A stretch of 63,530 nt of DNA, filler included, from Octopus bimaculoides (lineage: Eukaryota): assembly GCF_001194135.2 (NCBI RefSeq). It is 5 parts of 5 records of this genome, joined end to end, with 100 filler letters (N's around TTAATTAATTAA, not from the genome) between each part and the next. Parts side by side here need not be neighbours in the genome. Positions count along the whole stretch, not along the records: positions 1 to 10,327 come from NC_068989.1; 4 more parts are not named here. One strand, written 5' to 3'. Both the position numbers and the translations under genes were made by a program. Below the pieces are notes generated by a model. The model worked only from the letters and a program-made list of their open reading frames with translations. It did no database searches and was not told the DNA's origin. Positions 1 to 63,530 of this stretch are shown here, piece by piece (the first letter of the stretch is position 1; the number at the start of each line of letters is the position of its first letter).

Positions 1-167
1 TATATGTATATGTATATAAGCTGACTGAATGTAAACATAATAGAAACAAGTTATCACTATTAGATATAACACACACTAACACTTTGCAGAAAAAAAGTAG
101 CATTTCTTTCTAAAATAATATATCTAATCTTATTTTAAGAAAACAAAATGGTAAACAAACCACTTAC

Positions 168-339
168 CAATTAATACGATCAGTCATCAGTAGCAACCAT
201 TCAGCCCAGCACAAGAACACATCAGCTCTCTTTTCCACTTTGTATTTAACTAACCAACCCAAAGCATTAAAACATTTATTAGTCTCAACAACAGTAATCT
301 TGCTGGAATCTGCTCATTTCAAAATCATGATTCTTCAGT
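168..339 (-). other. Putative spliced exon of an unidentified host gene (5'UTR with uORFs, possibly start of CDS 'MTDRINW...')
   Basis: Minus-strand acceptor cttttttatactttAG (340-341) and donor TTG|GTAAGT (167-162). Stops occur in all three frames in the 5' part, and only the last ATG is open to the donor. No protein family recognised. Confidence 0.4.
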
Positions 340-1051
340 CTAAAGTATAAAAAGAAGTGAGAAGCTTTTACCGAATTCCCAAGCAGAAAAGCTTAACTTA
401 CTTTTGTGTTTGGAAAACAAAGGAATTTTGCCAAAACTAATGCAGTTGTTGTGGCAAAGAAATTCTCCAGAATTCACATAGAGTGAAGGTGATCATGTAA
501 AGGATTTTGCCAAAACCCAGTTTCATAGTAGGAATAAAAGCAAGGAAAATATAACACCCTCAGTAGTAGTCTTTATGCTATTTACAATGTGATTGTTGAA
601 AATAGCAGCTAACCTCAGCTAAAGGTTTCAATGACTGGCATTTATCTCCTTGCTTACAAAATGGAATCTTGCCCACAAAAAAAAAACATGCATGTGTTTG
701 GGAGGGGTTAAGTTGATATGTGTATGAGTGAGAATACAGGGTACTGCACATGATTATGTGTGTGTGTGCATGTATGTACAGTAGGTATATGTGTATTTAT
801 GTATGTATCTGTATACATATTTTTCTATGTATGCATTTTGCAGGGATTATTACTGCACAAGTATGGGTTTGGCAATGCATACCTCTGTATGAAAGAGATC
901 ACAAAAGCTTTTAGTACACAGAGGTATCTATACACACACACACACCAACGTTTATATGTATATATACATATATGATTAAGAGGTTGTATGCTGATGCATA
1001 TGAGTGCATCAGCACAGGTATACTCATAAATGAGAATGTATACATGCTTTA

Positions 1052-1097
<46 letters not shown>

Positions 1098-1960
1098 NNN
1101 NNNNNNNNNNNNNNNNNNNNNNNNNNNNNNNNNNNNNNNNNNNNNNNNNNNNNNNNNNNNNNNNNNNNNNNNNNNNNNNNNNNNNNNNNNNNNNNNNNNN
1201 NNNNNNNNNNNNNNNNNNNNNNNNNNNNNNNNNNNNNNNNNNNNNNNNNNNNNNNNNNNNNNNNNNNNNNNNNNNNNNNNNNNNNNNNNNNNNNNNNNNN
1301 NNNNNNNNNNNNNNNNNNNNNNNNNNNNNNNNNNNNNNNNNNNNNNNNNNNNNNNNNNNNNNNNNNNNNNNNNNNNNNNNNNNNNNNNNNNNNNNNNNNN
1401 NNNNNNNNNNNNNNNNNNNNNNNNNNNNNNNNNNNNNNNNNNNNNNNNNNNNNNNNNNNNNNNNNNNNNNNNNNNNNNNNNNNNNNNNNNNNNNNNNNNN
1501 NNNNNNNNNNNNNNNNNNNNNNNNNNNNNNNNNNNNNNNNNNNNNNNNNNNNNNNNNNNNNNNNNNNNNNNNNNNNNNNNNNNNNNNNNNNNNNNNNNNN
1601 NNNNNNNNNNNNNNNNNNNNNNNNNNNNNNNNNNNNNNNNNNNNNNNNNNNNNNNNNNNNNNNNNNNNNNNNNNNNNNNNNNNNNNNNNNNNNNNNNNNN
1701 NNNNNNNNNNNNNNNNNNNNNNNNNNNNNNNNNNNNNNNNNNNNNNNNNNNNNNNNNNNNNNNNNNNNNNNNNNNNNNNNNNNNNNNNNNNNNNNNNNNN
1801 NNNNNNNNNNNNNNNNNNNNNNNNNNNNNNNACCCTAAATTTAGGTGAAAAGGGGGCTAACTTTGGTCTTATTCGTAACTACTTATAATTAATAATACCT
1901 AGAAGGAAAGTTATTTTATGCAAATTTAGTTTTGCTTAGGAGGTGTGATGTATTATATAT

Positions 1961-2400
1961 TTAATTATACTTAGAGAATGAGTATTTAGTAGCGTGAAGA
2001 CAGATTAGACTGGATTCATATCTCCTGTTTAATAGGTCGTTCTTAGCCGTTAGGATTTCGAGGCACTCGGTTAAGCAGAGTTGGCAGCGTCTGTTAGTTG
2101 GGTTATAGGAATTAGCTACTTTTAGTATGTGCCACTTTAGTTTATATTCTATATTATTGTCGTTTAGTTCCCAGATATATCTACTCAGCCCTGTATAATT
2201 TGCCTTATTTCTGTTTTTAAAACTCGATAGGTGCTCGTTATATCTAAAGCGTATTTGGTTTTTCGTTGCACCCATGTAAGATTTAGTGTGGCTGTTTGTT
2301 TGTACATCACATTGGTAAACTATATTATCTGTCTTGCATCTATTGGAGAAATTACATTTGTTCCTATCTCTACAGCCACATAGGTTATAAGGGGTGTCCT
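1961..2400 (-). pseudogene. PLE GIY-YIG endonuclease domain (frameshift near 2340)
   Basis: CGCRDRNKCNFL / NRCKTDNIVYQCDVQTNSHTKSYMGATKNQIRFRYNEHLSSFKN..KWHILK..CQLCLTECLEIL. Confidence 0.88.
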
Positions 2401-2664
2401 ATGTCTGTGTGCTGCTGTGTGGCCCTATTGTTTTTTCGGTGTGCGTCCCTCCTAGTAAGGGGTGTTGGATTAGGGTTGGAGTTAGTTCTATTATTTAGAG
2501 GGTTGTTGATTTGGTTGTTCGTTGTGTTTCTAGCTGTATAGAATGCGTCTAATTTCTTATTATTAATAGATGCTATTATGGTAGCTAAGTTACATGTCAG
2601 GCTGTGGCCTATTCTTATTTTGTGCTTAAATATTTCTGCGTATTTATTGTTCACATTGAGGTGT

Positions 2665-4008
2665 TTATCTAATTATGTTCACTAGTGAGCGGACTATGTT
2701 GGATTTGAGGCCCATGTTATAGGGAATGATTAGCCAGATCGTATCCTTATTGTTCTTGCTGCTATTATGGCCATATTTGGTACAGAAGCTGCCATCATAA
2801 CTGGGAAGGCTGGTGAATTTTTCTTTACGGCTATCTAATTTATTTCTATATTTGGGTTTATTTTTGATATGCGTCCTTTCATTGTTTTCCCTGTTAGTAT
2901 TGTTAGTTGTTTGTGGGCCCGATATATGGTTTCTTTTAGTCTTCTGGGTTTCCCTGTAATTTATGCTAAACTTATCGTTGTATTGCTTAATGTTGGTTCT
3001 GTTCAGGTGGTTATTGTATTTCTGTTTCGTCTCGTTATTAGCCTTAATCGTCCTTTTAATATTATTGGTATTGGTGTTTACATTGTTGTTGGTATTTTTG
3101 GTGTTATGTGGTTTGGCTTTGGGACGTGTTGTATTTCTATTACATGTGTTCTGTTTATCTTTGTCATTCATATCGTTAGTGTGGTTTCCAGCGGTGTTCG
3201 GTGTGTTAGTAGTGTGTGTGTTTCTAGCGTTTGAGTTCCTAGTAGTTGGGTCTTTTTTATGGTTATTGGATTCCATGAATTTAATTTTATGGTTAAATCC
3301 TGCCTTATGTAGAGCGATGTTGTAGGTTTCCTTATGCTTATTAAAAATAGCTTGGCTAGAGGAGAGGCATGATATCCTATTGCTTATACTATGTGCTAAG
3401 CCTCTCTTGAGGAATAGTGGGTGGTTGCTGGATGCGTTTATGTATTTTAGGTTAGTATTGGGCTTTATGTATGGTTCATGTAGTCCTGTGGCTAGGTTGC
3501 AATTAGCGTCTAAGTAATTTATGGATGTGTGTTCGTTTTCTATAGAAATGGCTAGTCCAAATCTTTTGAAGAATTTATGCAAGTTTTTCTTAATGAGCTC
3601 TAGTTTCCTATTCGAGGGATTTTTAATTACAAAGAGTGCATCATCCCTGTATAATCCACCTTCCAGGTCTGGGAATTCCTTCTGTATGTAGGAGAGCAGA
3701 TAAATTCCTACTAAGTCACTTATCTGAGCTGAATCCGGGGCTCCCATGGTGATAGCGAAGGAGTTAGGGGAGTCTTTACGGACCCAGAGCTTGTCATCAA
3801 ACCTTATAATAGATTTTCTAGCTTCATGTATTACATTAATTTCTTTCCTAGTTAGTTGTGAATTATTTTTGGCATATATTAGGGCAAATTTTAATATCGT
3901 GGGGTTAATTGAGGAGTAGTAGTGTGGTGGATATGTTTGTGCATATGTGTTTGTATGGGTGAATGTCTTTACACATGTAGTAAAAGCAATCCTATCTCTG
4001 ATGGTCTT
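2665..4008 (-). pseudogene. PLE reverse transcriptase, partial (stop-free frame 4008-2665; YRDD present, motif-A Asp absent)
   Basis: The ORF-track 2665..3747 frame stays open for 87 more codons up to a TGA at 4009-4011. RT homology begins at about 3921 (YYSSI). Confidence 0.85.
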
Positions 4009-4819
4009 TCATCCAGAATAAATATCTTTATATTAGAATACATGTTCAAATGTATCTACTTCTTCTATAAGGAATAAATATCATAGATACATAGATAAAT
4101 AAGATCAAAAATAAAGTTATACTTGTAGATTTAATAGGTAGTTCTATATAGAGTAGTGCAAGAATTTGATACTAACAGGTTTGTATAGTGTTACATCAAC
4201 AGGACATCAAAATAAATATTATTTGGACTTTAAAGTTATGATGATGAGGTAATTTAGATACAAATGTTAGTGAAACTCAATCATTATGAAATTATCGTCA
4301 TAAGTTGCTTGAGGTTTTTGGGGGTTTCACCCACACACACATGAAGCCATAAAGTCAGGAGCTGTAAAGAGTGAATATATATTTGTTTATCCATGTGACT
4401 TCCATAACATTATGACCATTTTGCAACCTTCTTCATGTCATATTAATTTCAGTATGAAAGAAATTGTATGTATATGTTGCATTAATAAGTGTGCTCATCA
4501 TTATACAATTGTATATTTACAAATCAATGTAAATAAAGAAAGCCAGCTCATCAGACCACCAGAACATCATGGTTACACCAATAATACAACTCTAAATATA
4601 CACACAAAATTCCCTTAATATATACAATGTATGAAAGGCCCAAACTGAACAAGATGAGATTGGTTTGGTCATTACAAGTAAAGATATCTCACTTCATGTC
4701 AATTAAGTTAAAGTGCAAGATAGAAATTTAAGGAACAGACTTTTCCTTAACATAAACAAAAAGAAACAAGACATAAGAAGAGGAAGTACAAATAGATAGA
4801 GTAAGAAATAGTGTTAAAA

Positions 4820-5600
4820 ATGTGCCTTAAAGTTAACCAGCAAAGACCAAGGTTCTACTAAGTAGGAAAACAGACTGGATGCTACCCACTTTAGGTAAAT
4901 GGCCGCACTTGAGATGTAGGAAAAGCAAAGGCAGGAATTCCTAAGTGCAAGCGATTGACACAAGAGGTGCAGCAAAATTACATGAAAATTAATGAAAAAA
5001 GTTGTGTAAAAAATGCGCAAGAGCAACTCATACTAAGGACACAGGGGAACCAGATCTTCTTGAATGCTCTGAAGGCTCTCTGGAGGTGATAGATAGTTTC
5101 TGTTACCGGGTTTGACCTAATTAGCAGTAGTGGAAGATGTTCTGAAAGTTTAGTTGCTACAATAAGAAAAGAATGAAGAAAGCTCAGAGAACTATTACCT
5201 TTGTTTGTAGCAAAACATCTCTAAAGCAGATTGTATGGTAGTGAAACTGAAACTGAAATGCTATATGGTAGTGAAACATGGGCCCTGAATGCAGAAGAAT
5301 GAAGCTAGCATACTTGGTTGGATGTGCAATGTCAATGTGCATGTGTAACATAGTGCTAATGTACTGAGAGAAAAATTAGATATAAGAGGAATCAGGTAGT
5401 GTGCAAAAGAAAAGAATGCTGGCTTCATCATCTGGTACATATCAACGAGGACAACTTCACAAAGAAGTGGCAATCACATGAAGTGGATGGAACTTGTGGA
5501 AAAAGGAAGACACAGGAAGACATAGGACAAAATAGTGAAGGCTGATCTCGAGACACTGTACCTTATGGAAGAGATGACAAAGGACTAAGATGATTGACGA
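4820..5600 (+). mobile_element. RTE-clade LINE, degraded 3' part
   Basis: Translation across frameshifts: LKVN.AKTKVLLSRKT, GKWP.LRCRK..GRNS, EGSLEVIDSFCY..DLISSSGRCSES, MLYGSETWALN, WMCNV, GR.RKT.D..VKADL. Confidence 0.8.
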
Positions 5601-6529
5601 TTTATTGTACATAAGAAGACACGTTTTATTAACAAATATGAGGTCCTAAAAATATTTCTTGTTCTAAAATTATAGTTGACTCATCAATATGCAGAATATG
5701 ATCTCATTTTGAAGAATTTTCTTCATGGTATGACATTTGAAGAATCCTGCATGCCTTATCCTTGCCTCTTTTTATTTTACGCAACTGCTAATAAAGTACT
5801 TATCTATACAATCATAAATGAGTTTGGGCAATATTTAAAAAGAATTTTTTTATAATGAATCTGAACTTTCAGAGTCATTAATATATTGTTTTGCATGACA
5901 AAGAATTGATTTATATCCACCAGAAATACTTCTCGACTGCAGTAAACCACTCAGAGATAGGTGGCATGTTTTCATGCCTCTACTCAAAGTAGATTCTATA
6001 TATCAGCCCAGTGCTTACATAAGTACTCTTGAATTTTATTTGACCAGGTCCGTGTATTGACATAAACACATGAAATGAATTGATGATGTACATGATGCTC
6101 TATTATCACAGTTTTAAAATTGGTTGAGATGATTGATATACTTTCATACTTAACATCATTTTCATATTCTGAGATCTGTTTTTTCCTCTTGTTTTTGTAC
6201 ACAATGACAAAGGATGGCAAATTACAGTTTATAACTTTATTCCATTAGATCCACTAACTTTATAAAATAATGAATGTGGCATTGCATACAAAATTTCTCT
6301 GGGGAGTGTTTCATATGCTGTCATAATATTGTGAATATGCACCATTGGTAAGTGGGTTGTGGCAAAATTGTTTACTTGTCTATAAAAAAACAGGTAAAAT
6401 AGCAGTGCCACATTTACCCTCAACTCCTTAATCACCCCATTTACATTAACTAAAAATGTTTTAATTCTTCATAATATGCTATAACATATATGACACTAAT
6501 TTTCATGATGTCAAATTATATAACAATAC

Positions 6530-7090
6530 CTTTATTTATCAAGTAATAATGTCTCAATGTCTTCCACCTTTGCAATTTAAGACGCATATTGGACATCAAG
6601 TGGACCAACCACATCACCAACACCGAAGTCCTCAACCAAGCCAAATACCCAGTATACACATCTTGTTCCAGCAGCGTCATTTGTGCTGGCTCAGTCATGT
6701 TCCCAAAAGACCTCCTGTATGGGGAATTGGCTACTGGCACAAATGCACAAGGATGACCTCATCTTCATTTCAAAGATGCCTGCAAGAGAGATATGAAGTC
6801 ACTTGATCTAGATGTCCAGAGATGGGAAGAGGTTGAAAATGATCGCCCACACTGGAGGCAAATACTGCAAAAGGGAATGAAAAGAGTGGAAGAAAAACAG
6901 GTACTTGCGATCGAAGAAACGTGCACTCAACAGAAGAAAAAATCAGCAGTACTAGCAGAGAGCTCCTTCAAATACAGTCATTGTATGTGTGACTGCCACT
7001 CCTGTGTGGACCTGTACAGCCACAACAGATGATGCACCACCATCAGCAGCTGACATGATTTCTCAAGACCAATGGATGCCTACTACAATG
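6530..7090 (+). mobile_element. RTE-BovB-like LINE 3' end
   Basis: LNVFHLCNLRRILDIKW, PKDLLYGELATG, FKDACKRDMKSL, WRQILQKG, and a terminal CxCDCHSCVDLYSHNR motif. Confidence 0.82.
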
Positions 7091-7399
7091 TTCAAAAGTA
7101 ATTTAAAAAGGAATACACAAGCACTTTCTATCAATTTATACTGTCGTACATGCATTTATTTTCTTTGCCTTGGTTTCCAAGTAAAAAACAAAAACTCTAT
7201 CCAGTTTGAACTTCTACAAGGCTGACTGGAAGTCAATTGAAAAATGGATTATCCAGCAAAATTGGCTCTCTATGCCAAACATTGATATGAAACTTAAAGA
7301 ATTCATGTCAATAAAGTAAGCCATATGCATTAAATTTGTCCCAGAGAAGAGAACAACAACATACAAAAACATCATACAAAAGAGCATCAACATACAAAA

Positions 7400-9290
7400 T
7401 CAAGACAGGAGAGTCCTCATGAAACAGAGAACAAAGATCACAAATCACTTAAACAAACAAGCAAAAAATCCCTACGTAAAGAAGCACTTCTTGAGATAGA
7501 AAATAGACTCAGCTCTCCCATGAAAAGGAAAGGGTAAAAAGAGAAACCAGGATGGTGGAAAATATAAAAATAAATCCCAAAGACTTCTACAACTTCACAA
7601 AAGAGTCTGCCTTAGTGCACCACAAGATAGCAGACCATCTTCTTCAAACAGCAACCCTAACTGCAGACCCCAAGACAATAGGTGAGGTGTGGAATAAACA
7701 ATTCCAGAATGTCTTCACCACTCCATTGGGAAACATGCAAGTAAGTGAGCCAACAGAGTTTTTCAACATGGCAAACTACATGGGGAAAAGGCAACGATCA
7801 ATTACATCGACATAAAAGAGGAAGATGTAATATCAGTTATTGATGAGATGAGCTCAAACTCAGCAATGGGCTCAGATGGATTTCCATTTGTTCTAAAAAC
7901 ATGCAAGAAAGCTCTTGCAAAACCACTGCAGATGCTTTTTCAGAGTTTCCTTGCATGTGGAAAACTTCCCAAACTATTAAAAGAGGGTATCATATGCCCT
8001 GTCCATAAAGGAGAAAGCAGAGCAGATGCTAAAAATAACAAGCCTATCTCTTTGAATTCACATATTAGCAAGATCATGGAATGCATTGTCAGGAGGATCA
8101 CATTCCTGGTTTCTGGCCAGGGAGGGACTGCCTCACATGATTGAGTACTGAAACAGCAGTTCAACCACTTAGATGTGAATGTGATATATCCCAACTTAGC
8201 CAAGCCCTTTGACAAAGTCGATCATGGGATAATGTCACAAACTAAATGACTTTGGTATCACTGGAAAACTGGAAGAGTAACTGCATGACTTTTTAAAAGA
8301 CAAGTCAGACAGGTGCTGCCAATAATGCTCTTTATGGGGAGATATTAAGCTGCAGTAGAGTTTCTCAAGGAACTGTACTGGGACTGTTTGTAGTGGCTCC
8401 TTCAGACATGCCCTCGGTTGTACATTCAGCCACTATCAACAGCTATGCTGATGATACAAAACTATCACAAGTGGTCAAGGACCCTTATGACATATTAACA
8501 CTGCAAAACATCATGCATGCAATATACAAATGAACTGATGAAAATAACATACAGTACAATGCTGATAAGTTTCAAGCACTCCACTATCAGCCCTCAAACA
8601 AACAGACTACAATCAGAATACACAGGGTCAGGGGATAGTGCAATCGCAGAGTTAGAATCAATGAGTGATCTGGGAATCCACATGAGTAATGATGCAATAT
8701 TCCGTGTGCATATTACCAAGATGGCAACACTGTACAGAGGAGTAGCTGGATGGAGCCTTATATCATTTAGAATCAGAAATAAGGATAACTTGCTACTCCT
8801 ATGGAGGACTTTTGTTCTCAGATGTCTGGATTACTGCTCCCAAGTATGGTCACTGCAGAGTGTCGAATTGGTTATGGAACTTGAGGCAATCTAGTGTCAA
8901 CGCAAAGAAGATAAACTTAATGAAACAGATGAACTACTGGGAGAGACTACAAGAGGCTCATTGTAGCTCTACTCCCTGGAGAGAAGATGAAAAACATATG
9001 CTGCGATATAGAGTTCCAGGGGATCACAACTGTTTATCATCTTGCCAAACAGCCTCAAAGATTTGCAAGGTGTAGATGTGGAAAGTTGCAAAAAGTACTG
9101 GGACAAGTATCTATCACAAATCCCAGATCAACTCACATTATAGCAGGAAGCACAGAAAAGAGCAGCTGCATCCAACTCAATTCTTCACCACAAACAGTAC
9201 AGACAGAAGACCCAAACACACTGACAGGTGGTGCTCCAGCAGGGGCCCAAGCTCTGTTTGAAACCAGAAGAATAAAAGAATTTATACGTA
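7400..9290 (+). mobile_element. CR1-group LINE, degraded ORF2 (RT and C-terminal part)
   Basis: SAMGSDGFP, GIICPVHKG, PISLNSHISKIME, YPNLAKPFDKVDHG, SQGTVLG, SYADDTKL, SDLGI, LDYCSQVW. Many stops and frameshifts. Confidence 0.88.
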
Positions 9291-9360
9291 TATATCAATA
9301 TNNNNNNNNNNNNNNNNNNNNNNNNNNNNNNNNNNNNNNNNNNNNNNNNNNNNNNNNNNN

Positions 9361-9400
<40 letters not shown>

Positions 9401-9610
9401 TACATTTCTAAATCTCTCAGAGATTTATGCAGTAGTGATACAATAAAGTAGTTGTATGCTGTCAACTTAATCTGACAGTTCCATGAAGGGAATAATACTA
9501 CTTCTATTTAGCCCTAGGTAGCTGCACCGCTTCCTGTCGGCCTTGACACATTTCCTGTGTCCTTATGTTTACAAGGATGAGACAAGCACTCCCACCCAGC
9601 TAAGCCTGCA

Positions 9611-9653
9611 TCCAGAGACATATTTCTGAGTCTTTGCTCATCATCAGTCTGGA
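9611..9653 (-). ncRNA. Minimal type-I hammerhead ribozyme, intact core
   Basis: Minus strand reads UCCAGA-CUGAUGA-UGAG(caaaga)CUCA-GAAA-UAUG-UC^UCUGGA. Stem I is 6 bp, stem II 4 bp, stem III 2 bp with a near-palindromic cap. GUC cleavage predicted between 9617 and 9616. Confidence 0.85.
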
Positions 9654-9931
9654 ATAGCATGACTTGCTAGTCGGAGATGCCTTGTAAACATAAGGAAATG
9701 TGTCAAGGCCAACAGGAAGCAGTGCAGCTTCCTAGGGCTAAATAGCAGTAGTATTATTCCCTTCATGGGATTATCACATTAAGTTGACAGCATGCAACTA
9801 CTTTATCATAAATCTCTCAGAGATTTAGAAATGTATTATTTCTATTTTTGAAATCAGTGAATGTATTTCACTAGAATTATTATATGTTTACAAGAGCTTG
9901 ACAGGCATCTCCGACTAGCAAGTCATGCTAT

Positions 9932-9974
9932 TCCAGACTGGTGATGAGCAAAGACTCAGAAACATGTTTCTGGG
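9932..9974 (+). ncRNA. Minimal hammerhead ribozyme copy with core mutation (CUGGUGA), probably inactive
   Basis: UCCAGA-CUGGUGA-UGAG(caaaga)CUCA-GAAA-CAUG-UU^UCUGGG. A6>G at 9941. Palindromic ACAUGU in stem III. Confidence 0.75.
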
Positions 9975-10427
9975 TGCAGGCTTAGCTGGGTGGGGGTGCT
10001 TGTCTCCCCCTTATAAACATAAGGACACAGGAAATGTGTCAAGGCCGACAGGAAGCGGTGCAGCTTCCTAGGGCTAAATAGCAGTAGTATTATTCCCTTC
10101 ATGGGACTGTCACATTAAGTTGACAGCATACAACTACTTTATATATATATATATATGAGTTTGAATTACGGAGAAATATGGATAAGTACTGTTTTTACTT
10201 TGCTAAAGATTTTCTACTATTTGAAAATAATATGTATTCTTGTTTTTTATATTATTCATTTGGTTCTTTATAGATTATTTTTAATAGATAACTTATTTAA
10301 CACTAAATTATTTATAAGTTATAGTTTNNNNNNNNNNNNNNNNNNNNNNNNNNNNNNNNNNNNNNNNNNNNTTAATTAATTAANNNNNNNNNNNNNNNNN
10401 NNNNNNNNNNNNNNNNNNNNNNNNNNN

Positions 10428-10500
<73 letters not shown>

Positions 10501-10912
10501 CAGAGAGAGAGAAAAAAAGAGAGCGATATCAGATGACGATAACTACAATATTTTGGCCATATTTTCAGTTCTCAGAACCTCGATGCCGACACCCTTGGGG
10601 GTTGGTGAAGAGAAAACGGGCTCACGGAAGACAAAGACGAAAATGAATTGATGACATTAAGAACTACACGTGGAGGAATCTGGTGGAGTATACATCAGCA
10701 CGAGACCGCACTTGTTTCAACAACATGATTTAAAAAAACTAACATGTGCGATTCAAGCAGCTTCAGCTTCTAAAAAAGGATGCATACTCTATGTCAAGTA
10801 TTGAGTACTTTCTCTCCACACTCCCGATTATAAACATAAATGTCCACCATAAGAGGAAAAGTAAGATAGCTAACTAATGAGACAGATAGCTACATACATA
10901 GAGAGGGAGAGG

Positions 10913-10987
<75 letters not shown>

Positions 10988-11334
10988 GAAAGAAATAGAG
11001 AGTGAGTGTGAGAGCAGGAAGGTGAAGTATGAGGAGAAGGCTGCGATGAATTCTAAGCAGGGTATGATGCCATAGGTCGTGCCTAGTGAACCCAAAGCAC
11101 CACCTCCTTGTGGCAGCCTTGTTATTTTCATAGAGGTCAAACGATGACAAACATAAAAAATGCACGCAAATATTAATACACACACACACACACACACGAA
11201 AACGTCCATGCACAAACACGCACGCACACACACATTCATGCACTCACAGTCATGCACTCATATATTCACACAATACATAAACGAAAGCAATAAACCGCGT
11301 TCAGAAATTCAAGCGCATAGATAGATGCACTCAC

Positions 11335-11520
11335 CAGCATAAATGTACACTGAATCACAGAAATATTGATTTCGTGCTTGGATTCAAGAAACGATTTATA
11401 GAATCGTATTAGAAATGTGACGCTGCGATGTTCATGCCTTTCGCAATGGTATTAAAGGTAGAGTTGACTCGAAAGAGAGATATATCAAGGAAACGAAGTC
11501 AAGACGGGTGTAAGCACGTC
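11335..11520 (-). promoter_or_regulatory. Putative non-coding first exon / promoter-proximal region of the minus-strand host gene
   Basis: Donor CTG|GTGAGT at 11334-11329 lies in CpG-retaining, apparently unique sequence at the edge of a CpG-depleted domain. The 5' boundary is a guess. Confidence 0.3.
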
Positions 11521-11661
11521 TAGAGTTTACTATCTGCTCTTAAACACACATTGCTCTCCCCTTTTCTCTCTCCTAACCTCTTCTTTTCGCCCGCTTTACT
11601 ACCTCCTACTCCCTCTCTATAAATACATATATAAATATACAAATACACACATATACACATA

Positions 11662-12271
11662 CGAGGTCTGATCAATAAGTATCCGGACTGTTGCCATAGT
11701 AACGAAGCTAAAGCACGCAGAGTGAAGCCGCTTAGGAAAGATTGACCTTGAATCCTGCTGTCCATGTGCATTAAGTTTTAACGTTCTAGCTCACTCCCAC
11801 TGTTTATAGCAGTGCTTGGAAGGAAGGTGTGTAGTGTGTGATCGTCGCATTGACCATGACAGAGAAAGCTGTCATGGCGATACCGGCTGAGAGACCGACA
11901 CAAAGTTGCAGAAAGGGTATTGGGAGGAATGTATGAGCCGCACACAAGTGTACAAGTGGTTCAGACGTTTCCAATATGGCCAAAAAATATCGATATTGAT
12001 GAACGTTGTGGGAAACTCGCAACCAGCAGAATTGAGAAAAAACATCTCAGATGTGCGTATAGCTGTGAAGGGAATCGACGAGTCACCATGCGTGATTTAT
12101 TAGAAGATGTGCAGATTAGTTACGGTTCAGTTCAGTCCATTATCATTGAAGATTTGGGTATGAGACGCGTGTCTGCCAAGTTTCTACAAAAACCGCTTTC
12201 AGCTTACCAAAAACGATACTCGGGTTTCAGTTGCACGAGATTTCTTTGATTGTGTCGAGAACGATGAAAAC
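11662..12271 (+). mobile_element. Mariner (Tc1/mariner) DNA transposon, left part; remainder lost in N-gap
   Basis: TA followed by TIR CGAGGTCTGATCAATAAGTATCCGGACT. Frameshifted transposase: CMSRTQVYKWFRRF, ERCGK, NRRVTMRDL..ISYGSVQSIIIEDLGMRRVSAKF. Confidence 0.9.
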
Positions 12272-12878
12272 NNNNNNNNNNNNNNNNNNNNNNNNNNNNN
12301 NNNNNNNNNNNNNNNNNNNNNNNNNNNNNNNNNNNNNNNNNNNNNNNNNNNNNNNNNNNNNNNNNNNNNNNNNNNNNNNNNNNNNNNNNNNNNNNNNNNN
12401 NNNNNNNNNNNNNNNNNNNNNNNNNNNNNNNNNNNNNNNNNNNNNNNNNNNNNNNNNNNNNNNNNNNNNNNNNNNNNNNNNNNNNNNNNNNNNNNNNNNN
12501 NNNNNNNNNNNNNNNNNNNNNNNNNNNNNNNNNNNNNNNNNNNNNNNNNNNNNNNNNNNNNNNNNNNNNNNNNNNNNNNNNNNNNNNNNNNNNNNNNNNN
12601 NNNNNNNNNNNNNNNNNNNNNNNNNNNNNNNNNNNNNNNNNNNNNNNNNNNNNNNNNNNNNNNNNNNNNNNNNNNNNNNNNNNNNNNNNNNNNNNNNNNN
12701 NNNNNNNNNNNNNNNNNNNNNNNNNNNNNNNNNNNNNNNNNNNNNNNNNNNNNNNNNNNNNNNNNNNNNNNNNNNNNNNNNNNNNNNNNNNNNNNNNNNN
12801 NNNNNNNNNNNNNNNNNNNNNNNNNNNNNNNNNNNNNNNNNNNNNNNNNNNNNNNNNNNNNNNNNNNNNNNNNNNNNN

Positions 12879-12943
<65 letters not shown>

Positions 12944-13049
12944 TGTTTCGTTATATTCGCCGAATCCTCATAGTTGCAAAACTGGGTCTTCACCCTCAGC
13001 AAAGATGTTGGACGGTGTTTATAATTCAATACATTGCACAAACGCAGGT

Positions 13050-13401
13050 GAGGTGCAGGCGTGGGTGTATGGTAATAAGTTTGCTTCCCGGTCACATGGT
13101 TTGGGGTTTAGTCCCACTGCGTAGGACCTTGGGCAAGTGTCTTCTATAATAACCCCCAAACGATCAAAGCCTTGTGAGTGGATTTGGTAGACAGAAACTA
13201 AACGATTCCCGTCGTGTAATTGCTCGAAATGTGGAGTAGATAAACAGCCGATAACTGATGAAGGGTCGTTCTTTCTGTTACTTGTCTTATTTTTCCATTT
13301 GTTTCTTTCGTTGTTCGCAAAAAAAACAAAAAAAACGTTCATATTCTATGTTTCCGTATTTCGTATTTCATGTTATTTACGTTCTGCGACGTCCTGTACC
13401 C

Positions 13402-13467
<66 letters not shown>

Positions 13468-13618
13468 NNNNNNNNNNNNNNNNNNNNNNNNNNNNNNNNN
13501 NNNNNNNNNNNNNNNNNNNNNNNNNNNNNNNNNNNNNNNNNNNNNNNNNNNNNNNNNNNNNNNNNNNNNNNNNNNNNNNNNNNNNNNNNNNNNNNNNNNN
13601 NNNNNNNNNNNNNNNNNN

Positions 13619-13682
<64 letters not shown>

Positions 13683-13945
13683 GTGTGTGTGTGTGTGTGT
13701 GTCCTTGTGTATGTGCTTGTCCCCACCACCGTTTGACAAGCGATGTTGGTATGTTTACGTCCCGTGACTTAGCGGTTCAGCAAAAGAAACGGACAGAATA
13801 AGTACCAAGCTTTACAAAAATAAAAGATATAAAATAAAAAAGATTAAAATAAAATAATAAGTACTGGTGTCGATTCATTGGATTAAAATTCTTTAAGAGT
13901 GCGACAGCATGGCCGTAGACTAATGACTGAAACAAGTAGAAGATA
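13050..13945 (+). mobile_element. tRNA-derived SINE family A (CORE-like ccttgggcaagtg, internal AT/GT microsatellite), interrupted
   Basis: Head 13050-13215 and tail ..gactgaaacaagtagaaga, both homologous to the copy at 29979-30378. An unrelated ~170-bp segment is inserted. Confidence 0.75.
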
Positions 13946-14699
13946 AATGTTTGAAAGATAAACAAGCCCACTAACTGTAAAACTTCTGGTTTTGCTGTTC
14001 TGAGGTCTTATCGTGTCAGCGGATATAATGAAACCTATGCACAGCCTTTTCCTCCGACATCCAACGGAGTTCTCCGCAATGTGACGGAATTGAAAGCCAG
14101 GTTAAGGCTGTTTCCTAAACTCTAGTTTTCATCAATCATCGTATAACGCTTTCCCCCTCTTTCTATTTAAGCGTTATTTCAATTTTTATTTATTTATTTA
14201 TTTATTTATTCATTCATTTATTTATTTATTTATTCGTTTATTTATCTCTTGTGATGTCTCATTCCAAACATCTGACACACCATGTTGACTATTCACGTGG
14301 TTGTTGAACATGATATATAGTTGACTGGAATCTGTGACCTACTCGTTAGATGAGGTTGTATACATACATACATACATACATACATACATACATACATACA
14401 TACATACATACTATATACGTGGATAATCTCTGTGCATGTGTGTGTGTATATATATAGGTATAGTGATGCAAACATTCTCTCTATCTCTCTCTCTCCCTCT
14501 CTCTCTGTATGTATATATATATATATATGTGTGTGTGCGTGTGTGTGTGTATGTATGTATATATATATATTTATCTATATATATATGCATATCTATGTAT
14601 ATATATATATGTATATATATGTATATATATGTATATATATATATGCATATATGTATATATATGTACGTATATATATATATATGCATATATATATATCAC

Positions 14700-14736
<37 letters not shown>

Positions 14737-14862
14737 NNNNNNNNNNNNNNNNNNNNNNNNNNNNNNNNNNNNNNNNNNNNNNNNNNNNNNNNNNNNNNNN
14801 NNNNNNNNNNNNNNNNNNNNNNNNNNNNNNNNNNNNNNNNNNNNNNNNNNNNNNNNNNNNNN

Positions 14863-14936
<74 letters not shown>

Positions 14937-15080
14937 GTATGTATGTATATATGTATGTATGTATATATGTATGTATGTATATCAGTTGCTTTCCATGCGT
15001 ATGAATATAAATCTCTGTGCATATGTGTATATGTGTATGTGCGTATATTTGCGTATACTTGTATATATATAATTGTGTGT

Positions 15081-15121
<41 letters not shown>

Positions 15122-16102
15122 TATAGATCTCAGTGTGTGTGTGATACAGATCTCAGGATTATGAAAATCGAAATTTTTCTTGTACAAATGGTCGCATAAT
15201 ATCAACAGACATTTTTTCAATGCAATTTTGCATATGTATGTAGGTTTACAGTAAACCTGTATACATATTTGTAAACTTCCATTCTTGTCTAAAAGATATT
15301 TATTTCATTTGATTCCGTTTCCCTTTGGTTTCATTCCGAATTAAACTAGCATTTATAGTTTTTCTGTGTAAATTCTTAAGTCTTAAGAAGAACCCTTCAA
15401 AGAGAAACCCTTCATGATTTGGGGCTCATTTCTTACCAGTTTCTTTATCATGATGTGTGTTTTACAGCCTAAGGAAAATCTTAGGAAGAAAAACTAAGAA
15501 CACCATCATCACTATCAGCAACACTAACTGAAACATTATCAACCATATGAAGCATGAAAATGTTGTCTTTGAGATAATTATAGATGGTGATGCCTACAAT
15601 GTTGTATATGATTTAAAACGTCATGTTGAATACGAGAGAAGAGATGGAAGCTTGATTGAATACTTAATGTATTGTTACAATTTACAATAAAATGAATTTT
15701 AGATGAATTACCTTGCTGTTCTTTGAGGCGAATTGAAACATTACAATATTTTTCACGTATATANNNNNNNNNNNNNNNNNNNNNNNNNNNNNNNNNNNNN
15801 NNNNNNNNNNNNNNNNNNNNNNNNNNNNNNNNNNNNNNNNNNNNNNNNNNNNNNNNNNNNNNNNNNNNNNNNNNNNNNNNNNNNNNNNNNNNNNNNNNNN
15901 NNNNNNNNNNNNNNNNNNNNNNNNNNNNNNNNNNNNNNNNNNNNNNNNNNNNNNNNNNNNNNNNNNNNNNNNNNNNNNNNNNNNNNNNNNNNNNNNNNNN
16001 NNNNNNNNNNNNNNNNNNNNNNNNNNNNNNNNNNNNNNNNNNNNNNNNNNNNNNNNNNNNNNNNNNNNNNNNNNNNNNNNNNNNNNNNNNNNNNNNNNNN
16101 NN

Positions 16103-16166
<64 letters not shown>

Positions 16167-16229
16167 CACAATAAATACATACATATACTGATATTCATGG
16201 GGGACAGTTTTTCTTTTGGGCATGATATA

Positions 16230-16489
16230 TTGGTTTCAAATTTTGATACAAAGCCAGCAATTTCGGGGAAGGGAGTAAACCGATTACATCGACCGCAGTG
16301 CTTGACTGGTACTTATTTTATCGACTTCGAAAGAACAGAGGGCAAAGTCGATCTCGGCAAAATCTGAACTCAGAACGTAAGAAGTGACGCAAAGTAATTT
16401 GTCTGACATGCTAATGATTGTCTGCTAATGATTGTCTGGCATGCTAATAATTGTCTGGCATGTTAATGATTCTGCTAGTTCGCCGCCTT
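16230..16489 (-). mobile_element. tRNA-derived SINE family B (central gcctttcatcctttcggggtcgataaa domain, Deu/Nin-like)
   Basis: Homologous to 22114-22346. Carries an internal 14-19-nt tandem duplication at 16399-16469. Confidence 0.75.
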
Positions 16490-16646
16490 ATTTCGAATAT
16501 GTTATACTAAAAATATGAATGTTAATGAGTTTTGTATTTCCTTATTACTCCTTTACGTTTACTTTGGAACAATAGCGTCTGTCAGTCTTTCTAATCATTC
16601 ACGGTCTCATCTTCTGAATGTACATATTTGTAACTATGAATGTACT

Positions 16647-16678
<32 letters not shown>

Positions 16679-16803
16679 TGTATGTATGTATGTATGTATG
16701 TATGTATGTATGTATGTATGTACATACGAATGAATGTGTGTCTGTATATAGGTATGAATGAATGTATGTCTGTATGTTTATATACATACACACACACACA
16801 CAT

Positions 16804-16861
<58 letters not shown>

Positions 16862-17929
16862 GTATGTATGTATGCATACACACACACACACACATACATA
16901 CATACACACATACATACATACACACATACATACATATAGTGTGTGTGTGTGTGTGCGCGCACACACATACAAGCACACACTCACGCACGCACATATACAC
17001 ATAATGATAGCTAAAGAACCATATTGTAATGGATGTTGAGTAAAAAGCTGGAAAGCATTTTCTATTTATCATATTGTCTAAACTGAAGCCAGTCATGCTT
17101 GAAATATGTGCCTTGATTTTTAGCAGACGTGGCCACTTCCTACTGTGGATACTTCTTGTTTGCAATGACTTCATATTCTGGCATAATTGCTGACCGTTTT
17201 TATTGCTACGAGACCAAATGGCTGTTGCAAACTCGAGTAATTATTTGCTGAGTAAACTCGAGCATTGCATAGATTGATTCAGGATATTGGGGGCACTTCA
17301 TAGAATTAAAACAGGTATAACATAATGTCATAATTCAAGCTAAGCATATCACATCATAGCAAAAAATTGATCCACGAGAAAAGAAGATTAAGACGACTAG
17401 GCATCAGTAAAACTGATTTTGCAGAAAAATTAAGTGTGCTCATATTACTTCTGCTTATCTCTGACTGAATGGAACCCCAACAATGGTTATGGTTACAAAT
17501 TCCACGAACAAGTTATGCATATATACTGAAGTGGCTAAATCAAGCTGAAACACCGGCGTCTGACAGTTCACTGATGTCATCCTTAGTAAGCTGCATTTTT
17601 AATACATAAAGCCTCAGAAGAAAAGTTACTGAGATAAATAAAACAGCTAGTAAGCATTTACATACACATATAAATATCATTATGGCCTTCGAAATAGAAA
17701 GCTGTGACAGTGAAACACACATGCATTACATTATAAAGAATTTATTCAATATATCTTCACTGCATGTGGCTCCTTTGGTTAATTGAGTTTCTGCATAAAA
17801 TATTTTACATTTTTCATGTACTAAAACATACATATTAACAATATACATATATAATATGTATTTCAAACATTGCATATGTACATTCTACAGTGCATCGTAC
17901 ACTAATTTGAACACGATTTACATATTCTT

Positions 17930-18222
17930 TCATTGAATCTCTTTTGTAAACAAAACTGGAACAACGTGTCCTTGGAACTCTTTTCGTTTGTTTCTGATAT
18001 TACCTTTAGTACTCTGGTTCCGTTTTTCCCAGAAATTCAGAGTCATTTCATGAAACCAGAGGCAAATTTGTCCCCAAATCCCACAAATCCCCTCGCATCC
18101 ACCTCAAAGGCTTTGCCTTGAATTACAAATTCTCTCTAGTTGTTGGCTAAACTGGCATTCTTTTCAGTTTCGTGTATGTGAACTTGCTCTATTTTGCTTT
18201 TATATGGCACAGTGAGTACTTT
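17930..18222 (-). mobile_element. RLE-type non-LTR retrotransposon 3' fragment (HERO-like)
   Basis: KVLTVPYKSKIEQVHIHETEKNASL..*..KAFEVDARGFVG resembles the ELTVPxE..K..KY..L..VEVGxRGF restriction-like endonuclease motif. Adjacent to (CATA)n. Confidence 0.55.
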
Positions 18223-18747
18223 TTTCAATACATACATACATACATATGAACTCGAAGCGACAAGTTGCGTATTTGGCATGGGAGATTATTTATCGAAAAT
18301 ACGCTGAGTACTATCTCCAACTTTGGAACCACAACCATCAGCCTTGTTTAATAACTGGTTAATCTTCTGATAAATTAACTGAGGGAGCCTTTTATTCACG
18401 ATCGTAATGATTTTCGACTGAAACTTGAATTTAACATGCGTAGAGTTACTACAAACAACATGGCTGGACATAACATCAACAACAACAACACAACCGAGGA
18501 ATAGAGCGAAAACAACAGCTCAATAGGTCTGCACATATACATACATACACTGCACATATACATATATACACACATACATGCAAACAAACAAAAATACCCT
18601 GTTGTTGATATTCCAATGAAGGAGCCCTGGATCTAGGTTAGAAACCGTCTCTTTCTCTACTGGTAAGGAATCTTGAAATAAAACTGAATAACGACATGCA
18701 CACAGACACACAGACATACAAACACGCGCGGGCATATATTAATGCAT

Positions 18748-18779
<32 letters not shown>

Positions 18780-21700
18780 GTAGATTTATCAAACACACAC
18801 ACAGATATATGTATGCGCATTTGTGTTCTAACCTCCATACCCAAAGAAATAATATTTTACAATACAAGATGTTAATAGATTAATATAGGAAAGTTGTGTC
18901 TCAGCATGACCGAAGTCCAATGACTAAAAACGGTAGAAGCGTAAAAGAGATAAACACGCATATTACATATAAACTCATTCGAAGATAAACACAATTTTCA
19001 CGCATGCACGCATTCATAGAATAGTGATCTTCAAGATATAATTGACGACGCAGATTAAGTTATTAACTTAATAACTATTTCCGGCCAAGTATTAAACACA
19101 TTCAAACATTGTCGAAAGAAGACATCAAAGACGTATTCTTTAAACAAAATTGGTGTAAATTATCTATTCGAAAACACATACACACATGACAGCACACATG
19201 AAAGTGCACGGATATATATANNNNNNNNNNNNNNNNNNNNNNNNNNNNNNNNNNNNNNNNNNNNNNNNNNNNNNNNNNNNNNNNNNNNNNNNNNNNNNNN
19301 NNNNNNNNNNNNNNNNNNNNNNNNNNNNNNNNNNNNNNNNNNNNNNNNNNNNNNNNNNNNNNNNNNNNNNNNNNNNNNNNNNNNNNNNNNNNNNNNNNNN
19401 NNNNNNNNNNNNNNNNNNNNNNNNNNNNNNNNNNNNNNNNNNNNNNNNNNNNNNNNNNNNNNNNNNNNNNNNNNNNNNNNNNNNNNNNNNNNNNNNNNNN
19501 NNNNNNNNNNNNNNNNNNNNNNNNNNNNNNNNNNNNNNNNNNNNNNNNNNNNNNNNNNNNNNNNNNNNNNNNNNNNNNNNNNNNNNNNNNNNNNNNNNNN
19601 NNNNNNNNNNNNNNNNNNNNNNNNNNNNNNNNNNNNNNNNNNNNNNNNNNNNNNNNNNNNNNNNNNNNNNNNNNNNNNNNNNNNNNNNNNNNNNNNNNNN
19701 NNNNNNNNNNNNNNNNNNNNNNNNNNNNNNNNNNNNNNNNNNNNNNNNNNNNNNNNNNNNNNNNNNNNNNNNNNNNNNNNNNNNNNNNNNNNNNNNNNNN
19801 NNNNNNNNNNNNNNNNNNNNNNNNNNNNNNNNNNNNNNNNNNNNNNNNNNNNNNNNNNNNNNNNNNNNNNNNNNNNNNNNNNNNNNNNNNNNNNNNNNNN
19901 NNNNNNNNNNNNNNNNNNNNNNNNNNNNNNNNNNNNNNNNNNNNNNNNNNNNNNNNNNNNNNNNNNNNNNNNNNNNNNNNNNNNNNNNNNNNNNNNNNNN
20001 NNNNNNNNNNNNNNNNNNNNNNNNNNNNNNNNNNNNNNNNNNNNNNNNNNNNNNNNNNNNNNNNNNNNNNNNNNNNNNNNNNNNNNNNNNNNNNNNNNNN
20101 NNNNNNNNNNNNNNNNNNNNNNNNNNNNNNNNNNNNNNNNNNNNNNNNNNNNNNNNNNNNATATATATATTTATAAAAAGAAGTTTGAAAACGCCAATAT
20201 ATAACAAATGAATTTTAATTTATAATTTTGTCAGAGATATTTTTAACATGTTTCGGTTCTTGGAAAAACGAACCTTACACATATATAAATGTATGTATGT
20301 ATGTATGCATATATAAAGATACATAGAGAAGGAGAGAGAGACAATGAAACATTGAGACGTAGAGAAAGGTGTCTGTGTGTGTGGAGGAGACATAGCACTA
20401 TAGAAATATGTCACAAATGGGACAACCGCAAAACATGTTCAAAGAGTAACGTCATGTTTGTAATTAAAGTTCTAGTTCTTGTGAGAAAAATATCAATACG
20501 AGACCAGCATCTGTTCAGAATTGAGGAAGATTTGTCACTGACCCGCTTAATGTATGAATTACATGTCGAATATCTGCGTCACGTAAAATGATAAATGCAT
20601 GCTAGTTAATCCTCTTAGCTTCTGGAAACCGTTCAACTGTAGAGAACTGGATATACCTTATGTATTGTATTTTAAGGTGCTGACCATTATTAGGAAGTTA
20701 ACTTGAACACCATTAGCAAAAAAATAATAGCATTATCTCATTAATCACAGCACTTGTAACGATATATATAAAAAAATCAACAACATAACTAAAGCCTAGA
20801 AATACATCTATACTTTCAATGTGAAGAGATCTTAATTTCTGATAACATCATAAACGATTTCGTTCAGATATTCATAAGTCATATCTTGTAAGAATATTGA
20901 ATTGAATTAACTCTGGTTATGTATTACTTGTATTCATTTGATTCCATCCCGTAGTGATATAAAACAAAGAAATATCTGACGAACTTTAAATTCAAAACAT
21001 AAAGAGAGAGATATGCTAAATATTGTATGCTGGATCCTCTCCGGCTTCTTCATATTCTGTCCACCCTACCCCTCAGGCTTCAGACCAAGCACTTGATCCA
21101 CTCCTTCCTCAGAAAATTACCTCTTCTGCCCATGACTTTTTTTTTTTTTTTATCTACGAACGTTAACGAGCAGCTGTTGAAAAAGGACATTTTTCGTATC
21201 GACCTCACCGCTCTCAGATGGCGTGCCGACATCATGGAGACAGCTTCTTCGCCCACACAAAACCATAAAAATATTTTTTAAATATACCCTTCATATTGCT
21301 CTTGACATGATAATTAATTTGAATCAGAAATGGAAAATGGTTTAAAAGTATTCTTCGCAGCCCAGATTACATCTACCATATGGTGTCTCAAAGATGTCCA
21401 GTCTTGTCCTGTCGTTAAAGAATACAAATGACTTCACCGTATCAAAGAATGAAAAATGGTTAACCCAGAAGAAAATAAATTGAAACTGAAGTAGTTTTCG
21501 AGGGCTATCAGAAGAAGAATTGATTAATACCTTCTTTGGTAAATGCATTGGCGGAAAAATATGTTTGGTAAATGTTGATCTGCAAAGATTTTGTTCACCA
21601 ACGACTGTCACTAATTTCTCAATATGCTAACACTTATGCATGCAAATAGCTATGCATACAAAGACATAATACATAGATGTGCAACTTTCCTAAACACACT

Positions 21701-21904
21701 CACAAACATACACACACACATACATGCACACGCACGCGCACACATGCACACACGCACACACGAATGTGTTTAGCCATACAAACTGAAATGACACCCGCAT
21801 TCACATGTTTGTACATAATGAAATAACAGATTTGACAAATGTCACTCACTCATAGGCACACACATTTCTGATCACAAATACAAGCGCGCACGCACACTCT
21901 CTAT

Positions 21905-21970
<66 letters not shown>

Positions 21971-22113
21971 AAGTACTACTACGAATATGTATACAAGCAT
22001 TCACTATATGACCCTACCACATAAAGACAGATTTTCTCACAAACACTCAGAATTAGATATATTCCCATTTCTCTATCTCTCATCCTGTGTATAAATCTGT
22101 CTGTCAATCCATC

Positions 22114-22346
22114 TTATTTCTTTATTGCTCACAAGGGGCTAAACATAGAGGGGACAAACAATGAAAGACAAAGGGATTAAGTCGATTACATCGAACCCAG
22201 TGCGTAACTGGTACTTAATTTATCGACCCCGAAAGGATGAAAGGCAAAGTCGACCTCGGCGGAATTTGAACTCAGAACGTAACGGCAGACGAAATACTAT
22301 TAAGCATTTCGCCCGGCGTGCTGACGTTTCTGCCAGCTCATCGCCT
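22114..22346 (-). mobile_element. SINE family B, near-intact
   Basis: A-box tggcagaaacg, B-box gagttcaaattcc, central gactttgcctttcatcctttcggggtcgataaattaagtacc. Confidence 0.88.
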
Positions 22347-23129
22347 TTCTATCTATCTATCTATCTATCTATCTATCCATCTATCAGTCTGTCTATCAAT
22401 ACACNNNNNNNNNNNNNNNNNNNNNNNNNNNNNNNNNNNNNNNNNNNNNNNNNNNNNNNNNNNNNNNNNNNNNNNNNNNNNNNNNNNNNNNNNNNNNNNN
22501 NNNNNNNNNNNNACACACATATATATATATGCATACATCTAAATACATGCTCAACACACACACACACACACACATACACACACATACATACACACACACA
22601 CACATACACACACACACATACACACACACACGCACATATATATCATCCCCAACATCATTAAAGACTCACGCTCACACATGGAATTATATGTGAAATATGA
22701 ACGTGTGAGGATTATGTATAGAGAAACCTTTCCTCCATATTCTTTTTCTTTAACTATACGAAGATATCGAATTAACACAAAGACAATCAAGTATAAAACC
22801 ACAAGTCTCCCCTCCCACCCTCCTTCATCCTCTTCAAGTCGCCTACCATTATTTAGAATAATGACCACATATCTGAAGATCTGCATGGTCACAGCTGGTA
22901 TGTCAATGGAATAAAAAAAGACATCAATGAGCTGTTTTCGTGTTAGGTCAGCTGCGCTTGAACTCAAGAAGAATACAGCAACTCACACAATCAAACTGTC
23001 ACGTGCCTAAACAATAAAAAAATAAAACTCACAAGCACACAAACACATACATACATACATACATACATACATCAGTATGCATTAATGTATGCAGTTCGTT
23101 GATAGTCAACGATGATCATTCAAATAAAA

Positions 23130-23620
23130 TGTTCAAAGTCATATCAGGAGTATTAGAAATGCCTCGCTCTCCTCCAACTGTGCCTGACTTCAGTTGTTAG
23201 TGTCTAACTGCAGGTACCAATGCCTTGTGCCTCTCAACTTACAGTTTGGTATATGACTGTTGGAAGCCTACTTTTATTTCTCGAACCGCAAGGCAACTTA
23301 TTTGTCTTGCCAGCTGAGTTTCCGACATTCTTTAGTCATACGAAAACTAGCGAAGATTTTGTTGCATCGCTATTTCTTGGTTTTATTTAGGATAATATTC
23401 CTGACATTATCTTTCCACTTGGTTTTAATGGTCTCAGGTGTCGTCTCAACACGAATGCATACATGTAGTGCATTTTTACCGGTTTACAGTATGCCATCTA
23501 CGCGTCCGTTTCATAAAATAGGGTGGTCAATACTGTTGCTCAGTATAATTTGCTCTTCACTTTGTCAACACAGTTGCTCTCTTATTACTGTGTTGTTCAG
23601 TTAGGTAACGTGCTTCATCT
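23130..23620 (-). mobile_element. Highly degraded RTE LINE fragment
   Basis: KLY*ATVLTTLFYETDA*MAY and SRLPTVIY resemble the RTE VYRAVVLTTLLYG and RLPK motifs. Confidence 0.45.
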
Positions 23621-24225
23621 CTACAAGTTCTTGCTCTTAGATTATGACGGACTCAGATTGTGCCATATAACTTGAATTAGGATATCGTTTGATAAAGACC
23701 TTTCATTTGCTGGATAAAATGTTTTAAAGTCAAACGTCGTGGCTTTCAGCCTCAATGCCATCTTCCTTACTAACTAACATATGTTGGTTTTTGCTATCAA
23801 GCACAACTTTATCTACGTCATACACTGTGGTGTAAAAACAAAGAACATCTTTCAATTATACTACTTGGTTTCTGTTGCATTTCTCTGAGATACATTTTCT
23901 AAAATGACCTGTTCCCTTTTGGAATTATTGCGAAAGCAATCTTCGATCGAAGCATTTTGTTATCTGTGCTACACTTTTCATCTTCTTAACATTCTTATAG
24001 TGCGTACATCAACCATTGTCCTGCTGCCTTCTTAGCCTCCGAGATGCCAGTTCTTAAAGCTCGGATACATCCAGGTCTCTTCCCACAGTGTAACGTATCT
24101 CTTCACTTTTGAGGCGAATCTGGATAGGTTTCTTCGCCGACAATGCACATGTCGCACTGACTTACAAGATTACATAATACATACATACATACATACATAC
24201 ATACATGCATGCATACATACATACA

Positions 24226-24490
24226 TGATGGCCGTCCACTCGTAATCGCGGAAGACCATTGCTGACCTTTAGGAACATTGTGCGCTCTAGGACTAACCTT
24301 ATATTTTGCATTTCCGTTGGTGGCTAAAGAGCCCTGCTCTTGACAAGCATACATGACTGCAAATATTGCAAACCAAGCCTTCTCCATCCACTACGATAGC
24401 AGTCGCTTTCGAGCAGCACGCTTAAATTCTTCATGAAGAATACAAGCTCTTTCAAATGTGTCAACCCCCTTCTTAACCTGCTTCCTCCAT
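24226..24490 (-). mobile_element. RTE-BovB-like LINE 3' terminus with (ATGT)n tail
   Basis: GVDTFERACILHEEFKRAARKR and DGEGLVCNICSHVCLSRAGLFSHQRKCKI*. The 3'UTR ends ..gtggacggccatc followed by the repeat tail. Confidence 0.75.
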
Positions 24491-24506
24491 ACATACATAC
24501 ATACAT

Positions 24507-25080
24507 ATTCTTTGTAAGCCTAGTACTTATTCTATCGGTCTCTTTAGCCGAACCGCTAAGTTACGGGGACGTAAACACCTCAGCATCGGTTGTCAAGCGG
24601 TGTTGGGGGGGACACAGACACACNNNNNNNNNNNNNNNNNNNNNNNNNNNNNNNNNNNNNNNNNNNNNNNNNNNNNNNNNNNNNNNNNNNNNNNNNNNNN
24701 NNNNNNNNNNNNNNNNNNNNNNNNNNNNNNNNNNNNNNNNNNNNNNNNNNNNNNNNNNNNNNNNNNNNNNNNNNNNNNNNNNNNNNNNNNNNNNNNNNNN
24801 NNNNNNNNNNNNNNNNNNNNNNNNNNNNNNNNNNNNNNNNNNNNNNNNNNNNNNNNNNNNNNNNNNNNNNNNNNNNNNNNNNNNNNNNNNTATATATATA
24901 TATATATATATGGATATATACGACGGGCTTCTTTCAGTTCCCGTCTACCAAATCCACTCACGAGGCTTTGGTCGGCCCAAGGCTATAGTAGAAGACACTT
25001 GCCCAAGGTGCCACGCAGTGGGACCGAACCCGGAACCATGTGGTTGGTAAGCAAGCTACTTACCATACAGCCACTCCTAC
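24507..25080 (-). mobile_element. SINE family A, 3'-truncated, with gap in its internal microsatellite
   Basis: High identity to 29979-30378. A-box tggctgtatgg, B-box ggttcggtccc. Confidence 0.88.
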
Positions 25081-25633
25081 ATACATGCAATTAAATACCA
25101 CGCATTAAACATAGATATCAGATTCAGTTTATTTTAGAAAAGACTATTAAAGGCAAGAAGAAGAACAAAATACTCATAGCATCAATCACCAAAGATATTA
25201 ACTCCATAGAATCCCGAAGACTTCTGCTCATGCTAGGAGAGTCATTAAAGCATCGGTAATTGTTCCGGATTGCTGCGTTTCAAGTTCAAATTCCATCGAG
25301 GTCATTTTTCCATTATATTCTTTGAGGCTGAATAAATAAAATATCTGTACTGTACTGACGCCGATTTCTTTTTCTAACTTTTTCGTTGTCTGTCTTTTTT
25401 TTCTTCTTGCAGAAGAAATCAACTGTCGTCAAACATGGAATGGGATCGACTCCGCCAGATCTAAAATGCCCCAAACACGCCGTATCTCACAGCGGTGTCC
25501 CTACGATTCCATCGGGAAGTTAAGGGCGTAGCATATGTTGTGCATGGCCTTACATTCCACTATACTTTCCTTCTTTTTTTCTTTTTTGTTCTTTTTCTTC
25601 CATTCTCGCATTGCTTCCTCTCTTTCTCTCTCT

Positions 25634-25668
<35 letters not shown>

Positions 25669-39866: not shown

Positions 39867-40289
39867 CGATGATGATGACGACGATGGTGATAATAAAAAA
39901 AATAGTTCAGATTATTGATCACATCACCAAATGTTCAGCAAAAAGTGAATCTTGCCATAGAGACTGAAGAGGTGATTAGAGTGGCAAACACGTGGTTCTA
40001 AGCCAGAGTGACACGGATGTCGGAATCTCGACTCGCCGAAATGTTACCCCTAATCTTTAACGACTATGAATGCCAAATCTTCAGTGTCGAAATATGAATG
40101 ATGAAATATAATATTCTTCGTCGCAGGTGAAGGCAACTTTTATAATCCGTTTCAAGATTTCTGAGATTTGTGAAAGAGAGAGAGGTAGTTATTCTCAGAC
40201 CAGTTACCTGGTCCGATTCTAGGTGTACCCAGCGAAAAATACTCAGAGGTCAGGTACTTTTTCTGCTTGGTGCGTCTGGAGAAAGAGGT

Positions 40290-41290
40290 AAAGCTCTCCT
40301 AGATCAATATCATTAATATTTCTCTTGAACCATCGCAAGTGAACACCTGCGGGAGAAAAATTATCAGGGAAGGAATTTCAAAGATCAGACTTTCTGTAAA
40401 TGAAAGGTGTGGGGAAGTTATTAGCGCAGAGTTTGGAGGGGGTACAACAAGGATGTCGAGGAGAGAAGAAACGAGTGAGTTGGAAATGCTTGAGTGGAAG
40501 TAGTAAGGTTCTAGCTAACCCTGAGAAGTAGAAATCATTATACAAACCATAGAAATGGCAGATTGAGAAACCAGTGCATCTGCGGATTAGAGGCTGGAGT
40601 GTGTCTGTGAGGGACTTTATGCCGATCAGTTGAATGAGTCTTTCTTTACAGTTGTCTACGATGTCTATGTGTTTAGCCGCCGCACTGTCTCACGTTTTGT
40701 GTTTGATCTAAGCTTTCTGGAATATCAGTGGTTGTTGAGGGATGAAATATTTTCTGGCTCTGAAGAGAAGAACCTATCGTTGCAATGCAGTCTTACTTAT
40801 GTTGAGGATGTTCCTTTTACTAGGAGAGACCTCAGTGATACAGAAGCCCAACGTTTGGAGTAATTATGAGGTTCTAGTTGAATAAGAGGCGCGTGGTGAT
40901 GACATTTTCTTGATACGAGTAGCGCTTGTGTATTCTTACTTTTGAAAGAGATAAGATCAACATGTTCTCATTAGAGGATGCTTTCGTGGCCTCTTGTCAT
41001 GGAATAAGTGCGTGTTTGGTTTGTGGTGTCTAAATTATGAATGGATAATGTACGGTTAGAGAAAGTTAGACAAAAATGAATGATAATAACAGTGGGCATT
41101 GATGGACATGACGATAAGTCATTGATGCATAGAAGATATTGGTGGGTTAATTCTTCTATCAACTTACATGTTGGGAAACTCATTGGTAGATTCTGAACCA
41201 GATCGTAATGCATGAGCAATGTGGGTTCTAACATTGATTTTTGCAGGACCAAAACCTGATACATACAGTAAATCTGTTTTAATATATGTA
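40290..41290 (-). mobile_element. Degraded CR1/L2-group LINE 3' half
   Basis: LLCINDLSSC, SKNTQALLVS, LIQLIGIKSLTDTLQPLIRR..FYGLYN..TRFFSPRHP..DL*NSFP..FKRNINDIDL. Confidence 0.65.
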
Positions 41291-42006
41291 ATGTCAATAT
41301 TTTGCTGAAGGATATTAACGTTAAAACGGACGTTGAATTGCCAAAACCAATATTGGAAGGCAGTTTGTTTTTATTTCATTTCAAATTCCATAGAAATGCA
41401 TTTCAAACTCTATAGCGCTCCTAGGAAATTCCGATATTAACAAGAAATCTTTTGCCTTTCTTTGAGACTGAAGAAGAGAAATGCCGGTTGTGAAAGTGTT
41501 AAATGAGCTCCAATAAACATCTAATTACAATTAAACCAGGAACCGAAGCTGATTATACAGTAGAAAGTTTTAAGTCAATTAAAATGTTCTCCTAAAAGTA
41601 AGCTTACTCTGAGTTTTAACGATTAGCTATTTTATTTTTGCATTCGACATTCATAATTGTCTACTGAAAAATTAAAGCGCTTCAGGAAACGGTGATAATG
41701 TAATAATTAATAACGATATGCTTGCACACGTAACTGAACATAAGTACAAACATTACTACATGTATACGTATTTATGTACATAGAAACACACTCACACAGA
41801 CACGCACAAACACATGCAGACATACTCACATGCAGACACGCACACAGTCCAATGACTCACACTTGCTCAGAAAGAGACATAGATACAAAGAAAAAGGGAA
41901 ATTAGTGAACAAGTCGAATGGAAATGAAATACAATGTATATTCTTTCTTTCTCTCTCTCTCTCTTTCTCTCTCTGTTTCCCTCCCTCCTTCTCCTCTCTC
42001 TCTCTC

Positions 42007-42052
<46 letters not shown>

Positions 42053-42721
42053 NNNNNNNNNNNNNNNNNNNNNNNNNNNNNNNNNNNNNNNNNNNNTTAA
42101 TTAATTAANNNNNNNNNNNNNNNNNNNNNNNNNNNNNNNNNNNNNNNNNNNNAACGTGAGTTATTTAGACATTAACAAATTTATTAGAATATTTAGCTGA
42201 AGATCAGAATAGAGTATTATGTACTCTTAACTGTGAAACAATTGTACTAAATTAACTAAAAGGCAAGTGTTTTTTACTCTTCTCTATTGTTTTTTGTTCT
42301 GTGTGTATCAAAAATATCGCTATCAATCTGGAGTAATAATTTGTAGTTTTGAAATCAGTAGTTCTTTGACTGCTATTTCTGAATTCTCAGTATGTTGGAG
42401 AAGCAGGTTACTGTCAATCCCTATATATTTATGATTATATATATATACATATATCTGAATGTGCGTGTATGTGTGTGTTTCTATGTACACTCACACATAC
42501 ACATACACTGAAGTGTACGCTGAATGTATATCCATCTATATGTATATATAGATATCCATACTCTGAAAGCAGGGCAAGTAAGTGTCTGAGTGAATGTATT
42601 TTTGCTAGGGAGAGAACGTGTGTGTTCAAGTGTGTCATCGTACGCCATTTCAATGCGTGAAAGAAGCGGAGGTTAAACAGACACTGCAGAGTAATATGTA
42701 GATAGAAAAATAGAAGATAAT

Positions 42722-42935
42722 CCTTTCTATTATAGGCGCATGGCCTGAAATTTTAAGGGAGAGGACCAGTTGATTACATTGATCCCAGTGTTTCACTAGT
42801 ACTTAATTTATCGACTCCAAAAGGTTGAAAAGCATAGTCGCGACCGGTGGTATTTGAACTCAGAACACAAAGACAGGTGAGGTAATGCTTAAGCTTTGTG
42901 CTTGGCATGCTAACGATTCGGCCAGCTCGGCGCTT
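42722..42935 (-). mobile_element. SINE family B, degraded
   Basis: gattacattgatcccagtg..tacttaatttatcgac..tttgaactcagaac..ggccagctcggcgc. Confidence 0.75.
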
Positions 42936-42939
42936 CAGA

Positions 42940-43262
42940 AATAGAGAATAATGTAGAGTGTAGTGAAAGAGACAGATAGTAAGAATTCGGTAAGAAAGAG
43001 AAAGAGGGAACGGTAAAGTTTGTTAGAAAGTGTGGGGTGGGGGTGGGAGGAATGAATAGAAGAAAGTAAGAGGAAAGAGAGGAGCGTGGAGTGAATAAGT
43101 AGATGGGAAATATTTGAAAGGAGAGATGTAATGAAAGAAAGAAAGAGAAAGGAAAGAAGAAAGAAAACATTTTGGAAGAAGGAATGAACGAAGAAACGAT
43201 AGGATGACAGACGGTAAGGAGGAGAGAAATATATGAAAAGGAAAGTAATTGTAATGAAATGA

Positions 43263-43312
<50 letters not shown>

Positions 43313-43933
43313 GAGGGAGGGATATATAGAAAGAAAGAAAGGAAGGAAGAAAGAAAGAAAGGAAGAAAGAAAGAAAGGAAGGAAAGAGCATTTTGGAAGA
43401 ACGAATGAACGAAGAAAAGATAGGATGTAAGACGGTAAGGAGGAGAGAAATATATGAAAACGAAAGTAAATGTAATAAAATGAAGAGAGAGAGAGGGGGT
43501 GGAGTGGGTGGAGAGAGAGAGGGAGGTGGAAAGAAAATTGAAAAGAAGGAAATTAAGAGTAAAAATAATGCAATTTAAATAATAAAAAAAACAGAGAGAA
43601 TAACCAAATGGGAAAACAAAAAAATGGTGGAAGGAAAGAAAGGTAAGGTGGAAATTAATAGAATAAAGAAGGGAGAGAAATGTATTGGAAAGAAGAAAGA
43701 AACATGAAAGTAAGATTGGGAGGCGAAAAGAAAGGAAGAAAGAGGTAGAAAGAGAAGACGAATAATAAGGAAGTAGAGAGAGAGAGAGAGAGGGGGAGAG
43801 AGAGAGATGTAGAGGGAGAGAAGGTAGAGGAAGCAGAGAAAGAGTGTACTGGGAGGTGAGAACGGTGAAGACGATGGAGGTAGAGTGAAATGTAGAAGGG
43901 AGATATATAGAAACAGAGACATAAATGTTTAGT

Positions 43934-43992
<59 letters not shown>

Positions 43993-44039
43993 ACAAATAG
44001 ATCAACAGATAGTGATATACATAAGCAGACAGACTGATG

Positions 44040-44072
<33 letters not shown>

Positions 44073-44149
44073 ATAAGCAGATAGATAGATATAGCTAAAT
44101 AGATAGTTAAACAGACAGACAGACAGACAGACAGACAGATAGATAGATA

Positions 44150-44193
<44 letters not shown>

Positions 44194-44800
44194 TAGATAG
44201 ATACAGATAAACAGATAGATAGATAGATAGATGATAGTGAAAATAGTGAAAGATAGGAAGTAGATTTAGGGAGTCGGAGGTAAAGAGGGGTAAGTAGTGA
44301 AAAGCGGGAAGGATGGGAGGAGAATGAAAGGAGAAGACAGAGAGAAGGAAAAAAGCTGAAGTTGAGGAAGTGGCAAGAGGTTGTAAGGAACGAAAGTGGA
44401 AAGATAAAGAGTAAAGACGTATGACAATAAAGGAGAGGAAAGAGGTAAAACAAAGTAAGAGAAGGTGGGCGCGAGGGAGAATAACATAGAGGAGAAAGAG
44501 AGTGAGTAGGGACGAAGAGGAGAGTAAGTAGGGACGAAGAGTTCAGGAAGATAAGAAAAGATTCCAGTGAATGAAAAGTAAGATGAGCAAGGAGAAGAGT
44601 AAGGAGTATAAGCGAAGGATGCGAGGAAGAGGAGTTTGAAGATGTGCTGCAAAGATGGAGGGGAAACAATGTAAGAATGGGGTTGCATTAGATAAGAGGA
44701 AAATGTGTAAAAAAAAAAGAGTGAATAAAGTAGGGGAGGTAATAAAGGAGAGGAAAGGAACGCGAAGATAGGCAAAGAAGGTGAGCAAAGGGTGCAAGAA

Positions 44801-44831
<31 letters not shown>

Positions 44832-44900
44832 AATTTGTAAAAAGAAAGAGAGGAAGAAGCAAAGTATGAAATAAATAAAGAGCAGAGGCGACGAGGGAGT
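42940..44900. repeat. Purine-rich (GA/GATA/GACA) low-complexity tract
   Basis: Strong G+A bias on the plus strand over ~1.9 kb, with embedded (GA)n, (GATA)n and (GACA)n. Confidence 0.85.
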
Positions 44901-45250
44901 GCAACGAAGAGTTAGGATGTAAAAGTTTACACAGCTTGATGCAATATTAACTGACACCAAACCGTTACTAATCGGCTTAAAATATTGTGGATTAGAAACT
45001 GTAGTCAAAGCAACTTAGCAGAGGAAGTGAATCAGAAGAAGAAAGGAGTAAAGGGGAGAGGAGGTCGAAGAGATGTAGCAAACACATTGCTCACACGCGC
45101 ACAAGTGCATGTGCACACACTCACACACACAAAAACACAAATACACACACACTGACACATGTACATACACACAAACACGTATATTTAGACACATATTTCA
45201 AAATATATATATCTTAATATATAAATATATATACACATTCATATATACAC

Positions 45251-45292
<42 letters not shown>

Positions 45293-45672
45293 CTGCGTGC
45301 GTGCGCGTGTATGCATATAAATGAAAATGTTTATATACATATATATTTATACATATACATACATATATACAAATATATATACATATANNNNNNNNNNNNN
45401 NNNNNNNNNNNNNNNNNNNNNNNNNNNNNNNNNNNNNNNNNNNNNNNNNNNNNNNNNNNNNNNNNNNNNNNNNNNNNNNNNNNNNNNNNNNNNNNNNNNN
45501 NNNNNNNNNNNNNNNNNNNNNNNNNNNNNNNNNNNNNNNNNNNNNNNNNNNNNNNNNNNNNNNNNNNNNNNNNNNNNNNNNNNNNNNNNNNNNNNNNNNN
45601 NNNNNNNNNNNNNNNNNNNNNNNNGCGTGTGTATGCGTGGGAGACAGAGTTAGATAGAGAGAGAATGAGGGA

Positions 45673-45744
<72 letters not shown>

Positions 45745-46911
45745 AAAAAAGAGCCTGTGTATATTGGTGTACATGCAAGGTTCGTTAAGATACGTTTCCG
45801 AAAACAATTGCAAATATAAACAAATAAATAATTGATAGTGTGTGCGTGTAAGTATATCTCGGTATATATATATGCATAAAGGAACATTCAAACACACACA
45901 CACACACACACACACACAGATACACACACATATGTATATGTTTACAAACATCGTGCGCACATACTTTTCTAAGATAATGTATGTACAAATTACATGTACA
46001 CATTATGCATCCAGGTGTATAAGTGCGAAGGTTTGACGAATGTGTAAAAAAGAGGTAGACATCGTATTTTTTCTTATGGTTCTGTAAATCACAGTATATC
46101 GGTATTGTATGAACTAAGAGTAAAGATCGTGATGATTATACGGTTATATGTGCGTGTGTCTGTGTTGCTAGATGTGTGTGTGTGTGTGCCTGAGTGTGTG
46201 TGTGTGTGCGTGTGTGTGTGTGCGTGCGTGTGTGTATGTGTATACAGATCAAAACCGGTGGTCTCAGAGCTAGAGTGACAAGAGTTATCTTCCACTTGCA
46301 ACAACCATCTAGTGAGAGAACCGCACTGAATAAATCAACTGTGGATGTCTTACTGGGTTAAATGACACCATCGTCATCTCTTAGAGGACAATCACATTAA
46401 AGTGGCCATTAACAATACATTATACATATATATTCTTTATTTGTGAATTAAGGCTACCATTGGTTTCATGTTAAGAAGAGTAGGAAAATATCCAAGTATC
46501 TTAACAATTTTCAAGCCAATCGCATGGACAAAGGTGTTCGCCTCCATTTTGGAAAACAATCTCGTTTCGGTCACGGGATTTCTCGTAAGATCGCCTAAAT
46601 GAAACAATGGAACAATGAATCAAGGGACGCTACTCTAGAAGCATTTTGGGGGATTTTATTTCCCTTGGATTTGTCTTTGCGGTAAATTTCTCAATGTTTT
46701 TCATATTTGTATTGTCTTGTTCTGGGCATGGTGTTTTGTGCCTGTATGTTGGGGTTTATTTCTTCTTTGTGTTGAGCTTGTGACATTTCTTCTTTGACAT
46801 TTCTTCTTTGTTGTGTGAAGTTTGTGTGCTATGTGTGCTCACATATGTGGAGGGGCTATCCTAGCAGGGTTGCACTCGTTTGTAGTTACCCTCGTTTATA
46901 GGGGATCCTGT

Positions 46912-47590
46912 TTAAAGCATTTTAGTGTAAAATATTACTTCTTTATGCAGGAAGATAATGTTTAAGATGTTGTCTGTTGATTGAATAATATTTAATTTTT
47001 CCGTAATGCAGAGTTCACATTTGGTGCCCTGTTCTCTATATGTTTTGGCTTTAGCAATGATTTTACATTCTATCTGGAGGTTGCTTATCCTACGGTCTTT
47101 CAATGTCCATATATTTGATAGGGATGTCGCATGTTATTTTGTTTTTGTCTTTGAATGACGCAAGGTTTTGTGTATACCTTTCCTTGAACGAGTTTCCCGT
47201 AATTGCGATATGCGTCTTTAGTATTCCGTTTGCGTCCGTAAACTTGGCTTTGTATACGAGTTCTTTTTAGAGACAGTTGTTGCTTAGAGGGGAGTAGTTT
47301 GGGGATCTGAAGTTGCACGGTCTTTCTGGGGTGTTTCTGGTGTGTTAATGATTATTGTGATTAAGTTTTATTGACCCTATATTGGAGAGGCAGCTATAGC
47401 TAACTTTAACTGTGTTTCTGTTGAAGATTTTGTGGTACTTGTGTGAATGTGGGAAGTGGTTGTCTATTAGTTTTAAGAATTTCCTACCTATGTTATTAGC
47501 TACATTCATGGTATAAGGCGGATGGATTGAAACATAGGATATTTCTCTGCGTCTTCTAGGTCTATTCGTGAAATTTTTCTTCATTCTATC
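46912..47590 (-). mobile_element. Second Penelope-like element fragment (C-terminal part and GIY-YIG), degraded
   Basis: HPPYTMNVANNIGRKFLKLIDNHFPHSHKYHKIFNRNTVKVSYSCLSN, ELVYKAKF, FKERY, KIIAKAKTY..CELCITEKLNII..ILN. Confidence 0.88.
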
Positions 47591-47752
47591 GATATCATGT
47601 CCGTTTTCATTGTGTACACATCTTAGGCCACACACACATACATGCACACACACAGACTTATATATATGTATATATATATCGAGAGAGAGAGAGACAGACA
47701 GTCAGACAGACAGACAGAGATATAGCTAGATAGATAGACAGACAGATAGTTG

Positions 47753-47811
<59 letters not shown>

Positions 47812-47822
47812 GTACTGACAGT

Positions 47823-48060
47823 CTGGGCAAGTGTCTTCTACTATAGCCCCGTGCCGATCAGAGCTTTTAAGTGGGTTTAGTAAAAAGAAGCCTATTGTAA
47901 ATGTGTGCATGTATGTCTTTTTGTTTCGCTCACCGCTTGACAACCGGTGGTGGTTTGTTTACGTGCTCTACCTTATCAGTTTGGAAAAAGGACCCGATAG
48001 AATATATACCAGTCTTAAAAAGAAAAAAAATAAATACGATGTTAGATTTGTTCGACTACA
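47823..48060 (+). mobile_element. SINE family A, degraded, headless
   Basis: tgggcaagtgtcttctactatagcc..accgcttgacaaccggtg..gatagaata. Confidence 0.65.
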
Positions 48061-48195
48061 TCCGATATGACGAGTTATCTTCCACTATAGCTGTGGAGTA
48101 ACCAATATCGTGGAAATGAATTTGAGAGGCGGAAACTATATAGAAGCCTGTCGTGTGTTAATATATATATATATCTTTGTTTGTGTTTGTGTGTG

Positions 48196-48230
<35 letters not shown>

Positions 48231-48340
48231 GTGTNNNNNNNNNNNNNNNNNNNNNNNNNNNNNNNNNNNNNNNNNNNNTTAATTAATTAANNNNNNNNNN
48301 NNNNNNNNNNNNNNNNNNNNNNNNNNNNNNNNNNTATATG

Positions 48341-48374
<34 letters not shown>

Positions 48375-48689
48375 TATATGTTGTGTGTGTATGTGTGTGC
48401 ATACACATGTGCATATATATAAATATGCATATATAAAAGAATGTTATTATTTATAGTTTTCTGTAAGCGCTTCAAGATATAGTATTCCAAAAAACGACTT
48501 ATTCTGTGATCTCTGGAAACTTTACATACTTCTTATGACGTCAACAATATGCATGTGTGTGTGTGTGTTTGTGTATGTGTGTGTGTATGTATGTATATAT
48601 GTATGTTTGTATGTATGCATGATATGCACACATATCCTTGTGGAAGTGTCTACGTGATTGTATTCTCATGGTTTAATGACTGGTGTTTG

Positions 48690-48862
48690 TTTGTTTGTTT
48701 ACGTCTCTGTAACTTAGCTGTTCGCCAAAAGAGTCTGATTTGTATAAAACTTTAATAAAGTAAGTACTGGGGTCGATTTGATAGACGAAGCCCTTCAAGG
48801 CGGTGGCCCCAGAATGTCCCCAGCCTACTGACTGAATCCAGTAAAAGAATAAAAGTGTAAAA
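48690..48862 (+). mobile_element. SINE family A 3' half
   Basis: tttacgtctctgtaacttagc..taagtactggggtcgatttg..gactgaatccagtaaaagaataaaag. Confidence 0.65.
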
Positions 48863-49074
48863 GAAAACAATTTGTTTAGAGCTCAGGTCAGGAGACGGCA
48901 CTGACCATTTACCAAATAGTTTGATATCTTTATCTCTGAGTTAGTCTTTCACGTATTTTGCAAAATGACCAGATTCACATTCTTGTTGGGATATAGTATA
49001 ATATAAATTGACATTTTCTTCAAAGTACCCAGTTAAGTTTTGAAGCTTATGGTTCTTCATTGATATGATGTAAA

Positions 49075-49200
49075 GGTACATGGTCTAGTTGTTAAGGTAG
49101 TTGGTCTCACCATCGGAAGATTGTGGTTTCGATTCCCGAGCCGAGCGGCGTTTTTTTTGTTTGTTTATGAGCATAACACTTTACTTCAAGTTGCTTTCGT
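49075..49200 (+). mobile_element. SINE family C, degraded
   Basis: catggtctagttgttaagg..ggtttcgattccc..tgagcataacactttacttcaagttgc. Confidence 0.55.
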
Positions 49201-49224
49201 GTGAAAGGATAGAACTATCGTTTC

Positions 49225-49790
49225 CTCTGTGTGTCGTAAAAGGCGACTACAAGAGGTTGAAGTAGGATTTGCACTCCGACCTCGTAAAGCCCTCACCAAC
49301 AACAACTACCCAAAACAGACCCATGTGTTGGAGGGTTCTCGGTTGTGTGGGGCAATGACGTCATCCGCCAAGAGAAGTTGGAAATCACCAATAAATGGTG
49401 AATGCAGCGACGCGTTGTTACAACGCCTGGCCTCATTTTACCACTACTATTTGAAGTAATTCAAATACCAGCTCATCTCATTGCCAAAAATGTTTTTCTC
49501 TTATTATAATGCGCCCTGGGTAACATAGCTTAACTCTGCCCTCTTAAACATCATGCCAAGACACACAAGAGAGGGAAATGCGCTCAAAGTAATCGAACGG
49601 TTCCTGGTTGAATATCTCCAACAAATTACAGATAAACCACCTACGCCTGGATATATCTCTGCAAGCAATAATACTTTGAGGTGCAATTGGAATTTGATAA
49701 ACGGCCGAACGAACGAAAGGAGCATTAGGTGTAAGCTGCTGAATGGATGTTTCGTCACTAAGCATGACTTTAAACCAGTTCTCCTTAACC
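49225..49790 (+). mobile_element. Probable 5' UTR and start of the APE domain of a LINE (RTE-like)
   Basis: Starts with tgtgtcgtaaaaggcgacta. TLRCNWNLIN near 49670-49700 resembles APE motif I (LRIATWNVRT). Confidence 0.4.
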
Positions 49791-50569
49791 ATATTTAATA
49801 TGATCCCTGCAAAATTATGGATGGTCTATGGTCTTAATCTGTGATACCGTTATCTATTCTGCTGGATGTTTAGCGAATTCACTAAGATCTGTCGGTAGTA
49901 AACGAGTTTTTACCATAAGGGTGTATTTTACTGTTGCTAACATGACGTTGCTAAATGCAACACAAAGACGATGAATCACACGAAACCATTATCAGTGTGA
50001 TGTGCTGTCGCAATTTCTGCTTGATCTGCCGAATGTTTTGTATTTACCTGTCTGTGGAAAGTATCAACAGAAACATTTTACTATTTTTTTTTTTAATCTA
50101 CTCAGTCACGCCAGATTGCCAGCGACTATATAGCTGCGCCCCGTCATTTCATTCCACTTCCTGGATGTAAATCAGTTCCACGAAACGCAAGATTTCTGTG
50201 ACCCGTTTTCATACGGAAATCCAATTACAAGAAATAATAATAAACATCCATATACATCACAGTATTTGAAATATTAAATAAATGTCTAAACTATGAAATA
50301 ATACATCATCATTCATATATCATGAAATGAAAAATAAATAAATTTTCTTAGTTTCTTACAAATAATTTATATATAATTCGTGTTTATCTTGTTTTTTCTT
50401 CATAAATCGTAGAACCTAGCTTCATGTTATCTAATATTCAATAATCGGTAACAAGAAGCATATATTTCTATGTATATGTCAGCATATATTTTATATGCAT
50501 GTTAGTGTCTGCACACACACACACACTCACGCACACACACACACACACACACACACGCTCACACACACA

Positions 50570-50602
<33 letters not shown>

Positions 50603-50740
50603 NNNNNNNNNNNNNNNNNNNNNNNNNNNNNNNNNNNNNNNNNNNNTTAATTAATTAANNNNNNNNNNNNNNNNNNNNNNNNNNNNNNNNNNNNNNNNNN
50701 NNATATATATTGGGTCATCCTACAAATAATGCTGTATTTG

Positions 50741-50851
50741 GAGAAAGATAGTTATAGTCAGTTCATTGTGCTACCCAGGGTTTCGCGTCGTATATAAAGG
50801 TAAGTGCCTTATGGACGCGAAATCTTGGGCAACCCAATGAGCCGGCCATAA

Positions 50852-50860
<9 letters not shown>
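50741..50860 (+). ncRNA. pri-miRNA-like long hairpin
   Basis: 50774-50789 pairs with 50814-50829 (16 contiguous bp, 2 G.U). An in-register lower stem pairs 50761-50773 with 50830-50842. Putative precursor 50774-50831 is 58 nt. Confidence 0.45.
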
Positions 50861-50888
<28 letters not shown>

Positions 50889-51099
50889 TCTGTATCTCTC
50901 TCTCTCTCCCTCTCTGTATCTCTCTCTCTCTCCCTCTCCCTCTCTGTATCTCTCTCTCTATATGTATACATATGTATGTATATATATGTATATTACAATA
51001 TAACAATAAGATATTATATATATATAGGTGTATGTGTGTGTGTATTTTGTGATAAAATTAGTACTTTCATGAGTTACATTACACAATCATCAGTTTTAT

Positions 51100-51180
<81 letters not shown>

Positions 51181-51266
51181 ACAGTCGTGTTCCACAATTG
51201 AGACAAGTGCAGTGAAATGAGTACTAGTTTTATCACAGTAAATAAATATATAATATTCTATTACTA

Positions 51267-52480
51267 TTAGGTTGTCCGGAAAGTTCTGAGCGTTTTTAAG
51301 CTAAATTTTTAATGCTTCATTGAACACACATGAAACGTAACACAGTTAAAACTTTGGCATTGCTTGAAGTGGTAGGGCATCTTTCCTTTGTTCCTGACTA
51401 AAAATAGATTCATCTTTCATTCTCTTTATCCCTTATTGACATTTGAAATGGATAATCAAAAATTTTATATTCGTGTTGCAATGCTTTTCTTTTTTTAAAA
51501 AGTTGAAAATGTTTCAAAGCATGCAAAAACATTTGTGAAGTTTATGGTGATGTTGTTGTAGGCGAATCAACTGTTCGAAGCTGGAGAAATTACCTTGGAA
51601 GATGACAAGCGCAGTGGAAAACCTTCAAATTTGGATGAAGTTGTTTTGATGACAAAAATCGAAGGAAAATCAAATATCATGACTAGAGAATTTGAAGAGG
51701 AGTTGAAAGTTTCTAAAAGTACGGCTCATGAACCCCTAGTGAAGCTAGGATATATTTCTTGCTAAAATGTATGGGTCCCTCACAAACTTTCAGAAAAGAA
51801 TTGCTTGGCCCGGTATTCCGTTGATGATATGCTTTTGAAATAGAATGAAAGCATGCCTTTTTGGAAACAACTTGTGACTGGAAATGAACAATGGATTGTG
51901 TACGAAAACATAATGCAAAATCGAGCCTGGAGTTTGCGTAAGGATCCCACAAAAGACGAATATCCATGCCAAAAAAGCTACGCTTTGTGTTTGGTGGGAT
52001 CTTAAAGACATTATTTATTATGAGCTTCTCCCACAAAACCAGGTCATAAATTCTGATGTATACTGTCGTCAGCTGGCTAATTTGAACCAAACAAAATCAA
52101 AGAATTAGAGCCGGATATTCACAACAGGAATGGGGTAGTGTTCCAACATGACAATGCATGACTACATGAACTTGGCTGGGATTTCTTACTCCATTCACCA
52201 TATTCTCTTGATATTGCGCCATCTGACTGACTACCTCTTGCTTTTGTCTCTTCAGAACTTATTGCAAGGAAAAGCATTTAACAATTTAGATGGAGTGAAA
52301 ATGCATCTAGATAACTTTTTTTCTCCAAAACCAGTGAAATTCTATGCTGGTGGAATATTTAAACTGCCTGATAGATGGTCAAAGGTCATTGATAATAATG
52401 GAAATTATTTCATTGAATAATATTTATTTATATCCCTTTCTGCATATTAAAAAACGCTCAGCACTTTCCGGACTACCTAA
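51267..52480 (+). mobile_element. Full-length mariner (cecropia/Hsmar1-like), 1214 bp, 31-bp TIRs, TA TSD
   Basis: Left TIR ttaggttgtccggaaagttctgagcgttttt and right TIR with 2 mismatches. TA at 51265-51266 and 52481-52482. Confidence 0.95.
51448..52420 (+). pseudogene. Mariner transposase pseudogene
   Basis: MDNQK..ICEVYG..RSGKP..WVPHKL..LVTGNEQWIVY..LCVWWD..FQHDNA..SLDIAPSD..RWSKVIDNNGNYFIE*. Stops, frameshifts, and first catalytic D>N. Confidence 0.92.
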
Positions 52481-52639
52481 TATAATATTGTAAAATTGTA
52501 AAAATTGTAAATAATAAAACGTGAAAAGAATGCTAGGTTGAATTTCATTGATTAATATATCCTTCCATACATAATCATACAGGTTCGGATGTGTGTGTGT
52601 GTTTGTGCGCGCGCGCGTGTATGTATGTATGCATGTATG

Positions 52640-52830
52640 TGTGTATGAATGTATATAGATTCACGCAGCTTCCGTGCAGTTTCTGTCTACCAATACTTGT
52701 ACCAACCATCTATTGGTCAGTCGAAAGCTCTGCTATTAAACTATTAAACAAATGCCAAAGGTATCATGCAGTGGTATTGAAATCGGAAACAACATGATTG
52801 TTAAGCGAACACCTTAACGACACAACAATG
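52640..52830 (-). mobile_element. SINE family A 5' fragment, old
   Basis: cagtttctgtctaccaa..ccaaaggtatcatgcagtggtattgaaatcggaaac. Confidence 0.5.

Positions 52831-63530: not shown

What the first reader, a model, noticed from the sequence alone, without database searches (positions are those of the whole stretch)
9611..9974. Two divergent minimal hammerhead ribozymes in a non-coding repeat (retrozyme / Penelope pLTR-like)
Seen: the minus strand at 9653-9611 has a complete type-I hammerhead core (CUGAUGA, 4-bp stem II, GAAA, GUC cleavage triplet, 6-bp stem I). A second copy on the plus strand at 9932-9974 has A6>G. The differences between copies imply a consensus GAAA-CAUG-UC with the palindrome ACAUGU. 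Established: Penelope-like elements and metazoan non-LTR retrozymes carry minimal hammerheads with tiny palindromic stem III that cleave as dimers, and retrozymes can yield circular RNAs (Cervera and de la Pena). Inference: this is a cephalopod ribozyme-bearing non-autonomous family, possibly mobilised by PLEs such as the two in this window.
Basis: partly seen in the sequence, partly recalled or inferred. Interest (0 to 1): 0.9.

Follow-up and report, generated by a model that had tools for sequence, protein, structure and literature searches.

The report
Decayed hammerhead-ribozyme retroelement copies in octopus
Two old copies of a short octopus repeat carry a hammerhead self-cleaving RNA motif (one complete on paper, one broken by mutation), and their layout bears the marks of insertion by Penelope-like retroelements, so this is an ordinary member of a known class rather than a new kind of element.

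Summary
The minus strand at 9653-9611 holds a complete type I hammerhead (HHR): 6-bp helix I, CUGAUGA, 4-bp helix II with loop CAAAGA, GAAA, 1-bp helix III with a tetraloop, and a GUC site. The plus strand at 9932-9974 holds the same motif with A6>G, C17>U and two other transitions.

Both lie in a 240-nt repeat (95% identical) from Octopus bimaculoides chromosome CM046609.1. The block 9395-10142 is a compound insertion between two (TA)n tracts:
- an inverted copy A;
- a 3'-half copy C;
- a direct copy B.

Copies A and C carry an optional 35-nt 3' "tail". Copy B does not. This layout is the published signature of Penelope-like element (PLE) integration, and I found the same layout in PLE relatives fetched here.

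The ribozyme looks like the canonical retrozyme or amphibian type, not the minimal PLE type. I read the block as relic copies of a PLE-mobilised, HHR-bearing, probably non-autonomous repeat.

Nothing suggests activity at this locus. The two HHRs lie on opposite strands, one is dead, and the core is no better conserved than its flanks. No further copies could be retrieved, so family-wide conservation is untested. Only one PLE lies in the window; the other element is a LINE. It is a new member of a known kind, of modest interest.

The parts
9361..9396 (.). (TA)n microsatellite on the left of the compound insertion; the assembly gap 9302-9360 abuts it
9395..9429 (-). 35-nt 3' 'tail' of copy A (CATAAATCTCTGAGAGATTTAGAAATGTATTATTT), holding a 17-nt odd palindrome
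   Evidence: (I11); optional 30-40-nt tail of PLE insertions per PMC11167929 and PMC8557442
9430..9442 (-). 13-nt insertion (TGTATCACTACTG) between the unit end and the tail; present in copy A only
9443..9682 (-). Copy A of the 240-nt unit, inverted; its 5' end is cut at the junction with copy C
   Evidence: (I1: 240 nt, 95% complementary to 9903-10142)
9611..9653 (-). Hammerhead A: complete type I core, helix I 6 bp, helix II 4 bp with loop CAAAGA, helix III 1 bp with tetraloop UAUG, GUC site; predicted cut between 9617 and 9616
9680..9806 (+). Copy C: only the 3' half of the unit (7-nt internal deletion), joined head-to-head to copy A with 3 nt of overlap at the internal palindrome CCTTGTAAACATAAGG; it sits in the position of an upstream pseudo-LTR
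   Evidence: (D1, I2)
9807..9841 (+). 35-nt tail of copy C
   Evidence: (I11)
9842..9902 (+). Spacer, or 5' extension of copy B. At least 9883-9902 belongs to the element, because it pairs with 10005-10024 to lengthen the hairpin that carries the HHR
9903..10142 (+). Copy B of the 240-nt unit, direct; it ends in (TA)n without a tail; 336-nt start-to-start period with copy C
   Evidence: (D1 spacing 336; I1)
9932..9974 (+). Hammerhead B, degenerate: A6>G in the core, GUU site, ACAUGU palindrome, helix I U.G; the would-be cut lies between 9968 and 9969
10140..10157 (.). (TA)n on the right of the compound insertion

Best explanation
Window 9395-10142 is one compound, old retrotransposition product sitting in a (TA)n microsatellite of Octopus bimaculoides. 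It is made of three 5'-truncated copies of a short non-coding unit. The unit's 5' half is a hairpin of about 45 bp with a type I hammerhead ribozyme at its tip.

The copies are arranged as an inverted copy (A), a 3'-terminal fragment (C) and a direct copy (B). They have two alternative 3' ends 35 nt apart, one with the 'tail' and one without. This is the footprint of Penelope-like element (PLE) reverse transcriptase and GIY-YIG endonuclease.

I take the unit to be a PLE-dependent element. Most likely it is a short non-autonomous, retrozyme-like derivative. Less likely it is the far 3' end of an autonomous PLE.

In the master element the ribozyme would cut multimeric or read-through transcripts after GUC. 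It would probably do so as a dimer, in which two copies pair through the palindromic helix III (ACAUGU).

At this locus the copies are relics. A keeps a complete core but has a weak helix III (AUAUGU). B is inactivated by A6>G. No two ribozymes share a strand, so neither unit-length nor circular RNA can arise here.

Shown: the motif, the repeat anatomy, the host, and the same architecture in PLE relatives.
Inferred: PLE mobilisation, non-autonomy, dimeric cleavage.
For: Motif:
- The motif is complete and beyond chance for the window.
- Its only Rfam resemblance is to a hammerhead family, HH9.
- Helices I and II are part of the minimum-energy fold. The HHR caps a long hairpin (z = -5.5 and -6.3 for about 300 nt).

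Anatomy:
- A and B are 240 nt long and 95% identical in inverted orientation. C equals the 3' half. The direct period is 336 nt.
- (TA)n lies on both sides.
- A 35-nt tail sits on A and C but not on B, and a 13-nt indel lies exactly at the unit/tail junction.

Literature:
- PLE insertions are partial tandems with an adjacent inverted 5'-truncated copy. They carry an optional 30-40-bp tail and prefer microsatellites; (TA)n is named there for the Naiad clade (PMC8557442).
- The tail is the stretch between two internal start sites of reverse transcription and is described as unique to PLEs (PMC11167929).
- Dual HHRs 100-700 bp apart on opposite strands have been reported for truncated PLEs (PMC4209133).

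Direct check in relatives of the window's PLE protein (30-46% identity in RT; the endonuclease region is homologous at E = 1e-8 to 1e-21):
- L004 shows head-to-head copies, a short direct 3' fragment between them, an HHR about 70 nt after the stop codon, and (TA)n at both outer ends.
- L003, L005 and L007 show the same HHR position, and L003 and L007 also end in (TA)n.
- The HHRs of these relatives covary strongly: 94% of cells are paired and 9 of 12 pairs show compensatory changes.

Pointers to non-autonomy:
- No copy adjoins coding sequence.
- Helix sizes (6 bp and 4 bp) and loop 2 match the canonical type I found in retrozymes (PMC7229834), not the minimal PLE type.
- The 336-nt period and 41% GC fall in the retrozyme range. 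A hypothetical circular monomer is 66% paired, z = -7.2.
Against: - Only two HHR copies are available. No further family member could be fetched, so conservation, copy number and the true 5' end are unknown.
- The HHR is not better conserved than its flanks.
- The 10.1-11.1 pair is U-A rather than the usual G-C.
- Rfam scores are far below threshold.
- A covariance model of the relatives' PLE HHRs scores copy A at 7.8 bits, within the noise.
- The unit shows no similarity to the only PLE in the window.
- In the 3' half of the unit (unit positions 127-240, called u2 in this report; 114 nt), copy B has no private changes. Yet B carries three of the four poorer states inside the HHR. So the idea that the intact state is ancestral is not proven.
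- The tail lies on both outer ends of the A-C pair, whereas the literature says it is often at one end only.
Confidence: 0.62

Rival explanations
1. The block is a working non-LTR retrozyme locus. Head-to-tail units are transcribed, each is cut by its hammerhead, and the 336-nt monomers are ligated into circular RNA.
For: - A 336-nt direct period between C and B.
- A canonical-looking type I HHR.
- Low GC and a highly structured hypothetical monomer.
- Retrozymes of 170-400 nt are known in molluscs and other metazoans (PMC7229834).
Against: - Only 1.3 direct units are present, with a single same-strand HHR (B), and its core carries A6>G.
- The intact HHR (A) is on the other strand.
- The copies differ by 4-8%, so the locus is old.
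- No expression data can be consulted here.
Confidence: 0.08
2. The copies are simply heavily 5'-truncated 3' ends (pseudo-LTR region) of a full-length autonomous PLE family of octopus. There is no separate non-autonomous element.
For: - Three different 5' ends in three copies.
- Most genomic PLE HHRs are single motifs from truncated PLEs (PMC4209133).
- Octopus genomes hold many Penelope families (PMC13282606).
- The window's own PLE loses its 3' end in a gap that is followed by (TA)n.
Against: - In five relatives' loci the HHR lies 40-75 nt from the element's 3' end and is of the minimal type. Here it lies about 175 nt from the end and has canonical helix sizes.
- The model of those PLE HHRs does not recognise it.
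- The 132 nt after the window PLE's stop codon show no similarity to the unit.
Confidence: 0.25
3. The A-C inverted repeat is a foldback or MITE-type DNA transposon inserted at TA. The hammerhead resemblance is a coincidence without RNA function.
For: - Arms of 114 nt plus 35-39 nt at 92-95% complementarity around a 136-nt centre (I2 and I11).
- (TA)n at the left outer end.
- Roughly 40 chance motifs of this quality are expected per genome (my analytic estimate; the simulation is).
Against: - Copy B has the centre plus one arm, lacks the terminal 35 nt and ends exactly at the unit/tail junction. An indel sits at the same junction in A. This fits alternative 3' ends of a retroelement and not an integral terminal repeat.
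- The right end of C is not followed by TA repeats.
- The HHR has extra canonical features beyond the descriptor.
- The PLE relatives show the same layout.
Confidence: 0.05

Closest known systems
Type I hammerheads of metazoan non-LTR retrozymes and amphibian satellite repeats (for example axolotl HHR_Amex1; PMC7229834)
   Same: - Open helix I of 6 bp with an internal loop and a distal extension.
- A 4-bp helix II with a 6-nt A-rich loop.
- Helix III of one base pair capped by a palindromic tetraloop, which implies dimeric action.
- A host unit of about 300 nt with low GC and strong self-pairing.
   Different: - Not in a head-to-tail array here.
- U-A at positions 10.1-11.1.
- No expression or circular RNA data.
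- The copies carry the PLE tail and the PLE inverted plus partial-tandem layout.
Minimal hammerheads in pseudo-LTRs of Penelope-like elements (Cervera and de la Pena 2014, PMC4209133), including those I found in L003, L004, L005 and L007
   Same: - Association with the PLE-type insertion architecture.
- Opposite-strand pairs a few hundred bp apart.
- A palindromic helix III that begins AC and ends GU.
- A U directly after A9.
- A non-G-C pair closing helix II.
- (TA)n flanks.
   Different: - The relatives have helix I of 5-6 bp, helix II of 2-4 bp framed by U/U, and a 9-nt palindrome. They lie 40-75 nt from the 3' end and just after the endonuclease ORF.
- The octopus motif has canonical helix sizes, a 6-nt palindrome, and about 175 nt between the HHR and the 3' end, with no ORF.
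- The covariance model of the relatives scores it at noise level.
Sm-alpha, the hammerhead-bearing non-autonomous retroposon of Schistosoma mansoni (mentioned in PMC6155905; details from my own knowledge)
   Same: A short, dispersed, non-coding retroposon that carries a canonical type I HHR with a similar loop 2 (CAAAUA against CAAAGA).
   Different: - Sm-alpha has a tRNA-like polymerase III head. No tRNA-like part was found here.
- Helix III of Sm-alpha is longer.
Rfam Hammerhead_HH9 (RF02275)
   Same: It is the best Rfam match. The core, the 6-bp helix I, the UA-containing internal loop and the CAAA-A loop 2 all align.
   Different: It scores 16.2 bits against a gathering score of 52. HH9 is a conserved intronic ribozyme of amniotes with a 3-bp helix III.

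Membership tests
Hammerhead ribozyme, type I | Invariant core: C3 U4 G5 A6 N7 G8 A9, G12 A13 A14, A15.1-U16.1, H17 | tested here: met
   Copy A (9653-9611, minus strand) has every position. Copy B fails at A6 (G) and therefore does not meet it.
Hammerhead ribozyme, type I | Three helices around the core with helix I open; helices I and II are stable | tested here: met
   Helix I is 6 bp plus an internal loop and a distal stem. Helix II is 4 bp. Helix III is 1 bp with a tetraloop. Helices I and II are in the minimum-energy fold.
Hammerhead ribozyme, type I | G10.1-C11.1 closing pair of helix II | tested here: not met
   The pair is U-A in both copies. Read otherwise, there is one extra nucleotide on each side of a G-C pair. 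PLE relatives have U/U at the same place.
Hammerhead ribozyme, type I | Score above the curated threshold of an Rfam hammerhead model | tested here: not met
   No hit at gathering score. HH9 scores 16.2 bits against 52. A bona fide PLE HHR (L004) also gets no hammerhead hit, so this test is weak for short-helix-III variants.
Hammerhead ribozyme, type I | Helices kept by covariation across family members, with the core better conserved than the flanks | tested here: inconclusive
   Only two copies exist. One helix I change keeps pairing (U-A to U.G). The HHR has 4/43 differences against 8/197 elsewhere, p = 0.24.
Hammerhead ribozyme, type I | Site-specific self-cleavage | not testable with these tools
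   This needs in vitro transcription of monomer and dimer constructs.
Penelope-like element insertion (pseudo-LTR or PLE-mobilised sequence) | Optional 30-40-bp 3' tail (two alternative 3' ends) | tested here: met
   A 35-nt extension follows ...CAACTACTTTAT in A and C. B ends there against (TA)n. Criterion taken from PMC11167929 and PMC8557442.
Penelope-like element insertion (pseudo-LTR or PLE-mobilised sequence) | Partial tandem plus an adjacent inverted 5'-truncated copy | tested here: met
   A is inverted, followed by the C fragment and then B, with a 336-nt direct period. The same layout occurs in L004.
Penelope-like element insertion (pseudo-LTR or PLE-mobilised sequence) | Insertion into a microsatellite, here (TA)n | tested here: met
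   (TA)n at 9361-9396 and 10140-10157. Relatives end in (TA)n as well.
Penelope-like element insertion (pseudo-LTR or PLE-mobilised sequence) | Continuity or sequence identity with an element encoding RT plus a GIY-YIG endonuclease | tested here: not met
   No ORF adjoins any copy. There is no similarity to the window's PLE (4008-1964, minus strand) or elsewhere in the window or L001. That PLE's 3' end lies in the gap 1098-1831.
Penelope-like element insertion (pseudo-LTR or PLE-mobilised sequence) | HHR of the minimal PLE type | tested here: not met
   Model R1, built from ten relatives' HHRs, scores copy A at 7.8 bits, E about 7, below AT-rich noise.
Metazoan non-LTR retrozyme | Head-to-tail tandem repeats, each with a type I HHR | tested here: not met
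   Only 1.3 direct units are present, with one same-strand HHR. The second HHR is inverted.
Metazoan non-LTR retrozyme | Unit of about 170-400 nt, low GC, no coding capacity | tested here: met
   The period is 336 nt with 41% GC. The longest frame is 50-52 aa, and the plus-frame peptide, the only frame searched, has no protein relatives.
Metazoan non-LTR retrozyme | Expressed as linear and circular RNA | not testable with these tools
   No transcriptome access.

The most novel reading that the evidence does not exclude
The unit represents an undescribed cephalopod family of retrozyme-like, hammerhead-bearing repeats that carry the PLE-specific 'tail' signature. That would be direct mechanistic evidence, from an invertebrate, that retrozymes are copied by PLE reverse transcriptase. 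In addition, its hairpin RNA may be edited by octopus ADAR before reverse transcription. That would leave A>G changes such as those seen between copies A and B at 9941, 9974 and 9995.
Probability: 0.12. Interest if true: 0.55.

Novelty: new member of a known kind. Interest (0 to 1): 0.33.

Why it matters
Hammerheads in PLE termini and in retrozymes are well documented across metazoans. I found no paper in the held library that describes one in a cephalopod.

The locus is a compact example that joins two literatures. It has a canonical-looking type I ribozyme, of the retrozyme kind, inside copies that bear the PLE tail, the inverted plus partial-tandem layout and the (TA)n target. If a genome-wide survey confirmed this, it would support the recent proposal that animal retrozymes are non-autonomous PLE derivatives (preprint 10.64898/2026.07.22.740005). 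The support would come from insertion signatures rather than from sequence similarity alone.

For the octopus genome itself the locus is a decayed repeat with no sign of present function.

Tried and rejected
Searches for more copies (all empty):
- Exact 21-25-mers of the unit in metagenome contigs and in viral contigs.
- The 50-aa frame through the unit against 5.8 billion proteins.
- The window extended by 10 kb on each side (L001). The window is bounded by assembly gaps.
- The endonuclease piece of the PLE, which found no protein relatives.

Rfam:
- Nothing at gathering score.
- The MIR8562 and MIR2646 'hits' are artefacts of the long inverted repeat.

SINE idea: no tRNA-like head was found.

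Pfam: no domain was called on the degraded PLE or LINE pieces, nor on their homologues. Classification therefore rests on motifs (YRDD; IVY...YMG...R..EH), on homology to loci with the PLE architecture, and on a tblastn match of 7806-8090 to an APE+RVT_1 ORF.

Covariance model: a model of the relatives' PLE hammerheads does not detect the octopus motif above noise.

Dimer folding:
- Copy B prefers a 22-bp intermolecular palindrome.
- The AUAUGU hexamer of copy A self-pairs at only -0.8 kcal/mol, against -4.6 for ACAUGU.

Apparent compensatory change: A6>G with U15.2>C looks compensatory only in a 2-bp alternative pairing of the nearest-neighbour fold. I do not give it weight.

The MITE or foldback reading was considered and rejected because of copy B and the variable unit/tail junction.

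Full report
**1. What is there**

I read the region directly and scanned it with my own hammerhead (HHR) descriptor.

- Minus strand, 9653-9611: UCCAGA CUGAUGA UGAG-CAAAGA-CUCA GAAA UAUG UC UCUGGA. This is a type I hammerhead with a 6-bp helix I and a 4-bp helix II. All invariant core nucleotides are present. Helix III is a single A15.1-U16.1 pair over a tetraloop, and the cleavage triplet is GUC (cut between 9617 and 9616).
- Plus strand, 9932-9974: the same motif with four transitions. These are A6>G (CUGGUGA), U15.2>C (which gives the palindrome ACAUGU), C17>U, and A>G in helix I, which keeps a U.G pair.

A loose descriptor is expected 0.0023 times in a random window of this composition. 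The observed quality appeared 0 times in 3000 random windows. My analytic estimate is about 2e-4 per window and about 40 per genome.

Features outside the descriptor also fit natural type I ribozymes:
- Helix I continues beyond an internal loop (UAU/U) into a distal stem.
- Loop 2, CAAAGA, resembles the CAAAAA of the Rfam HH9 consensus.
- Loop 3 is palindromic.

Rfam itself does not call the motif. There is nothing at gathering score and nothing at E <= 10 on 967 nt. On 75 nt the best hit is Hammerhead_HH9 at 16.2 bits against a threshold of 52. Copy B gets no hammerhead hit. A clear PLE hammerhead from another animal (L004) also gets none. The Rfam result therefore says little for ribozymes with a tiny helix III.

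**2. Anatomy of the repeat**

Both motifs lie in a 240-nt unit. Copy A is 9682-9443 on the minus strand and copy B is 9903-10142 on the plus strand. They are 95% identical (I1).

A third, partial copy C (9680-9806, plus strand) holds only the 3' half (D1 and I2). It is joined head-to-head to the 5' end of A, at an internal near-palindrome (CCTTGTAAACATAAGG), with 3 nt of overlap.

After the shared end ...CAACTACTTTAT the copies behave differently:
- A and C continue with the same 35-nt extension, CATAAATCTCT(G/C)AGAGATTTAGAAATGTATTATTT.
- A has a further 13 nt inserted at that junction.
- B stops there and runs straight into (TA)n.

(TA)n also borders the left end, at 9361-9396. The start-to-start distance from C to B is 336 nt. 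Nothing else in the window, or in 10 kb on either side, resembles the unit.

The 5' half of the unit folds into an imperfect hairpin of about 45 bp with the hammerhead at its tip. For about 300 nt the z-scores are -5.5 and -6.3.

**3. Where it comes from**

The window's 360-aa ORF is recorded on CM046609.1 of GCA_001194135.2, the chromosome-scale Octopus bimaculoides assembly, at about 30.87-30.90 Mb. The window is bounded by assembly gaps.

**4. Surroundings**

On the minus strand, 4008-1964 encodes a degraded reverse transcriptase. It has MGAPDS...YRDD and a thumb motif of the type KP..Y......HP. It is followed by a low-complexity stretch and then a GIY-YIG-like endonuclease (NIVYQC...YMGAT...RFRYNEH...C.LC).

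Pfam calls no domain on it. Its RT finds 54 other relatives. Its endonuclease aligns at E = 1e-8 to 1e-21 to the regions downstream of those relatives' RTs. I call it a Penelope-like element (PLE).

Its 3' untranslated region can be read for only 132 nt before the gap 1098-1831, and (TA)n follows the gap.

It matches an ORF with Exo_endo_phos and RVT_1 domains. A further LINE C-terminal fragment lies at 6465-7029.

**5. The PLE signature**

The literature gives four marks of PLE integration:
- Partial tandems that create pseudo-LTRs.
- An inverted 5'-truncated copy next to the upstream pseudo-LTR.
- An optional 30-40-bp tail.
- A bias for microsatellites; (TA)n is named there for the Naiad clade (PMC8557442).

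The tail has been traced to two adjacent internal start sites of reverse transcription and is described as unique to PLEs (PMC11167929). Pairs of hammerheads 100-700 bp apart on opposite strands were reported for truncated PLEs (PMC4209133).

All four marks are present at 9395-10142.

I checked them independently in loci that encode relatives of the window's PLE, taken from unidentified animals in ENA assemblies:
- L004 has head-to-head copies at 98-99% identity. A 111-nt direct 3' fragment lies between them. A hammerhead sits about 70 nt after the stop codon. (TA)n lies at both outer ends.
- L003, L005 and L007 repeat the pattern, with several ribozyme variants.
- Ten of these ribozymes, selected only by their core, covary convincingly. 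94% of cells are paired against 20-47% when the partners are slid. 9 of 12 pairs show compensatory changes. All six helix I pairs and the palindromic helix III covary.

**6. Which kind of hammerhead**

The relatives' ribozymes are of the minimal PLE type. They have a helix II of 2-4 bp framed by U/U and a 9-nt palindrome, and they lie 40-75 nt from the 3' end.

The octopus motif differs. Its helices have the canonical sizes of 6 and 4 bp. It has a 6-nt loop 2 and a 6-nt palindrome. About 175 nt lie between the cleavage site and the 3' end.

A covariance model built from the relatives scores copy A at 7.8 bits (E about 7), inside AT-rich noise. By architecture the motif is closer to the canonical type I ribozymes. 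These are reported in non-LTR retrozymes and amphibian satellites, where a one-pair helix III with a palindromic tetraloop makes cleavage depend on dimers (PMC7229834).

[quoted passage not shown] The octopus unit fits that picture: a retrozyme-type ribozyme with PLE-type insertion marks.

**7. State of the copies**

A and B differ at 12 of 240 positions. Four of these fall in the 43-nt ribozyme and eight in the other 197 nt (Fisher p = 0.24). There is therefore no sign of selection on the ribozyme at this locus.

In the 3' half of the unit (unit positions 127-240, called u2 in this report), where three copies can be compared, all nine variable sites are singletons. Four are private to A, five to C and none to B. 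B nevertheless carries three of the four poorer states in the ribozyme, and all four differences there are transitions.

- B's A6>G removes an essential core base (established hammerhead biochemistry; from my own knowledge).
- A's helix III hexamer AUAUGU self-pairs weakly, at -0.8 kcal/mol against -4.6 for ACAUGU.
- Both copies have U-A instead of G-C at positions 10.1-11.1.
- The two ribozymes are on opposite strands. No transcript carries two of them, and this locus cannot release a unit-length or circular RNA.
- A read-through transcript would instead fold into a hairpin with stems of about 240 bp.

**8. Verdict**

The finding is real and correctly placed, and its general interpretation is right. 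The locus is a relic compound insertion of a hammerhead-bearing, PLE-dependent repeat in O. bimaculoides.

It is probably a short non-autonomous, retrozyme-like element (my estimate about 0.6). The main alternative is the far 3' end of an autonomous PLE (about 0.25).

It is a new member of a known kind. I found no cephalopod hammerhead in the searchable literature. The class, its link to PLEs and its dimeric mode of action are all established.

What could not be done here is the decisive family-level test. Every route to further genomic copies came back empty.

Noticed in passing
window 1964-4008 (minus strand), gap 1098-1831, (TA)n 1055-1097: A degraded Penelope-like ORF: an RT with YRDD, an Asn/Thr-rich low-complexity stretch at about 2668-3330, and a GIY-YIG-like endonuclease ending at 1964. 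Its 3' end disappears into an assembly gap that is followed by (TA)n, so its own hammerhead and pseudo-LTR cannot be read. Pfam calls no domain on it.
   Followed up: partly
window 6465-7029 and 7507-9258 (plus strand): Two LINE-type fragments: a C-terminal piece and a frame-shifted RT. The RT matches an APE+RVT_1 ORF of L002 (E = 4e-7).
   Followed up: partly
window 9638-9947: Rfam 'MIR8562' (50.8 bits, E = 5.6e-8, gathering 211) and 'MIR2646' matches are artefacts of the A/B inverted repeat. The repeat would nevertheless give a hairpin with stems of about 240 bp, 95% paired, if transcribed. That is a possible dsRNA, siRNA or ADAR substrate.
   Followed up: no
window 9302-9360 and 1098-1831: Both internal assembly gaps abut (TA)n tracts next to PLE-type element ends. 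This agrees with the published remark that complex PLE insertions break assemblies.
   Followed up: no
window 9411-9427 and 9811-9827: The tail holds a 17-nt odd palindrome, AAATCTCT(C)AGAGATTT. Its centre base reads C on the plus strand in both the inverted and the direct copy, so it is not complemented.
   Followed up: no
window 9941, 9974, 9995 (copy B) against 9644, 9611, 9590 (copy A): Three of the eight differences in the 5' half are A in copy A and G in copy B, in or beside paired parts of the hairpin. B has no private change in the 114-nt 3' half. This might reflect variation among master copies or A-to-I editing of the RNA intermediate. It cannot be tested with two copies.
   Followed up: no
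L007 3900-7900; L005 4300-7500; L004 7700-11600: PLE relatives from unidentified animals (ENA ERZ25073825 and ERZ25878469) carry many hammerhead variants of the form CUGANGA-U-(UG..CA)-U-GAAAC-NNNNN-GUH. Helix I and the 9-nt helix III palindrome covary strongly. In L004 and L007 the elements end in (TA)n, and in L004 and L005 the copies lie in nested or inverted clusters.
   Followed up: partly
window 7342-7402: Two adjacent 30-nt A-rich direct repeats (80% identical) upstream of the LINE RT fragment.
   Followed up: no
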